Of a stretch of DNA of 64,000 bases, positions 1-64,000 are shown piece by piece. The position numbers were made by a program, and so were the translations under genes. Each line of letters opens with the position of its first letter. Within the stretch, counting starts at the first letter, position 1. This stretch comes from Desulfobacteraceae bacterium (GTDB lineage Bacteria; Desulfobacterota; Desulfobacteria; Desulfobacterales; JAABSP01), in assembly GCA_011390135.1 (NCBI GenBank), contig JAABSZ010000003.1, positions 470 to 64,469 on the forward strand, read 5' to 3'. The notes beneath the pieces were generated by a model. It searched no databases. It saw nothing but the letters and a program-made list of their open reading frames with translations, and was not told where the DNA came from.

Positions 1-1
1 G

Positions 2-694
2 CTATCCGAGGACACCCTTGAAGAGTACCAGCATCCAGTAGGAGACGAGAACCAGGCCCAGGATTAGGCGGAGGGGGAGTTTTCTTTCTGTCTGCGCCTT
101 TTGTCCGCCGGGATCGTTCGATGCACTATAGGTCTCCACATCGGCTTCGGAATCCCTTGCTTTGGCTCTCGGATCTGCCCCCACCGCCACAATGGAGAGT
201 TCAAAGATCAGCCATTGGGTCACCACCAGCGCTGGCCCTGAAAACCTGCGGCCCGAAATCTGCCGCTCCTCTCCGGCCGGCACCGGACAGGAATCGAGAT
301 AGAAGCAGCCCACGGAAAAATCGGTCAGATGCCCCTCCCGCACCTTCTGTGCTGCGCTCAACCCTGCCGGTGTTCTGGAGAAGAAGACATCGCACTCCAG
401 GACATTGTCTGCAATTTCAAAATTCCGTGCGCTCCCCAGGATGGCGGAGACCGTGGAGCGGTCATGGGAATCGAGCAGGGGAACCTGCCCTTTTCTCGGG
501 ATCATCACGCCGCTCATGAGGGTGATGACCGGGACAGGTTCTTTGAAATGGGCGGTATATCGCAGAATCGGTTCTTCGGTCTTGGCCACCACCCGCACAG
601 AAAGCGTATTGGGATTGAAGGTTGCGGGCTTCGGAAACGCGGTGGGAAGAAATCGTTCCGACAGTCGAAGATACTCTTCGTAATCGAGTGTCAT
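2..694 (-). CDS. HK97-type prohead serine protease-like protein (peptidase S78/U35-like) with C-terminal hydrophobic tail; partial, 3' end beyond window
   Basis: Track ORF 2..694. Blocks PLLDSHD..ILG, GHLTDFSVGC and FELSIVAVGADPRAKA resemble the His, Ser and C-terminal blocks of prohead proteases. ATGA start/stop overlap with the upstream radical SAM gene (691-694). No stop before the window edge. Confidence 0.5.
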   Translation of the reverse strand: MTLDYEEYLRLSERFLPTAFPKPATFNPNTLSVRVVAKTEEPILRYTAHFKEPVPVITLMSGVMIPRKGQVPLLDSHDRSTVSAILGSARNFEIADNVLECDVFFSRTPAGLSAAQKVREGHLTDFSVGCFYLDSCPVPAGEERQISGRRFSGPALVVTQWLIFELSIVAVGADPRAKARDSEADVETYSASNDPGGQKAQTERKLPLRLILGLVLVSYWMLVLFKGVLG

Positions 695-2004
695 GGCGGA
701 TCACTTCCGTCGAAAAATCGTTCTTTGGGCGGATTGAAATAGCCGTACAGCAGTTTCGGGAATCTCGATCTGATCCGGTTCAAAAGATTTTCCATTCCAA
801 TAGGCTCTCCGTGAGGCCCTCCGGCTCGGTCCATCTCCTGCCAGTAGCGCAGGGGATCGTAGTTCAGATTCCGCCACTGGATCATACGGATAGGATATTC
901 CTCTAAAAATCGAAGAAGCGCGTCAGCCTCCTCGGGCGTGTCGGTGAATCCGGGGCAGTTGAGATAGTTCAACGAGATGAACTTTCCCCGCGTTCCTGCA
1001 TTCCCGATGCTTGTCATCACATCGGAATACCTATATCCCACGGGACGGAAATAGGCGGTGCAGCAGGGCTCGCGCACGCTGTTGATGCTGACACGGATGC
1101 TGTCCAGGCCCGCGTCCCAGAGCGGCTCCAGCAGATCGGGACGGCCCGCGTTGGTATTGATGTTGATGGTTCCGGCATCGGTCTCCTTCCGGATCAGGCG
1201 GATGGCCGGTTCGATCACATGCGCGGCCATGAGCGGGTCCCCCTCGCACCCCTGGCCAAAGCTGACAACGGCCCGCTTCACCCGTTTGATGTGGGTGAGG
1301 GCCACCCCCGCGATCTCCTCTGGGGTCGGGGTGAATCCGATCCGGTCCTGGCTGTGGGGGATCTCCCCCTCCTCCTGCTGGGAGATGCAGCCGAGACATC
1401 TGGCGTTGCAGGCCGATGCCGTGGGCAGCGGAGCCTCGAACCGGCCCAGAAAGAAGTTCTTGCCGGCCGGACAGCCGTACTCCAGCGCGCACCGCTCCAG
1501 ATGAGTCCGGAGCCGGTTCTCCGGCAGGGTTTTCCGCATCTTTGCCACCCCCTTCTCCACCTTCTCCCGGGGCATGAGGCGCAGGTCCTGACGCTTCTCC
1601 CAATCGACCCGCACCAGGGGGCTGTAAAATCCGTCCCCATGCCACCCGGCCGCGCCATAGGAGAAGAGCGGCAGAAATCCCGCTCCCTTTCGCTCCTCAT
1701 ATGCACAGACCTCTTTGATCACATACCCCGGAGAGTTGAAGGCCGCAACCGGAAAGAGCTTCTCCCCGGGTTCAAAGGGATTCTCCCAAAGCTGCTCGAT
1801 CCGCCCCTCCCGGAGGTTGTAGACCAGGGGGCTCCGGTCCGGCAGAAGCATCAGCTCTCCGCCGTGGGGCAGAGGGATCGCATCGGAGACTGAAATGGGC
1901 GCGATCAGGGGCCCGGCCATGCCCAAGGCCGCATATCCGGGAAGATCGAAGATCTCCCCGGCCAAATTGGCCGCGACCGCAGTGATATAGCGCGTCTTTC
2001 CCAT
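691..2004 (-). CDS. radical SAM protein
   Basis: Track ORF 691..2100 has a CxxxCxxC motif (ACNARCLGC). I prefer Met33 (ATG 2004-2002) as start because it forms a TGATG overlap with the stop of the upstream gene. Confidence 0.8.
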   Translation of the reverse strand: MGKTRYITAVAANLAGEIFDLPGYAALGMAGPLIAPISVSDAIPLPHGGELMLLPDRSPLVYNLREGRIEQLWENPFEPGEKLFPVAAFNSPGYVIKEVCAYEERKGAGFLPLFSYGAAGWHGDGFYSPLVRVDWEKRQDLRLMPREKVEKGVAKMRKTLPENRLRTHLERCALEYGCPAGKNFFLGRFEAPLPTASACNARCLGCISQQEEGEIPHSQDRIGFTPTPEEIAGVALTHIKRVKRAVVSFGQGCEGDPLMAAHVIEPAIRLIRKETDAGTININTNAGRPDLLEPLWDAGLDSIRVSINSVREPCCTAYFRPVGYRYSDVMTSIGNAGTRGKFISLNYLNCPGFTDTPEEADALLRFLEEYPIRMIQWRNLNYDPLRYWQEMDRAGGPHGEPIGMENLLNRIRSRFPKLLYGYFNPPKERFFDGSDPP

Positions 2005-3788
2005 CAGCGGAAGATCCCCGCAGCCCGCTGCCAGAGAGACCGGATCAGCCCGACTTCCTGGCCCAGCCGCTCTTTTTGGGCCTTCAGCTCCGGATGCCAC
2101 TGCCGAACCTTTTCATCGGCCAGATACTTCTCCACCAGCGCCAGATCCTCGTTTTCAGCGGAGAGCGCCTTTGTCAGACCCTGCTGATAATCGGCCGTGA
2201 CCGTCAAAATGGTTTCCGGATAGAGGATGAAATGCTCCGGCTCCTTCTCCCCAACATCGAAGCTGCCGGCCGTTCTGCCGCGGCCCGGTTCGATAAAGAA
2301 AGATTGCGGCCGAAGGGGATGGCGGGCCCGGGGCTCGTACAGGGAGGTTCTTCCGTACTGACCGCTCCAGGAGAGGTTAAGGGTGACGAGATACCGGTTG
2401 TCAGAGCGGTTTTCCATCTCGTAAACGGCCTTGTATCCGTAGAGCCCCACCTCTCCCTGGCCGATCTTTCCGTATTTGAAGGAATGGCTCAGGTGAAGGC
2501 TGTGCGCGGCCAGTTGATCCGCCACAATCCCGGTCTCCACAAGGATATCGGGATAGGAGGAGAGGATGGCCAGGACGCGGGAATAGCGCTCATCCCCCAG
2601 GCGGATCTCTCCCTTTCGGATGGTTCCCAGCCATTCCTCGAACCGGGCCAGGTTTCGGCCCAGGATCGAATACCGGTAGAGGTGGCGGTCATCCGTTGCA
2701 AAGATCGCATTTCCGGCCGCGGCCAGGGTCTCCCCGGCAACATTCATCTTTTCCAGAAGATCGAAGGTTTCGTAATCGTAGATCCGGATGCCCTTGTTGT
2801 GGCGCATGGAGAGGATCAGGAGTTCCCCGCGCTGATCCGGCAGGAGCTTCTCATCGGTGACGATCAGATCCTCGATGGGCAGATCGGTCTTCAAACGCCG
2901 TAGGGCCGAGCCGTTCCGGAGATCCTGGAGTACCGCCTGATTTCCTCCATAGACAACGGCATCCCCATTGTGAAAATAGACAAGAGAATCCCCTGCCAGC
3001 GCCTTTTTGAAGGATTTCAGCGGAAGCTCTTCCCCCTCCCAGAGGAAGATCTCCTCTCCTCCGGCCCCCGCAATGGAGCCATCAATCACCAAAAGGGCTG
3101 TGATACAAGCCTTCTGATTGAAATCGGCCCAGTCCTCGGTCTGCTCTCTGCTGGTGCGCAGGATTTGTGAAAAACCGAGATCCTCCATATTCCAGACATT
3201 GACGAGACCTCCGCAGGAGCCGATATAGAGCCGATCCCCAGTTGCTTGGATCGCGCCGATATAGTGGCCATCCAGAAGCTTGACCGTCCGGATCTCCCCG
3301 CTTTCGGTATCCCAGAGAACGGCCGTGTCCACATCCTTGTCGGACCCGCCCGAGATGACTGTCGATCTGAAAACGGTTCGGACACCGCCGTCGAAACGGG
3401 AGTATTCGATCTTCTGGATCGTATCGGCCAGATCCAGGGTCTCCGGCTCGAAGAGATAGGCTGCGCCGCCAGTCACCGTGGGGTTTTCAAAGATCCAGAT
3501 CTTCCCGTCGATGAGAAAGGGGCGACTGTAATAGACCCCGGGAAGGCGATACCGATTCGCGTTGTGGGTATTGGCCCGCAGAATCCCCTCCATCTCATCC
3601 CACATCTTCAGGTTGGCATAGACTTCGAAAGGGATGGAATAGGGGCTCAATATTCCCTTTTCCAATGTATTGCGGATCTCCTCCCGCTTCCGGATCTCCC
3701 CGGCGTTGAGTTCCCCAAAGGCCGGAGACGCGAAAGAAAGGAGCAGGACAGACAAAAGCAGCCAGTTCATAAGGGTCGTCTTCTTCAT
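2004..3788 (-). CDS. secreted protein of unknown function (possibly beta-propeller-like)
   Basis: 594-aa ORF with N-terminal signal peptide MKKTTLMNWLLLSVLLLSFASPAFG. Tightly packed between the ankyrin and radical SAM genes. No catalytic motif recognised. Confidence 0.65.
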   Translation of the reverse strand: MKKTTLMNWLLLSVLLLSFASPAFGELNAGEIRKREEIRNTLEKGILSPYSIPFEVYANLKMWDEMEGILRANTHNANRYRLPGVYYSRPFLIDGKIWIFENPTVTGGAAYLFEPETLDLADTIQKIEYSRFDGGVRTVFRSTVISGGSDKDVDTAVLWDTESGEIRTVKLLDGHYIGAIQATGDRLYIGSCGGLVNVWNMEDLGFSQILRTSREQTEDWADFNQKACITALLVIDGSIAGAGGEEIFLWEGEELPLKSFKKALAGDSLVYFHNGDAVVYGGNQAVLQDLRNGSALRRLKTDLPIEDLIVTDEKLLPDQRGELLILSMRHNKGIRIYDYETFDLLEKMNVAGETLAAAGNAIFATDDRHLYRYSILGRNLARFEEWLGTIRKGEIRLGDERYSRVLAILSSYPDILVETGIVADQLAAHSLHLSHSFKYGKIGQGEVGLYGYKAVYEMENRSDNRYLVTLNLSWSGQYGRTSLYEPRARHPLRPQSFFIEPGRGRTAGSFDVGEKEPEHFILYPETILTVTADYQQGLTKALSAENEDLALVEKYLADEKVRQWHPELKAQKERLGQEVGLIRSLWQRAAGIFR

Positions 3789-3789
3789 T

Positions 3790-5055
3790 TTAAATATCCC
3801 TCAACAGGATCTCCCGATAGACATCTCTTGCCCGCCGAACCAGGGGGGCATGTTCCGCAATATCCTTGTATTTCAGAATAAAGGCTTCCAGTTCCCCCAG
3901 AGTCGGCTGCTGCAGGATCTGCTCCAGCCGCTCCCGGGGCGCCATGCCATCTCTTTCTTCTCTTTCTTCTCTTTCTTCCGGAGCATTCCGAATCTCTTGG
4001 ACCGGGGGAGGAGCAGCGGTTCGAGCATCCGAAGAGACGGGGGGAGAGACGGGGGGAGAGACAGGGGAAGAGACGGGGGAAGGAGCTTTCAGGCCATTTT
4101 GGCTCGGTTTTTCGATGCGGCTGCGGGATCGGGTCTTTGTTCTTTCCCGGACCGATGCGCTGCGGGACTCTGCCGCGTTCTCCCGGCCCATCCGGAGCCG
4201 CTTTTGGGCTGTCACGATATAGGGGGCGATGTCCGGGAGATATTGGCGCACCGGCTCGGTATAGGTTCTGCTGATCCATCCCCGCTCCGTGAGAATCCAG
4301 TCCCCCTGGACCCTTTTGGGAATCACCCGATCACCCTGCCGGTATTGGCCCAGCTTTTCGCTCTTTACGGTGCGCCCCGCACGGATATTGAGGCGGCTTG
4401 CCGTGATCTCGAAGCCATTTTGAGAAAAGGGTTCGTACCGGTCTATGAAATCCTGAAGGACTTGGGGGGAATCCCCCTGGATCGCATTGTAATCCTCCCT
4501 GGCCCGGGCTTTGAGCCGGGCAGTGACAACGGATCGGTAGTATCCGTCGGAAAAGCGGGAGAAATATTCCACATAGGGCCCCAGATTCCGGCCGTGACCC
4601 GTCATGATCCGGGAGACCAGCTCATACTCCCGGGAAAGATTGTAGAGCCGAAGCTTTCCCGGCCCGTCCGGGGTCTCGGGGAGATTCCGGATGAAATCGT
4701 GCCTGGCCCCAGCCTCCAGCAGCTTTCGAAAGGTCTCGAAATTCTCGTTCTCATACGCGTGTTCCAGCGCGGTTCTGCCGCTGCGGTCCTCCGAGTCGAG
4801 GCTCGCGCCGCTGCCAAGAAGCGCGCTGATGACCTCCGGATTGCCGGACTGGGCCGCGGCCATGAGCGGTGTGCGGCCCTTGTCGTCAGCTTGATCCGCG
4901 CCCCCCTCCGCTTGGATCATCTTTTGAACCCTCTCCAGATCGCCTTTTCTTGCGGCCTCGTGCAGCGAGGTACAGGAGAAGGCAAACAGAAGCGCCAGCA
5001 GCGCAGCCGCCCGAATCCCCAACTTCCATCCTGTTCCGTTTTCCGATCTCATCAT
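3790..5055 (-). CDS. ankyrin-repeat / SH3b-like lipoprotein
   Basis: Lipobox-like LLFAFSC. Ankyrin consensus stretches (GRTPLMAAAQSGNPEVISALLGSGASLD, GRTALEHA). SH3b-like GDRVIPKRVQGDWILTERGWISRTY. Low-complexity Pro/Ser and Glu/Arg linkers. Confidence 0.75.
   Translation of the reverse strand: MMRSENGTGWKLGIRAAALLALLFAFSCTSLHEAARKGDLERVQKMIQAEGGADQADDKGRTPLMAAAQSGNPEVISALLGSGASLDSEDRSGRTALEHAYENENFETFRKLLEAGARHDFIRNLPETPDGPGKLRLYNLSREYELVSRIMTGHGRNLGPYVEYFSRFSDGYYRSVVTARLKARAREDYNAIQGDSPQVLQDFIDRYEPFSQNGFEITASRLNIRAGRTVKSEKLGQYRQGDRVIPKRVQGDWILTERGWISRTYTEPVRQYLPDIAPYIVTAQKRLRMGRENAAESRSASVRERTKTRSRSRIEKPSQNGLKAPSPVSSPVSPPVSPPVSSDARTAAPPPVQEIRNAPEEREEREERDGMAPRERLEQILQQPTLGELEAFILKYKDIAEHAPLVRRARDVYREILLRDI
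3951..4082 (-). repeat. coding microsatellites inside the ankyrin gene
   Basis: 9-nt unit x3 at 3951-3978 encodes EEREEREER. 12-nt GAGACGGGGGGA-like unit x4 at ~4033-4082 encodes SPVSSPVSPPVSPPVSS. Confidence 0.8.
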
Positions 5056-5158
5056 TAAGAGCCTTTACATTTTTCCAAAATATCGTTAATACCTTATCCT
5101 TAGTCGAAACTGCAATTCATGTCAATTGTCAATGCAAAAGAGGAGCGAGCAAATTCCC

Positions 5159-5821
5159 ATGAAGATCACCTCGGAAGTCTTTCAGGTGGGCGGCGGCGCG
5201 CACTCGAGCCCCGAGGATGGGGCGGTCTATCTCGTTTTTATGGAGGGAAAGGCCGCGCTCATCGATGCCGGCTGCGGCCCTTCGGTTCCCCGGATCATCG
5301 AAAATATCCGCGGCTGCCGCGTCAAAACAGAGCAGATCGAAATCATTCTTCTCACCCACTGCCATTTCGACCACACAGGCGGCGTGCCGGGGCTGCGCCA
5401 GTGGACCGATGCGGCCGTCGGGGCTCATGAACTGGACGCGCCCTTTCTGGAATCGGGAAACAGCGCGGTGACAGCGGCCAGTTGGTACGGCCGTTCCGCA
5501 ACCCCCTTTACCGTCGATCGAAAGCTGTCCGGCGCGGTTCAGGAGATCCGCCTGGGCCGGCGGGCCATCCAGATGGTCCACATCCCGGGCCACTCCCCCG
5601 GCTCCGTGGCCTACTGGGTCGAGTCGGACGGGAAAAGGGTCCTCTTTGGCCAGGATGTCCACGGCCCTCTGGATGAGAGCCTGCTCTCGGACCCGGCCGC
5701 CTATAGAAAATCTTTGCAGATTCTCATGGATCTGGAGGCCGATATCCTCTGCGAGGGGCACTATGGCATCTATTGGGGAAAAGAGAAGGTAAGGGATTTC
5801 ATTAAGTCCTTTCTGGCCTGA
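5159..5821 (+). CDS. MBL-fold metallo-hydrolase
   Basis: HCHFDHTGG motif and later HIPGHSPGS. I prefer ATG 5159 (AGGAG at 5141-5145) over the track start 5126. Confidence 0.85.
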   Translation: MKITSEVFQVGGGAHSSPEDGAVYLVFMEGKAALIDAGCGPSVPRIIENIRGCRVKTEQIEIILLTHCHFDHTGGVPGLRQWTDAAVGAHELDAPFLESGNSAVTAASWYGRSATPFTVDRKLSGAVQEIRLGRRAIQMVHIPGHSPGSVAYWVESDGKRVLFGQDVHGPLDESLLSDPAAYRKSLQILMDLEADILCEGHYGIYWGKEKVRDFIKSFLA

Positions 5822-5867
5822 CGCAGGTGGGATTTTTCCAAAGGATCGGAAGGATGGTCCGTCCTTT

Positions 5868-7061
5868 TCAGCCGATATCCGCGTAGAATTGACCGATCCG
5901 GGAATAGCCGATCACCCGATGCGGGGTCCGCTTCTGGTCCATATCGCGGCCCATGACCAGACATGAGGCCGGCGCGGTACCGCTCAAACCTTTGAAATAA
6001 TCGAGCCCCTTGAAAAAGTGCCGGGAGACGGTTTTTGAAGATTTGATTTCCACGGGAACGGGGCCAAGACCAGTCTCCAGGATCAGATCGACCTCATTTC
6101 CGGTTCTGTCTCGGAAGTAATAGAGATTGTCCCGAAGCCCCCGGTTCAATCGCTGCTTGAGGAACTCGGAGACCACGAATGTCTCGAAGAGCTGCCCCCG
6201 CAGCGGATGGGTCTCCATCTGATCGGACTTTTCAATGCCGAGCAGATGGGCCGCCAGGCCCGCATCGATAAAGTAGAGCTTGGGGGATTTGATGATCCTC
6301 TTGTTGAAATTGTTGTAATAGGGCTTCAGCAGAAAGATGATGAAACTGGCTTCTAGAATCGATATCCATTCGCTGATGGTTTTGCCGGTAACACCGATAT
6401 CATTGGCCAGACTCGTGCTGTTCAGGATCTGCCCTGTTCTTCCGGCACAGAGCTTTACGAACCCATGAAACCGCATCAGATCCTTTACCTTCACCATCAT
6501 CCGGACATCCCGCTCCACATAGGTCTCCACATACCCTGCGTGAAAGAATTCGGGCCGGATCTTCTGGTCGAAAATCCGGGGATAGAATCCGGTGAAGAGA
6601 AGCTCGTTCAGTTCGCTCTTTCCGGGCTCACGGATCTCGTCAAAGGAGAAGGGGAGGAGTTTCAACACCCCTGTTCTTCCGGCAAGGGATTGGGTGATAT
6701 TCTGCATGGACTGGAACTGGTTGCTTCCGGTGAGAACGAACATTCCGGGACGGTTCTTCCTGTCCACGATGGTCTGGATGTAGGAAAGCAGCGGGGGGAC
6801 ATGTTGGACCTCGTCGATGATCGCGCCATCAGAATAGCGGTCTAAAAAGGCGCGGGGATCGGAGAGGGCAAACTCCCGGGTATCCATATCCTCTAAAGTG
6901 ACATACTCCTTGTCCGGAAAGGTCATTTTCGCCAGCGTGGTTTTGCCGGACTGGCGGGGACCGGTAATGGTAATCACCGGAAAGGATGCAGCCATTTCTT
7001 CTAATACGGGTTGCGCATGTCGGGAAATCATCCGTTCACCTCGGGCGGAATTGTAGTACAA
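5868..7061 (-). CDS. AAA+ ATPase with DUF4143 C-terminal domain
   Basis: Walker A GPRQSGKTTL. The C-terminal half matches the DUF4143-type region (KSPKLYFIDAGL..., EVDLILE...VPVEIKSS). Confidence 0.85.
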   Translation of the reverse strand: MYYNSARGERMISRHAQPVLEEMAASFPVITITGPRQSGKTTLAKMTFPDKEYVTLEDMDTREFALSDPRAFLDRYSDGAIIDEVQHVPPLLSYIQTIVDRKNRPGMFVLTGSNQFQSMQNITQSLAGRTGVLKLLPFSFDEIREPGKSELNELLFTGFYPRIFDQKIRPEFFHAGYVETYVERDVRMMVKVKDLMRFHGFVKLCAGRTGQILNSTSLANDIGVTGKTISEWISILEASFIIFLLKPYYNNFNKRIIKSPKLYFIDAGLAAHLLGIEKSDQMETHPLRGQLFETFVVSEFLKQRLNRGLRDNLYYFRDRTGNEVDLILETGLGPVPVEIKSSKTVSRHFFKGLDYFKGLSGTAPASCLVMGRDMDQKRTPHRVIGYSRIGQFYADIG

Positions 7062-7108
7062 CTCCTAATTTGTCAGCCCTTTCTTTCTTTGTCAATGGAA
7101 AAGCGGTG

Positions 7109-7618
7109 ATGCAGCAAAAAGCAGAATACCAAAAGGCCTATGAGATCGCCATCCGCCTCCTGGCCCGAAGGGCCCATGTCTCGGCCGAGCTGAAAAAGAA
7201 GATCATGGAGAGGGGAATCGATGCCGGGACTGCGGAGCAGGTGGTCCGGGAGTGCAGAGAGCGGGGCTATATCGATGAGAAGTCCACGGCCCGGCTCTTC
7301 TTCGAAAGTCTTCGGGGCAAAGGATACGGCCCCAGGCAGATCCGGCTGCAGATGAAAAGACGGGGAATCGAAGCGGGGCTGATAGAGGAGATCTTTTCCC
7401 AAGCCCTCTTTCCAAAGGAGGCTGAAGAGGTCATTTTGGATGCCGAACCTTATGTTGAAATCGATGAAGCGCTGAAAGCTGCCGGGAAGAAGCTCTCGGC
7501 CCTGCATCGGGAGAAAGACCCGAAAAAGCGGCGGGAGAAGCTCTACCGGTTTCTGCAGTACCGGGGCTTCTCCCCTTCTGCCATATCGGAAGTCCTCCGA
7601 AAGATGCTCTCATCCTGA
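7109..7618 (+). CDS. recX: recombination regulator RecX
   Basis: Repeated three-helix RecX pattern (LLARRAHVSAELKKKIMERGID..., YIDEKSTARLFFESLRGKGYGPRQIRLQMKRRGI...). Internal ATG 7109 chosen because the track start 6986 overlaps the divergent ATPase gene. Confidence 0.85.
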   Translation: MQQKAEYQKAYEIAIRLLARRAHVSAELKKKIMERGIDAGTAEQVVRECRERGYIDEKSTARLFFESLRGKGYGPRQIRLQMKRRGIEAGLIEEIFSQALFPKEAEEVILDAEPYVEIDEALKAAGKKLSALHREKDPKKRREKLYRFLQYRGFSPSAISEVLRKMLSS

Positions 7619-7750
7619 TTGACCTGCGGCCTCTCCAAAAGATCTTTAGGGGCACGGAATTTGCCGATATATTGCTACCCCGATTCGATTATTCCTTTTG
7701 GAACAAGGATTCAAGTTTTGTAAGCGGAGTATCTGTATTATCCAAGTCCC

Positions 7751-8911
7751 TTATCCGGGGATCAGCCGCCCCTTGTTTCCCTCTTTCTCCTCGATCCCCT
7801 TGTGGATGACCATACTCTTTCCGATCCGCTTCCCATCTTTATAGACATCCGGATCATGCCGTCTTCGGCTTCCGCCTGTCGATCGAATCCTGCGATACCG
7901 ATACTTCATATACGCCTTGAGCTGGGGATCACCCACCAGCACCGGGGAGTATTCAATGGGATCTTTTGCCTCGAGCTGCTGATCCAGCTTGTCCATGAAC
8001 CCATTGATGATCCCGATGGCAAAGTCGGTCTTCCGGTGGAGAGTAAGCCCCTTGTCCCGATTGTACCGCTCCCATTCCGCGTCGATGAAGCGGGAGACAA
8101 AATCATGGACATAGGCGGCCATCTCTACATTCTGCTGGGTCCCGCTGATCTCCATGACCCGGCCCCGTTTTCCTTTTTCCAGCACAAAGATCGGAACCCA
8201 GATCCCCTGCACGAAATAGTGGTTGATGAGCAGATTGGCCAGAAGGGACTCATCCTGGCGATGGCGCAGTCCGGGGCGGCCGATCCGGGTGGTGATGAAA
8301 TCCCGGCGCTCTGTCCGGTTGAGCATATCCAGATTGTGCTTTGCAATGAGATCGTGAGCTTTTAGCATCGCGGCCTCGGCCTCATGGCGGTTGCTGCTCC
8401 GGGCCAGGGAGAGGAGTTTTTGAACCCGGCTCAGGATCTGATCGGCCGGGTCTTTGGGGCCCACAGACTGCTCCAGTCCCGGGAAGCGGCCAGCAGCCGC
8501 AGGGTCCGCTCGGAGCATATCGCAGGCCCTTCGGAAGGTCGGCCCGTGGGGAGTCTCGTCCGCGTCTCTTCCCAGCAAGTCGGCCAGTTGATGTGCCATC
8601 TCATGCAGCAGCACCTGCCGAACACTTTCCCAGGGGTGATGCAAAGCAAATTCCCGGCTGATGCAGATCTCCCCCCATTCTTTTGACCATTGGCCCACCC
8701 GCCGGGTCGTATCCGCCAGCCGAAAGATCGGCTTTTTCATCAATCTTCTCACTCCGGAATCGAGTACCCAGAGCCCCAGCTCCCATTCGCAGGAGAGCCC
8801 TTCCAGAATCCGCCGCTCCAGGGCGATCTGCACCGATGCCGCATCCGTTCCTTTTTCCATTTTCCTTTTGATCCCCTCCTTTTTGATCCCCTCCTTATTG
8901 TTCCTCTTCAC
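7751..8911 (-). CDS. SprT-like zinc metalloprotease domain plus DUF2786-like domain protein
   Basis: HExxH (LLHEMAHQL) in the N-terminal SprT-like region. DUF2786-like helix ILSRVQKLLSLARSSNRHEAEAAMLKAHDLIAKHNL. The start may be the internal Met18. Confidence 0.7.
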   Translation of the reverse strand: MKRNNKEGIKKEGIKRKMEKGTDAASVQIALERRILEGLSCEWELGLWVLDSGVRRLMKKPIFRLADTTRRVGQWSKEWGEICISREFALHHPWESVRQVLLHEMAHQLADLLGRDADETPHGPTFRRACDMLRADPAAAGRFPGLEQSVGPKDPADQILSRVQKLLSLARSSNRHEAEAAMLKAHDLIAKHNLDMLNRTERRDFITTRIGRPGLRHRQDESLLANLLINHYFVQGIWVPIFVLEKGKRGRVMEISGTQQNVEMAAYVHDFVSRFIDAEWERYNRDKGLTLHRKTDFAIGIINGFMDKLDQQLEAKDPIEYSPVLVGDPQLKAYMKYRYRRIRSTGGSRRRHDPDVYKDGKRIGKSMVIHKGIEEKEGNKGRLIPG

Positions 8912-8940
8912 TATTGGATCTCCGAGCCTCTTTTATCAGA

Positions 8941-8999
8941 AATCGAAATCGATTGCCAGTTCGAAACCCGTTCGAAACCGGTTCGAAAAAAAGGAATCG
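8941..8999. promoter_or_regulatory. array of TTCGAA/ATCGAT palindromes with 11-bp phasing in a divergent promoter region
   Basis: GTTCGAAAC at 8959, 8970 and 8981 (spacing exactly 11 nt). AATCGAAATCGATT at 8941-8954 and GAATCGAT at ~8993. Lies between the divergent SprT-like and Zn-ribbon genes. Confidence 0.3.
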
Positions 9000-9121
9000 A
9001 TGTCGGATACGATAAGATCATTAATATTATACAATCAGATACTTACCTGCTTTTCCTTGACCTCGGCAGAAAAGATGCGTTACTCTGTTATAAGAGAAAA
9101 ATAAAAAAAGGAGGTATAGCA

Positions 9122-9328
9122 ATGGTTGAAAAATGCACGCGGTGCGGATGCACAAAGATCGAAAAGGGCAAACTTCAAGCCACAGGCCGGGTCCACTTCT
9201 ATCCCGAAGATGCCAAATTTCTCAAGGCAAAGACCACACCGGTTTCAGTGCGCGGCTTTATGTGCGTGGACTGCGGGAACATCGAACTGTTTGGGGATCA
9301 GAAAAAAGTGGACGAGCTGACCTCATAG
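9122..9328 (+). CDS. small zinc-ribbon protein
   Basis: 68 aa with two CxxC pairs (CTRCGC ... CVDCG). Strong RBS AAAGGAGG about 8 nt upstream of ATG 9122. Confidence 0.6.
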   Translation: MVEKCTRCGCTKIEKGKLQATGRVHFYPEDAKFLKAKTTPVSVRGFMCVDCGNIELFGDQKKVDELTS

Positions 9329-9536
9329 CTCCACCTTCGATCCGGCAACATCCCGATCCCGGCAGATCCATATTTCCCATCCTGCCGGGACATCCTTTAA
9401 ATATATCCTTCAAATACATCCTTCTGCAGATCTGAATACATACTCTCCCCTATTCTTTCCTCCTCATCCTCGGGCGTAAAATGGGTTGTGGAGTGAACGT
9501 ATTCACGCATTCAACCCCTAAATCAGGAGGAGACCC

Positions 9537-10892
9537 ATGTTTCTGGAAATCATCCGATCCGAGGGACTGGCGCACCTGTCCTATCTCATCGGCGACGGCA
9601 ACAGTGCCGCGGTGATCGATCCCCGCCGGGATGTGGAGGTCTATATCGAGACCGCACACTGCAAGGGCGCGCAGATCAGACACATCTTCGAAACCCACCG
9701 GAACGAGGACTATGTCATCGGCTCCAAGGATCTGGCAAGGCGAACCGGGGCCGAGATCTACCACGGCAAACAGCTCGATTTCAATTACGGCAACCCCGTC
9801 TCTGAGGGGGATACCTTTGAACTGGGGGGCATGAAGCTCAAGATCCTGCACACGCCGGGTCATACGGATGAGAGCATATCGATCGCGCTCTACGACACCC
9901 AGTACGGCGACAAGCCGGTCGGGGTCTTCACCGGCGATCTCCTCTTCATTGGCCAGGTGGGCCGCACCGACTTCTATCCGGACCGGGCCTGGGAAGTTGC
10001 CGGCCTCCAGTACGACAGCATCTTCAAAACACTGCTGCCGTTAGGAGATCAGGTGATCCTCTACCCGGCCCACGGCGCGGGATCGGTCTGCGGCTCCGGC
10101 ATGGCCTCCCGGGAATTTTCCACCCTGGGCTATGAGCGGCAGTTCAATCCGGCCTTACAGCAGGACCGGGAAGGCTTCATCGAGAGCAAGGTGAGCCAGA
10201 AGCCGTACCAGCCCCCCTATTTCCGGATGATGGAGAAGTACAACCAGGAGGGGCCCCCGCGCCTGGACATGCTGCCCCGGCCCAAGCCCTGTCTTCCGGG
10301 CGCGTTTGAAAAGCTCATTGAAAAGGGCGCGCAGGTACTGGATCTGAGAAGCCCCGAGGCCTTTTCCGGAGCCTATGTTCCAGACAGCTATGCCATGTCT
10401 TTGGGCATCCTGCCCGGATTTGCCGGATGGTTTCTCGACTACGAAAAAGATATCGCGCTGGTGGCCAATGACTGCAACGAGGTGGACAAGGCCGTGAAGC
10501 TCCTCATCCGGCTCGGATACGACCGGATTATCGGCTATCTCGACGGCGGGATGGAGACCTGGGAGACCTCGGGCCGGGATTACGGGCAGATGCCGTCGGT
10601 CTATGCCGGAGATATCCGAAAGCTTCAGGAAAAGGGATATCTTCTGCTCGATGTCCGGGAGAAGGAGGAATGGGAATCGGGACACCTCAAGGACGCGCAG
10701 CACATCTATGTGGGAGAGCTTCCGGACAATCTGGATAAAGTGCCCCGAGATAAGCCCGTCATCACCTTCTGCGGCAGCGGAAGAAGAGCCATCATCGCAG
10801 CCTCCATCCTGAAGCAGAACGGCTATGACCATGTGGAGAACTGCCTCGGCTCCATGGCCGCATGCCAGAAGTCCGGATGCCAGATCGTTTAG
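9537..10892 (+). CDS. MBL-fold persulfide-dioxygenase-like protein fused to rhodanese domains
   Basis: N-terminal glyoxalase II/ETHE1-like domain (HTPGHTDES). C-terminal rhodanese with active-site loop FCGSGRRA. Confidence 0.85.
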   Translation: MFLEIIRSEGLAHLSYLIGDGNSAAVIDPRRDVEVYIETAHCKGAQIRHIFETHRNEDYVIGSKDLARRTGAEIYHGKQLDFNYGNPVSEGDTFELGGMKLKILHTPGHTDESISIALYDTQYGDKPVGVFTGDLLFIGQVGRTDFYPDRAWEVAGLQYDSIFKTLLPLGDQVILYPAHGAGSVCGSGMASREFSTLGYERQFNPALQQDREGFIESKVSQKPYQPPYFRMMEKYNQEGPPRLDMLPRPKPCLPGAFEKLIEKGAQVLDLRSPEAFSGAYVPDSYAMSLGILPGFAGWFLDYEKDIALVANDCNEVDKAVKLLIRLGYDRIIGYLDGGMETWETSGRDYGQMPSVYAGDIRKLQEKGYLLLDVREKEEWESGHLKDAQHIYVGELPDNLDKVPRDKPVITFCGSGRRAIIAASILKQNGYDHVENCLGSMAACQKSGCQIV

Positions 10893-10907
10893 ATAAAGGA
10901 GGATTTC

Positions 10908-11579
10908 ATGACAAAAACGGATTATGGCTTTCAGGGCCTTATGCTGATGCTTCTGATCGCAACCCTGCTGCTGCTTTGCGTCGATTTTCAAGCCGCATGG
11001 GCAGAGGTCGGAGAGAAGGCCGCGATCCATGAAGCAATGGGACCGGTGGAGACCGAAGGCAATCCCCTGACCCGAAAGCGCTGGTCCCCTTACACCACCG
11101 GGATCGCCATCGGTGTTCTGAGCTGGCTCGCGTTTCTGCTCATAGGCAAGGGGCTCGGCGTATCGAGTTCCTACGCCAAAACCAGCGGAATGGTGGAAAA
11201 GGCCGTAAAGGGAGAGAAGGTTTATGAGATCGAGTATTATCAGGAGAAAACTCCTAAGATCGACACCGGATGGATGCTCGTCTTCGGCATCATCATCGGC
11301 GCATTTCTGTCGGCAAGGCTCTCCGGCGACTTTCAACTGACCGCGATTCCTCCCCTCTGGAAAGAGATGTTCGGAGACAATGTGCTGATCCGGATCATCG
11401 TCGCGTTTATTGGAGGCATGGTACTGATCATCGGCGCGAGATGGGCCCGGGGATGCACAAGCGGACATGGGATCACCGGAACCCTCCAGCTTGCCGTCAG
11501 CAGTTGGATGGCGCTTTTTGCCTTTTTTATCGGCGGAGTGATAACCGCCTATCTTCTCTATGCGGTCTCGGCTTTATAG
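10908..11579 (+). CDS. YeeE/YedE family sulfur-compound transport protein
   Basis: Multi-TM protein with the GCTSGHG motif typical of the YeeE/YedE (sulphur transport) family. Confidence 0.8.
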   Translation: MTKTDYGFQGLMLMLLIATLLLLCVDFQAAWAEVGEKAAIHEAMGPVETEGNPLTRKRWSPYTTGIAIGVLSWLAFLLIGKGLGVSSSYAKTSGMVEKAVKGEKVYEIEYYQEKTPKIDTGWMLVFGIIIGAFLSARLSGDFQLTAIPPLWKEMFGDNVLIRIIVAFIGGMVLIIGARWARGCTSGHGITGTLQLAVSSWMALFAFFIGGVITAYLLYAVSAL

Positions 11580-11617
11580 AAAAGGCTGCAGGCTGAAAAA
11601 GTATTCAGGAGAGAGAA

Positions 11618-12175
11618 ATGCTTGATAAACTGCACGAAAACAGACCGGCACAGCTCATCATCGGTCTTTTCATCGGAATCCTCTTCGGCTTCTTCCTGCA
11701 GAAGGGGCAGGTGACCAGATACGAAGCCATTGTTGGCCAGTTGCTGCTTATGGATTTTACGGTGTTGAAGGTGATGCTCACCGCGATTATCACCGGCATG
11801 ATCGGGGTCTATTCCCTGCGGGGAGTGGGCCTTGTGGAACTCAAGATCAAGCCCGGCTCATGGGGCGCGACCGGCATCGGCGGGCTCATCTTCGGCGCGG
11901 GCATGGCTATTCTTGGTTACTGCCCCGGAACCACCACCGGTGCTGTGGGGCAAGGATCATTGGACGCGCTTGCAGGCGGCATCACCGGGATGATCGTCGG
12001 CGGCATGGTCTATGCCCGGATCTACCCGAAGATCAAGGACAACATCCTGCAAAAGGGCGACTTTGGAAAGCTGACCCTGCCGGAATGGTTCCACGCCACC
12101 ATCCCCGAGGCCGTTGTGGGGGTTATCATGATCGGCCTCACGGTATTTGCAGCCCTTGAAATGGCAGGACTATAA
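11618..12175 (+). CDS. YeeE/YedE family protein (second half-transporter)
   Basis: Multi-TM with the GYCPGTTTGA motif. Immediately follows the first YeeE-like gene. Confidence 0.8.
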   Translation: MLDKLHENRPAQLIIGLFIGILFGFFLQKGQVTRYEAIVGQLLLMDFTVLKVMLTAIITGMIGVYSLRGVGLVELKIKPGSWGATGIGGLIFGAGMAILGYCPGTTTGAVGQGSLDALAGGITGMIVGGMVYARIYPKIKDNILQKGDFGKLTLPEWFHATIPEAVVGVIMIGLTVFAALEMAGL

Positions 12176-12203
12176 CAGACAAGAGTGAAGGAGGTTTTTA
12201 GGG

Positions 12204-12311
12204 GTGCCGGCCGACTTTCCCCTGCCCGGCATCGCTCCGGAAGAGCAGGATGCCCTCTCCCGGAGCGCGGCCGCGATGCGCAAGGCCATTTACGAGCTGG
12301 GGGACATATAG
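12204..12311 (+). CDS. possible 35-aa small ORF (below track threshold)
   Basis: GTG 12204 preceded by GAAGGAGG with an 8-nt spacer. Peptide MPADFPLPGIAPEEQDALSRSAAAMRKAIYELGDI; TAG at 12309-12311. Could be a truncated remnant. Confidence 0.25.
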   Translation: MPADFPLPGIAPEEQDALSRSAAAMRKAIYELGDI

Positions 12312-12323
12312 CCTTCGGAAAAT

Positions 12324-13574
12324 TTACAACATCTCGATAACGCAGGCCATGGAGACCCCGCCGCCGCCGCAGAGGGTGGCCATCCCCAAGCTCTTGTTCC
12401 GCTTCTTCAGGGCGTGCATCAGCGTCACCATGATCCTTGCGCCGGTGGCTCCCACCGGATGGCCCAGGCCGATGCCGGAGCCGTTGATGTTGGTGATCTC
12501 CCGCTTCAGACCCAGATCCCGTTCGCATCCGATATACTGCGCGGCAAAGGCCTCGTTCACCTCCACCAGCTCGAAATCCCCGACCTTATAGCCGCTGTTC
12601 GCGGTCAGATTCCGCACCGCAGGCACCGGAGAGAGCCCCATGATAGAAGGATGGCACGCGCCACGGCTCGTGGCCCGGATTGCGGCAATGGGCGTCAACC
12701 CCAGCTCCTTTGCCTTGTCGGCCGACATGATAACCATCGCAGCAGAGCCGTCATTGATACCGCTGGCATTTCCGGCCGTCACCTTTCCGATCTTGGGCAC
12801 GAAGGCAGCCGGCAGCTTCGCAAGCTGCTCCAGAGTCAGGCCGGGCCGGAAATGCTCGTCCTTTTCAAATACGATCGCAGGCTTTTTCCGCCGGGGAACC
12901 TCCACCGGCACGATCTCTTCGGCAAAAGAGCCGTCATTGTTAGCCCGCTCGGCCTCGTTGTTGCTCCGCACCGCCACCTCATCCATCTCCTCCCGGCTGA
13001 TGTCCATGTACTGCGCGATGAACTCCGCGGTGTGGCCCATGATGTAAGGCTTCCCCACGAACATGCTCAGGGGCGGCTGGGTCTCGTCCACGGGCCCATC
13101 CTCGGGATGGGGAATCACATGGGAGCCGCAGTGAAGGGCATGGATCATCGCATCCTTGAAAAGCCCATCCTGCAGCCGGCATCCCCACCGGGCCCCCGGA
13201 ACCTCATAGGGCGCGCCCGACATGTGCTCGACCCCGCCCGCGAGGATCACATCGGCCATTCCGGCCTGAATCATGGCCATGCCCGAGATCACGGCCTCCA
13301 TACCCGAAATGCAGACCCGGTTGATGGTCGCGGCCGTCACCGAATCGGGAATCCCGGCAAGCAAGGCCCCCACCCGGGTGACATTCAGGGTGTCCGATGG
13401 CTCCAGACAGCAGCCGTATCGGATATCATCGATGATCCCGGAATCGATGCCGGCCCTGCGCACCGCCTCTTTCATGGTGATGCCGGCAAGAGTTGCCGCA
13501 TTCAAATCCTTCAACGTGCCGCCGAACGCGCCGATCGCGGTCCGGCAGGCCGAAACGATTACAACATCTTTCAT
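12324..13574 (-). CDS. acetyl-CoA acetyltransferase (thiolase)
   Basis: Canonical thiolase N-terminus MKDVVIVSACRTAIGAFGG, active-site region NRVCISGM and C-terminal GLGHPVGATGARI / CGGGG. Confidence 0.9.
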   Translation of the reverse strand: MKDVVIVSACRTAIGAFGGTLKDLNAATLAGITMKEAVRRAGIDSGIIDDIRYGCCLEPSDTLNVTRVGALLAGIPDSVTAATINRVCISGMEAVISGMAMIQAGMADVILAGGVEHMSGAPYEVPGARWGCRLQDGLFKDAMIHALHCGSHVIPHPEDGPVDETQPPLSMFVGKPYIMGHTAEFIAQYMDISREEMDEVAVRSNNEAERANNDGSFAEEIVPVEVPRRKKPAIVFEKDEHFRPGLTLEQLAKLPAAFVPKIGKVTAGNASGINDGSAAMVIMSADKAKELGLTPIAAIRATSRGACHPSIMGLSPVPAVRNLTANSGYKVGDFELVEVNEAFAAQYIGCERDLGLKREITNINGSGIGLGHPVGATGARIMVTLMHALKKRNKSLGMATLCGGGGVSMACVIEML

Positions 13575-13749
13575 TCCAAATCTCCTTTTGCCTATCGATT
13601 CTTCGATTCATTCAAAGGGTGACTCCTACGCTATCTCCGATGCACTGTCAAGTCCGGATCCTGCCTAATCCTGCTTGACATCGATCTGTTTTCGGGATAT
13701 GCCCTTTTCAGTTATTATAGCGGAATTACCCCTATCCCGGGAGGAAAAA

Positions 13750-14139
13750 ATGGACAAGCTCAACATCGTATCCTTTGGCGCAGAAGACATCGAAAACGTG
13801 CTGGCAAAGATGGATCAGAAAAACCTGGATGGACTCCCCTTCGGTGCGATCCAGCTCGACGGTTCGGGAAAGATCCTCTCCTACAACGCCACCGAGGGCG
13901 TCATCACGGGCCGAAAGCCTGAAGAGGTGATCGGCAAAAACTTCTTCGACGAGATCGCGCCCTGCACCAAGCGGCCCGAGTTCTACGGCGTCTTCAAAGA
14001 GGGGGTGAAGCAGGGAAAGCTCAACACCATGTTCGAATACGTCTTCGACTACAAGATGAAGGCCACCAAGGTGAAGGTCCACATGAAAAAGGCTTTGGTG
14101 GGAGACAGCTACTGGATCATCGTCAAACGGCTGCTCTGA
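13750..14139 (+). CDS. pyp: photoactive yellow protein (PYP)
   Basis: 129 aa, collinear with Halorhodospira PYP as I recall it. Tyr45, Glu49, Thr53, Arg55 and Cys72 correspond to Y42, E46, T50, R52 and C69. RBS GGGAGG at 13738-13743. Confidence 0.9.
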
Positions 14140-14144
14140 GATCT

Positions 14145-15305
14145 GTGGAAGAAATCGAACTCCCCCCATCGACTATCCTTCGGACCCTTGCGGACCTAAC
14201 CCATCAGCTCCTGAGCGGTGGCCGAGGGGGGAACGAAGAACTACCGCCGCCCTGGGAATGGGACGAAAAGACTCCGGTGGGCAAAGGCGGGCTCGAAGCC
14301 GATTCCATCGAGCGGCTCACACTTTGCGCCGGCATCAACCGGATGTACCACCTCCACGAGGCCGGCATCGAGGATTATCTTCTCCGGGCAAAGAGCATCG
14401 GAGAGTGGGCTGAGATCGTCGAAGAAGGCCGAAAGCGCAATTCCAAAGCCATCACCTTCACCACATCGGGGACCACAGGAGAGCCAAAGCCCTGCGCCCA
14501 CTCATGGGCAGGACTTCTCCAGGAGATCGATTTTCTCCAAACCCTCTTTCCCCATGCCCGGCGGATCATCCGCACCCTCCCCTGCCATCACATCTACGGC
14601 TTTCTCTTCACGGTCCTTCTGCCGCTTCAGATGAAGATCCCGGTCACAGATCTCCGGGGAAGAAGTTTTTCCGGTTTGGCTTCAGGCGATCTCATCGTCT
14701 CCTTTCCCCTCTACTGGCGCTATCTTGTCGATTCAGGAATTCCCTTTCCCAAAGAGGTTTTCGGCGTCACCTCCACAGCCCCCTGCCCCGAAGAGCTTCC
14801 CGAGCAGTTGAAATCCCAAAACCTTCAGAGACTCACCCAGATATACGGATCATCCGAAACCGGCGGCATCGGTCATCGAACCGAACCCGAATCCCCGTTC
14901 CAACTTTTCCCCCACTGGAAAAAAGCCGGGGAGGAAAAGCTGCTGCGAACACTTCATGACCCAAAAAAAGAAGAGCCGGTCACACTTCAGGACCGGCTCA
15001 ACTGGATGGCAGAGGATCGGTTTCTGGTTCTGGGAAGGCGGGACTGCTGCATTCAGGTTGGGGGCATCAATGTTTCCCCAGAAGCCGTTGCAGAAAAGAT
15101 CTGTGGGCATCCCCTGGTGGAAAGCTGCTCGGTCTGGCCCGGCAGCCAGAAGCCGGAACCCCGCGTTTCAGCAGAGATCATCTTACAAAAAGGCACCTTC
15201 CCCACACCGGAAGTCAAAAAAGCCCTCCGTCAATGGCTCCGGGAAAACCTCCCCCCTGCCCAGCGCCCGACGGACATCTCTTTCAAGCCTTCTTCCGAGT
15301 CCTGA
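14145..15305 (+). CDS. pcl: p-coumaroyl-CoA ligase-like AMP-dependent synthetase
   Basis: AMP-binding motif TSGTTGEPK and later YGSSETGG. GTG start 5 nt after the pyp stop. Short (~386 aa) acyl-CoA ligase, like pcl genes linked to pyp. Confidence 0.7.
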   Translation: MEEIELPPSTILRTLADLTHQLLSGGRGGNEELPPPWEWDEKTPVGKGGLEADSIERLTLCAGINRMYHLHEAGIEDYLLRAKSIGEWAEIVEEGRKRNSKAITFTTSGTTGEPKPCAHSWAGLLQEIDFLQTLFPHARRIIRTLPCHHIYGFLFTVLLPLQMKIPVTDLRGRSFSGLASGDLIVSFPLYWRYLVDSGIPFPKEVFGVTSTAPCPEELPEQLKSQNLQRLTQIYGSSETGGIGHRTEPESPFQLFPHWKKAGEEKLLRTLHDPKKEEPVTLQDRLNWMAEDRFLVLGRRDCCIQVGGINVSPEAVAEKICGHPLVESCSVWPGSQKPEPRVSAEIILQKGTFPTPEVKKALRQWLRENLPPAQRPTDISFKPSSES

Positions 15306-15504
15306 ACTCAGCCCAGCCCATCACCCCTTTCATCATTTCCGTCTCCTGAACCCCAGCCCATGGCCCCTTACATCAATCCCGTTTCCTGAACCCCAGCCCA
15401 TCGCCCCTTAAATCGATCCCGTTTCCTGAACCCCACCCCATCGTCCTTTATGTCGTTTCCCTCTCCTGAACGTCCCTTATGTCGTTTATGTCCTTTAGGT
15501 CCTT
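15301..15504 (+). repeat. degenerate tandem repeat, about 5 units of 40 nt
   Basis: CCTGAAC anchors at 15301, 15345, 15385, 15425 and 15465 (spacing 44, 40, 40, 40). The first unit overlaps the pcl stop. Lies between convergent genes. Confidence 0.85.
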
Positions 15505-15513
15505 TGTCCTTTC
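15443..15513 (+). repeat. 9-bp periodic GTCCTTTNN motif block (locus 1 of 3)
   Basis: gtcctttat gtcgtttcc ... gtcccttat gtcgtttat gtcctttag gtcctttgtcctttc. The same motif recurs at 19549-19588 (reverse complement, coding) and 51885-51928. Confidence 0.8.
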
Positions 15514-16147
15514 AATCAACCGAAGAAAGCCCCAGAATCTCAACCATCTGTTCCAACCGCGTAATATGAAAATCGGCCTGAAGATCCCGGTTGTCATAGG
15601 CCACAAAACAGATATTTGCGCCCTTGGCCGCGGCCTCATCCACCGAAGAATCCCCCAAATAGATCGCCTCATGGGGCCCAACCCCGAAATGCTCCATCAC
15701 CCGAAAAAGCTGTTCCGGATGCGGCTTTGGCCGCTTTACATCCCGCGCGGTCACAATCAGATCAAAAGCATCCGACAGCTCAAACGCCTCCACCACCCGG
15801 GGCATGGTATCTGACCGGTTCGTCGCCACAGCCGTCTTGTACTCAGGCTTCAGCCTCTTTATCAGCGCCATCAGCCCCGGCTCGATGATCATCTCCGGAA
15901 TAAAGGGATCATATCCCATCTCCTTCCGGTACTTCTGCGCGGCCTCGAACTCCTTCTCGTCCGGAAAGAGGTGCGCAATGGACTCGTCTGCCGTATGCAT
16001 ATGGACATAGGCAAACTGCTCCCCGGTCATCTCCGGCTTGTTGAATCTGGCCAACACCCGATTGTAATAGGATTTATTGGCCTGCACAGTATCGAATAGA
16101 ACCCCGTCGCAGTCGAAGATCACAACCCTGATCGAATTCATGTTCAT
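15512..16147 (-). CDS. HAD-superfamily hydrolase (phosphatase-like)
   Basis: Motif I FDCDGVLFDT; later VATNR and GDSSVD motifs. Confidence 0.85.
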   Translation of the reverse strand: MNMNSIRVVIFDCDGVLFDTVQANKSYYNRVLARFNKPEMTGEQFAYVHMHTADESIAHLFPDEKEFEAAQKYRKEMGYDPFIPEMIIEPGLMALIKRLKPEYKTAVATNRSDTMPRVVEAFELSDAFDLIVTARDVKRPKPHPEQLFRVMEHFGVGPHEAIYLGDSSVDEAAAKGANICFVAYDNRDLQADFHITRLEQMVEILGLSSVD

Positions 16148-16163
16148 TGGAGATATTCATCAT

Positions 16164-16213
16164 AAAAAAACCGGCGCGCGGGAGAGCCCGAAAAAGGGCT
16201 TTACGCGCGCCGG
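16164..16213 (-). terminator. rho-independent terminator after the DUF1573-like gene
   Basis: Perfect 10-bp GC stem CCGGCGCGCG/CGCGCGCCGG (16171-16180 / 16204-16213) with an inner hairpin, followed on the minus strand by U7 (16164-16170). Confidence 0.6.
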
Positions 16214-16279
16214 AAAATGTTTTTTAAATATTTCGGAAAAACAGACCTTCCCGAAAAAAGCTTTTGCCTTACAAGTGCT

Positions 16280-17014
16280 TTACGAGCCCTTCTGCTCCAC
16301 CACCGGCTCAAAGATGTTGCCGTAAACACTGATCCGAATCTCCGGCTTCATCTTGCTGTCGGTCTTTAAAATCACCGTATCGAAATACCGGCTCTTCTCC
16401 TGCCGGAGGTTTTCGATGGTCAGGACATATCCCTTCTTCTGCCCCTGCTCGGTCTCTTCGAGCAGGATCTTGATATCCCCCTCCTTGTTGATCTGCACAT
16501 CGGTGATCTTGAAAGGATACTTCTCTTCGGGAAAGATCGTCACCTTCTGGATCACGGGCTGCCCCGCGGGGCCATTCAACCGCACCCGGGTCTGGGAGAT
16601 GGAGGCGAACTTCTCCACCTGACCCATAATGGTCAGGGTGAGCCTGCTGTTCTTCGGATCATTGGTATGAACCGTGGCAGACTTTTTCAGGGTTCTGCCG
16701 CCAAATCCATTGGTATTGACCTTGAGCTTGACTGTTCCCTCGCCACCGGCGGGGATCTGCCTCGTGTAGGAGGCCGCTGTACACCCTCAGCCGGTCTGGA
16801 CTTTTTGAATCTCCAGCGGTGCGGTCCCGGTGTTTTTGATCACAAAATCATGGATCACCTCATCCCCCTCCACCGTGGGAGGGAACTGGAACTCTGCATC
16901 GGGAACCACTGCATCGGGGGCCCCCTGACCCTCCGCATCCGCTGCCCCGAATGCGGCCGATGCAAAAAGCGCGATGAAAAGCGTCATCGCAAGAGCGCAT
17001 ATTTTTCTTTTCAT
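16280..17014 (-). CDS. DUF1573-like secreted protein with in-frame TGA (candidate selenocysteine) at 16787-16789
   Basis: Track ORFs 16787..17059 and 16280..16627 share a frame. Hand translation of the gap shows TGA as the only stop. The read-through gives ...EIQKVQTG-U-GCTAASY... Signal peptide present; RBS AGGAG at 17021-17027 before ATG 17014. Confidence 0.55.
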
Positions 17015-17180
17015 ACCTGCTACTCCTTTTTCAATTCTCTGGTAAAGTTTTTCGGCCATCTTTAAAAAGACGGCTTTTTCGGATAATTAACCTTAACCTG
17101 CATGGACATTTGCCATATGTGCAGTTTATCCATCTAAGGCCGGGGAGTCAAGAGCCATCTGAACCGTTTCAAAAAGAGCA

Positions 17181-17209
17181 TTGACCCGGGAGTCTTTTTA
17201 GGCTATAGA
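17181..17209 (+). promoter_or_regulatory. sigma70-like promoter upstream of the Ni/Co transporter cluster
   Basis: TTGACC (17181-17186), 17-nt spacer, TATAGA (17204-17209). Confidence 0.4.
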
Positions 17210-17297
17210 GAATCGAAAATCTGCGGGCAGAAGCCGGCAACCTTTGGAAACGAACGCAGTAAACTATCGACAATCAGAATCAAAAGCGACATCCGGA

Positions 17298-17351
17298 CCA
17301 CGAAGGTCATCCGTATCATGAAGGTGCGGGCTGAAGTTCGTGGTTTTTTTT
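17298..17351 (+). promoter_or_regulatory. leader hairpin plus T8 tract (possible attenuator or riboswitch expression platform)
   Basis: CCACGAA (17298-17304) pairs with TTCGTGG (17337-17343) and is followed by TTTTTTTT (17344-17351), about 20 nt before the RBS and GTG of the first transporter gene. Confidence 0.35.
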
Positions 17352-17371
17352 GTCGGAAAAAGGAGAAAATC

Positions 17372-18151
17372 GTGAAAAAAGGAATGTTTTTCGGGCTTCT
17401 GGCAGCAGTTCTGGTTCTTCTTTCCACAGGCGCGGCAAATGCTCACTTCGGGATGCTCATCCCGTCCGACTCCATGGTGATGCCGGAGGAGGAGCGGGCC
17501 GTTCATCTGATCCTCGCGTTCACCCACCCCTTTGAGGGGATCGGCATGGAGATGGAAAAGCCGAAAGCCTTCGGAGCCTATCTGGATGGAGAGAAGACGG
17601 ATCTCACGGATCGGCTCAAAAAGACCAAAGTGATGGACAATACCGCATGGGAGGCCGACTATCCACTCAACCGGCCCGGGGTCCACACCCTTTATATGGA
17701 GCCCGCGCCCTACTGGGAGCCGGCCGAAGACAGCTTCATCATCCACTACACCAAAACCGCAGTGGCCGCATTCGGCGATGAGGAAGGATGGGACGCTGAA
17801 ATCGGATTGAAGACCGAGATCGTCCCCCTGGCCCGGCCATTTGGCCTCTATGCCGGGAACCTCTTCCAGGGGATTGTAAAGCTCGACGGAAAGCCTGTCC
17901 CCTTTGCCGAGGTGGAGGTGGAGTATTACAATCAGGACGGAAAAACGATCCCCGAGACCGACTACATGATCACCCAGATCGTCAAGGCCGACGGAAACGG
18001 CCTCTTCTCCTACGCTCCTCCTGCGCCGGGATGGTGGGGATTTGCCGCGCTGAACAGCGCAGATTATACCCTCCCCCAGAACGGCCAGGAGAAGGCCGTG
18101 GAACTGGGCGCGGTGATCTGGGTCCGGTTTACGGAATGGAAGACAAAATAG
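17372..18151 (+). CDS. DUF4198-family periplasmic protein (Ni/Co uptake accessory component)
   Basis: Signal peptide then HFGMLIPSD, typical of DUF4198. GTG 17372 preceded by AAGGAGA. First gene of the cbiM-Q-O cluster. Confidence 0.7.
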
Positions 18152-18175
18152 CAGAAACAGGATAAGGAACCCCGA

Positions 18176-18781
18176 ATGCATATCGCAGAAGGCGTACTCT
18201 CGGGCCCCGTCATCGCGGCCGGCATGGCCGTTGCCGGGGCCGGCACAGCCATCGGGCTGAAACAACTCGATTTCGACCGGATCGCCCAGACCGGCATCCT
18301 GTCGGCCTCCTTTTTCGTGGCCTCCCTGGTCCATGTGCCGGTCGGCCCCTCCAGCGTCCACCTCATCCTCAACGGGATCGTGGGGCTGATGCTCGGCTGG
18401 GCCGCATTCCCCGCGATCCTGGTGGCGCTTGTACTCCAGGGAATTCTCTTTGGATTCGGCGGCATCACCACACTGGGGGTCAACACCGTGATCATGGCAG
18501 GACCTGCGGTGATCTGCCATTATCTCTTCGGCTTCATGATTCCCAAAAAGCCCCCGATCTCCCTTACGGCAGCGTTCGGCTGCGGCGCGCTGTCGGTCTT
18601 TTTTGCGGCCATCTTTGTGGGGCTTGCCCTGGTCTTCACCCAGGAGAGCTTTATAGAGGTCTCCGGCGCTGTGGTCGCGGCCAATCTGCCGGTGATGATC
18701 ATCGAGGGAATTATCACCGCCTTCTGCGTGGCATTTTTAAAAAAGGTGCAGCCTTCGCTGCTGCCCGGTTATCCCGGATAA
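18176..18781 (+). CDS. cbiM: ECF transporter substrate-specific component CbiM/NikM
   Basis: N-terminus MHIAEGVLS, characteristic of CbiM/NikM. Multi-TM. Confidence 0.85.
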   Translation: MHIAEGVLSGPVIAAGMAVAGAGTAIGLKQLDFDRIAQTGILSASFFVASLVHVPVGPSSVHLILNGIVGLMLGWAAFPAILVALVLQGILFGFGGITTLGVNTVIMAGPAVICHYLFGFMIPKKPPISLTAAFGCGALSVFFAAIFVGLALVFTQESFIEVSGAVVAANLPVMIIEGIITAFCVAFLKKVQPSLLPGYPG

Positions 18782-18851
18782 TTCGAACAGGTAATTCGAC
18801 CGGATAATTCGACCGGATGATTCAATCTGTTTTTACCGATGGGGAAAAAGA

Positions 18852-19610
18852 ATGCAGATTATACCAAATCCTATTTGCCATCGGGCCGCGGCACGGTTTC
18901 TGATCATCATCGCGGTCCTGCTGACCCCTCTTCCGGCCAATGCCCACCGCATCACGGTCTTTGCATGGGTGGAGGGCAGCACCGCGCATGTGGAGAGCAA
19001 GTTCAGCGCGGGGAAAGGGGTCAACGAGGGAAAAGTGGCGGTGACGGCCCCGGACGGAACAATTCTGGTCACGGGAAAGACCGATGAAAGCGGAGCCTTC
19101 TCCTTTGAGATCCCCCGGCGAACGGAATTGACCGTCACGGTCTCCGCGGGATTGGGACATCAGGGAGAATGGACCATCCGGCCCGAAGAGATATCCGAAA
19201 CCGACGGGACCGCAGATCCAACTGCGATTATTGAAACATCAGAACCCCTTCTGCCCGCGACTTCAGCATCGGAAGAAATCCCAATGCCGGAACCCGGGCC
19301 GGCCCCGGGCCTCAGCCGAACCGAGATCCGGCAGATCATCGAGGCGGCCATGGAAAGAGAATGGGAGAGACGCCTGGAGGGGAAGCTCGATGAGAAGCTT
19401 GCACCGCTGATGCGGTTTGTGGCGCAGCAGGAGATGAAAGGACCCACTGTTCAGGATATCTTTGCCGGCATCGGCTATATTTTCGGCCTGGTGGGGGTTG
19501 CGGCCTATGTGGCCTCCCGGCGGAGAAAGCCGGCTCAGGAAGGGCCGGAAGGACCAAAAGGACCTAAAGGACATAAAGGACCTAAAGAAGAGGAGGAGCC
19601 CGGCGCATGA
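18852..19610 (+). CDS. membrane-anchored periplasmic accessory protein of the Ni/Co cluster (NikL/NikK-like role inferred)
   Basis: N-terminal TM, Ig/CarboxypepD_reg-like segment (HRITVFAWVEG...VAVTAPDGTILVTGKTDESGAFSFEIP) and C-terminal TM. The tail GPEGPKGPKGHKGPKEEEE is encoded by the 9-bp repeat. ATGA overlap with cbiQ. Confidence 0.6.
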   Translation: MQIIPNPICHRAAARFLIIIAVLLTPLPANAHRITVFAWVEGSTAHVESKFSAGKGVNEGKVAVTAPDGTILVTGKTDESGAFSFEIPRRTELTVTVSAGLGHQGEWTIRPEEISETDGTADPTAIIETSEPLLPATSASEEIPMPEPGPAPGLSRTEIRQIIEAAMEREWERRLEGKLDEKLAPLMRFVAQQEMKGPTVQDIFAGIGYIFGLVGVAAYVASRRRKPAQEGPEGPKGPKGHKGPKEEEEPGA

Positions 19611-20371
19611 TCGACGAACCCTTTGCCGCGGGTAACTCCCCCATCCATCGGGAAGACCCCCGCTCCCGGGTGATTCTTGCCACCCTTTTCTCCTTTGTGG
19701 TGGCGCTCTCCCAGGCATTTGCCACTCTGGGAGCGGCTTTGATCTTCGCTCTGGTGCTGGTCATCGCGGCCCGACTCGATCCCAAGAAGCTGATCAAAAG
19801 ACTGCTTCCGCTCTGGCTCTTTCTGGTCCTGCTCTGGCTGGTGCTGCCCCTGACCACGACCGGAACTCCGCTCTTCAGGATCGGGCCGCTGGCCGGGACC
19901 CGGGAGGGGATCATTCTCTGCGCGCAGATCACCCTCAAGTCCAATGCGATCCTGCTGGCCTTCACCGCATGGGTGGCCACCATGAATTTCGCCACATTGG
20001 GCCAGACCCTGGACAGGCTCAAGGTTCCGGAGAAGATCGTCTATCTGCTCCTGCTCACCTACCGATATATATTTGTGATCGAGGCCGAGTATGGGCGCCT
20101 CTTGCGCGCGGCAAAGATCCGGGGGTTCAAGCCCGGCACGAACCTGCACACCTACAAGACCTATGCCTATCTGCTGGGAATGCTCTTTGTGCAGGCCTCT
20201 GCCCGGGCACAACGGGTGCATCAGGCCATGCGCTGCCGGGGGTTTCAAGGAAAATTCTATTCTCTGTACCGATTCGAAGCCAGAACCGCAGACTGGATCG
20301 GCGCTGCGCTTCAACTTGCAATAATGGCCATCCTCATAGGAATCGAATGGAAGATCAACAGCCCATTGTAA
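19607..20371 (+). CDS. cbiQ: ECF transporter T component CbiQ
   Basis: Multi-TM CbiQ-like protein located between cbiM and the ATPase gene. Confidence 0.85.
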   Translation: MIDEPFAAGNSPIHREDPRSRVILATLFSFVVALSQAFATLGAALIFALVLVIAARLDPKKLIKRLLPLWLFLVLLWLVLPLTTTGTPLFRIGPLAGTREGIILCAQITLKSNAILLAFTAWVATMNFATLGQTLDRLKVPEKIVYLLLLTYRYIFVIEAEYGRLLRAAKIRGFKPGTNLHTYKTYAYLLGMLFVQASARAQRVHQAMRCRGFQGKFYSLYRFEARTADWIGAALQLAIMAILIGIEWKINSPL

Positions 20372-21075
20372 AACTCGATAATATTGCCTTTGGCTATCCC
20401 GGGGGCACACCCATTTTAAAAGAGCTGAGTCTTTCGGTCTATCCCAAAGAACGGATCGGCCTTCTGGGCCCCAACGGATCGGGCAAGACCACGCTCTTTT
20501 TCATCATCATGGGCCTGCTGCGCCCCACGGCCGGAACCGTTGAGGTCTTTGGCAGCCGCCTCTGGGAGGAGAAGGATTTCTCCGACATCTACCGAAAGAT
20601 CGGCCTGCTCTTCCAGGATGCGGATGACCAGCTCTTCTGCCCCACCGTCTTGGAGGATGTGGCCTTTGGCCCTCTCAACATGGGCAAGAGCCGGAAAGAG
20701 GCCATCGAGATCGCGCGAAGCACCCTGGCCGATCTGGGGCTGGAGGGATTCGAAGACCGGATCACGCACCGGCTCTCGGGCGGAGAGAAGCGATTTGTAT
20801 CTCTGGCCACGGTTCTTGCCATGGAGCCGGAGATGCTTCTTTTAGACGAGCCCACAACCGGCCTGGACGCACGAACCCGGGAAAGACTCATGGATCGGCT
20901 GGCTCAGTTGAACATCGCCTATCTTCTCATCTCCCACGAGATGGATTTTCTGGCCGACACCACCGACAAAGTCCATGCAATGGAGGGGGGAAAGATCCTG
21001 ACCGACACAACAGTCAAGCTCCACCAGCATGTTCATGCCCATATCCACGGCTCCCATCCCCATGAGCACAAATAG
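20347..21075 (+). CDS. cbiO: ECF transporter ATPase CbiO
   Basis: Walker A GPNGSGKTT, signature LSGGEKR, Walker B LLLDEP. Internal ATG 20347 chosen within the longer track ORF 19969..21075. Confidence 0.9.
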   Translation: MEDQQPIVKLDNIAFGYPGGTPILKELSLSVYPKERIGLLGPNGSGKTTLFFIIMGLLRPTAGTVEVFGSRLWEEKDFSDIYRKIGLLFQDADDQLFCPTVLEDVAFGPLNMGKSRKEAIEIARSTLADLGLEGFEDRITHRLSGGEKRFVSLATVLAMEPEMLLLDEPTTGLDARTRERLMDRLAQLNIAYLLISHEMDFLADTTDKVHAMEGGKILTDTTVKLHQHVHAHIHGSHPHEHK

Positions 21076-21078
21076 ATC

Positions 21079-21885
21079 ATGCGACGCTTCTTTATTTCCC
21101 CGGAGAAGTTCCCCTCCCCTGCGGAGAGCACAGAAGAAAAGCAGCTTCTGGAAATCATCGGGCAGGAGGCCAACCATCTCAAAAATGTCCTCCGATTGGG
21201 CCCCGGGGAGCGGGTTCTCCTCTTTGACGGCACAGGATGGGAAATCAGGGCGGAAATTCTAAAGATCGAAGGCAGCGGTGTAACCGTACAATGCCTTTCA
21301 ACCGGATATCAAACCGGAGAATCCCCCATCGAGCTGGCCGTAGCCCAGGGCTTTTTAAAAGAGAAGAAGATGGAGGAGTTGATCCGCCCCCTGACCGAAT
21401 TGGGCATGAGCCGATGGATGCCCTTTTTTTCGAGTAGAACGATTCCGAAACTCGATCCAAAAAAGGTCGATGCCCGCCGGCAGCGATGGGAGAAGATCGC
21501 GCGGGAGTCCCTGAAGCAGTGCCGCAGGAGCCGCATTCCGAACATGGACCCGCCGATCCCCTTTGAAGCGCTTCTGGAAAAGGCGAAAGACTACCAAACC
21601 CGCATCCTCTTCTGGGAGGCTCTGCCCGAGGACGACCCGTCTGCAGATTTATTGGATCTAAAGGAGAAGAATCCGAAAAAAGGCTTTTTGATCCTTCTGG
21701 GCCCCGAAGGCGGCTTCAGCGCGGAAGAGGCGGCAATGGCCGAGGCATCCGGATTTCTGCGGGTCTATCTGGGCCCCCGGATATTGCGGGCGCAGACCGC
21801 AGCCATCACCGCGGCCGCCCTGATCCAATATATTTTTGGGGACCTGCGGCAAAAAAATCTTGACAATGAACCGCAGAAGGGGTAA
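21079..21885 (+). CDS. rsmE: 16S rRNA (uracil1498-N3)-methyltransferase RsmE
   Basis: N-terminal MRRFFI and C-terminal LGPEGGFSAEE...LGPRILRAQTA motifs typical of RsmE. Confidence 0.85.
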   Translation: MRRFFISPEKFPSPAESTEEKQLLEIIGQEANHLKNVLRLGPGERVLLFDGTGWEIRAEILKIEGSGVTVQCLSTGYQTGESPIELAVAQGFLKEKKMEELIRPLTELGMSRWMPFFSSRTIPKLDPKKVDARRQRWEKIARESLKQCRRSRIPNMDPPIPFEALLEKAKDYQTRILFWEALPEDDPSADLLDLKEKNPKKGFLILLGPEGGFSAEEAAMAEASGFLRVYLGPRILRAQTAAITAAALIQYIFGDLRQKNLDNEPQKG

Positions 21886-21903
21886 ATATTTATTCTTGTC
21901 TGC

Positions 21904-21976
21904 GCCGAGGTAGCTCAGTCGGTAGAGCAGGGGACTGAAAATCCCCGTGTCGGCAGTTCGATTCTGTCCCTCGGCA
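21904..21976 (+). tRNA. tRNA-Phe (GAA)
   Basis: Hand-folded cloverleaf: acceptor GCCGAGG/CCTCGGC, D-arm GCTC-AGTCGGTA-GAGC, anticodon stem GGGGA/TCCCC with loop CTGAAAA, T-loop TTCGATT. CCA is not encoded. Confidence 0.9.
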
Positions 21977-21989
21977 TCTTAAAAATCAA

Positions 21990-22024
21990 GGGTTTACGGA
22001 TACAGGCCGTAAGCCCTTTTTTTT
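21990..22024 (+). terminator. rho-independent terminator after tRNA-Phe
   Basis: GGGTTTACGG / CCGTAAGCCC stem followed by T8 (22017-22024). Confidence 0.7.
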
Positions 22025-22203
22025 GTATTCCTATATGGAAGAGGACTTCCGCTCCATCGGCTGTCGGCAAAATGGACGATACCTCTGTTTGAAAAAACTC
22101 TTCCATGAGGCGATTACGGTAAAATCGATCAGTGAATTCATAAAGATATCGAATGAAATAGTGGGTTGATATCCTTACTGTCGAATCATTTCTTATATTG
22201 CCT

Positions 22204-23217
22204 ATGATATCTCCGCATCGACTTTCGGATAGCACCGCAGCCAATACAATCTGCATCATCATCGTCAACTGGAACGGCAAGGATTTTCTCGGCAAATGCC
22301 TGGATGCCCTTTTCCGGCAGTCCTATGATGCCATAACGATTACGGTGGTGGATAACGGCTCCACTGACGGCTCGGCAGCCTTTCTTGCTGCGGAATACCC
22401 TGAGGTGAATCTTATTGCTCTGCCCGATAATCGGGGCTTTGCCCTCGGCAATAATATCGTGCTGAAAAATGTCGGGTCCGATTATGTGGCGCTGATCAAC
22501 AACGATGCTGTGGCTCACCCTCTGTGGCTCCGAAATCTTGTGGCAGCACTGGAAAAACATCCCGAGGCCGGTTTTGCCGCATCCAGGATGCTCTTCTATG
22601 ATCAGCCGGATGTCATCGATCGGGCCGGTGATGCCTATACGGTTGCCGGAACAGGTCTTCTGCGGGGGCGGGGAATGGCTTCAAAAGCCTATGGGAAGAC
22701 TGAATGGATGTTCGGCGCCTGCGCTGGGGCCGCGCTCTATCGAACAGATATGCTTGAGAAGATCGGCTTTTTTGATGAGGATTTTTTTCTCCTCTATGAG
22801 GATGTCGATTTGAGTTTCAGAGCCCAGCTTCAGGGATACAGATGTCTTTATGTTCCGGAGGCCGTTGTCTACCACAAGGGAAGCGCCAGCATTGTTTATG
22901 ATTCTCCGGTATCGGTCTATTACAGCCATCGAAACCTCGAATGGGTCTATCTGAAGAATATGCCCCTTGCACTGATTCCGGTCACATTTTTTCCCCATTT
23001 GGTGTATAATCTGGCAGCATTCTTCTATTTTGCCGTAAACGGAAGAGGCGCGGATTTCATCCGGGCCAAAATCGATGCGTTGAAAGAGATTCCAAAGATG
23101 CTCAAAAAGCGCAGAGATATCCAGCAAAAGAGACGGGTGAGCAGCAGATACATCTGGAGCATACTGGAAGGCGAACGATTCTTCCCCCGCGTCATCCGGC
23201 GACTCGGGAAATTTTGA
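22204..23217 (+). CDS. family 2 glycosyltransferase
   Basis: IIIVNWNGKDFL...VVDNGSTDGS and a DxD-like region, typical of GT2. Confidence 0.85.
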   Translation: MISPHRLSDSTAANTICIIIVNWNGKDFLGKCLDALFRQSYDAITITVVDNGSTDGSAAFLAAEYPEVNLIALPDNRGFALGNNIVLKNVGSDYVALINNDAVAHPLWLRNLVAALEKHPEAGFAASRMLFYDQPDVIDRAGDAYTVAGTGLLRGRGMASKAYGKTEWMFGACAGAALYRTDMLEKIGFFDEDFFLLYEDVDLSFRAQLQGYRCLYVPEAVVYHKGSASIVYDSPVSVYYSHRNLEWVYLKNMPLALIPVTFFPHLVYNLAAFFYFAVNGRGADFIRAKIDALKEIPKMLKKRRDIQQKRRVSSRYIWSILEGERFFPRVIRRLGKF

Positions 23218-23242
23218 TCGGAAAACTTTAAAAGGAAAAGCC

Positions 23243-24085
23243 ATGACCTGCAATGCCGACATTGTTTATTTTTCGCCTGCCGGAAGCACCCGGAAGGTCG
23301 CCCAATCCATTGAAAAAGAGCTTTCCGATCTGATGCTCGACGGAGTTCTCTGGGATCTTTCAGCAGATGATGATCTTTCCCAGCTATTCTCCCGGGCCGG
23401 GAAGTGCGGCTCTGATTACTGCCTATTCGTGGGTTCGCCCGTCTATGTCTCCCATCCCGCGCCGGCGGTGACCGATTTCCTGCAGCGTATGCCCAGGAGT
23501 TTGGGGGCCGCAGCGGTTCCCTTTGTCACCTGGGGCGGCGTCACCAGCGGGGTGGCGCTCTATGACATGGGCAAGATGCTGCAGGAGAAAGGCTTTCGGC
23601 TAGCAGCCGCGGCCAAGATCCTTGCGCTGCATTCCATGATGCGAGATGCAAAATCGCGGCTGGGGGAAGGCCATCCCGATGGAGAAGACGAGAAGATGAT
23701 CCGGAATCTGGTGGAGGCGGTCAATACGCGGATCAAAAATGAGAAAGATGCCTCCCTCTCTCTGGAGGATCTGGCCTATCAGCCCGATGAGATTCATGCA
23801 CAGGCGCAGCAGATGAATCTTTCAGTTGCAAAGGCGCATATGCCGGTTCGGAAGGTGGATGGGGATCGCTGCACTGAATGCGGGATCTGTAAAGAGGTCT
23901 GCCCGGTGGATGCCCTGACCCTTTCCCCCTTTCCCGAATTCCGGGAGAACTGCATCTTCTGCTTCAACTGTGTGATGGATTGTCCGGAAGATGCCATTGT
24001 CGCGGATCTATCACAGTTGCACCAGCGGCTTCGAAAGCGGGCCGAACAGATTTCAGAGCGGCTGCCCAGCCGGATTTTTCTTTAG
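23243..24085 (+). CDS. flavodoxin-like domain fused to a 2x[4Fe-4S] ferredoxin domain
   Basis: C-terminal CTECGICKEVCP and CIFCFNCVMDCP cluster motifs. The N-terminal flavodoxin-like fold is inferred. Confidence 0.7.
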   Translation: MTCNADIVYFSPAGSTRKVAQSIEKELSDLMLDGVLWDLSADDDLSQLFSRAGKCGSDYCLFVGSPVYVSHPAPAVTDFLQRMPRSLGAAAVPFVTWGGVTSGVALYDMGKMLQEKGFRLAAAAKILALHSMMRDAKSRLGEGHPDGEDEKMIRNLVEAVNTRIKNEKDASLSLEDLAYQPDEIHAQAQQMNLSVAKAHMPVRKVDGDRCTECGICKEVCPVDALTLSPFPEFRENCIFCFNCVMDCPEDAIVADLSQLHQRLRKRAEQISERLPSRIFL

Positions 24086-24144
24086 GAAATCTTTTTTATC
24101 CCGACTGTAAAGACGATCCATTCACTGCCGTTGACCCCGTGGAT

Positions 24145-24555
24145 CTAAAGCTTATATTGCCAATCCGGCATCGGCCCCTGTAAGAGCCGTTTACGTCGTT
24201 GCCCGCAATGGATGCAGTTGCATCCCCGCGTCAGGGGATGCTCTCCCTTTTTTGCCGCCAGTGCAATGGCCGCATCGATCTGTTCGATGATCATCCGCCG
24301 GACATTCTTTTGGGCCGCGTCTCTCTCCTCGAGAGATTTCACAGGAAAAACCTTCCGGTTTTCCTGCGGCTTGAGATCATCTGAAGGATTTGGAACAGTT
24401 TCTGATCCATTTTCAATTCCCTGGCTCGATGGGCCGCGGGGGGAGGACCATAAAAAAAGGGGTGTATCGGGCGCGGAATCCTTTGCCTTCTTCGGCAGGT
24501 TCCCGATGATCCGGTCCTGCGAGTGCCGCAGAACCCGATATCGCCCTCTCTTCAC
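24145..24555 (-). CDS. hypothetical protein
   Basis: 136-aa ORF downstream of and co-oriented with the helicase. The only motif is CNCIHCG. The coding status is uncertain. Confidence 0.3.
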   Translation of the reverse strand: MKRGRYRVLRHSQDRIIGNLPKKAKDSAPDTPLFLWSSPRGPSSQGIENGSETVPNPSDDLKPQENRKVFPVKSLEERDAAQKNVRRMIIEQIDAAIALAAKKGEHPLTRGCNCIHCGQRRKRLLQGPMPDWQYKL

Positions 24556-24661
24556 CCCTTTGCATCGTTTTTTTTGCTATCCACTGAAGATGTCTTTATT
24601 CGTTCTTTCGATCTCCAGATTATACTACACCTTCATTGCAGAAAGCGTCAATTTTTGATGG

Positions 24662-25987
24662 CTAATATTTCGGTTTTCTCCGGCCGCCGACGCTTTTCGA
24701 CTTTTTCTGCGGAGAGAGCCAGGCAAATCCGCCTTTGTTGGAGCGAGCCCCGGATTTGGGTTTGGCCTTGGGCGCCGCGTTCCTGTCCCCATAGGAGTGG
24801 GGGCGGTAGGATGAGGGCGCATCGAATCTTTTGTCCGCGGATGCTTTGGGTCTCTCATTGTAATTGAAATCTTCCAGAACCCGCTGCTCCACCTTGCTCC
24901 CGATGGCTTTGTTGATGGCGATCACCATCCGCCGATCATCGTTGGTGATCAGGGTATAGGCCTCTCCGCTCTTATCCGCGCGTCCGGTTCGGCCTACCCG
25001 ATGGATATAGGCTTCCGGGGTGGAGGGGATATCATAATTGATGACATGGGAGATGTTGGAGACATCTATGCCCCGGGCCGCGATGTCCGTGGCCACCAGA
25101 ATCCGGGTCTGGCCCGAGCGGAAGCTGTTCAATGCGGCCTGGCGCTTTCCCTGTGAAAGATTGCCCTGCAGCGAGGTCGAGCTGTAGCCGGCCCGGGTCA
25201 GCTTCTCCCCAAGGCTTTTGGCGCGGTATTTGGTGCGGGTGAAGACCAGCACGGAACCGGTGTCGGCATCTCTCAGCAGTTTGATCAGCAGCGCCGTCTT
25301 CAGGTGCTGGGCCACCGGATAGAGCGCATGGCTGACGGTCTCCGCAGGCGCGGTGAGTCCGATCTGAACCGTTAACGGGTCATGCAGGATCTCGTTGGCC
25401 AGAGAACGGATATCCCCAGGCATGGTGGCCGAAAAGAGCAGGGTCTGCCGTTTCTCTTTATTGGGGACATGGGAGATAATCCGTCGGATATCCGGCAGAA
25501 ATCCCATATCGAACATCTGATCGGCCTCATCCAGCACCAGAACTTCCAGTCCGGAAAGGTCCAGGGTCCGCCGGTTGATATGATCCAGCAGACGGCCGGG
25601 ACAGCCCACCACGATATCGGCTCGTTTGAGGGCCTGGATCTGGGGATTGATTCCAACGCCGCCGTAGACCGAGACACTGCGCAGATGGGTCTTTCTGCCC
25701 AGGGTTCTGAAGGCGTCATGAATCTGCTCGGCCAGTTCCCGGGTGGGTGCGATGACCAGTGCCCGGATCTGTCCCCGAGGGCCGTTGATGAGCCGGTTGA
25801 GAATGGGAAGTGCAAAGACAGCGGTCTTGCCGGTTCCGGTCTGGGCCAGCCCCATGACATCGCTGCCCTTCATGACTTCGGGAATGGCCTGGGCCTGAAT
25901 GGGCGTAGGGGTGACGAAACCCGCATTTTTTGCGCCTTCGGCAACTGCGGGGTGAAACGAAAAACTTTTAAAATCCATATAAATCAA
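24662..25987 (-). CDS. DEAD-box ATP-dependent RNA helicase (RhlE-like)
   Basis: Q-motif region, AQTGTGKT, DEAD (VLDEAD), SAT, HRVGRTGR. Basic C-terminal tail. Confidence 0.9.
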   Translation of the reverse strand: MIYMDFKSFSFHPAVAEGAKNAGFVTPTPIQAQAIPEVMKGSDVMGLAQTGTGKTAVFALPILNRLINGPRGQIRALVIAPTRELAEQIHDAFRTLGRKTHLRSVSVYGGVGINPQIQALKRADIVVGCPGRLLDHINRRTLDLSGLEVLVLDEADQMFDMGFLPDIRRIISHVPNKEKRQTLLFSATMPGDIRSLANEILHDPLTVQIGLTAPAETVSHALYPVAQHLKTALLIKLLRDADTGSVLVFTRTKYRAKSLGEKLTRAGYSSTSLQGNLSQGKRQAALNSFRSGQTRILVATDIAARGIDVSNISHVINYDIPSTPEAYIHRVGRTGRADKSGEAYTLITNDDRRMVIAINKAIGSKVEQRVLEDFNYNERPKASADKRFDAPSSYRPHSYGDRNAAPKAKPKSGARSNKGGFAWLSPQKKSKSVGGRRKPKY

Positions 25988-26012
25988 TAGTTCCTTAATA
26001 GAGATCGATAGA

Positions 26013-26192
26013 ATGATCCCGGATGGAGAGAGAGAATACGGCTATTCCCCGTTCCCATGTTCGATATGCGGGAACGCGCTTCCGTACGCATTGGATGACA
26101 TTGCCCACGGAACGCTTCCGGAACCTATCATCTCTTCTTTGATCGATCCTGCTTTGATGAAGCTTGGGGGAATATTGCGGCAGGAGTTTTAA
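26013..26192 (+). CDS. possible 59-aa small protein (below track threshold)
   Basis: ATG 26013 to TAA 26190-26192. Peptide MIPDGEREYGYSPFPCSICGNALPYALDDIAHGTLPEPIISSLIDPALMKLGGILRQEF. Followed directly by a strong hairpin and T-run. No good RBS. Confidence 0.3.
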   Translation: MIPDGEREYGYSPFPCSICGNALPYALDDIAHGTLPEPIISSLIDPALMKLGGILRQEF

Positions 26193-26193
26193 A

Positions 26194-26228
26194 GGGGGTA
26201 TCCGAACCTTATCGGCCGGAATACCCCC
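26194..26228. terminator. bidirectional terminator hairpin
   Basis: GGGGGTATCCG...CGGAATACCCCC stem. The plus strand is followed by TCTTTTTTTT, the minus strand by TTTAAAAC. Sits 30 nt past the csp stop. Confidence 0.6.
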
Positions 26229-26258
26229 TCTTTTTTTTAAAGCAGATAAACTAAAAGG

Positions 26259-26459
26259 TTATCCTACGGTGACGTTTACTGCGGCAAGGCCTTTTTGACC
26301 CTGCTCGATGTCAAATGTCACCCGGTCGCCTTCGTTCAGGCTTTTGAAACCGTTTGCATTGATCCCTGAATGGTGAACAAATACATCCGGCCCATCTTCT
26401 TGCTCGATGAAACCGAAACCCTTTTGGTCGTTGAACCATTTCACGATACCACTGGCCAT
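26259..26459 (-). CDS. cold-shock protein, CspA family
   Basis: 66 aa with RNP1/RNP2 motifs KGFGFI and VFVHHS. Confidence 0.95.
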
Positions 26460-26607
26460 AAGTACATCCTCCTTTCTTCATTAATAATATTCAAAATTTT
26501 AACCTGGAGGATGTTTCATCGGGGTACCAAATGACTCCTACAATGATTCCTGCAGAGAAAAACCGCCTCTCGGATTCGCTGATCCCGAGGCCATGTTGAA
26601 TAGAACA

Positions 26608-26635
26608 ACTATAAACCGTTTTGAAAATAAATCAA
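26608..26635 (-). promoter_or_regulatory. sigma70-like promoter for csp, with a long 5' UTR
   Basis: On the minus strand: TTGATT (26635-26630), 16-nt spacer, TATAGT (26613-26608). This leaves a ~140-nt leader, as is common for cold-shock mRNAs. Confidence 0.4.
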
Positions 26636-26728
26636 GAGAAAAATTTGAAACTTTGAAAAAAAATTTTGGATGGCCGGGGCGTTCGAGTACCGTTTTGCGA
26701 TTTTAAAATCAAATACAGAGCGTTAGAT

Positions 26729-26893
26729 TCAGGGGCTGCTGCCATTTTTTTCCAGACAGCCTTCAACAGCTTCATAAAGATTTGTCAATAACTCTTCGAA
26801 GGTCTCTCCCTGAGTCGCACAGCCGGGTATTGCCGGAACCTCGGCCCAATAGCCGCCTTCTTCCGCTTCATGGATGATGACTTTTATTTTCAT
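26729..26893 (-). CDS. hicB: HicB-like antitoxin (UPF0150 domain), 54 aa, below track threshold
   Basis: Hand translation: MKIKVIIHEAEEGGYWAEVPAIPGCATQGETFEELLTNLYEAVEGCLEKNGSSP. The IPGC.TQGET.EE pattern is typical of the HicB N-domain. Confidence 0.6.
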   Translation of the reverse strand: MKIKVIIHEAEEGGYWAEVPAIPGCATQGETFEELLTNLYEAVEGCLEKNGSSP

Positions 26894-26973
26894 GGAATCT
26901 GCGCCTTTTAAAGGTGATCGGTCAGGAATGTCCGCTGGGGATAATCCTTTTTAGATGTTTTTTTTAGAACCCT

Positions 26974-27384
26974 TTATCGAAGCCGAAGGATCTCCCATCG
27001 GCCTTCGAGTTCCGCGGTATCCTGCGCCGATGCGTTGGTGATCAGAATCCGTTTTCTCGTATTCTCGATTTCCGGAAAGGCTGTACCTTCTTTCAGGGAT
27101 GCAAAATTCCTCGGCGCGTAGGGGGTGACATTTTCCATGTCGAGATCGGATGACCAGCTATGGACCCGGCTTTTTTCGGTAAAGAGGGCAAAGTGCGTAT
27201 ATCGCTGATCTTCGAGTTCCGAAAGTGCCTGGATCGCCTCTCTCCAGACGCTTTTCATGGGGTAGGAGGCGTCGAGGGCCACCACCATTTTCCGGGGATG
27301 GCCCTCCAGATAGAAATGGTACCCTCCCCCCAGTCCCCCGAAGAGCCCGATAACGATGGCCAGCCAGATGGCAAAGGGTTTCAT
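26974..27384 (-). CDS. membrane-anchored hypothetical protein
   Basis: N-terminal TM (FAIWLAIVIGLFGGLGGG). Last gene of the three-gene vWA cluster, 4-nt gap from the upstream gene. Confidence 0.55.
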   Translation of the reverse strand: MKPFAIWLAIVIGLFGGLGGGYHFYLEGHPRKMVVALDASYPMKSVWREAIQALSELEDQRYTHFALFTEKSRVHSWSSDLDMENVTPYAPRNFASLKEGTAFPEIENTRKRILITNASAQDTAELEGRWEILRLR

Positions 27385-27388
27385 GGCA

Positions 27389-29107
27389 TCACATCTGCGC
27401 GTTGAGAAGCGCGCCGATCTTGTATTCGATCTCCCCCTCGCCCGCGTTGAGACTTGCGGCCTCCACCAGGGAGGAGAGGCGTTTCAGCTCTTCGATGTTG
27501 GCTTCATAGCCGATGGTGTAGATGGGGATGCTCAATCCGCCGATAACCTCCGAGATGTCTGCGAAGTTCATGCCGATGTTGGTTTCGCCGTCGGTGAGGA
27601 CGAAGAGCAGCGGCTTGATGTTCTGGTTCTTCTCCTTCTCCTCGACCAGATTCTTCAAAGAGACCGCGACCCCGTCATACATCGCGGTTTTGCCCTCGGC
27701 CGCCATATCCTCGACTGCCGCGTGAAAGGCCGATTTGTGGATCAGGTCGAACTTTTTCACCGGCAGCACCTCCGTCACCTGATGGTTGAAGAGCACGATG
27801 CCGATGGCATTGTTGGGGCTGATGAACTCGCTGCCGTCCAGCAGTGCCCGTTTGAGACGGTTGAGCCGCGCCCCCCGCATGGAGCCGCTCACATCGCACA
27901 GAAAGACCGCGGAAATAGGTCTGCCGGCATCCTTTTTCTCCTTCCAGAGCTTCTGTGCCCGCACCAGCACGTCTCCGGGCGGGATCTCAAAGGGCGCCTG
28001 ATAATCCATATCCGGATTGAAGCCGTACTCCTTTGCAACCTTCTTATATTCCGGTTTTTCGGCAAATCCGGCAAATGCCTGCAGCAGTTCCATCTTTTCC
28101 CGCGGCAGGTCTCCGACCGCATAGAGAGGGTTGTCGTGGGGAATGCCGAATGGGATGAACTCGTAGCCGGACCCGAGCACCGATGTGTTGGCATAGGTCT
28201 GGTACTCCATGACGAATGCCTCCAGGGAGCCCTCGTTGATCACCGAATCCCGCATCTGAAGCGTTGTCAGCGCAACAAAGGGAACCCCCCGCTGAAAGCT
28301 CTCAAAGGAGCTGACCACTTCCGGGGCCAGCATCTGGTCCGGATCGCCGCCGGCAAAGGTGGCCAGCACCGTCACCAGAAAGTTGACCCCGGTGCTGCTG
28401 GCAAAGGGGTTTGTATAGCCCATGACCAGCTTCCCCTGCACCACCGCATCGATGATGTTGCGGATGTTCAGCTCCCCGTATTCGGAGCGGATCCGATCCG
28501 CCACCTTCTCCTTCATCACCACCCCCGCGATATTGCCCACCATCTGCTCGGCCACCCGCGTCATTTTCACGCCGTGAGCCCTCACCATCTCCACCCAGAG
28601 GTGATTGGAGGGGGAGAAGGCATCGGCCCTGTATTTGCCCGAGGCCAGATATTCATGACCCGTGCCCGAGGCGATCTTCCGGATGATGATCTTTCCTGTC
28701 TGTCCTGTGGATAGCTGGTGGTTGGTTTCGTTGAAGGCCTGGGCCATCTCCACCATAATGCCGTCGATGCCGGTTCCAGACTTCTCGGTGGAGGTGAAGA
28801 TCTCGGCAGTCACGACGTTTCCGGTGCGGGCCGGATTGACCGGCAGCGGAAACTGGCTGATCTCGGGCAGGTTTTGGCCCAGATCCTTCTTCCCTCCGAG
28901 CTGGAGATTGGCCCGTCGCTGGACATGGTTTTGGGTCCAGTCCACCCGGCGGACCAGATCCTCGAGCCTGTCTGCAGCGTTTTCATAGCTCATCCGGAAG
29001 GAGAGAGTCCCGAGCCCTTGGCCCGGAGCGAGAAAAAGGGTATATCCGGCAAAGGCGATGATCGCCAGCACACCCGCGGCAAAGATGAATCCCAAAAGTT
29101 TCTTCAT
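27389..29107 (-). CDS. substrate-binding-like and von Willebrand factor A domain protein
   Basis: N-terminal TM, central periplasmic-binding-protein-like region, C-terminal vWA with MIDAS DVSGSM ... TDGETN. Confidence 0.8.
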   Translation of the reverse strand: MKKLLGFIFAAGVLAIIAFAGYTLFLAPGQGLGTLSFRMSYENAADRLEDLVRRVDWTQNHVQRRANLQLGGKKDLGQNLPEISQFPLPVNPARTGNVVTAEIFTSTEKSGTGIDGIMVEMAQAFNETNHQLSTGQTGKIIIRKIASGTGHEYLASGKYRADAFSPSNHLWVEMVRAHGVKMTRVAEQMVGNIAGVVMKEKVADRIRSEYGELNIRNIIDAVVQGKLVMGYTNPFASSTGVNFLVTVLATFAGGDPDQMLAPEVVSSFESFQRGVPFVALTTLQMRDSVINEGSLEAFVMEYQTYANTSVLGSGYEFIPFGIPHDNPLYAVGDLPREKMELLQAFAGFAEKPEYKKVAKEYGFNPDMDYQAPFEIPPGDVLVRAQKLWKEKKDAGRPISAVFLCDVSGSMRGARLNRLKRALLDGSEFISPNNAIGIVLFNHQVTEVLPVKKFDLIHKSAFHAAVEDMAAEGKTAMYDGVAVSLKNLVEEKEKNQNIKPLLFVLTDGETNIGMNFADISEVIGGLSIPIYTIGYEANIEELKRLSSLVEAASLNAGEGEIEYKIGALLNAQM

Positions 29108-29111
29108 GATT

Positions 29112-29741
29112 TCATACCTCCTTCAGGGCGTCCTGAAGCCCCATGTTGATGGCTTTCAATTCCGTATCGATCTCCTTTTGATCCTTCATTCGAAGGTCGA
29201 AAAGGGTAAGATTGCCGCTGAAGCGCTTCATGGCCGTCAGCGCGCCCTCCACTGATTCGGCCTGTTGAGAGAGCATCCGGTGCATGGCCTGTTTCTGATC
29301 ATCGGTGCCGAAGGTCTGCGCACGCTGGTAGAGTTCGGTATGGTTTTGGGCCAATTGGTAAAGATGGGTCAGCATGGAATCGAGTTCTTCGATAAACCCC
29401 TGATCCCGAAACTCCCTCCGGATCTTTTCGGCCAGGGCCAGACATTCCAGGGCCGGCTCCCGGAATTCAGGCTCGCAGAAGGCAAGCAGACGCTTGAGAT
29501 CATCATCTTCCATCGCTTCCGGAATGCCGTGGTAGAGCCGCCGGAATTGATCGGAACGGAAGTAGATCACCGGCCAGAGGAGAAGGGAGAGGAGGCCGGC
29601 CCCGGCCGCGGCAAAGAGCATGAGGGAGCCGGGCTGAAACCAGAAGATGAAAGCGCCTTCCAGCAGCACCGTTATGATCACGGCAAGCCATGTCTTTTTG
29701 GATGCAAAGAGGATCTTCAGGATGCGGCTGCCTCTTCCCAT
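29112..29741 (-). CDS. two-TM coiled-coil protein (XpaC/TelA-neighbourhood-like)
   Basis: Two hydrophobic helices, then a long helical region. The family assignment is only by resemblance to 5-bromo-4-chloroindolyl phosphate hydrolysis (XpaC) type proteins. Confidence 0.45.
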   Translation of the reverse strand: MGRGSRILKILFASKKTWLAVIITVLLEGAFIFWFQPGSLMLFAAAGAGLLSLLLWPVIYFRSDQFRRLYHGIPEAMEDDDLKRLLAFCEPEFREPALECLALAEKIRREFRDQGFIEELDSMLTHLYQLAQNHTELYQRAQTFGTDDQKQAMHRMLSQQAESVEGALTAMKRFSGNLTLFDLRMKDQKEIDTELKAINMGLQDALKEV

Positions 29742-30031
29742 TGGATCTCCTTATCTAAGTACTTTATCTGAGCACTTCGTCATTAAGTTTGAATAACATT
29801 TCCGGGCAGATATGGGCGTCAAAATCGGCCATGAACCGTTGTCCGCTTCAGTGATATTTTTTTCTCCGGTTCGCCATCGGGTGGCCTGCTTCTCGTAAAA
29901 CCTGCTCCAGTTTCACTCTTATCGGAGCGATATTTCGATCCACAATCCCCCGTAATTTTGGAATATCAACGAAATCATAACTATTCTCGTTCGAGTGTAT
30001 TTATTTATTCTGGCTGATAATGGGCATACAA

Positions 30032-30241
30032 TTATGAACCAGTTATTAGAAGATCATTTAATTCGGTATACATTCGATGAAATTTTTCCAGCAAAACAAC
30101 CTCCCAGCATGAAATGGAGGAGACAGCCAATGAATCGGTTGTTTCAATTAAATCGATCAATGTTTTTGGTAATGGGTCATTTGGCAACAACCAACGAATC
30201 CAAATATGCGTATCCATCAAAATCATTGAAGCGCTTCCCAA
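30032..30241 (-). pseudogene. truncated PIN-domain (VapC-like) toxin gene
   Basis: The N-terminus ILMDTHIWIRWLL...SISCWEV is PIN-like, but the ORF stops after 69 aa. A shifted frame downstream still reads MPIISQNK, resembling a PIN C-terminus. Confidence 0.5.
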
Positions 30242-30447
30242 TCTTCAATTGGTGAAACAGGGGATATAATATCTCCAATAATTTTTCCTTTTCCTATAAT
30301 TTTTGAGGAAGGTTCCCTTTTGTTTTCTTTCATTTTAGCCTCGATTATTAAAAAGATTGCTTCCATACGGGAATTTGGTGGCAATTTTGGCTGATGAAGT
30401 AATTGACCGTATTGATCTGTTTCAAGGAAAATTTTTTTTGCTCGCAT
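30223..30447 (-). CDS. putative antitoxin of the adjacent truncated PIN gene
   Basis: 74 aa. The C-terminal GKGKIIGDIISPVSPIEDWEAL is typical of small antitoxins paired with PIN toxins. Overlaps the PIN ORF start. Confidence 0.45.
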   Translation of the reverse strand: MRAKKIFLETDQYGQLLHQPKLPPNSRMEAIFLIIEAKMKENKREPSSKIIGKGKIIGDIISPVSPIEDWEALQ

Positions 30448-30575
30448 AATAACTCCATATTTTTTTTTATGAAAATCGCTTCTGACTCTACTCGTATAAT
30501 GTTCTGGCTTTGATCATCGAACGGTTCGTTCATACAACATGCGTCCAGATATATTTTCAATGTTTTCTCTCTCAT
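30348..30575 (-). pseudogene. 5' fragment of a second PIN-like gene
   Basis: IYLDACCMNEPFDDQSQNIIRVESEA matches the N-terminus of a PIN-related family (IYLDTC..NRPFDDQSQ). Truncated at about 75 aa and overlapped by the antitoxin ORF in another frame. Confidence 0.4.
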
Positions 30576-30684
30576 GCATCAGCAGCAGAATATCCAAATA
30601 AGCGGCGCGGTTTTTGCGTCCGCTTGATTTTTGTGTTAGCCTTCGCTTTGATTATAAGCAGCTAAGTCCCTTTCGCTGATCGAT

Positions 30685-30960
30685 CTAACCAGTAGCCGGG
30701 TTTACGACGGATTCCAAGAACTCATCTTTAGCCTCGGGATCAAAAACTATATAACTCACTTTATAATCCGATCCGCCTCGACAAATACCTGATTGGCTGG
30801 AATTCCAAGGTCGTTTACCTTGTTTATATTCCTCGTATCTAGGTTCAGCTTCAGCAATACAAGCAGCGTCGATATCTGACAAGGAATTTTCACCAAGTGA
30901 GCTTAGTAGGCGGTCAGCTAAAAAAGCCCGCTCCTGTGTTGAGAGGCTAAGGGCTTCATT
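30685..30960 (-). pseudogene. remnant of an addiction-module antitoxin fused to a ParE/RelE-like N-terminal stub
   Basis: The frame opens directly after the vapC stop with no start codon. LSTQERAFLADRLLSSLGE...IDAACIAEAEPRYEEYKQGK is addiction-module-like, followed by YKVSYIVFDPEAKDEFLESV (toxin N-terminus-like) and an early stop. Confidence 0.45.
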
Positions 30961-31353
30961 TTAGATTTTCAAGTTTTCTTTTTCTGCTAATGTGTTAAGT
31001 TTTTTATCCATTGAAATAATCAATCCATAATTTCTTCTTGCAGTTATAAGATAAAACATATCATATGTCGAATTTTCGTTACTTACAGCTTCAAAATACG
31101 CTTCTCGCCAAAGATCTTTTGAATCAATAAAATCATCAATTAGATTAACACAAAACTCGATACCTTTTAAGCAGATTTCATCGGTAAATTGTGCAAATTT
31201 CCTGTATTTCCAAAATACATTTGTTACTTCCGAAACATATATATCCGGCGCAAGAATCACATCAGCTTTTTTTAAACAGTTAATAAATCGGCTTGAATTC
31301 TCTTTTTGCAGGACAATCTCCACGGCTCCGCTTGCATCAAGTACGATAATCAT
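30961..31353 (-). CDS. vapC: PIN-domain toxin VapC
   Basis: 130 aa. MIIVLDASG N-terminus and other PIN acidic positions. ATGA overlap with the upstream antitoxin gene. Confidence 0.85.
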   Translation of the reverse strand: MIIVLDASGAVEIVLQKENSSRFINCLKKADVILAPDIYVSEVTNVFWKYRKFAQFTDEICLKGIEFCVNLIDDFIDSKDLWREAYFEAVSNENSTYDMFYLITARRNYGLIISMDKKLNTLAEKENLKI

Positions 31354-31595
31354 CTGTTATCTCTATCTTCTCTGATTAGCGCAGATGGTGATGGCAATCC
31401 AGTAGTATCGATCCCCAGTCCATTGAAAGATTCTAATAGTTTTCTACGACGAGTTTGGTTGTCGAGTCGATTTTCAATCCCTTCTTTAAGAAGGACTATT
31501 GTTTCCTGAGCCAAGCTTCTGTGTTCTTTTTTTGAAAGATAATTCAATTTATTATAAAGCTCTTGTGGTAAATCCCTTACTTGCAATGTGGGCAT
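31350..31595 (-). CDS. vapB: RHH (Arc/FitA-like) antitoxin VapB
   Basis: MPTLQVRDLPQELYNKLNYLSKKEHRSLAQE is the classic FitA/plasmid-stability RHH N-terminus. RBS AAGGAGGGG. Confidence 0.8.
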   Translation of the reverse strand: MPTLQVRDLPQELYNKLNYLSKKEHRSLAQETIVLLKEGIENRLDNQTRRRKLLESFNGLGIDTTGLPSPSALIREDRDNR

Positions 31596-31832
31596 ATCCC
31601 CTCCTTTATCTTTGAATGCATGTATTTTGCAGCTTTTTTTGCATGAACGTCAAGGTTTTATTTATTCAAAGGGTCATTCGAATGACAAGCTCACCGGTTT
31701 CCAAAAGCGGAGTGAAACTGAGCTTTTGCAAATCCGGTGGAGCGATTTGTTCAAGTAAGCCGCTCAGCGGCAGAAAAAAAAGCGTCGTCAATCTTTTGAA
31801 CTTCTATTTCCAGGTATTTCCCTGATCTACAA

Positions 31833-32230
31833 TTGAGATATATGACACAATACTTCTATGGGCAGACATTGCCCTCCAGACGAACCTCATTGAAGGAGAG
31901 GTATTATGTCAAAGACATTACAAACGCCCTGGAACAATTAGACCATCGACGCCCTTCAACTGGCCCGAGAATGAGCGGCAGCACTCAGGAATGCTACGCC
32001 CGTGCTGTCAAGCTCATCGAAATTTTGGAAAAGACCCCCGACAGATCACGGAAGAGCAGCTTCAGGAATATTTTCTCTTCCGCCGAAATGTCACCAAATG
32101 GTCGCCCAGAACGCTTAAAATCTGCTGCTGTGGCCTGAAGTTCTTCTTCATCAAAGTGCTCCGGCGGGGCCGGTATCTTTTTCAACAGGGAGACATGCTG
32201 ATCTCTCAAGTTCCCGGGCTGCCCACATGA
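31833..32230 (+). pseudogene. frameshifted, 3'-truncated tyrosine recombinase (N-terminal SAM-like domain only)
   Basis: Two overlapping frames read ...STQECYARAVKLIE... and FGKDPRQITEEQLQEYFLFRRNVTKWSPRTLKICCCGLKFFFIKVL. No catalytic domain follows. Confidence 0.6.
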
Positions 32231-32239
32231 TTGCATGCT

Positions 32240-32590
32240 CTGGTCTAAGATTACGGTGGAGACCCGTATGCTTGCTATTTCGCACCCGGGTCTGCTGCCT
32301 TCCGCTACGGATAAAGCGTCGGCTTTCCCCTCCGATTGTCCGGAAGGTTATCCTGATGTCCACAACTATACCCATTTAGGGACTAAATACAAAGCCTGAA
32401 ATCTCGCTCCATCCGGCTTCGGACTCCCGTTGCCGGGTTTGCCCTAAAATTTCGCTTCCGGCCTGCCGGCTACGCTTTTACCGGGTGGGACTTGCGCTTC
32501 CACGCTCACCCACTGGGAAACATTACCGCATTTCAGGAATCTTCGCTCCTTTCCAACGGTCTGAGTTTAACTTGACACAAATCCTTATGG
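32240..32590 (-). ncRNA. candidate large structured RNA or RNA fragment (group II intron domain-I-like?)
   Basis: GC-richer non-coding block with many nested helices. The loops are GNRA-type only on the minus strand: GCGU-GGAA-GCGC, CCCG-GCAA-CGGG, GGG-CAAA-CCC. Long-range pair CCUGAAAU/AUUUCAGG (32531-32538 / 32394-32401). No credible ORF. Confidence 0.35.
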
Positions 32591-32596
32591 GTTAGC

Positions 32597-32848
32597 CTAT
32601 ACAGAAAATACTCCTGCAAAGTCCAAAATTGGAATTCTGACTTCCCTTACTATCCGCTTCTTTTCAACAATAGCTTTTTCAATATATTTAGATACTTCTG
32701 CTTTGAAGAATTTTTCTCCGCACTGCACACATATTCCTGTCGGAATATTTTCCAATATGTATAATTCTGAGGACTTCCGATAGTCAATCGTCGCCGATTT
32801 TTCAATTATTTCTCCACCGCAATAATAACAGTCTCCGTAAGGGTACAT
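32597..32848 (-). CDS. YgiT-type zinc-finger (MqsA N-domain-like) antitoxin
   Basis: CYYCGG ... CVQCGEKFF pattern and size typical of YgiT-type zinc-finger proteins. 2-nt gap from the DUF4258 gene. Confidence 0.75.
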   Translation of the reverse strand: MYPYGDCYYCGGEIIEKSATIDYRKSSELYILENIPTGICVQCGEKFFKAEVSKYIEKAIVEKKRIVREVRIPILDFAGVFSV

Positions 32849-32850
32849 AA

Positions 32851-33168
32851 TTACCTCCTTCTTCTCGTTCTTTCATCAGTCCATTTAGGTGGTTGTGGGA
32901 TATAAACTGTGATTATCACAGCCCACCGATGTTTGTTACAGCCGCAGACTATATGAACAGGCTGTTTTCCAGAATATCCCAGGATGAGGCAGCATTCACC
33001 TCTTCCTGTGTCAGAATAGTTTTCCAATATCTCTCCGTTTAGAATTGCGCTTTCAATATCTTTTATTTCAAGACGATCATTTTTTCTCTCATTTTCGGCG
33101 TGCTGAGAAAAAATATATTCATTGACTTTTATTTTCTCTTTTATTTTAAGAATATCCACTAATGCCAA
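32851..33168 (-). CDS. DUF4258-domain toxin-like protein
   Basis: FSQHAENERKNDRLEIKDIESAILNGEILENY...GECCLILGYSGKQPVHIVCG...VIITVYIPQPPKW matches the DUF4258 pattern. Confidence 0.75.
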   Translation of the reverse strand: MALVDILKIKEKIKVNEYIFSQHAENERKNDRLEIKDIESAILNGEILENYSDTGRGECCLILGYSGKQPVHIVCGCNKHRWAVIITVYIPQPPKWTDERTRRRR

Positions 33169-33259
33169 GCCTTTTGTTCACTGCTCTCTATTACAATGGG
33201 TTTCTTTTTCAACCTGGGGAAGCATTAAGTTTCTCCTTTCCGGGCTTCTTGAAAAATGG

Positions 33260-33320
33260 ATAGAATCCGACCCCTTTCAAGTCTGAAGCAGACTTGTTTT
33301 GTAAACGGGGTCGGTTCTAT
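33260..33320 (-). terminator. nested inverted repeat / probable terminator after res
   Basis: Outer arms ATAGAATCCGACCCC (33260-33274) and GGGGTCGGTTCTAT (33307-33320). Inner perfect hairpin CAAGTCTG-AAG-CAGACTTG (33278-33296). The minus strand is followed by CCAUUUUUC. Confidence 0.5.
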
Positions 33321-33351
33321 CCCGATGGGTTTATGTGCTTTGTCCGATATT

Positions 33352-35904
33352 CTATTCATTTAGCACAGCTTCTAATGTTGTCTTAAATTCATTTTCGTTT
33401 GCATTGTTATAGAACGGAACTCCGGTTATCAAATACTTATCTGTGTCGATTTTGATACTCTTTTTTTCCTCACGGATTTCTTTTAAAAATTCCTCTTTCC
33501 ATTTGTCGTGAGCAACCAGATGATTCCCTTTCGGTTCAATGAATACCTGATATGTCAGTTCTTTGCCTTTTTTCTGTTTGCAGAATAAAATGAAGTCCGG
33601 TTCAAAGGCCCGACCTGATTTGTCTATGATTTTTACTTCTCGTTCGTTACGGATGAGATAAATATTTTTGAATTTCTTGTCCAAATGATCAAAACGTCTG
33701 GCAAACATTTTCACAAATTCTTTTTCTTCGCTTGTTCCGTAATTGGCATTGTATACATACCACTTAGGTTCACTCACAACATCAAACTGCCCATCTGCCC
33801 GCTCACTGTCTTTGTAAACTTTAATCTCTTTATCTTTAAATACATCATGGATGTATTCCTTAAAATAGTCTGAGCCTTCGTATTCGGTCAGGTTGGATTT
33901 AATTTCGCTTTCTATGCTTTGCAACAAACCTTGAATAACCATTAAATAATCAAAATTGGTTATTTCTTCCAATCTTGTTTTTGTTCCGTTGAATGTAATT
34001 TCCAACCCGCCTAAAAAATCATTACTTACAATGAAATTCGATAAGGATTCGACATTGGGAAAATACCGTTCTAAGCTGTCAAAGTAGTAAAATGGGTTTT
34101 GGGTTAATCCATAGCGAATGATGTGTCTTGGAATAACTGAAACAGATATATCTTTTTGCAAAATCTTCCCTGTGTCTCCGTTTTCTTCTTCTTTGGTAAA
34201 CATTCCTGACATTTTTCCAATGCCTGAAGAAAGGGTGTGGCTGAAATTTCGTTTTGCAACACCTAAGTCTGCAAATGATCTTACATTATCATAGCTCTTT
34301 TCCACTTTTTTATTGTAAACTACTTTACCAGTTTTGTAAAAATTGGTTTTCTTGAATTCGAGTTTGAGCGTAAGCTGTTTGGTTTCCAGATTGTCTTCGT
34401 CTTCGTAAATGCCTGTATCCATAAGCGCCTGTTTCAATTCTGAAATATATCGGCTATCTTCTTTGGTGTGGTAATACAGTTCTTCAAGAATTTTCAAATT
34501 ATTGGCGGTATCATCATCAAATTTTCGGGTGTATTTGTCCTGACCTTCCTCTAAAGCAAATGGAAAGTACCTTGCGCCCCTACCCACCAATTGCGCTTCT
34601 GAAATAGTTGTCTTTCCGGGTTTTCCAGCCTTGCCGTCCCGCCCTTCATACAAACGGACAATATCAAACAAGTTCAGCACATCCCAACCTTCATTGAGTT
34701 TCTGAACGGCAAAAACGGCACGTATCGGGTTATTTTCATCTTCCAACGTGTTCAGGCGGATTTGATTGAGTTCAGCTTCTTTATCGTTATTGGCACTGAT
34801 ACAGTAATCTTCTCTAAAGTTGGATTTAATGCGTTTGGCAATTTCGGAAGACGATAATCCTTTGGCTTCAAAAAAGGCAAAGGCTTTTTGCACAACTGAA
34901 ACGGTGGATGTTTTCTGAATTTGCTCCACCATTTCAGCCGAAAAATCATCTATCAGATGATGAAATCTTTCTTTGTTTTCTTCTGATTCTTTGATGGTTC
35001 GTTTGGCTTTGAAAAGGATGACCGGCTTTAAATTGATATTATGTTCGGTAGCCAATTCCTGACGGTATAAATTCAAAATCAACGCCTGAATGATGCGGTC
35101 TTGTTCGTCATACAAAGAACGGATAAGATTAATTTCTTTGGAATACTTGTCAATTCTGAATTGAGACAAATCGTATTTGTAAATAACCTTGTCTTTGTAC
35201 TTCTCGGTGATTTGTCGGCTATCATAATCCAATGTAGCGGTAAACTCCAAAAGCAGATTTTCAAAATTCTGCTGCAGCAGTTCCATTACCGTACCTTCCC
35301 AACTGCCAAACAGGTCTCCGTTTTTTTTTGTGCCGGAACTTAAATGGTGCGCTTCATCAGCTATTAAAATTATTTTACGACTTTCAAAATCTTCGTAGGT
35401 GATACTGTTTTCTTTGGTATTGTTCAGGTCAATGTGTAATTGCTGAATAGTGGTAAACTTGATATTGATGTTCTCGTTATCAGCTTCCTCAAAATTTGCC
35501 ACTTCTTTAATCAGTACCTCTTTACGGTCCACTACAATTTTATTGCTGAACAAGTATTTGCTTGCCTGCGGGTTAAGAAAATTATCTTTGGTTTTGTTGA
35601 TGATGTTGTTGCTGTTCACAAAAAACAGAAAGCTACGGTAGCCTTTTTCAAACAAATAGAGCATCAAGCCCGCCATTATCAAGGTCTTTCCGCTTCCGGT
35701 CGCCATATTATAAAGCAGATGAATCGGTTTTTTTGGCTTTCCCTCAAAGTCTTCCGTGGCTACATAAATATGGCGTTTGAAGGCTTCTGTCTGATAGGGG
35801 CGAATGTCAAACTTGAGATTGTCGGTAATGTAATTGGGTATGTCAACATGAGCCAATTCCTTACGGGCAAACGGATTATCAAACATATTGTGCAAATACG
35901 CCAT
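33352..35904 (-). CDS. res: type III restriction endonuclease subunit Res
   Basis: Helicase motif I MATGSGKT and motif II ADEAHH. C-terminal PD-(D/E)xK-like FEPDF...FIEPKG. 6 nt downstream of mod. Confidence 0.9.
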   Translation of the reverse strand: MAYLHNMFDNPFARKELAHVDIPNYITDNLKFDIRPYQTEAFKRHIYVATEDFEGKPKKPIHLLYNMATGSGKTLIMAGLMLYLFEKGYRSFLFFVNSNNIINKTKDNFLNPQASKYLFSNKIVVDRKEVLIKEVANFEEADNENINIKFTTIQQLHIDLNNTKENSITYEDFESRKIILIADEAHHLSSGTKKNGDLFGSWEGTVMELLQQNFENLLLEFTATLDYDSRQITEKYKDKVIYKYDLSQFRIDKYSKEINLIRSLYDEQDRIIQALILNLYRQELATEHNINLKPVILFKAKRTIKESEENKERFHHLIDDFSAEMVEQIQKTSTVSVVQKAFAFFEAKGLSSSEIAKRIKSNFREDYCISANNDKEAELNQIRLNTLEDENNPIRAVFAVQKLNEGWDVLNLFDIVRLYEGRDGKAGKPGKTTISEAQLVGRGARYFPFALEEGQDKYTRKFDDDTANNLKILEELYYHTKEDSRYISELKQALMDTGIYEDEDNLETKQLTLKLEFKKTNFYKTGKVVYNKKVEKSYDNVRSFADLGVAKRNFSHTLSSGIGKMSGMFTKEEENGDTGKILQKDISVSVIPRHIIRYGLTQNPFYYFDSLERYFPNVESLSNFIVSNDFLGGLEITFNGTKTRLEEITNFDYLMVIQGLLQSIESEIKSNLTEYEGSDYFKEYIHDVFKDKEIKVYKDSERADGQFDVVSEPKWYVYNANYGTSEEKEFVKMFARRFDHLDKKFKNIYLIRNEREVKIIDKSGRAFEPDFILFCKQKKGKELTYQVFIEPKGNHLVAHDKWKEEFLKEIREEKKSIKIDTDKYLITGVPFYNNANENEFKTTLEAVLNE

Positions 35905-35910
35905 AATGTC

Positions 35911-37887
35911 CTACTTTCCGAGTTGGTAAAAATCTTTGGTTACTTGCTTTTCCTCAACCGTGCAGGCAAAGTCTTTATCGTTGAGTGAAGAAAGGTTTAC
36001 ATAGAGTTGGTTTTTGTCCAGTATTTCGCAAAGATGCTGTTTCTGTTCTTTCAGCGAAAGGGCTTTGAATTCTTCTATGTGTTCTTCCTGCTTTTTGATG
36101 TCCACATTGTAGTTCAGGAATGATTTGGCTTTCATCTGTTTCCAAATTTGCAAAAGTGTTCCAGAGTCTTTGGCTGATTCAATCTGCTCGATAAAAGTTT
36201 GGTTGTATTTTTTGAGTTCGAGATAAACAAATTCGCCACCACCTTGCCAATTAACAAATTTTGAAATTCCACCTTGCTCACCATCAATAACTTTTTTGAG
36301 CCTTTCCACCGCCACAGTTTCTACATAATCCATTTGCTCAATGCCTATGTATTGGCGGTTCATTTTATGGGCAACTGCAGCAGTGGTGCCACTGCCTAAA
36401 AAGAAATCCAAAACAATATCATCTTCATTGGTAGAGTATTCTAATATTCTCTGAAGAAGAAGTTCATTTTTGGGATAGTCAAACTTTTTTTCCCCAAATA
36501 GGGCAACCATCTCATCCGTACCTACTTTGTTAAATGTTTCTGTACCAAGTAATTCATTCTTTACTTTATTCAAAAAGTCGGAGGAAATATAGGTCTTGTC
36601 AAAATCTTCACCATTCTTTTCAATTTCTTCAGATTTGAAAATGCGCATTGCAGGAATGGTAATCTTCAAAAAATCATAATCACCAGGAAAAACAATTTTA
36701 CCCTTTCTGTAAAATTCTTCGAAAGTTTCAACTGTTACACTCCAACATCTATTAGGGTTCACAGGATATTCATCCCCATTTTTAGGGTTAACCATTGTGA
36801 AGTTCGAATTAGGTCTTTCAATTATTGACCTTTGTGTAGTCAAATCTGAAAGCCTCCATTCATCATTAGGATAATCATCACTCTTTTGATACCTTCGCTC
36901 AATAGCTCTTTTGAAAAGTTGTGTTGCTTTTGATGCTAACTTAGTATAAACAAGCATCCAATCAAAATCCTGAGAAAGTTTCCACGGTACATCCGATTTA
37001 CCGCTTCGTGTTTTTCTTGGTATAGTTGCAATAAACCTATCTCTTCCAAAAACTTCGTCAGCAACAATTTTTAAATAATGCAACTCCTGGTCTCCAATAT
37101 GTATGAAAATGACACCTTCTTTACTTAACAATTCTTTTGCAGCATAAAGTCTGTTTTTTATGAAAGTAAGCCAAGAAGAATGATTGAAACTGTCATTGTA
37201 TTTGAAACTATCAGAATCACTATTATAAGGCGGGTCTATGTAAATCAGTTTTACTTTTCCGGAAAATTTTTCTCTCAACGTGTGCAAAGCTAAAAGGTTG
37301 TTGCCTTTTATAATCAGGTTGTCGGTTATAGTGCCGTTTTCGTTTCGGTTAAATTGGTCAAGTGGTTTTTCTCCGTCCTTGTCAATTCGTTTGGCGTTGG
37401 TTAAAACTTTCGGCTCTAAAAGTTGGGTAATTTCATCCTGAACCAGAATTTCATTGAAGAAAATTTCTTCTCGTTTGTCTTCTTCACGGCTTTGTCCGCC
37501 TTCCAGAATGCAGTCTTTAAAAGGCCATACCAAAGCCACTTCGTTGCGTTGTTTCAGGTATTTGCCGTCAATGGTCAGTCCAACCTTGTTTTTGTATTGG
37601 GTGTAGCTGTCATTCAGATAGTTTTTCTGCTCCAAAAACTGCACAAACAAGTTTTGGTTAAAAACCAATGTGCCTTTCACGTCCACAAAGAATTTCTCTT
37701 TCAACTTTTGATTGTCCAATAGCAATTCAATCAATTCGGCATCACAGTTTTGCGCTTTATGTATCACTACCCACTTTTTTAATTCGCCATTGTCCGTCAC
37801 AAAATTGGGTTCGTTTTTGAGTTGATTTTCTAATGTTTTGTAAAGTTTCATATCTTCCTTATATTGTTTCGAGACTGATTTAGGCAT
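35911..37887 (-). CDS. mod: type III DNA methyltransferase subunit Mod (N6-adenine, beta-class order)
   Basis: Motif IV IYIDPPYN precedes motif I DFFLGSGTTA. The size and central variable region are typical of Mod. Confidence 0.9.
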   Translation of the reverse strand: MPKSVSKQYKEDMKLYKTLENQLKNEPNFVTDNGELKKWVVIHKAQNCDAELIELLLDNQKLKEKFFVDVKGTLVFNQNLFVQFLEQKNYLNDSYTQYKNKVGLTIDGKYLKQRNEVALVWPFKDCILEGGQSREEDKREEIFFNEILVQDEITQLLEPKVLTNAKRIDKDGEKPLDQFNRNENGTITDNLIIKGNNLLALHTLREKFSGKVKLIYIDPPYNSDSDSFKYNDSFNHSSWLTFIKNRLYAAKELLSKEGVIFIHIGDQELHYLKIVADEVFGRDRFIATIPRKTRSGKSDVPWKLSQDFDWMLVYTKLASKATQLFKRAIERRYQKSDDYPNDEWRLSDLTTQRSIIERPNSNFTMVNPKNGDEYPVNPNRCWSVTVETFEEFYRKGKIVFPGDYDFLKITIPAMRIFKSEEIEKNGEDFDKTYISSDFLNKVKNELLGTETFNKVGTDEMVALFGEKKFDYPKNELLLQRILEYSTNEDDIVLDFFLGSGTTAAVAHKMNRQYIGIEQMDYVETVAVERLKKVIDGEQGGISKFVNWQGGGEFVYLELKKYNQTFIEQIESAKDSGTLLQIWKQMKAKSFLNYNVDIKKQEEHIEEFKALSLKEQKQHLCEILDKNQLYVNLSSLNDKDFACTVEEKQVTKDFYQLGK

Positions 37888-38037
37888 ATAACCAGTGCTT
37901 ATGCGGTTTTCCGGCTAATATCGGGCCGCATCAAATTCCCGCTCAGAATATCAGAATTCCGGAAGAGAAATCACCTGTAAAATATTTTTTTAACACATTG
38001 AAATTATAGAATCAAAGCTCGATTTCCCTATAGGATA

Positions 38038-38283
38038 TCAATGTCGGCCAATATGATACCGGAGCTTTTCCCCCACCCCATTGAGTTCCTTTCGAAAAGA
38101 CCGGTTCTCACCTTCATGGCCGGATAGACCGTGGAAGTTATTCGGGGGATAGTTGAGCTGCATGGGCCAGGTGATCCTGGCCGCGGACGTTCCGGAAAGG
38201 ATACCGGTAAATGCGCCGCCAAGGGTCAGGATCATGGCCAGTGGGATGATCAGGGGCATCGTCTTCATGGATCGTCTTTTCAT
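38038..38283 (-). CDS. small secreted hypothetical protein
   Basis: 81 aa from ATG 38283. N-terminal signal-like MKRRSMKTMPLIIPLAMILTLGGAFTG. Weak SD AGGTGA. The coding status is uncertain. Confidence 0.3.
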   Translation of the reverse strand: MKRRSMKTMPLIIPLAMILTLGGAFTGILSGTSAARITWPMQLNYPPNNFHGLSGHEGENRSFRKELNGVGEKLRYHIGRH

Positions 38284-38393
38284 GCTCACCTACGGACAGG
38301 GATTGAAAAAATAAAAGTTCTTCATTATATAAATAAAATCCGGAAGAAATGTCAAGCTGTTGATTTCCCGATTTTTCCCGATTATCCCGATCC

Positions 38394-39356
38394 CTAGGAT
38401 TTGTTCCGGCCCATCATCCCCATATAGATGGCTGCAAGCGCGACCATCACCCCCATCCAGTTGAGCCATCCGGTGGGTCTTTGAAAGAATAGAACGTCCC
38501 AGACAAAGGCGAGAGCGGGCTGTAGCAGAAGGATCAGCCCGGAATGGGAGGCCCGGATGGCCGGCAGCGCGTTGGTGATTAGAATCCAGCCGATCCCCTG
38601 GCTGAAAAGGGCGAGGATCAGCAGGGAGATCAGGGTCTGAAGATCGGGGATGGCAAAGGAAAGGCCGCTTGCGCCGATCTCCGCGCCCAGAAAGAGCGAC
38701 GTGGTGAAGGAGACCATCATGATCACATAGAAAAAGGAGAAGCCGCCCTGATTTTGATCCGACTGGTTCCGATCAGATTGGTTCCGATCAGACTGGTTTT
38801 GGTCCGACTGGAGCTTTCTGAGCAGCAGGATGAAGCCGGCGTAGCACGCGGCCGCGGCCAGGCCATAATAGATCCCGGTCCGGTAGAGATCCTTCAGAGG
38901 AGGGCCGCCGATCCCCACGATCATGAAAAGGCCGCAAAATGCCAGGGGGATGGAGAGGGCAAAGAGAAGGCTCACCCGCTCTTTCAGGAAGATGATCCCG
39001 AAGCCGGTGAGGATAAAGACCTGGAAATTGGCCAGAATGGTGGAAAGCCCGGGCCCTATATAGTGGATGCTGTGGTGGTAGAAGCCGAGATCCAGGGCGA
39101 AGACGAACCCGCAGACAAGGCCGATGGCCAGATGGCGAAAGCCGTAGAACCGGATCTCTTTTCGATAGAGGGCCGGTATCAGCAGGATCAATCCGCCGAA
39201 GAAGACCCGGTAGAAGGCCGAAGTCATGGGCGGGATGTGGGTCAGCTTCACCCAGACCCCGGAGAAGCTGATCATCACCGCGCCCATGAGAAGGTGGAGC
39301 ACGGCTCGCCGGGCTGCGCTGTCCGGTTCGGTTCGCAAAGGAATTGGTGCTGGCAT
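38394..39356 (-). CDS. EamA/DMT-family transporter
   Basis: 10-TM-type profile with two EamA-like halves separated by a loop that carries the SDQNQ/SDRNQ repeat. Confidence 0.85.
   Translation of the reverse strand: MPAPIPLRTEPDSAARRAVLHLLMGAVMISFSGVWVKLTHIPPMTSAFYRVFFGGLILLIPALYRKEIRFYGFRHLAIGLVCGFVFALDLGFYHHSIHYIGPGLSTILANFQVFILTGFGIIFLKERVSLLFALSIPLAFCGLFMIVGIGGPPLKDLYRTGIYYGLAAAACYAGFILLLRKLQSDQNQSDRNQSDRNQSDQNQGGFSFFYVIMMVSFTTSLFLGAEIGASGLSFAIPDLQTLISLLILALFSQGIGWILITNALPAIRASHSGLILLLQPALAFVWDVLFFQRPTGWLNWMGVMVALAAIYMGMMGRNKS
38751..38810 (-). repeat. 15-nt tandem repeat x4 inside the EamA gene
   Basis: CAGTCGGACCAAAAC / CAGTCTGATCGGAAC / CAATCTGATCGGAAC / CAGTCGGATCAAAAT on the minus strand, encoding QSDQN QSDRN QSDRN QSDQN. 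Confidence 0.85.
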
Positions 39357-39624
39357 AAACCTCTCTTTTCTGCGATAGTGAAAAAAAGACCGTCAACCGC
39401 TTCGATTATCGCAGCCCCTGCTCTCCTGTGCAACCTCTTTGAAACGGTAATAAATGTAACAGCCCCCCAAAAGAAGAATTTGCACTCGGCTGATGAACAT
39501 GATACGATAATATCGAATGGGGAAAGGGCTTTCCGAAAAAAGGTGCGAACGCGGGAGATCCTCGAAAACACCAATAAAAAAAGGGACCTGCCGATGCGAT
39601 TTCGACCGTCCCTTTTATTTTAAA

Positions 39625-39701
<77 letters not shown>

Positions 39702-39751
39702 TTAATTCATCCCCGTACATTAACACACCAAAAAATGAAAGTCCATAAAAA

Positions 39752-40747
39752 ATGGATCCAACAGAAGCAAATAAAGAACATAAAGATAAAAGCATCTACG
39801 ATACTCTGGGCGGCGAAGCGGAGATCGACAACCGCACCCCAAAGAAGAAGCGGCGGAACCGGGTCGATGACGACAAGGCGGTTGTCAAATTCGATCCGCT
39901 CCAGCGGTATCTGGCGGAGGTGAGCCGATACCGGCTTCTCACCCGGGAGGAGGAGTGGGAGCTGGCCCGCCGGGTTCGGGAGGAGGGGGATCGGGACGCG
40001 GCCTATATGCTCGTCACCTCCAACCTCCGGCTGGTGGTCAAGATCGCGCTGGAGTTCCAGCGGGTCTGGATGCAGAACCTGCTCGATCTGGTTCAGGAGG
40101 GGAATATCGGCCTGATGCAGGCGGTGAAGAAGTTCGACCCCTACAAAAACGTCAAGTTCTCCTATTACGCCTCCTTCTGGATCAAGGCCTACATCCTGAA
40201 GTTCATCATGGACAACTGGCGACTGGTCAAGATCGGCACCACCCAGGGCCAGCGGAAGCTCTTCTTTAAATTGAAAAAGGAGAAGCAGAGTCTGGTGGAG
40301 CAGGGTTTCGAGCCAAGGCCGAAGCTTCTGTCTGAACGGCTGGGGGTGACAGAGCAGGAGGTGGTGGATATGGACCTGCGGCTGGACAACTGGGATCTGT
40401 CGCTCGATGCACCGCTGAAGAGCGATTCCGACACCGAGCGGATCGACATGCTCAAGACCCCGTCGGAGTCCGCGGAGGACCGGATCGCAAAAAAAGAGAT
40501 GGATGTCCTGCTGCAGAACAAGATCGAAGCCTTCCGGGGGAGACTTACGGAGCGGGAGCTGGAGATCTTCAACCAGCGGATCTATTCCGACACTCCATCC
40601 ACTCTCCAGGAGATCGGGGACCGGTACAGCATCTCCCGGGAACGGGTCAGGCAGGTGGAGAAGAATATCGTCAAAAAGATGAGAGATTTCTTTAAAAAAG
40701 AGATGCTCGATTATAACGCCTATACCAAAGAGGAAGTTACGGAGTAA
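39752..40747 (+). CDS. rpoH: RNA polymerase sigma-32 factor RpoH (with a basic N-terminal extension of about 45 aa)
   Basis: Sigma70 regions 2-4 and an RpoH-box-like QRKLFFKLKK. Confidence 0.8.
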   Translation: MDPTEANKEHKDKSIYDTLGGEAEIDNRTPKKKRRNRVDDDKAVVKFDPLQRYLAEVSRYRLLTREEEWELARRVREEGDRDAAYMLVTSNLRLVVKIALEFQRVWMQNLLDLVQEGNIGLMQAVKKFDPYKNVKFSYYASFWIKAYILKFIMDNWRLVKIGTTQGQRKLFFKLKKEKQSLVEQGFEPRPKLLSERLGVTEQEVVDMDLRLDNWDLSLDAPLKSDSDTERIDMLKTPSESAEDRIAKKEMDVLLQNKIEAFRGRLTERELEIFNQRIYSDTPSTLQEIGDRYSISRERVRQVEKNIVKKMRDFFKKEMLDYNAYTKEEVTE

Positions 40748-40758
40748 AAGAGGTTACA

Positions 40759-42675
40759 TTGGCAAGATCATTCACTTTTATGCGGGCAGGGATGGCGCTG
40801 CTTCTCTTTTCCCTCGCGTTCGGATGCGCGATGGGGGAGCGGATCGCGCCGCAACAGGATAATGATGCGGGAGGACCGAAAACAGCGGCGCCGGCCTCAA
40901 AGACGCCGTCTCAATCCATCTCCGAAAAGGATGTGCCGGCAAAATCGGCAAAAGAGAATGTCGGCGCAGAGGAAAGGGGAAAAAAGGCGCTGCCCCCCCC
41001 ATTGGGGGATGAGATCAGAACGGACCCCCTGATCCGGAAGGTGATGCCGGCAAAGGCTTCCGATTCCGGGCCCGGCAACCGGTACTTCTATTATATGGAG
41101 GCCCTCCTCCGGGGCAGACAGGGGAAATTCGACGAGGCAGTGGACTATCTCCAGAAGGCGCTTGACAAATCCCCGGATTCCATCTATCTGCAGCGGGAGC
41201 TGGCCAATCTCTATCTCCGGGACAAGGAGAACGAGAAGGCCGTGGATGTGATCGAGAAGATGATCGCAGCAGAGCCCGAAAACGTGGATCTGCTGATTCT
41301 CTACGGCAAGCTGAAGCAGAGCTTCAAGGATATGGAGGGCGCGGCCGACGCGTATGAGAAGGCTCTGGACCGCGCACCCGGGGAGCGGGATGTCTATCTT
41401 CTTCTGGGCAATCTCTATATCGAAGAGGAGGCCTATGAGAAGGCCGAGCGGGTCTATCAGCAGATGATCGACCAGTTTCCGGACTCCTATCTGGCCTGGT
41501 TCTTTCTCGGCAAGATCTATGCGGCACAGGATCGGCTGGCACAGGCCGAATCGGCCTTTGAAAATACCCTGGAACTGAAGCCGGATCTGGAGGAGCCGAG
41601 GCTGGAGCTGCTGGACATCTATGAGGCACAGGGCCGGCTCGGGAAGATTCTCGATGTCTATCAGGGCATTCTGCGGAAGGAGCCGACCCATATCCGGGCC
41701 AACATGGGGCTGGGGCTCTACTATCTCAAGGCGGGTCAGCCGGGCAAGGCCAAGCCGATCTTTCAGGCGTTGGGCCGGCAAAGCATCGAGAAGCCGGATA
41801 TTCTCCGCACCCTTATCCAGACCTACATCCGCCAGGATCGGCATGGGGATGCGGCAGAGATCCTGGAGGGGATGCTTTCGGCAGTTCCCGAGGATTCGGA
41901 TATCCATTATGTGATGGGCGTCACCTATGACGAGATGGGCGAGCAGGAGACGGCCATCTCCCATTTCCTTCGGGTGAAGCCCGATTCCCAGTTCTATGAG
42001 AGCATGGTGGTCCATGTGGCCTTTCTCTATCAGGAGGCCGAGAAGATCGACATGGCCATCGACTTCATGGAATCGGTGATCGAAAAGGTTCCGGACAACG
42101 CCGAGTTCTCGATCTATCTCGGCTCCTTCTACGACGAGCTGGAACAGTATGATCGGGCCGTAGAAATCTACCTACAGGGTATCGAAATCGACCCGGAAAA
42201 CCCCCGCCTCCACTTCCGCATCGGGGTGGTGCTGGACAAGATGGGGGAGAAGGAGGAATCGATTGAGGCCATGAAGCGGGTCATCGAACTGGAGCCGGAG
42301 AATGCCAATGCCCTCAACTATCTCGGCTACACCTATGCCGATATGGGGATCAATCTCGACGAGGCCCAAAGGTTGATCCAGCAGGCTCTGGACTTGAAGC
42401 CGGACGACGGCTACATCACCGACAGCCTCGGCTGGGTCTATTACCAGAAGGGGATGTATGAAGAGGCGGTGAAGATCTTAAAACGGGCCGTGAGCCTGGT
42501 TCCGGACGATCCGACCATCCTGGAACACCTCGGGGATGCCTATCTCAAGCTGGGCCAGTCTGACAAAGCCCTGGAATACTACCGGCAGTCCCTCATGAAC
42601 CGGCAGAAGGAAAAGGGAGAGGATACAGAGAAGATCGAGAAGAAGATCCGGGCGCTGAACGGCGCCGTTCAATAG
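40759..42675 (+). CDS. TPR-repeat lipoprotein
   Basis: Lipobox LAFGC. About 14 TPR-like 34-aa repeats (e.g. ALNYLGYTYADMG, AVKILKRAVSLVPDDP). Confidence 0.8.
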   Translation: MARSFTFMRAGMALLLFSLAFGCAMGERIAPQQDNDAGGPKTAAPASKTPSQSISEKDVPAKSAKENVGAEERGKKALPPPLGDEIRTDPLIRKVMPAKASDSGPGNRYFYYMEALLRGRQGKFDEAVDYLQKALDKSPDSIYLQRELANLYLRDKENEKAVDVIEKMIAAEPENVDLLILYGKLKQSFKDMEGAADAYEKALDRAPGERDVYLLLGNLYIEEEAYEKAERVYQQMIDQFPDSYLAWFFLGKIYAAQDRLAQAESAFENTLELKPDLEEPRLELLDIYEAQGRLGKILDVYQGILRKEPTHIRANMGLGLYYLKAGQPGKAKPIFQALGRQSIEKPDILRTLIQTYIRQDRHGDAAEILEGMLSAVPEDSDIHYVMGVTYDEMGEQETAISHFLRVKPDSQFYESMVVHVAFLYQEAEKIDMAIDFMESVIEKVPDNAEFSIYLGSFYDELEQYDRAVEIYLQGIEIDPENPRLHFRIGVVLDKMGEKEESIEAMKRVIELEPENANALNYLGYTYADMGINLDEAQRLIQQALDLKPDDGYITDSLGWVYYQKGMYEEAVKILKRAVSLVPDDPTILEHLGDAYLKLGQSDKALEYYRQSLMNRQKEKGEDTEKIEKKIRALNGAVQ

Positions 42676-42678
42676 GTC

Positions 42679-43434
42679 TTGAAGCTTTTTCTTCCCCTGC
42701 TGGCCGCGCTCATGCTTTTCTCCGGATGCAGCGGACTGATGCATCAGATGGGCGCGCCCTTTTACAGTCCGCCCCGGGCCCAACAGATTCTGGCGGAGCT
42801 GGAAGAGCGGAATCTTGATCTCAAGACCTACAAAGGGATCGGCAATGTCCGGTTGAAAGAAGGGGAGATCACCCAGAGCGCCCGGCTCGCCTGGATGGGC
42901 ATCTATCCGGGACACCTGCGCCTGGAGCTTCTCGGCTCGGGCCATCCCATGGCCAAGCTGGCCTTTGACGGAGAAAGGCTCTATCTCCTCTCCCACGCGG
43001 ACGGCCGCTTCTACAGCCGAAGGGGCGATAATCCGGATCTGGCGCAGTTCATTCCGCTCGATCTGCCGGCCCGGGATCTCATCGCGCTGCTGGCCGGCAG
43101 AATACCGATTCCGGAGTACCACTTTGCCGAACTTCGGCAGCAAAAGGGCGGATGGGTTCTGGAATTGAAACGGTGGGCCAAGACCAGAGCCGTTCTCCAC
43201 TTGGATTCAGCTTTAGACCTGCAGCGCCTGGAGCGGTACAATGTCAGCGAAAAACTGATGTACCGGGCAGAGATCACGGGAACCCGCAAAGCTGACGGCC
43301 ATGAGATCTACAGGGCTATTCGGCTGACAGGGCCGGAGAGCAGAACCCGGATCGATCTCGATTTGGACCGGTACTGGGCCAATGTGCCGGTCTCCACGGA
43401 GAAATTCACCCTGAAGCCGGCAGCAGATCGTTGA
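42679..43434 (+). CDS. outer-membrane lipoprotein (LolB/DUF4292-like)
   Basis: Lipobox LFSGC. The size and position after the TPR lipoprotein resemble LolB-like proteins. The family call is tentative. Confidence 0.55.
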   Translation: MKLFLPLLAALMLFSGCSGLMHQMGAPFYSPPRAQQILAELEERNLDLKTYKGIGNVRLKEGEITQSARLAWMGIYPGHLRLELLGSGHPMAKLAFDGERLYLLSHADGRFYSRRGDNPDLAQFIPLDLPARDLIALLAGRIPIPEYHFAELRQQKGGWVLELKRWAKTRAVLHLDSALDLQRLERYNVSEKLMYRAEITGTRKADGHEIYRAIRLTGPESRTRIDLDLDRYWANVPVSTEKFTLKPAADR

Positions 43435-44267
43435 AATCATCCGAACAGAATCATCAGAAGATATCGATAGCGCCCTCTCCCTCTGATGCGCCGGTGCGGG
43501 TGGCCCTGGAGCATCGTCTGCGGAACTGCAGAGACTTCGTCACCCTCGGGGTCAGACCCAATTTCACCGATTATACCGAGGCCGAGGCAGAACTGATCCG
43601 CAGCGCGCCCAAGATCTACTACCCCTCGACCCACTATGCCGACATCTTCGATGCTATGGGGAAAATGACATTCCCCAGCTACCACACCTATAAATTCGCG
43701 CAGGACAAGATCAAGCAGACCGCTATCTTCGAGCTGGCCGACATTCCCCACCCTAAAACCCGGATCTTCTATGGAAAACGGTGGCGGGAGCGGGTGACGG
43801 AGTGGTTCGACTTTCCATTTATCGCGAAGATCCCCCGGGGATCGGCCCTTGGCCGGGGGGTCTTTCTCATCGAAAACCGGGAGGATCTGGAATCCTACTG
43901 CGACCGCTCTCCGGGCGCGGCCTATCTTCAGGAGTATCTGCCTTTGGACCGGGACATCCGGATCATGGTCATAGGCACGCGGGCCGTCCACGCCTACTGG
44001 CGGATCGCAAAGGAGGGAGAGTTCCGCACCAATATCGGGGCCGGGGGAAGAATCTCCCTGGAACCGGTTCCCGATGCCGCGATCCGATTGGCTCTGCATA
44101 CGGCATCGCGCTGCGGATGGAATGACGTGGGAATCGATATCTGCTGCTTTGAGGGGAACTATTATGTTCTGGAAGGGAACATGAAGTACGGCAAGGAGGG
44201 GCTTCGGGCCGCGGGCATCGACTATTTGAAACTCATGGAATCGCTCGCGGCCGGCGGGGAGATCTGA
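43431..44267 (+). CDS. ATP-grasp domain protein (RimK-like ligase)
   Basis: ATP-grasp-like blocks (FPFIAKIPRGSALGRGVFLI, YLQEYL, RIMVIG, NIGAGG). 4-nt overlap with the upstream gene. Confidence 0.7.
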   Translation: MKSSEQNHQKISIAPSPSDAPVRVALEHRLRNCRDFVTLGVRPNFTDYTEAEAELIRSAPKIYYPSTHYADIFDAMGKMTFPSYHTYKFAQDKIKQTAIFELADIPHPKTRIFYGKRWRERVTEWFDFPFIAKIPRGSALGRGVFLIENREDLESYCDRSPGAAYLQEYLPLDRDIRIMVIGTRAVHAYWRIAKEGEFRTNIGAGGRISLEPVPDAAIRLALHTASRCGWNDVGIDICCFEGNYYVLEGNMKYGKEGLRAAGIDYLKLMESLAAGGEI

Positions 44268-44269
44268 AG

Positions 44270-45445
44270 ATGATCTCCTTGAACCGGATCACCGACAGAC
44301 TCGACCGGGGGGAGAACCGGCGTCTCTCCCCCCGGGCCGCGCGCAGCCGGGATGCGGTCCGGCGCCGCCCCGAACACCGGTTTGAAACCGAATACCGGCA
44401 GCCCTTTTCGGCCGATGCGGACCGGATTCTCCACTCTCTCGCTTATACCCGCTATATCGACAAGACCCAGGTCTTTCCCCTCTCCGTTAATGATCACATC
44501 ACCCATCGGGCACTCCATGTCCAGCTCGTCTCCCGGATCGGCCGCACCGCGGGCCGCTTTCTGGGGCTCAACGAGGATCTCATCGAGGCCATCGCGCTGG
44601 GGCATGACATCGGCCATCCACCCTTTGGCCATGACGGGGAGGGATACCTCTCCGCGCTCTGCCGGAAGAGCGGCATCGGCCATTTCTACCACAGCGTCCA
44701 GAGCGTCCGGTTTCTGGACAGACTGGAGCGGAAGGGCCGGGGGTGGAACCTGACCCTCCAGACCCTGGACGGCATCCTCTGCCATGACGGGGAGATCCAC
44801 AACCAGCAACTGATCCCTAAGCTGAAAAAGACCTTTTCCGATCTGGACCGGGAGGCCCTGTCCAAAAGGGATGATCCGAAGACCCCCCTCATCCCCATGA
44901 CGCCGGAGGGGTGCGTGGTCCGGTTTGCCGATACCTTCGGCTATATCGGCAGAGACATCGAAGATGCCATCCGCCTGAAGATGATCGAACGGGAGGATCT
45001 GCCAAAAGATTGCACAGCGCTGCTGGGCAGGACCAACGGAACCATCGTCTATACCCTGGTGTCGGATCTCATCACCCAGAGTCTGGGAGAATCGGACGCA
45101 GAGCTTTCGGATTTCGAAGCCATCTCCCTGAGCCCCAAGATCTCAGATACACTGCAGCGATTGAAGCGCTTCAACTACGAGCGGATCTATCTCCATCCCA
45201 GGACAAAGCGCCACACCGACGCGATCCAAAAGCTCTATGCCATGCTATTTGAAAAATTTATGGAAGATCTTTCCCGCGAAAATCGAAAATCGGCCATATT
45301 CGGCTTTCTGTCGGGAATGACAGAGGATTATTCCCAAGCGCATTCCCATGCCGAGATGGTCCGGGATTTCATCGCGGGCATGACGGACCAGTTTTTCCTG
45401 CGCCAGTGTCCCGAATCGATGCGGCCCGTTCCGGAGGACCCCTGA
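44270..45445 (+). CDS. dGTPase-like HD-domain triphosphohydrolase
   Basis: FSADADRILHSLAYTRYIDKTQVF and HDIGHPPFGHDGE motifs. Confidence 0.85.
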   Translation: MISLNRITDRLDRGENRRLSPRAARSRDAVRRRPEHRFETEYRQPFSADADRILHSLAYTRYIDKTQVFPLSVNDHITHRALHVQLVSRIGRTAGRFLGLNEDLIEAIALGHDIGHPPFGHDGEGYLSALCRKSGIGHFYHSVQSVRFLDRLERKGRGWNLTLQTLDGILCHDGEIHNQQLIPKLKKTFSDLDREALSKRDDPKTPLIPMTPEGCVVRFADTFGYIGRDIEDAIRLKMIEREDLPKDCTALLGRTNGTIVYTLVSDLITQSLGESDAELSDFEAISLSPKISDTLQRLKRFNYERIYLHPRTKRHTDAIQKLYAMLFEKFMEDLSRENRKSAIFGFLSGMTEDYSQAHSHAEMVRDFIAGMTDQFFLRQCPESMRPVPEDP

Positions 45446-46185
45446 TAAAAGGAGAGGAGCGGACATATCGGTCATTGGTCAGGGAAGAGGGTCTCTTAGG
45501 ATTCCGGGTGGTGGTGCAGGAGACCGATCTGATGATCCATGCCAGCCACCGCCTCGACGCTCTTGCTTTAGAGCTTGTGCTGAAGTACCGGGGCCATATC
45601 GAGGGGTATATCGAAGACCATCCCGATTTTGCCCGTACTTTGACCCCCTGGCGGATCGAGGATTTTGCACCGGCCATTGTCCGGGAGATGATTCGGGCCG
45701 GGGAAAAGGCCGGCGTGGGTCCCATGGCCGCGGTGGCCGGGGCCGTCGCGGAATATGTGGGCCGGGGACTTTTGCAGGAGAGCGACACGGTGATCGTGGA
45801 AAACGGCGGGGACATCTTCATCCGAAAGAGCGGGCCTGTGACGGCTGCGATCTATGCCGGGGCATCGAAATTGAGCCTGAAAATCGGGGTTCGGGTCCAG
45901 GGTTCGGACGCGCCATTCGGCATCTGCACCTCTTCGGGAACCGTTGGCCACTCCCTGAGCCGGGGCCGTGCGGACGGCCTCTGTGTCGTCTCCCCCTCCT
46001 GCATATTGGCAGATGCTGTTGCAACGGCTGGGGCCAATCTGGTAAACTCGGCCGAAGAGATCGAAAGGGCGATCGCGTTTGGGCGACAGATTCCCGGTGT
46101 GACAGGGCTTGTTGGGGTCATCGGGGATCGGATCGGCGCCTGGGGAAATATCGAGCTTGTGCCCCTCTCGGTAAAAAAAGGTTGA
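45406..46185 (+). CDS. UPF0280 (ApbE-like) family protein
   Basis: ERTYRSLV...GFRVVVQETDL N-terminal pattern and TSSGTVGHSLS. The start is ambiguous: ATG 45406 overlaps dgt by 40 nt, and a TTG at about 45475 is possible. Confidence 0.65.
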   Translation: MSRIDAARSGGPLIKGEERTYRSLVREEGLLGFRVVVQETDLMIHASHRLDALALELVLKYRGHIEGYIEDHPDFARTLTPWRIEDFAPAIVREMIRAGEKAGVGPMAAVAGAVAEYVGRGLLQESDTVIVENGGDIFIRKSGPVTAAIYAGASKLSLKIGVRVQGSDAPFGICTSSGTVGHSLSRGRADGLCVVSPSCILADAVATAGANLVNSAEEIERAIAFGRQIPGVTGLVGVIGDRIGAWGNIELVPLSVKKG

Positions 46186-46268
46186 GTTTCGGCGATAAAA
46201 CGAGTAGGTTTGCCTAATTTAGGGGTGAATCGTGTGAAAAGCCAATTGAAAAAAGGGAGCTGGAACCC

Positions 46269-46751
46269 ATGAAGACCATGTGGGCACCGTGGCGGATCGA
46301 ATACATCCTCAAAGACAAGGAGGAGGGCTGCATCTTCTGCAATGCCCTGGAAGCGCCAAACGATGATCTGACCCTCTACAAGGGAAAACGGACTATGGCC
46401 GTGATGAACAAATATCCCTATATCAACGGCCATCTGCTGGTGGCTCCGAAGCGGCATCTCTCGTCCCTTCAGGAGTTGGAGAAAGAGGAGATGTCGGATC
46501 TGATGGCGCTGGTGGAGCGATCTGTCGCGATCATCAAGGAGGTCATGAACCCGGACGGCTTCAATGTGGGGCTCAACCTGGGGAAGGTGGCCGGTGCAGG
46601 GGTGGAGGAGCATCTCCATTTCCACATCGTGCCCCGATGGTTCGGGGATACCAATGCTCTGACCGTCTTTGCCGATGTCCGGGTGATCCCGGAGCATATC
46701 GATATTACCTGCCGCAACCTGGCGCCCCATTTCGCCAAATTGGATATCTAA
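46269..46751 (+). CDS. HIT-family protein
   Basis: Histidine triad HLHFHIVPR. Confidence 0.85.
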   Translation: MKTMWAPWRIEYILKDKEEGCIFCNALEAPNDDLTLYKGKRTMAVMNKYPYINGHLLVAPKRHLSSLQELEKEEMSDLMALVERSVAIIKEVMNPDGFNVGLNLGKVAGAGVEEHLHFHIVPRWFGDTNALTVFADVRVIPEHIDITCRNLAPHFAKLDI

Positions 46752-46779
46752 CCGATCGAAAAAAGGAGGAGGAGATTCT

Positions 46780-47238
46780 ATGAGCAAGCTCAAATTCAAG
46801 ATCGCGGTCTGGTCGGTGGTCGGCGTGCTGATCCTGCTGTTCTTTCTGCATAACCAGGGCTTTTTCATGACGAGAAACTCCTTTGACATCAATGTCATCG
46901 GAATCCCGTCGCTTTCCGAAGTCAGCCCGATGTTCAAGGAGTACAAAACCCCGGAGATCCCCAATGTACTGATCTTTCTGATCTTCTTTCTCTTCGGCGT
47001 TCTGGTCACCTATATGTTCTACCTCTTCGGCTGGATGCGCTCTAAACGGGCACTGAAACGGTTGAGCTGCGACTGCGAGAACATGACGCAGAAGATCGAG
47101 GAGCTGGAGATGGAGCTGGAGGCGGCCCAAAGATCGGGCCGGAGCGGCCCCATTCCCGTGGGCCCGGATATCAGCGAGGAGACCGAGCTGTCCGCACAGG
47201 AGGATAAGGCGGCAGATGATGCACTCCGACAGAAATAG
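46780..47238 (+). CDS. LapA-domain-like inner membrane protein with a C-terminal coiled coil
   Basis: Two TM helices, then KIEELEMELEAAQ. RBS AAAGGAGGAGG upstream. Confidence 0.55.
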   Translation: MSKLKFKIAVWSVVGVLILLFFLHNQGFFMTRNSFDINVIGIPSLSEVSPMFKEYKTPEIPNVLIFLIFFLFGVLVTYMFYLFGWMRSKRALKRLSCDCENMTQKIEELEMELEAAQRSGRSGPIPVGPDISEETELSAQEDKAADDALRQK

Positions 47239-47253
47239 GCGCTCTTTTTGCTG

Positions 47254-49920
47254 ATGGGTTCCGCCGGAACCACCCCCATGATGCAGCAGTACCTCTCCAT
47301 CAAGGAGCGGTACCCGGACGCGATCCTCTTCTACCGCATGGGGGACTTCTATGAGATGTTCTTAGAGGATGCGGAGGTGGCCGCAAAGATTTTGGAGATC
47401 ACCCTCACCTCGAGGAGCAAGAAGAGCGACGGCGAGACCCCGATCCCGATGTGCGGTGTTCCGGTGCGCGCGGCCCAGGGGTATATCGCACGGATGATTT
47501 CGGCCGGAAAGAAGGTCGCGATCTGCGAGCAGACCCAGGACCCGGCATCGGCAAAGGGGCTGGTGGAGCGGGAGGTGGTCCGGGTGATCACCCCCGGGAT
47601 GATCATCGAGGATGCCTTTTTAGACGAGAAGTCGAACAACTACATTCTGGCTGCAGCCGCAGCCGGCGGGATTGCGGGAATTGCCTGGCTCGACATCTCC
47701 ACCGGAGATTTCCGGGTCACGGAGTCCAAGGCCGGGGCCGCGCTGGCCGAGGAAGTCCTGCGGATCGGGCCCAGCGAGGTACTCCTGCCCCAAGCTTTTG
47801 AAGCGCCCAACGACTCCCCGGAAAAGGCTTTGGATCTGCTCCCTCTGATCCGGGCTCTGAAGCGCTGCCCCGGTAATGTGCTGGAGGATAGTTTCTTTGA
47901 ATATCGAACCTGCTATGAACGGCTCATCGAGCAGTTTGCCACCCTCTCTCTGGAAGGGTTCGGCTGCGAGGAGATGCGCGCGGGAATCTGTGCAGCGGGC
48001 GCGCTCCTCGGCTATGTCCGGGAGACCCAGAAGGATGCTGCAGCCCCCTTCACCCGGATCCGTCCCTACAGTTTAAACCAGTACCTGCTGATCGACGAGA
48101 TCTCGGCCCGGAATTTGGAGCTGATTGAAAATCTCCGGGCCGGCCCGGGCCGGGGATCGGCAAAGGGAACACTGCTTTCGGTGCTGGACAAGACCGTCAC
48201 CGCGATGGGCAGCCGGATGCTCAAGAGCTGGCTCCGGTATCCGCTGAACCGGGTCCGGGGGATTCGGGAGCGGCTGGAGGCCGTGGCCCAGGCAAAGGAG
48301 AACCCCGCCCTCCGCCGGGATCTCCGAACCCGGCTCGATTCTGTCTATGATCTGGAGCGGATCGGAACCAAGGTGGTGATGGGCCGCTGCTGCGGAAGGG
48401 ACATGGTGGCGCTGAAACGCTCCCTTTACGCCCTTCCCGGGATCGCGGAGGCCATCTCCTCCGGATTCACGGCCCCGCTCTATCGATGGGGCGAAGATCT
48501 TTCAACCCTCAGGGAACTGGCCGACCGTCTCGATGGGGCCATCCGTGAGGATGCTCCGCTGACGATCAACGAGGGGGGGATCATCAAATCCGGATACAAT
48601 GAGGAACTGGACGAGCTGATCCGCATCAGCAGCGACGGCAAAGGGTATATCGCGCGGATGGAGAGCCGGGAGCGGGAGCGGACCGGTATCAACACCCTGA
48701 AGATCCGTTACAACAAGGTCTTCGGCTATTTCATCGAGATCTCCAAAGGCCGCTCGGACCAAGCCCCGGACCATTATATCCGGAAACAGACCCTGACCAA
48801 TGCCGAGCGGTTCATCACGGACGAGCTGAAGGATTTCGAGACCAAAGTCCTGCGGGCCGAAGAGGAGCGGGCCTCGCTGGAATTCCGGCTCTTCGACGAT
48901 ATCCGGAAGGCCGCGGCCCAATGCAACCCCGCTATACAGGCCGCGGCCCGATTTCTGGCCGGCCTCGATTGTCTGCTGACCCTGGCCGAGACGGCCGACC
49001 TGAACCGCTATGTCCGTCCCACGATCAATACGGACGGAGAACTCCTGCTGGAGGAGGCCCGCCATCCGGTGATCGAGAAGATGACGGCCGGGGAGCGGTT
49101 CGTCCCCAACAGCCTGAGGATGGATGACCATGACCATCAGATCCTGATCATCACCGGCCCCAATATGGCCGGAAAATCGACAGTACTCCGCCAGGCCGCG
49201 CTGGTCGTTCTCATGGCCCACATGGGATCATTTGTCCCGGCCAAGAGCGCATCGGTCTCCCTGACAGACCGGATCTTCACCCGGGTCGGAGCCCTGGACA
49301 ACCTCTCCGGGGGCCAGAGCACCTTCATGGTGGAGATGCAGGAGACCGCCAACATTTTAAACAACGCCACCCCCAAAAGCCTGGTGATCTTAGATGAGAT
49401 CGGCCGGGGGACCAGCACCTTCGACGGCCTCTCCATCGCGTGGGCCGTGGCCGAGTACCTGCACGATCTCAAAAACCGCGGCGTCAAGACCCTCTTTGCC
49501 ACCCACTATCATGAGCTGACCGCGCTGGAGGGCATCCTTTCGAGGGTCAAAAACTACAACATCGCGGTCAAGGAGTGGAGAGACGAGATCATCTTTCTGC
49601 GGCGCCTCGTGCCCGGGGGAACCAACCGGAGCTACGGCATTCAGGTGGCCCGGCTGGCCGGCATTCCGGACCGGGTGATCCAGACCGCGAAATCGGTGCT
49701 GGAGAAGATCGAAGCCGGAAACAACGGAAATCCCCATACCGGAGACCGGATTGCAGAGGCGCCCCCTGAAGAGGCCCCGGTGCAGCTCGATCTCTTTGAC
49801 GCCCCTGCAAGACGGATTATCGAGGATCTGCAGGGATTGGATCTCTCAAGAATGACCCCTCTGGACGCGCTCAACCGGCTCCATGAACTCCAGCGGCGGA
49901 CCAAGGGGTGGATCAATTGA
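47254..49920 (+). CDS. mutS: DNA mismatch repair protein MutS
   Basis: TPMMQQYL N-terminus, Walker A GPNMAGKST, DEIGRGTST, HYHEL. ATG 47254 preferred over the TTG at 47248. Confidence 0.95.
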   Translation: MGSAGTTPMMQQYLSIKERYPDAILFYRMGDFYEMFLEDAEVAAKILEITLTSRSKKSDGETPIPMCGVPVRAAQGYIARMISAGKKVAICEQTQDPASAKGLVEREVVRVITPGMIIEDAFLDEKSNNYILAAAAAGGIAGIAWLDISTGDFRVTESKAGAALAEEVLRIGPSEVLLPQAFEAPNDSPEKALDLLPLIRALKRCPGNVLEDSFFEYRTCYERLIEQFATLSLEGFGCEEMRAGICAAGALLGYVRETQKDAAAPFTRIRPYSLNQYLLIDEISARNLELIENLRAGPGRGSAKGTLLSVLDKTVTAMGSRMLKSWLRYPLNRVRGIRERLEAVAQAKENPALRRDLRTRLDSVYDLERIGTKVVMGRCCGRDMVALKRSLYALPGIAEAISSGFTAPLYRWGEDLSTLRELADRLDGAIREDAPLTINEGGIIKSGYNEELDELIRISSDGKGYIARMESRERERTGINTLKIRYNKVFGYFIEISKGRSDQAPDHYIRKQTLTNAERFITDELKDFETKVLRAEEERASLEFRLFDDIRKAAAQCNPAIQAAARFLAGLDCLLTLAETADLNRYVRPTINTDGELLLEEARHPVIEKMTAGERFVPNSLRMDDHDHQILIITGPNMAGKSTVLRQAALVVLMAHMGSFVPAKSASVSLTDRIFTRVGALDNLSGGQSTFMVEMQETANILNNATPKSLVILDEIGRGTSTFDGLSIAWAVAEYLHDLKNRGVKTLFATHYHELTALEGILSRVKNYNIAVKEWRDEIIFLRRLVPGGTNRSYGIQVARLAGIPDRVIQTAKSVLEKIEAGNNGNPHTGDRIAEAPPEEAPVQLDLFDAPARRIIEDLQGLDLSRMTPLDALNRLHELQRRTKGWIN

Positions 49921-49921
49921 T

Positions 49922-51796
49922 ATGAAGAACGAATATTTTCAAACGATTCTTTTTGCGGCGCTGATCTTTGTTCTTCTTCTGCCGGCATCCGATGCCCTGG
50001 CCGTTACGGCCGAGGAGAAGTTCTTCAAGGCCGATGTCTGCCAAAAAAAGTTCATGGAAGATGAAGAGGGGCTCAAATACCGGGACAACTGGTTCCCCTG
50101 CATCCGGATGTTTCAGGAGGCCTACCGGCTGCAGCCTACGGGGAAATATGCACCGGCCAGCCTCTTTCGAACGGGCCAGCTCTACCACCAGCTCTATCTC
50201 CGCTCCTTTCTGGGGGCCGACCGGCAGGAGGCGCTCGACTATTACCAGCGGGCGGTGAAGCGGTTTCCGGGCAGCGCGTACACCCCCCGGGCTCAAAAGG
50301 GAATCGAAGAGCTGGGAGGCAAGGCTGAAGCCGCCTCGGCCCCTTCGAAATCCGAATCGACCCGGATCAAACGGGTAAAGGTGGAAAAGGAACTTTCTGA
50401 TCCCGAAAAGGAGACGGCCAAGATCCCCCACAAAAGCCGGGACAAAGCTGTTGCCGAAGCCAAAGCCCGATACCGGAGCCGGGGAAAGAGAGTTGTGACG
50501 CCGGCTCCCCCAAAGAAATCGGCCCCTCCTGCCCCGGCCCATACACCATCGGGATCATATGCCGCGGATTCCGCTTCCCCTTCGAACAGCATCACCGTCA
50601 CCGGACTGCGGGTCTGGTCCAACCCAAAGTACACCCGCGTGGTGGTGGATGCCGATGCCGAGACCGGATACCGGTACCGCTTTCTCAATGAAGATCCGAG
50701 CAATGACAAGCCCCAGCGCCTATATATCGACTTCAATAACGCGCTGCTGGGAGAGGATATCCGCAAGATCATCCCCATCAATGACGACCTGCTGATGGAT
50801 GCCCGCGCGGGCCAGTTCACCAAGGATTCGGTCCGGGTGGTGGTGGATATCAAGTCTTTTAAAAATTACAAAATCTTTTCGTTGAGAAACCCCTTCCGGA
50901 CCATCATCGATGTCTGGGGCAGGGATGCCAATGCCGCACAATCGCCGCCCCTGGTCGCCAGTTCCGATTCTCCCCCGCTGCCGAATCCGCCGCCGACCCC
51001 GTCTCCGGGACAAATATTGACCACGCCGCCGCCCAAGGAGGAAAGGATCACCCCCCATGATCTGGCGCGCCAGTTCGGTCTCGGGGTGAAGCGGATCGTC
51101 ATCGATCCGGGCCACGGGGGCCGGGACGGCGGCGCTGTGGGCTACCGGAAAAATGTCTTGGAAAAGGATATCACCCTCTCCCTTGCCCGGCGTCTGGCCG
51201 CAAAGATCCGGGCCCGTCTGGGATGCGAGGTGATCCTGACCCGGGATACTGACCGGTATGTGGCCCTCGAGGAGCGGACCGCGATCGCCAACACCCAGAA
51301 TGCCGATCTTTTCATCTCCATTCACACCAACGCGCATCGGGACCGGAACGCCTACGGCATAGAGACCTATTTTTTAAATCTGGCCACGGACGAGGACGCG
51401 ATGCGGGTGGCCCAGCGGGAGAATGCCGTCTCCAGAAAGAACATCAGCGATCTCCAGGCCATCCTGAACGACCTGCTCCAGAACGCGAAGATCAACGAAT
51501 CGAGCCGACTGGCAGCGCACATCCAGAAGACCATGATCCAGGATCTGAAAGGCCGGTACAGCAACATCAACGACAAAGGCGTGAAGCAGGCCCCCTTCTA
51601 TGTGCTAATCGGCGCACAGATGCCTGCCGTCCTGGTGGAGACCTCTTTCATCAGCAACCGCCGGGAGTGCGGCCGCCTGACCGACGGCGCGTATCAGGAC
51701 CACCTTAGCGAAGCCATCCTCAAGGGCATCCGGGATTATATCATCGAGACCAACCCCACCGCCTTCACCGGAAGACAGTTGGGCATCGGCGGCTGA
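49922..51796 (+). CDS. N-acetylmuramoyl-L-alanine amidase (AmiC-like) with N-terminal helical-repeat region and AMIN domain
   Basis: Signal/TM, AMIN-like ITVTGLRVWSNPKYTRVVVD and amidase_3 core IVIDPGHGGRDGGA...SIHTNA. ATG 49922 overlaps the mutS stop region. Confidence 0.9.
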   Translation: MKNEYFQTILFAALIFVLLLPASDALAVTAEEKFFKADVCQKKFMEDEEGLKYRDNWFPCIRMFQEAYRLQPTGKYAPASLFRTGQLYHQLYLRSFLGADRQEALDYYQRAVKRFPGSAYTPRAQKGIEELGGKAEAASAPSKSESTRIKRVKVEKELSDPEKETAKIPHKSRDKAVAEAKARYRSRGKRVVTPAPPKKSAPPAPAHTPSGSYAADSASPSNSITVTGLRVWSNPKYTRVVVDADAETGYRYRFLNEDPSNDKPQRLYIDFNNALLGEDIRKIIPINDDLLMDARAGQFTKDSVRVVVDIKSFKNYKIFSLRNPFRTIIDVWGRDANAAQSPPLVASSDSPPLPNPPPTPSPGQILTTPPPKEERITPHDLARQFGLGVKRIVIDPGHGGRDGGAVGYRKNVLEKDITLSLARRLAAKIRARLGCEVILTRDTDRYVALEERTAIANTQNADLFISIHTNAHRDRNAYGIETYFLNLATDEDAMRVAQRENAVSRKNISDLQAILNDLLQNAKINESSRLAAHIQKTMIQDLKGRYSNINDKGVKQAPFYVLIGAQMPAVLVETSFISNRRECGRLTDGAYQDHLSEAILKGIRDYIIETNPTAFTGRQLGIGG

Positions 51797-51817
51797 TCCC
51801 CCTGATAGAAGCCGGAT

Positions 51818-51850
51818 AAACCCCGGCCAAACCCCGGCCAAACCCCGGCC
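51818..51850 (+). repeat. 11-nt tandem repeat AAACCCCGGCC x3
   Basis: Three exact copies at 51818, 51829 and 51840, plus a degenerate fourth. Confidence 0.9.
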
Positions 51851-51884
51851 AAACCCCCGGACAACCCCCCTCCTTTTTTTCGAA

Positions 51885-51928
51885 GTCCTTTTGTCCCTTA
51901 TGTCCTTTAAGTCCTTTTTGTCCCTTGG
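51885..51928 (+). repeat. 9-bp periodic GTCCTTTNN motif block (locus 3 of 3)
   Basis: gtcctttt gtcccttat gtcctttaa gtccttttt gtcccttgg. Lies between convergent 3' ends. Confidence 0.8.
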
Positions 51929-51975
51929 CCATCCCGATAACCACTCATCTCCCCCCCCTTCACCCCCCTCCCCAC

Positions 51976-52024
51976 AAAAAAAATCCCCCGCACACACACC
52001 CATCCGGGGCGGTGTACAGGGGAT
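51976..52024 (-). terminator. rho-independent terminator of the small membrane protein gene
   Basis: On the minus strand: AUCCCCUGUACAC...GUGUGUGCGGGGGAU hairpin followed by U8 (51976-51983). Confidence 0.55.
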
Positions 52025-52059
52025 CTTCTATTGTCGGGAAAGACCTGAGGCGTATCTAT

Positions 52060-52344
52060 CTAGGACTTCTTCAGGGTTTCGATCTCTTTTTTCAGATCCT
52101 GGATCTCGGCCTTGTATTTCTCCACATCATCGGTCTCGGCCCCAGTCGAAGAGGGCTCTGTGGACTCACCTTTCTTCCAGGTATCCTTGAGTTCGTCAAA
52201 TCCCAGATAAAGGGCTAGGCCGCCACCGAGCAGAAGCATGATCGGGATCGCACCGGCCAATAGCTGCAAGAACGGCTTCCACCACACCGACAAACCAATT
52301 AGACCCAAAACTGCCGCTACTGCCCCTCCAATCAAAGTTTTCAT
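52060..52344 (-). CDS. small two-TM membrane protein with an acidic/coiled C-terminus
   Basis: 94 aa, RBS AGGAGG, own terminator. No family recognised. Confidence 0.55.
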   Translation of the reverse strand: MKTLIGGAVAAVLGLIGLSVWWKPFLQLLAGAIPIMLLLGGGLALYLGFDELKDTWKKGESTEPSSTGAETDDVEKYKAEIQDLKKEIETLKKS

Positions 52345-52786
52345 AGAAAATCTTCCTCCTTTAAACTGAATTAATTCCCTTTTCCCTTTGGATCATACCC
52401 GATTATCCAATACATTACCAAAACTTTTTTTGCCGATCACCATTTTCTTTTTGCTCTGTCTTAGTCTTCCCTGCATTAGTCTTCCCTTTCTTCCCTGTCT
52501 TCGTCTTCTCTTCCTGCCGATGATCGACAATGATCTAACGATTATAGATTATTAGCAGATAACACAAGAAATCCGGGAGTGCAAGCTTATTTTTCTTCTC
52601 CTGGCCCCGAACCCGGATAGGGAATGGCTATCTTCTTAAAAACGCAATGATTTCTTGAGATGAATGGAGAAGTGTAAATAAAATATTGCAAGGGAAAAGG
52701 GATTCTGATAGCGTCTATCCTTTTAGATGGATCATCCGCTTAGACGGATCATCCGCCGAACGATTACAGGAAATGGAATAGACGCG

Positions 52787-55423
52787 ATGTTTCAACGAGT
52801 AGGCTCCGGTTACAAGCGGGTAAAAAAGAGCATCAGAGAGTGGATCGGCCGGATGCTGGAGGGGACCCACCATCATTACTCCTGCTACCTTCCCAGCCCT
52901 GTGGGCAGAGGGGTCGATTTCATCTTCCGGCAGTTCTTCTCCGGCATCACCCTCAATTTGCTGGAAAACCGGAAACTGAAAGGGCTTCCCCAAGATGGGG
53001 TGGTGGTATATGCCATCAAATATAAAAGCTATTTCGAATATCTTTTCTACCATACCAGATACCGGGAGGAGGGACTTCCCGCGCCGGTCATCGGGTTCGA
53101 TTTCTACCCGATGCTGCTGCAGCCGATATCGAGAATCCTGCAGATGCTGCTGGCCCGGATCGATCATTTCTACCGGTTCCTGCGGCTGCCGGACCCCTAC
53201 GAGAGCGGCTATTTAAAGGATGAGCTGCTCTCCGGAAAGGCCGGGCTTCTCGCTCTGGTGGAGAAGCGGGGATTCCGGAAACGCTTTGTGGACGCCTACA
53301 CGGACCCCTTGCGGTATCTCATCGACCTGCAGCGGAAGACAGAGCGGCCCATCTTCATAATCCCGCAGCTCATCTTCTTCAGCCGCAATCCCCAGCGGTC
53401 CGAGCCCTCCCTGATCGACATCCTCTTCGGCTCCGAGGAGAAGCCGGGGAACCTGCGCCGGCTCGTCACCCTCTTCAAGAATCCGGGCAAGGTCTTTGTG
53501 GAGGTCTCGGAGCCCTTCAACCTGAAGGGGTTTATCGAACTCCCCCAGAACCGGAACCAGAGCGCAGAAAATCTCTCCCTGATCCTCCGGCGGGACCTTT
53601 TGGTACAGATCAACCGACACCGCCACGCGATCACCGGGCCCGTGCTGAAGAACCGGGAGGAACTCAAGGAGAACATCCTGACCAACCACCGGCTCCGCTC
53701 CTATATGGAGCATTATGCCGAACACCGGGAGATCCCCCGGTACAAGGTCTACAAGGAGGCCGACGGCTACATCGACGAGATCGCGGCCAAATACAGCGTC
53801 AACCTGATCCAGCTCGCGTCGGTGACCGTCCGGTGGATGACCAATGCCATGTTCGAAGGGTACACCTTCAACAGCGATGTCTTGAACGAGGTCAAGCGGA
53901 TGGCCCGCCGGGGGCCCATCATCTTCGTCCCCTGCCACAAGAGCCATATCGACTACCTCATCCTCTCCTACATCCTCTATAACAACAATCTCCCCTGCCC
54001 CCATGTCGCGGCCGGAAAGAACCTCTCCTTCTGGCCACTGGGCTCCATCTTCCGCCGGGGGGGCGCATTCTTCATCCGGCGGACCTTTCGGGGGGCAGTG
54101 CTCTACTCCAAGGTATTTTCCGAGTATGTATATAAACTCCTGGAGGAGGGATACAACGTCGAATTCTTCATCGAAGGGGGCCGCAGCCGGACCGGAAAGC
54201 TGATCCAGCCCAAATTCGGGCTCCTCTCCATCCTCCTCAATGCCTACCGGGAGGGCGCGTGCGAGGATCTGATCCTGGCCCCGGTCTATCTCGGGTACGA
54301 CCGGGTGCTGGAGGAGGGGGCCTATCTCCACGAGATCGAAGGAGGGCAGAAGCGGCCCGAGAATTTCTGGCAGGTGCTCAAGGCCCGGAAGTTTCTGAAG
54401 AAGAGGTACGGCAAGATCTATGTCCAGTTCCACGAGCCGATCTCCCTCTCCGACTATCTGAGCCAGCAGAACCTGAGTATGCAGGAGATGAGCCCCAAGG
54501 AGCAGAACGGCCTGACCCGGTATCTCGGGTACCGGCTGATCAACGCGATCGACAGCGTCACGGTGATCACCCCCCATGCCGTGGTGGCCGGAGCTGCCCT
54601 CAACTGCTCCAAGCAGCGCTTCACCTATCCGCAGCTCACCGAAGGGATCGAGACCTACATGAGCTATCTCTTCGCGCTCGACGCCCGGCTGGCCGACACC
54701 CTGATGGTTGACTACAGCCACGCGATGGCACTGGTATTCGACACCTATGTCCAGCGCCGCTTCATCGAAAAGGTTCCGTCTGAGAAGGGCGGGAAGGAGG
54801 ATGGGTATTACACGGTCAACGCGGCAAGGCGGCCTGTGCTCGACTATTACAAGAACAACGGGATCAACTACTTTGTGCCGGCCGCATTTACCGCGATGGC
54901 CATCCTCGAAAGGGATGCGTTTCAGTTCTCCGCGCAGGATCTCCATAAGGGGTACGACTTTCTCCGGGAGTTCTTCAACAATGAGTTCGCGTATGATGTG
55001 GACCGGGATACCGATTTCTACATCCGCCAGACCCTGAAGGTCTTCACCGATGACGCGATTTTAATGCCCCATCCCGAACTGAAAGACACCTACAACCTCA
55101 CCTCGGCCGGATACCGGAAGCTGAAGATCTTTGCCGCGTTTTTAAAGACCTATTTCGAGACCTACTGGGTTGTGTTGAATGTCTTCATGCGCTATCCCAA
55201 GAACTTTCTCAATCCCAAGAACCGCACCCGGAAGATCGGCTCCATGGGCAACCGGATGCTCAAGCGGGGGGAGATCGAGCTGACCGAATCCCTATCCCGG
55301 TTCACCTATAAGAACGCGGAGGATTTCTTCACCAATCACGGCATCCACGGATCCGAGGACAGCGAGATCATCGAATCCTACGACAAGAGCATCCGGCGGT
55401 ATCTGAGCCGTCTGACTGTGTAG
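52787..55423 (+). CDS. plsB: glycerol-3-phosphate acyltransferase (PlsB-like)
   Basis: Acyltransferase HxxxxD motif (CHKSHIDYLILS), FFIRR and IEGGRSRTGK blocks. The start is uncertain (track 52727; I prefer ATG 52787). Confidence 0.8.
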   Translation: MFQRVGSGYKRVKKSIREWIGRMLEGTHHHYSCYLPSPVGRGVDFIFRQFFSGITLNLLENRKLKGLPQDGVVVYAIKYKSYFEYLFYHTRYREEGLPAPVIGFDFYPMLLQPISRILQMLLARIDHFYRFLRLPDPYESGYLKDELLSGKAGLLALVEKRGFRKRFVDAYTDPLRYLIDLQRKTERPIFIIPQLIFFSRNPQRSEPSLIDILFGSEEKPGNLRRLVTLFKNPGKVFVEVSEPFNLKGFIELPQNRNQSAENLSLILRRDLLVQINRHRHAITGPVLKNREELKENILTNHRLRSYMEHYAEHREIPRYKVYKEADGYIDEIAAKYSVNLIQLASVTVRWMTNAMFEGYTFNSDVLNEVKRMARRGPIIFVPCHKSHIDYLILSYILYNNNLPCPHVAAGKNLSFWPLGSIFRRGGAFFIRRTFRGAVLYSKVFSEYVYKLLEEGYNVEFFIEGGRSRTGKLIQPKFGLLSILLNAYREGACEDLILAPVYLGYDRVLEEGAYLHEIEGGQKRPENFWQVLKARKFLKKRYGKIYVQFHEPISLSDYLSQQNLSMQEMSPKEQNGLTRYLGYRLINAIDSVTVITPHAVVAGAALNCSKQRFTYPQLTEGIETYMSYLFALDARLADTLMVDYSHAMALVFDTYVQRRFIEKVPSEKGGKEDGYYTVNAARRPVLDYYKNNGINYFVPAAFTAMAILERDAFQFSAQDLHKGYDFLREFFNNEFAYDVDRDTDFYIRQTLKVFTDDAILMPHPELKDTYNLTSAGYRKLKIFAAFLKTYFETYWVVLNVFMRYPKNFLNPKNRTRKIGSMGNRMLKRGEIELTESLSRFTYKNAEDFFTNHGIHGSEDSEIIESYDKSIRRYLSRLTV

Positions 55424-55437
55424 GAACGGGCCAAAGA

Positions 55438-57186
55438 ATGCATGCACTGGTTCTTGCCGCAGGACTGGGAACCCGGCTGCTGCCCCATACCCGGCTGCTG
55501 CCGAAACCCCTCTTTCCCATCGGGGGCCGGCCCCTTCTGGACCGGATCATATGGGATCTGATCCGTTCCGGGTGCCGGGGGATCGTGGTCAACACCCATT
55601 ATCTCTCCGGCCGGATCGAGGCGTTTATCGAAGAGCGCCGATACCCGGTTCCGGTGCGGACCCTTCACGAGCCCGATATCTTAGGAACCGGCGGAGCCAT
55701 CCGGAATGCTGCCAACGCAGGACTGCTCGGAGACGGCCCTTTTCTGGCCGTCAACGGGGATATCCTGACCGACATCGACTATGGCGCCCTCTACCGGTTT
55801 CATCTCTCCCATCCCCATCCCGCCACACTTGCCCTTGTGGACAATTCTGAATTCAACACCGTGACCGTGGATGTGGATGGCTCTAATGGCTCGGACGGCT
55901 CGGATGGCTCTAATAGATCGGACGGATCGGACCGCGTGGATGGCTTTGTCTCCGGCTTTGCCGGAAACGGGAAAGGGCTCACTTTCACCGGGGTTCAGGC
56001 ATTGGACCCGGAGATCCTCGCCTTCATTCCCGGAGAGGGATTCTCCAGCAGCATCGACGCGTATGAAAAATCGATGAAGGCCGGAAAGAAGATCCGGGCG
56101 CATATCGAAAGCGGATTTCAATGGGAGGATCTGGGGACGCCGCAGCGGTATCGAATGGCCGCGGCCCGGGTCATGGCAGATAAAGCCTTTGCAGAGGCCG
56201 ATCCAAAAAGCCGTCGGCAACCGCCCATCTTCTGCCGCCGGCTCAAGGGCGACGGCTCGAACCGGGGCTGGTTTCAGTTGCAGTCGATGGAGAAGGCAAA
56301 GAGTATGATCGTCGCGGATCACGGGGTTCGAACCGTTCCTGTGGGGGAAGCGGACGAGGCCGACGCATTTGTCTCAATCGGGCATCATCTGTTGGAAAAA
56401 GGGATTCCGGTTCCCGAAATCGGCCATTACGATACCTTTTCCGGTCTCGTCTTCTGTGAGGATTTAGGAGATTGTCATCTTCAGCAGCGAATAAAGGCTC
56501 AAAAAGGCAGGGATGGGATCATTCGGGAATACCGGGAGGTGATCCAGGCGCTGGTGAGGCTCGGCATTGATGGGGCACAGGAATTCGATACCAGATGGAC
56601 CTTTCAGAGCCCCGCATACGACCGGGAGCTGATCCTTGAAAAGGAGTGCCACTATTTTGTCGATGCCTTTTTGAACCGATATCTGAACCGGAAAGTCCGG
56701 TATGCGGATCTCAAGCCGGAGTTTTCTAGGATTGCTGATCTGACGCTGCAGTATGCCCATCCGGGGCTGATCCACCGGGACATGCAGTCGAGAAACATCA
56801 TGATCTTTCAGGGAAAGCCCTTTTTCATCGACTTTCAAGGGGCCCGTCCTGGCCCTCTCCAGTATGATCTGGCCTCTCTTCTGCCGGACCCGTACACCGA
56901 TCTTCCCGCGGATATCCAAAAATCCCTGTATGACATGGCCATTGCCGAATATGGCCGCAGGATCGAATTCGACCAGGAGGAATTCCATCGGGGATATCTC
57001 CTCTGCCGGATCACGAGAAACCTTCAGATCCTGGGAGCATTCGGATTTCTCAGCCGGGTTCAGGGGAAGGCCGATTTTGCGGCATATATTCCCGCGGCGG
57101 TCCGTTCATTGCAGGGCAACCTTCGGGGGATCACGGACATCACCGGCCCTCTTCCCCTACTGGAGGCGCTGGTGGAAAGCCTTTAG
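55438..57186 (+). CDS. fusion of a sugar-1-phosphate nucleotidyltransferase (MurU-like) and an aminoglycoside-phosphotransferase-fold kinase (AmgK-like)
   Basis: N-terminal LAAGLGTRL...KPL motif. C-terminal APH-fold block LIHRDMQSRNIM...IDFQGA. Confidence 0.7.
   Translation: MHALVLAAGLGTRLLPHTRLLPKPLFPIGGRPLLDRIIWDLIRSGCRGIVVNTHYLSGRIEAFIEERRYPVPVRTLHEPDILGTGGAIRNAANAGLLGDGPFLAVNGDILTDIDYGALYRFHLSHPHPATLALVDNSEFNTVTVDVDGSNGSDGSDGSNRSDGSDRVDGFVSGFAGNGKGLTFTGVQALDPEILAFIPGEGFSSSIDAYEKSMKAGKKIRAHIESGFQWEDLGTPQRYRMAAARVMADKAFAEADPKSRRQPPIFCRRLKGDGSNRGWFQLQSMEKAKSMIVADHGVRTVPVGEADEADAFVSIGHHLLEKGIPVPEIGHYDTFSGLVFCEDLGDCHLQQRIKAQKGRDGIIREYREVIQALVRLGIDGAQEFDTRWTFQSPAYDRELILEKECHYFVDAFLNRYLNRKVRYADLKPEFSRIADLTLQYAHPGLIHRDMQSRNIMIFQGKPFFIDFQGARPGPLQYDLASLLPDPYTDLPADIQKSLYDMAIAEYGRRIEFDQEEFHRGYLLCRITRNLQILGAFGFLSRVQGKADFAAYIPAAVRSLQGNLRGITDITGPLPLLEALVESL
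55876..55944 (+). repeat. 27-nt tandem duplication in the interdomain region of the MurU/AmgK-like gene
   Basis: GATGGCTCTAATGGCTCGGACGGCTCG (55876-55902) and GATGGCTCTAATAGATCGGACGGATCG (55903-55929) plus a partial third copy. Encodes DGSNGSDGS DGSNRSDGS DRVDG. Confidence 0.85.
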
Positions 57187-58013
57187 ACCGAAATCCGCCC
57201 GATAAACTGCGCCATCGGTTCCAATACCGAAACCGGGTCCTGCAGGTGCGGAATATGCCCGCAGCCCGGCATCATGACGATCTCAGAAGGCCCGGAAACC
57301 CCCTCTGCAATCCCTTCCACCTGGGCGACGGTTCCGTACTCATCCTTCTCCCCCTGCATCACCAGAACCGGGCATTCGACTTTCGGCAGCAGATCCTCCA
57401 TGTTCCAGCTCCGGAACTCTTTTGAAAGCCAGGTATCGGCCCACCGGTAGAAGAGCGCATCGGTATTCACCCCGTGATGACGGAGAAGCTTCTCCCTCAG
57501 ATTCCCCTTTTCGTAGGCATCTACGGCCTCCCGGATACCGGCCACGGTGATCTCCTCCACAAAGATATGCGCCGCCTCGGTGATGAGGCCGATGATACCC
57601 GTTCCATCGTTTCCGTTTCGATTCTCTTCAGAAAGGGCAGCGGCCACCAGCGCGATAGTGCCGCCGTCACTGTGGCCGATGAGGATTGCCCGTTTAATGC
57701 CGCACCCTTTCAGCACCCCCGGCAGGAGGATCGCCCCCTCCTGAATCAGGTACTCTTTTGGCCAAGGCCCAGCCGGCAGGAGCGTGGAGCCGCCATATCC
57801 GCGCCGGTCATACACCATTCCGGAAAGCCCAGTCATCTGACAGAGCCGATGGGGAAAATCCCGCCAGAGTTCGATGCGGCCCAATCCCTCGTGAAGAAAA
57901 ACCAGAACGGGCGCGTCTTCTGTAGCTTTTCGATTTTCAGGGATCAGGCGGAGAGTCCGATGGGTGATGCCATCGACAAAAACCTCAGAGATCCTCTCAT
58001 GCAGCGCCATCAC
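57183..58013 (-). CDS. alpha/beta-fold hydrolase
   Basis: Nucleophile elbow GHSDGG, HG-type oxyanion region FLHEGLG and C-terminal His (GCGHIPH). Confidence 0.85.
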   Translation of the reverse strand: MMALHERISEVFVDGITHRTLRLIPENRKATEDAPVLVFLHEGLGRIELWRDFPHRLCQMTGLSGMVYDRRGYGGSTLLPAGPWPKEYLIQEGAILLPGVLKGCGIKRAILIGHSDGGTIALVAAALSEENRNGNDGTGIIGLITEAAHIFVEEITVAGIREAVDAYEKGNLREKLLRHHGVNTDALFYRWADTWLSKEFRSWNMEDLLPKVECPVLVMQGEKDEYGTVAQVEGIAEGVSGPSEIVMMPGCGHIPHLQDPVSVLEPMAQFIGRISV

Positions 58014-59758
58014 CGATCCTCTCCTGCAGCGCCATCTTCGATCTCCTCCTCTTCCGATGCCGATGCCGATTCCGATCGTTTCAGAATACCTTTCAGCCGA
58101 TAGGTTCGGATCGACTCGGTCTTTCCCTTGATCGCCTTGGGCGGCAGGGGCTCGGCTTCGATCTTCTCCGCGAGATAGCGGTAGACCGGCTCGGTGAGGA
58201 TGATCTCACCCGATGCCGCGATACCGTTGACCCGGGAGGCCACATTCACCGTATCCCCGATAACGGTATATTCCATCTTCACCTGAGATCCGATATTGCC
58301 GGAGACCACCACACCGGTATTTATGCCGATGCCCACGGCCGGCAGCAGAGGATTGCCGTCCCGTCCGGCAAGGGCAAACCGGCGCTGCATCTCCACCGCG
58401 GCCCGCACGGCCCGCTCCACATGATCCTTGTGGAAGACCGGAACGCCGAAGACCCCCAGCACCGCATCTCCGATAAACTTGTCCACATACCCCCCGTACT
58501 GTAGAATGGTGCTGGCAGCGATCTCCAGATAGGCATTGAGCTTCTCGACCACATCCTCGGGCTCCTGAACCTCAGCATAGGCGGTGAAGCCCCGGATGTC
58601 GGTGAAGAGGATCGTGGCCTCGTTCCGATTCCCCTTCAGCCATGCGCTCTCGGGGTTGGCCATGATCATCTCCAGCACCTCGGTGCCCACATACTTGCCA
58701 AAAGACTTCTGCATCAGGGAGTTGACCCAGAGATCCCGGCTCATCCGGTTGAATGCGATGGCAAGACTTCCCAGCTCGTCGTTCCGGTTGAGATCGACCT
58801 TGTGCTGATAGTTGCCCCGGCTGATCTCCTCGGTGGCCCCCACCAGTGTCAGAACCGGTTTTGAGAAACGGAAACCGAGCCAAATGGCAATCACGGCCCC
58901 GAGAAGGATGATGATGCCGGTGGCCTGGAAGATGGAATAGGCCTTTTTACGGATCAGCGTCTCGATAAAATCGATCGAGACCCCCACATGAACCTCCCCC
59001 AGCCGGTTGTTCCGAAACGAGATATCCTTGAACAGATTGAGCATCTTCTCCCCGGACCGGGCCACATAGGAGAAGTAGGTCACATCCTCGGACTGCCGGA
59101 TCGGCTGCCCCGTATTGAAGCTTTCAAAAGCTTTGCCAAGCTGGAGATGATCCGTATGGGCCATGATACTGCCCTCATTGTCCACGATCACCGCGTAGCG
59201 AATTCCCTCCACCTCCACCGACTGCCGGATCAGCGACAGGAGCGCGGGAAAGTTCTCCTCCAGGATCGGAATCCGGGCATTGTTGGCAAAATAGCTGAGG
59301 CTGACGGTGCCGATCCGGACCATCTGCTGATGAAGCTGCTCCTTCTGCTGGCTCAGGGTGACGTAGCCCAGGGTTAGGGATGTCAGCAGAATGATGCCCA
59401 CCATCGCGGCCGAAAGCTGAAACCAGATGGGCAGCCGGGGGGCCGGGATCATGTGTGCAAAGGGCCGCCGTTTTTTTCGGATCTCCTCGCCGATATTGTC
59501 CGAAAGAGAGGTTGCGGAAATCCCATAGTGCGCGTTGATGGCATCCACGATCTCCCGCTCCGAAGCATACCCCAGGTCGAAGATCACCAGCCCCAGATGA
59601 ACAGGCCGTCCCATACTGCACCGCTCCCGCTGGAGATTGAGTGCGCGGTTGAGCTGTCCATCGGTGATGATCCCCCGCCGTCTGAGCAGCTCCCCGATCG
59701 ACATATTGATGTCTTCGTAGGGATTTTTGAGCCCCTTTTTCATCCGATAGGGTTTCAT
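58010..59758 (-). CDS. class III adenylate/guanylate cyclase with N-terminal MshEN/GspE_N-like domain, TM sensor region and HAMP
   Basis: SIGELLRRRGIITDGQLNRALNLQ matches the MshEN 24-residue pattern. HAMP region (ATEEISRGNY...AFNRM). Cyclase core ATILFTDIRGFT...GDAVLGVFG. ATG 59758 chosen (ATGA overlap with the upstream gene). Confidence 0.8.
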   Translation of the reverse strand: MKPYRMKKGLKNPYEDINMSIGELLRRRGIITDGQLNRALNLQRERCSMGRPVHLGLVIFDLGYASEREIVDAINAHYGISATSLSDNIGEEIRKKRRPFAHMIPAPRLPIWFQLSAAMVGIILLTSLTLGYVTLSQQKEQLHQQMVRIGTVSLSYFANNARIPILEENFPALLSLIRQSVEVEGIRYAVIVDNEGSIMAHTDHLQLGKAFESFNTGQPIRQSEDVTYFSYVARSGEKMLNLFKDISFRNNRLGEVHVGVSIDFIETLIRKKAYSIFQATGIIILLGAVIAIWLGFRFSKPVLTLVGATEEISRGNYQHKVDLNRNDELGSLAIAFNRMSRDLWVNSLMQKSFGKYVGTEVLEMIMANPESAWLKGNRNEATILFTDIRGFTAYAEVQEPEDVVEKLNAYLEIAASTILQYGGYVDKFIGDAVLGVFGVPVFHKDHVERAVRAAVEMQRRFALAGRDGNPLLPAVGIGINTGVVVSGNIGSQVKMEYTVIGDTVNVASRVNGIAASGEIILTEPVYRYLAEKIEAEPLPPKAIKGKTESIRTYRLKGILKRSESASASEEEEIEDGAAGEDR

Positions 59759-60798
59759 GGGATTGAAGATCGTTTCACCCCGGTTGAAGATAATTCCGAA
59801 TGAAAAGCCCGTGCCGCCTCCTCGGTAAATTCCGGTTCCATGCCGGTGTACCGGGGGGAATGATGAAACAGCGTGTACGCCTTTACCCCGGCCTGAGCCG
59901 CCAGAAGACCGGCCTGCCATGCGGTGAGGTGGAATTTTTCCGCGGCCATCTCCCGATCCGCATCCAGAAAGGCCGCTTCGATAAAGAGATGATCCGCATC
60001 GGCTGCAAGTGCAATTATCTTTTCACGGTTATCCGGATCGTACCGGACATCGGTGACATAAACGATCTTCTGACCCGGCGTGATTCTCGCGATAGACTCC
60101 TGAAGTGCTTTTAATGGGAAGGTCTTTGTCTCACGCTCGGAAAGAGGAACGGAAAAGGGCGTATCCGGGGAGAGGTTTCCAAAGATCGCAGCCTTGAAAC
60201 GATTGAGCCAGGGCCCCACCGGAAGCCCCATCTCCCTGAGCCGCTCCTCGATGATATTGACATGGAATCTTTCAGTGAGAGCAAAGCCGAGAGAGGCGGT
60301 TCCATGATCCAGGATAGCGGCCCTCACCGAAATGTCATCGGCCTGAAGAAGCTCGATCAGCGGGCCTGCAGCCGATTCGGATCGAACATCCTCTGTGGGA
60401 ACAAAACCTTTCCGGCAGTCAAAGGTCTGCCGGAGCAGCAGATCCCCTCTCACTTCAACAGCCTCCACCGCAAAATGATTTTCATACCCTTCCGCGAGAT
60501 TCCAGCGGTATCCGGAGAGCTTCCCCGCCACATTTTTCAAAAAGCCTTCGGGCCCATACACGGAAAAGAGCTTCTCCCGGCCCAGAAAGAGGCGCAGGGC
60601 CTGATCGAAGCCGATGAAGTGATCCATGTGGGTATGGCTGATAAAGGCGTGATCGATCTTGAGGATATCCCGGGCCGCAAGGGGGGAGAGATCTCCGAGG
60701 TCGAAGATCACCGCCCGCTTTTCAAACCCGAAGGGGACAAAGAGGCCCGGATCGTCAAAAGGGCCGTTGACGGTCCTGGGGTGGAAGGTCGGACGCAT
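59755..60798 (-). CDS. MBL-fold hydrolase (RNase Z/RNase BN-like)
   Basis: HAFISHTHMDHFIG motif and C-terminal FHHSPRY. Confidence 0.8.
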   Translation of the reverse strand: MRPTFHPRTVNGPFDDPGLFVPFGFEKRAVIFDLGDLSPLAARDILKIDHAFISHTHMDHFIGFDQALRLFLGREKLFSVYGPEGFLKNVAGKLSGYRWNLAEGYENHFAVEAVEVRGDLLLRQTFDCRKGFVPTEDVRSESAAGPLIELLQADDISVRAAILDHGTASLGFALTERFHVNIIEERLREMGLPVGPWLNRFKAAIFGNLSPDTPFSVPLSERETKTFPLKALQESIARITPGQKIVYVTDVRYDPDNREKIIALAADADHLFIEAAFLDADREMAAEKFHLTAWQAGLLAAQAGVKAYTLFHHSPRYTGMEPEFTEEAARAFHSELSSTGVKRSSIP

Positions 60799-60800
60799 GA

Positions 60801-61226
60801 TCAGGTGGTGGCAACGTACCGGGTCACCTGTCGATGGATGCAGGAGTAGATCTCCTCGTCCGAACCGTAGATATCCACAACATCTTTGTGGTTGATCAGC
60901 TTTTCGATGACAAAGGCAGTCAGATAGAGGCTGACGATGTTGGGATGGGGCACGACGCTTCGAAACGGAGCCACCTGATAATCCACATCGAAATCCTCGG
61001 CATGGGCCAGACGCTCCAGGGCCTTCTGCACCTGCTCCTGAAGTCCGTTCTTGTTGTGGGTCTCCACGAGATTCTGGTCCACGAGCTTGATGGCCACCGC
61101 ATTGCTCAGGGTTTCCAGGTTATCCCGGACCCCCATGATGGCCTTGCGTCGGGCCTGCTCCTTTGAAGATTCGATCTTCGAAAGGAGGCTCGCTTCTCGT
61201 GTACTGGGTCGAAACACCTTGGCCAT
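60801..61226 (-). CDS. hypothetical protein (possibly DUF507 family)
   Basis: 141-aa ORF, 2 nt upstream of the MBL gene. The C-terminal VVDIYGSDEEIYSCI resembles DUF507, recalled from memory only. Confidence 0.55.
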   Translation of the reverse strand: MAKVFRPSTREASLLSKIESSKEQARRKAIMGVRDNLETLSNAVAIKLVDQNLVETHNKNGLQEQVQKALERLAHAEDFDVDYQVAPFRSVVPHPNIVSLYLTAFVIEKLINHKDVVDIYGSDEEIYSCIHRQVTRYVATT

Positions 61227-61312
61227 GGGATTCCCCTTCTATCAAGAGTTGATAACAGCTTGTGATGTCACAATATTGAATTATACTATCCGAGGATTTC
61301 TTTGCAAGGATT

Positions 61313-63052
61313 TTATAGCTCCCGAACCATGATCTGCGGAATTTTCTGATCCTGATACCGGTTCCAGGCCAGGTTAAACGCAATCCTTTCAAAATAACAG
61401 ATCTTCATATCTTCGGGGGCCGGGTGGAAATGGATGGCCGCGACGGCCCGTGCCAGCCGGTCTCCCGCGGGCCGCAGCATCATCTTCCGATGGTATCTTC
61501 CAACGGTCTTGGAATGGACCACCGAGATATCTTCGGCTATGAAGAGCGGCTCCGGGTTTCCCTCGCCAAAGGGCTGGAGATCCTCCAGTTCGTCTATGAG
61601 CTGCGGGGTGATGTCGGAGAGTTCGATCCGGCCGTCCAGAAAAAGCCGCGGGATGAAATCCTCTGGCCGGGAACCGCGGCAGACCGCATCATCGAAGGCA
61701 TGGGCAAATGCTTCGATATTTTCGGCCTTCAGGCTGAGCCCCGCGGCCATGGCATGTCCCCCGAAGCGATCCAGATGATCGGCACAGTCGCCCAATGCCT
61801 CATGGAGCAAAACCCCGGGAATGCTTCGGCCCGAGCCTTTGGCCATGCCATCTTCGATCCGGATGAGAATCACGGGGCGAAAGTAGAGATCCACGAGCTT
61901 GGATGCGACGATCCCGATGACCCCGTCGTGCCAGCCCTCCTTTGCCAGAACCAGGGAGTGCTTTTCCAGCAGATGGGGCTTCTTCTCGATCTCTTTGATG
62001 ATCTCTTCGACCATCTTCCGCTGGGTCCGCTGCCGTTCCGCATTGAGCTGGCAGAGGCCCTGCGCGATCCTGTCGGCCTCGTCGGGGCAGGTCGATGTGA
62101 GCAGATCCAGGGCCGCCTTGGCATGGGAGAGGCGGCCGGCCGCGTTGATCCTTGGGGCCAGCCGGAACGCGATATCCCCGGACCCGCTGCACTTCCCTTT
62201 AATGCCGCTGGCCCGCATCAGAGAGAGCAGCCCGGGCCGGCATCCGTTGTTGATCACATCCAGCCCGGCCCTGGAAAAGATCCGGTTTTCCGCGATCAGC
62301 GGCACCACATCGGCCACGGTTCCCAGGGCCACCAGATCGCAGAAATCCTTCAGATTCGGCTCGATGCCCTCTTTCCAGAAATCGGCCTCCCGCATATATT
62401 TCCGCAAAGAGATCAGCAGATAGAAGGCCACCCCCACCCCCGCGAGGTGATCCAATCCCGAGGTACAGTCTGGCCGCTTCGGGTTGACCACTGCCAGGGC
62501 TTGGGGCAGATCTCCGCAGACCTGATGGTGATCTGTGATGATCAGGTCGATCCCGGCCCTTTTGGCGGCCAGGGCCGCGTTATGGCTTCCGGTCCCGCAG
62601 TCCACGGTGATGATCAGCTTAATTCCCAGCGGTGCTGCAATCTGGGTCACATGCCGGCGGCGCAGACCATACCCCTCTTTGGAGCGATGGGGAATATAGG
62701 GCGTCACATCCGCGCCCGCGGCCCTCAGAAACTCATAAACAATTCCCGTTGCCGTGACCCCGTCCACATCGTAATCCCCGAAGATCAGGATCTTCTCCTT
62801 TGCCGTCAGGGCCTGATGAATCCGCTTTACCGCGATATCGAGATCCCGGATATCAAAAGGAGGCCGGATATCTTTGATGGTCGGCCGCATGAATGGCCGG
62901 GCCGTTTCCATCGAGGTGATCTTCCGGTTGACCAGCACCCCGGCCGTGATCGGGTGGCACCCCATCTCCCGGCAGAGAAGCTTTACCGCATTCTCATCAG
63001 GCTGCGCGATTTCCCATTTTTTTTCGTTCTGTTCCATCATAATGGCCAACAC
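61313..63052 (-). CDS. recJ: single-stranded-DNA-specific exonuclease RecJ
   Basis: DHH motifs (IFGDYDVDGVT, ITVDCG, ITDHH) and DHHA1 GGHAMAAG. Confidence 0.9.
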   Translation of the reverse strand: MLAIMMEQNEKKWEIAQPDENAVKLLCREMGCHPITAGVLVNRKITSMETARPFMRPTIKDIRPPFDIRDLDIAVKRIHQALTAKEKILIFGDYDVDGVTATGIVYEFLRAAGADVTPYIPHRSKEGYGLRRRHVTQIAAPLGIKLIITVDCGTGSHNAALAAKRAGIDLIITDHHQVCGDLPQALAVVNPKRPDCTSGLDHLAGVGVAFYLLISLRKYMREADFWKEGIEPNLKDFCDLVALGTVADVVPLIAENRIFSRAGLDVINNGCRPGLLSLMRASGIKGKCSGSGDIAFRLAPRINAAGRLSHAKAALDLLTSTCPDEADRIAQGLCQLNAERQRTQRKMVEEIIKEIEKKPHLLEKHSLVLAKEGWHDGVIGIVASKLVDLYFRPVILIRIEDGMAKGSGRSIPGVLLHEALGDCADHLDRFGGHAMAAGLSLKAENIEAFAHAFDDAVCRGSRPEDFIPRLFLDGRIELSDITPQLIDELEDLQPFGEGNPEPLFIAEDISVVHSKTVGRYHRKMMLRPAGDRLARAVAAIHFHPAPEDMKICYFERIAFNLAWNRYQDQKIPQIMVREL

Positions 63053-63156
63053 CTATACCCTATCTGCCCGGATTGGACAATAGGCAATCCCGGCCATCTG
63101 CCGATTCATGGGTTTTTCCAATGTTGCACCAAAGGCTGCATTGGACCTGAGGCCAT

Positions 63157-64000
63157 CTATATCAAGCTGTTGACTTCAAAGGGAGAGAGGCACCTGATGC
63201 CGCCTGCTCCGCGCCGATTGCTCTCCAGGTTGACAAGGTATCGCGGCCCGCAGTCCGGATATAAGTTTTTGAACTGCTCAAGCCCCTTGAAATCCGAAGG
63301 CTTCAACCGTTTTTTCAATTTGATTTCAACCGGCCTTATCTCGCCCCCCTGATCCAACACCAGATCCACTTCCTGCCTGTTTTTGGTGCGCCAGAATTTG
63401 ATCCCATCGATGGATGCCCCGGCTTTGATCAGTTCGGAAACCACAAAGCCTTCAAACAGAAAAGGGGCATCTTTTCGAATGTTCAATGGATTGAAATTGT
63501 TGATGAAATAGTTCCGGACCCCATTGTCCAGGAAGTATATTTTGGGCATTTTCACCAGTTCTTTGTTCCGATTGGTAAACCAGGGGGGATGAACTGTGAT
63601 GATAAATGTTTCTTTGAGGATTTCGGTATAATTTCGTGCGGTTTTTTGATCGATCCCGGCCACTTGGGCCAACTCGCTGTATCGGGTCTCCTGACCGTGG
63701 TTTATGGCCAGATGGCGGATCAGGGTCTTGGCATGTTGAATCCGATTGATGTTCAGGAAATCGACCAGATCTTTTTTGACATACAGATCGAAAATGGAAG
63801 CCAATACCTCTTTTTTTTCACGCTCCGGCACCAGAGAGACCTCCGGGTATCCGCCGAACACCAGGAATCGATCCAACTCCTGAAAAGCATCGGGCATGAG
63901 CCCCGGCAGGTTCTCCGAGGTCACACCGGAGAGGTTTTCAAGCTGCTGAACCAGATCGTCTCTACCGATAAAATGAAGATGTTCTCTAAAACTCAAGGGG
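63157..64000 (-). CDS. DUF4143-containing AAA+ ATPase paralogue; partial, 5' end beyond window
   Basis: C-terminal two-thirds is collinear with the 5868..7061 protein (MPKIYFLDNG..., EVDLVLD...RPVEIKLKK). The frame is still open at the window edge. Confidence 0.8.
   Translation of the reverse strand, partial: PLSFREHLHFIGRDDLVQQLENLSGVTSENLPGLMPDAFQELDRFLVFGGYPEVSLVPEREKKEVLASIFDLYVKKDLVDFLNINRIQHAKTLIRHLAINHGQETRYSELAQVAGIDQKTARNYTEILKETFIITVHPPWFTNRNKELVKMPKIYFLDNGVRNYFINNFNPLNIRKDAPFLFEGFVVSELIKAGASIDGIKFWRTKNRQEVDLVLDQGGEIRPVEIKLKKRLKPSDFKGLEQFKNLYPDCGPRYLVNLESNRRGAGGIRCLSPFEVNSLI

Follow-up and report, generated by a model that had tools for sequence, protein, structure and literature searches.

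A TGA codon conserved at a cysteine position almost certainly encodes selenocysteine in a predicted secreted OS_HP2/DUF1573 protein of the Desulfobacterales

In 2007 Zhang and Gladyshev described OS_HP2 ("Olavius symbiont's hypothetical protein 2") as a new selenoprotein family, its source being the delta1 and delta4 delta-proteobacterial symbionts of Olavius algarvensis (PMC1976440, Table 2). The family appears in the GOS study as pfam07610 with a UxC motif (PMC2398784), and OS_HP2/DUF1573 is given with a UGC motif in later papers (PMC9312934, PMC13188914); these listings under PF07610, with UxC or UGC, date to 2008, 2022 and 2026. A curated OS_HP2 model, NF041425, is kept by NCBI. OS_HP2 is not among the families for which a SECIS was illustrated in the 2007 paper (PMC1976440, Fig. 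5 legend), and in the literature we found no experimental report of selenium incorporation for any member of the family. Cys-type DUF1573 proteins are found in Bacteroidota and Planctomycetota (the fold resembles that of PDB entry 2qsv, from Porphyromonas gingivalis).

The gene described here, on the minus strand of the window (the whole 64-kb stretch of Desulfobacteraceae DNA that was analysed), is an ordinary member of this already known selenoprotein family. It shares with OS_HP2 of the Olavius symbionts the domain, a U-G-C motif in which Sec takes the place of the first Cys of CGCT, and a sulfate-reducing host of the Desulfobacterales type, and differs from it in nothing essential. With the Cys-type DUF1573 proteins it has in common the Ig-like/ASH beta-sandwich, the signal peptide and the CGCT motif; those proteins, however, carry Cys in place of Sec and have no hairpin H1 (see below), and many of them are longer and multi-domain. 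The locus thus represents one further catalogued, uncharacterised, predicted exported selenoprotein from the selenoprotein-rich Desulfobacterales. What is added here is that the Sec form is the majority state in the two-domain group, that a HAD-family hydrolase gene is a conserved neighbour, and that the region 3' of the UGA holds two hairpins outside the consensus bSECIS model. The features of the locus are as follows:

17023 to 17027, minus strand: ribosome-binding site AGGAG, 8 nt 5' of ATG 17014
16280 to 17014, minus strand: OS_HP2/DUF1573 selenoprotein gene (PF07610, NF041425), 244 codons plus TAA, with predicted Sec at codon 76
16946 to 17014, minus strand: predicted Sec-type signal peptide, residues 1-23, MKRKICALAMTLFIALFASAAFG, read from the sequence
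16613 to 16906, minus strand: DUF1573/OS_HP2 domain, residues 37-134, the first Ig-like beta-sandwich, which carries UGC (PF07610, NF041425)
16787 to 16789, minus strand: in-frame TGA, predicted Sec codon 76, forming a U-G-C motif with Cys78 and aligned to the first Cys of CGCT
16759 to 16774, minus strand: hairpin H1, GCCUC-CUACAC-GAGGC, stem 12 nt and loop 17 nt after the UGA; best SECIS candidate
16736 to 16755, minus strand: hairpin H2, 8 bp, one A bulged, apical GGU beginning 39 nt after the UGA; overlaps the IPAGGEG codons
16283 to 16612, minus strand: C-terminal second beta-sandwich, residues 135-244; no Pfam family, conserved in all two-domain orthologues
16164 to 16213, minus strand: intrinsic terminator, a 10-bp G+C-rich stem followed by U7
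15512 to 16147, minus strand: HAD-family hydrolase gene (PF13419, 116 bits), directly downstream of OS_HP2

Translation of positions 16280-17014 gives one frame, running from ATG 17014 to the TAA at 16280-16282, in which the TGA at 16787-16789 is the sole internal stop; the peptide around codon 76 reads ...EIQKVQTG*GCTAASYTRQIPAGGEG..., with the TGA marked by the asterisk. In the mechanical list of open reading frames the gene appears as two pieces, 16787..17059 and 16280..16627, both on the minus strand. An initial annotation, made from the letters alone, had placed these pieces in a shared frame of 244 codons with a lone TGA, and our retranslation gave the same result. The gene is likely to start at ATG 17014 rather than at the upstream ATG 17059, because the AGGAG, noticed earlier and located here at 17023-17027, is suitably spaced from the former and because the orthologues, too, start with MK or MR followed directly by the signal peptide, a comparable hydrophobic stretch being present at the N-terminus of all of them. 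The N-terminus had also been read as a signal peptide, and MKRKICALAMTLFIALFASAAFG is indeed built like a Sec-type signal; neither a twin-arginine motif nor a lipobox is visible in it by eye. At the other end of the gene, the proposed terminator of its own was borne out by folding: the 3' region containing the stem and the U7 tract folds with z = -4.5 relative to shuffled sequences. The long compound loop of this terminator kept a simple consensus scanner from detecting it. A promoter scan returned a single promoter-like match, at 17151-17123, no better than chance.

For the profile searches, the U in the window protein was replaced by C. The protein matches Pfam PF07610 (DUF1573) with E = 6e-19 and 68.3 bits (cutoff 26.1), so that the family identity given in the initial annotation was correct. 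The match to NCBIfam NF041425, "OS_HP2 family (seleno)protein", is stronger still (147 bits against a cutoff of 100; E = 1.6e-43) and covers positions 1-98 of the 98 in the model. In the homologue alignment the column of TGA codon 76 is that of the first Cys of CGCT, in agreement with the U-G-C motif that had been proposed. A confident AlphaFold2 model was obtained for a Cys orthologue, P0002, which is 49% identical to the window protein; it consists of two beta-sandwich domains (pLDDT 92.5, pTM 0.78), and its CGC, at residues 73-75, occupies the turn that links strands 64-71 and 76-80. Foldseek searches against the PDB returned only generic HYDIN/ASH/Ig tandem domains, together with the uncharacterised Porphyromonas entry 2qsv, and comparison by sequence brought up no meaningful PDB entry; neither search yielded a catalytic clue.

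A locus search with the single protein as query, allowing one genome per species, returned 37 loci. One of them (L001), from the Desulfobacteraceae MAG S15.Bin039, codes for a protein identical to that of the window. A further 29 are orthologues of 41-54% identity from Desulfobacterales, Desulfobacteraceae, Desulfocicer, Desulfosudis, Desulfonema and Desulfatibacillum MAGs, and the other seven are distant matches from other phyla or orders; in three of these, from Hydrogenedentota, Cyclobacteriaceae and Saprospiraceae, the motif could be located and is CGCT. All 30 close orthologous loci, from different Desulfobacterales genomes, have TGA at the codon-76 column. Apart from this codon the frame is open in each of them: a signal peptide lies upstream and, unless the contig stops short, 159-215 codons follow. 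This conservation is far beyond chance.

Among 86 homologues in the protein database, 60 gene calls begin just past the TGA column, at residues equivalent to 81-115; at the column itself, 21 entries have Cys, four have Trp (P0001, P0003, P0005 and P0009) and one has Glu. The Cys forms (P0002, P0004, P0006, P0007, P0008, P0010, P0011, P0014, P0015, P0026 and P0039, and distant ones) include orthologues that are single proteins of 234-271 aa. Predicted Sec orthologues and Cys homologues thus both exist for OS_HP2/DUF1573, and among these sequences it is the Sec form and not the Cys form that is the majority state in the two-domain orthologue group. The initial annotation had pointed to a homologue alignment as a check on its reading; the alignment has both a conserved Cys column and Sec orthologues, with TGA in 30/30 loci.

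The truncated entries raise the question of whether the UGA simply terminates translation, yielding a secreted peptide of 75 residues and, from the internal ATG 16627, a second, C-terminal protein. Both products are represented in the mechanical list of open reading frames and, as seen above, C-terminal-only gene calls are numerous in the databases. The internal starts of these calls are scattered, however, from residue 81 to residue 115, and this variation marks them as artefacts of the gene callers. Moreover, termination at codon 76 would halve the DUF1573 beta-sandwich and leave the C-terminal piece without a signal peptide, and the Cys-form orthologues span both pieces in one polypeptide. 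We regard the synthesis of two products as very improbable.

No more credible, to our mind, is that the UGA is recoded as something other than Sec, either because TGA means Trp or Gly throughout the genome or because near-cognate read-through inserts Trp or Cys. The four entries with Trp at the column would be in line with this. TGA, however, is an ordinary stop here: it ends 18 of the 40 open reading frames of at least 150 aa in the window and is the commonest normal stop there, which excludes a reassigned code. The Trp entries themselves trace back to loci where the codon is simply TGA: P0001 shares 93% identity with what L027 encodes, and the DNA of L027 has TGA at this position. They are therefore artefacts of gene calling under code 4. 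In addition, the presence of Cys at this column in homologues makes a classic Sec/Cys pair, and the lineage is one with large selenoproteomes (PMC1976440).

The sequence 3' of the TGA was examined for structure in an alignment of 27 Sec forms, from -9 to +75 around the UGA, and each sequence was also folded separately. The two hairpins that the initial annotation had drawn there, H1 and H2, are present, at 16759-16774 and 16736-16755, in both the minimum-free-energy and the centroid folds. H1 folds in 30/30 fetched Sec-form loci, with energies of -6.1 to -10.9 kcal/mol, and shows compensatory changes at two pairs (UA/UG/CG at pair 26-42 and CG/UA/UG at pair 27-41); its covariation score lies above those of all 500 shuffles and of all slid controls. 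In L011 and L013-L015 the 5-bp stem is kept with its register shifted by 3 nt. The loop, CUACAC in the window, is YUAYAC in most orthologues. No H1-equivalent stem was found in eight Cys forms, the five orthologues L038-L042 and the distant L030, L035 and L036. In L038-L042 the corresponding region folds with 0 to -3.5 kcal/mol and by different pairings, the stem having been lost through changes such as Arg/Lys (AGR/AAA) to Asn/Gln and Ser TCN to AGC. Every Sec form thus has H1 and none of the eight Cys forms does, which makes H1 specific to the former.

H2, whose 8 bp are broken by one bulge and whose loop is GGN, likewise occurs in every Sec form, at -6.5 to -12.5 kcal/mol. The hairpin overlaps a conserved peptide, IP(P/A)GGEG, of which the Pro and Gly codons are inherently complementary, and it is kept in the closest Cys form, L038, at -11.0 kcal/mol; its persistence there indicates that coding accounts for H2 at least in part. 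On the other hand, L018 has the 8-bp bulged stem in spite of a different peptide, PPDSEG, which argues for some selection on the structure of H2 as well. With its G-G/U apical loop and its bulge, H2 resembles the upper stem of the E. coli fdhF element. As regards the two hairpins, then, the structures proposed initially stand, but the emphasis then placed on the distal H2 does not, since the comparative evidence favours H1 as the Sec-specific element.

The evidence for an RNA element is comparative and not thermodynamic, as the z-scores are modest: the sequence folded alone shows no significant advantage over its shuffles (z = -0.74), and shuffling of synonymous codons gave z mostly of about -1 to -2.6. 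RNAalifold returned an uninformative consensus for the 27-sequence alignment, because several lineages hold the hairpins in shifted registers.

That the TGA is a nonsense mutation in a decaying Cys-type DUF1573 gene, or a miscalled TGC or TGT, would need only one base change and would fit with the splitting of the gene into two by gene callers, but it is effectively excluded, its likelihood being close to nil, by the identical TGA column in 30/30 orthologues from different genomes and by the presence of the same TGA in L001, a related but non-identical assembly with only two differences, both synonymous, across the 735-nt gene even though its neighbouring proteins are 93-98% identical to those of the window, as well as by the lack of further lesions, the conservation of the protein on either side of the stop and the Sec-specific nature of H1. 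The occurrence of the TGA in this second assembly also bears on the base call, for which a check against the reads had been advised, and, together with the conservation of the codon and the distribution of H1, it upholds the earlier proposal of Sec over decay. We conclude that the in-frame TGA is real and that it almost certainly encodes selenocysteine in a predicted secreted protein. Positions 16280-17014 should accordingly be annotated as one selenoprotein gene, and neither as two open reading frames nor as a pseudogene; the identical mis-call recurs in dozens of database entries, counting the 60 truncated ones and the four with Trp for the codon.

Both hairpins were compared with the consensus for bacterial SECIS elements (PMC13188914, Fig. 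2A), which specifies an apical loop 3-9 nt long, 4-16 bp in the upper stem, a minimum free energy no higher than -7.5 kcal/mol, a G within the loop's initial two positions and a distance from the UGA to the loop of 16-37 nt. For the energies, -8.3 kcal/mol for H1 and -12.5 kcal/mol for H2, the sequence of L001 was used, in which H1 is identical to that of the window and H2 departs from it at a single base, the third of the loop. By loop, stem and energy both hairpins agree with the consensus, H1 having a 6-nt loop and 5 bp, and H2 a 3-nt loop on a stem of 8 bp, 4 of them above the bulge. They part on the remaining two points: H1 lacks the loop G (CUACAC) and H2 has it (GGU), whereas H1, with its loop 17 nt from the UGA, is within the prescribed distance and H2, at 39 nt, exceeds the limit of 37. 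No single hairpin in the window sequence therefore fits the consensus on every point. In our own re-implementation of these criteria, distinct from the original program, 2 of the 31 Sec forms pass when all limits are applied as published, and 14 of the 31 when the spacing is relaxed to 40 nt; none of five Cys forms passes in either setting. Rfam returned nothing SECIS-like at the gathering threshold, nor in a permissive scan of positions 16650-16850. The search for a SECIS element, suggested in the initial annotation, thus gave a divided answer: conserved stem-loops do follow the UGA, one of them Sec-specific, but the consensus is not strictly matched and Rfam is silent.

The region is like a consensus bacterial SECIS in that a stem-loop lies within the coding sequence immediately 3' of the UGA, with H1 at the canonical distance (stem 12 nt, loop 17 nt); it is unlike one in that H1 is without a loop G and in that H2 lies 39 nt from the UGA. 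According to reviews, a subset of bacterial selenoprotein genes falls outside the consensus SECIS model (PMC9312934, PMC13188914). Tentatively, the OS_HP2 family may use a distinct, bipartite bacterial SECIS made up of H1, Sec-specific and covarying but without a loop G, and of H2, bulged, with a G-containing loop and 39 nt from the codon. In such an arrangement, which we consider possible but unlikely, H1 could be the SelB site itself or could fold so as to bring H2 within reach. If it exists, a bipartite element would explain both the misfit of OS_HP2 to the bSECIS model and its absence from Fig. 5 of the 2007 paper.

The genes for selA, selB, selD and tRNA-Sec were not found in the 64-kb window, where 40 of the 57 called open reading frames, mainly the larger ones, were scanned with NCBIfam and Pfam; the other 17, nearly all shorter than 200 aa, lay outside the family scan. 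Nor was there a second selenoprotein candidate among the TGA-interrupted frames in the window, which proved to be only adjacent or overlapping ordinary open reading frames.

Very probably, then, the locus is an intact OS_HP2 selenoprotein gene in which UGA76 is decoded as Sec under the direction of downstream mRNA structure; its product may be an exported redox protein of the cell envelope. SelB carrying Sec-tRNA-Sec would be recruited by the mRNA structure just 3' of UGA76, most likely at H1, with H2 possibly assisting SelB binding or supplying a G-loop contact. The precursor, of about 24 kDa, would, as its N-terminal sequence suggests, be secreted by way of the Sec translocon and lose its signal peptide. 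The mature protein, of about 22 kDa, is expected to comprise the two Ig-like beta-sandwich domains, with U-G-C exposed in a tight turn of the first. There, by analogy with CXC and UXC motifs, the Sec76/Cys78 pair would most likely cycle through a selenenylsulfide, as in an envelope thiol/selenol redox protein. Precedents for redox activity of a CXC motif are the CGC shuttle disulfide of Erv2p and the CXC peptides that mimic protein disulfide isomerase. As the function of the protein, we prefer a selenenylsulfide redox centre in the cell envelope, which we would put at about an even chance; binding of a soft metal is the alternative, and a less probable one.

As to the genomic setting, the neighbours upstream of OS_HP2 are not conserved across loci. 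Downstream, a HAD-family hydrolase gene follows directly in the Sec loci with enough flanking sequence and also in the Cys loci L038, L040 and L041; in L041, the OS_HP2 and HAD hydrolase genes overlap by 4 nt.

The genes around OS_HP2, the gene for the predicted DUF1573 selenoprotein, and the alternative RNA pairing around its UGA codon are as follows:

15512-16147 (-), HAD-family hydrolase, immediately downstream of OS_HP2
16667-17065 (+), 132-aa ORF, antisense to OS_HP2
16775-16789 (-), alternative pairing of UGA-GG with the 5' arm of hairpin H1 (columns 11-14 with 26-29 of alignment A3)
17264-18520 (-), 418-aa ORF, directly upstream of OS_HP2 and on the same strand

Among the genome loci used for comparison, a HAD hydrolase is also found directly downstream of OS_HP2 in L002-L029, L033, L038, L040 and L041, and this adjacency is conserved alike in loci with a TGA at the first Cys of the CGCT motif (Sec forms) and in those with a Cys codon there (Cys forms). 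In L041, OS_HP2 and the hydrolase gene share 4 nt; in the window, a terminator lies between them. The pair places the gene for a predicted exported protein beside one whose product is presumably cytoplasmic. The 418-aa ORF shows no match in Pfam or NCBIfam and, among the compared loci, has a counterpart only in the close relative L001, a Desulfobacteraceae MAG (93% identity). The antisense 132-aa ORF was rejected as a real gene: its apparent conservation by tblastn in orthologous loci mirrors that of OS_HP2 on the opposite strand, and the signal is thus a reflection of the conservation of the real gene, making this an artefact ORF.

RNAalifold analysis of the 27 Sec-form sequences aligned around the UGA (A3) proposes an alternative to H1, the Sec-form-specific hairpin that is the best SECIS candidate. 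In this alternative, the 5' arm of H1 (YYUC) would pair with GAGG of the UGA-GG stretch itself, in competition with H1. The pairing is kept in all 27 sequences, in which no informative covariation was found for it, since coding constraint leaves the UGAGG bases invariant. Two more stable hairpins are present in the OS_HP2 3' UTR, ahead of the terminator (16214-16285, -), one of which has a stem of 9-10 bp (UCGGGAAGG...CUUUUUCCGA).

Two further groups of genes are encoded on the plus strand:

9537-10892 (+), MBL-fold and rhodanese fusion protein
10908-11579 and 11618-12175 (+), two half-size YedE/YeeE/TsuA-like membrane proteins, after the MBL-rhodanese gene
13675-15305 (+), photoactive yellow protein (PYP) and 4-coumarate-CoA ligase-like genes (NCBIfam models)

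Both YedE/YeeE/TsuA-like proteins give weak, sub-cutoff matches to thiosulfate-transporter and "selenium metabolism YedE/FdhT" models, and the 9537-12175 segment, which lies some 4 kb away from OS_HP2, is possibly a gene cluster for the trafficking of sulfur or selenium. The PYP gene scores 198.6 bits on TIGR02373 (cutoff 143), and directly after it comes the ligase-like gene, whose 278 bits on TIGR02372 fall below the cutoff of 334. The two form a pair, photoreceptor plus chromophore activation, in the MAG of a Desulfobacteraceae sulfate reducer, and the same pair is present in L001.

Potentially mobile or phage-like elements comprise:

2-694 (-), prohead protease/major capsid fusion-like fragment (NF045541, E = 8e-24, far below cutoff)
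7751-8911 (-), protein with SprT-like, DUF2786 and DUF7168 domains
32241-32494 (-), group II intron D1-D4 RNA hit (RF02005, 67 bits)
33352-35904 (-), ResIII helicase of a type III restriction-modification pair
35911-37887 (-), N6_N4 methylase with a TypeIII_RM_meth domain, same pair
39625-39701, tRNA-Arg(tct)

The intron match adjoins the restriction-modification pair (33352-37887, -), and a 320-aa ORF without annotation abuts the tRNA (segment 38394-39701); together, intron match, pair and ORF may form a genomic island inserted at tRNA-Arg(tct). The features at 2-694 and 7751-8911 are phage-like remnants close to the window start.
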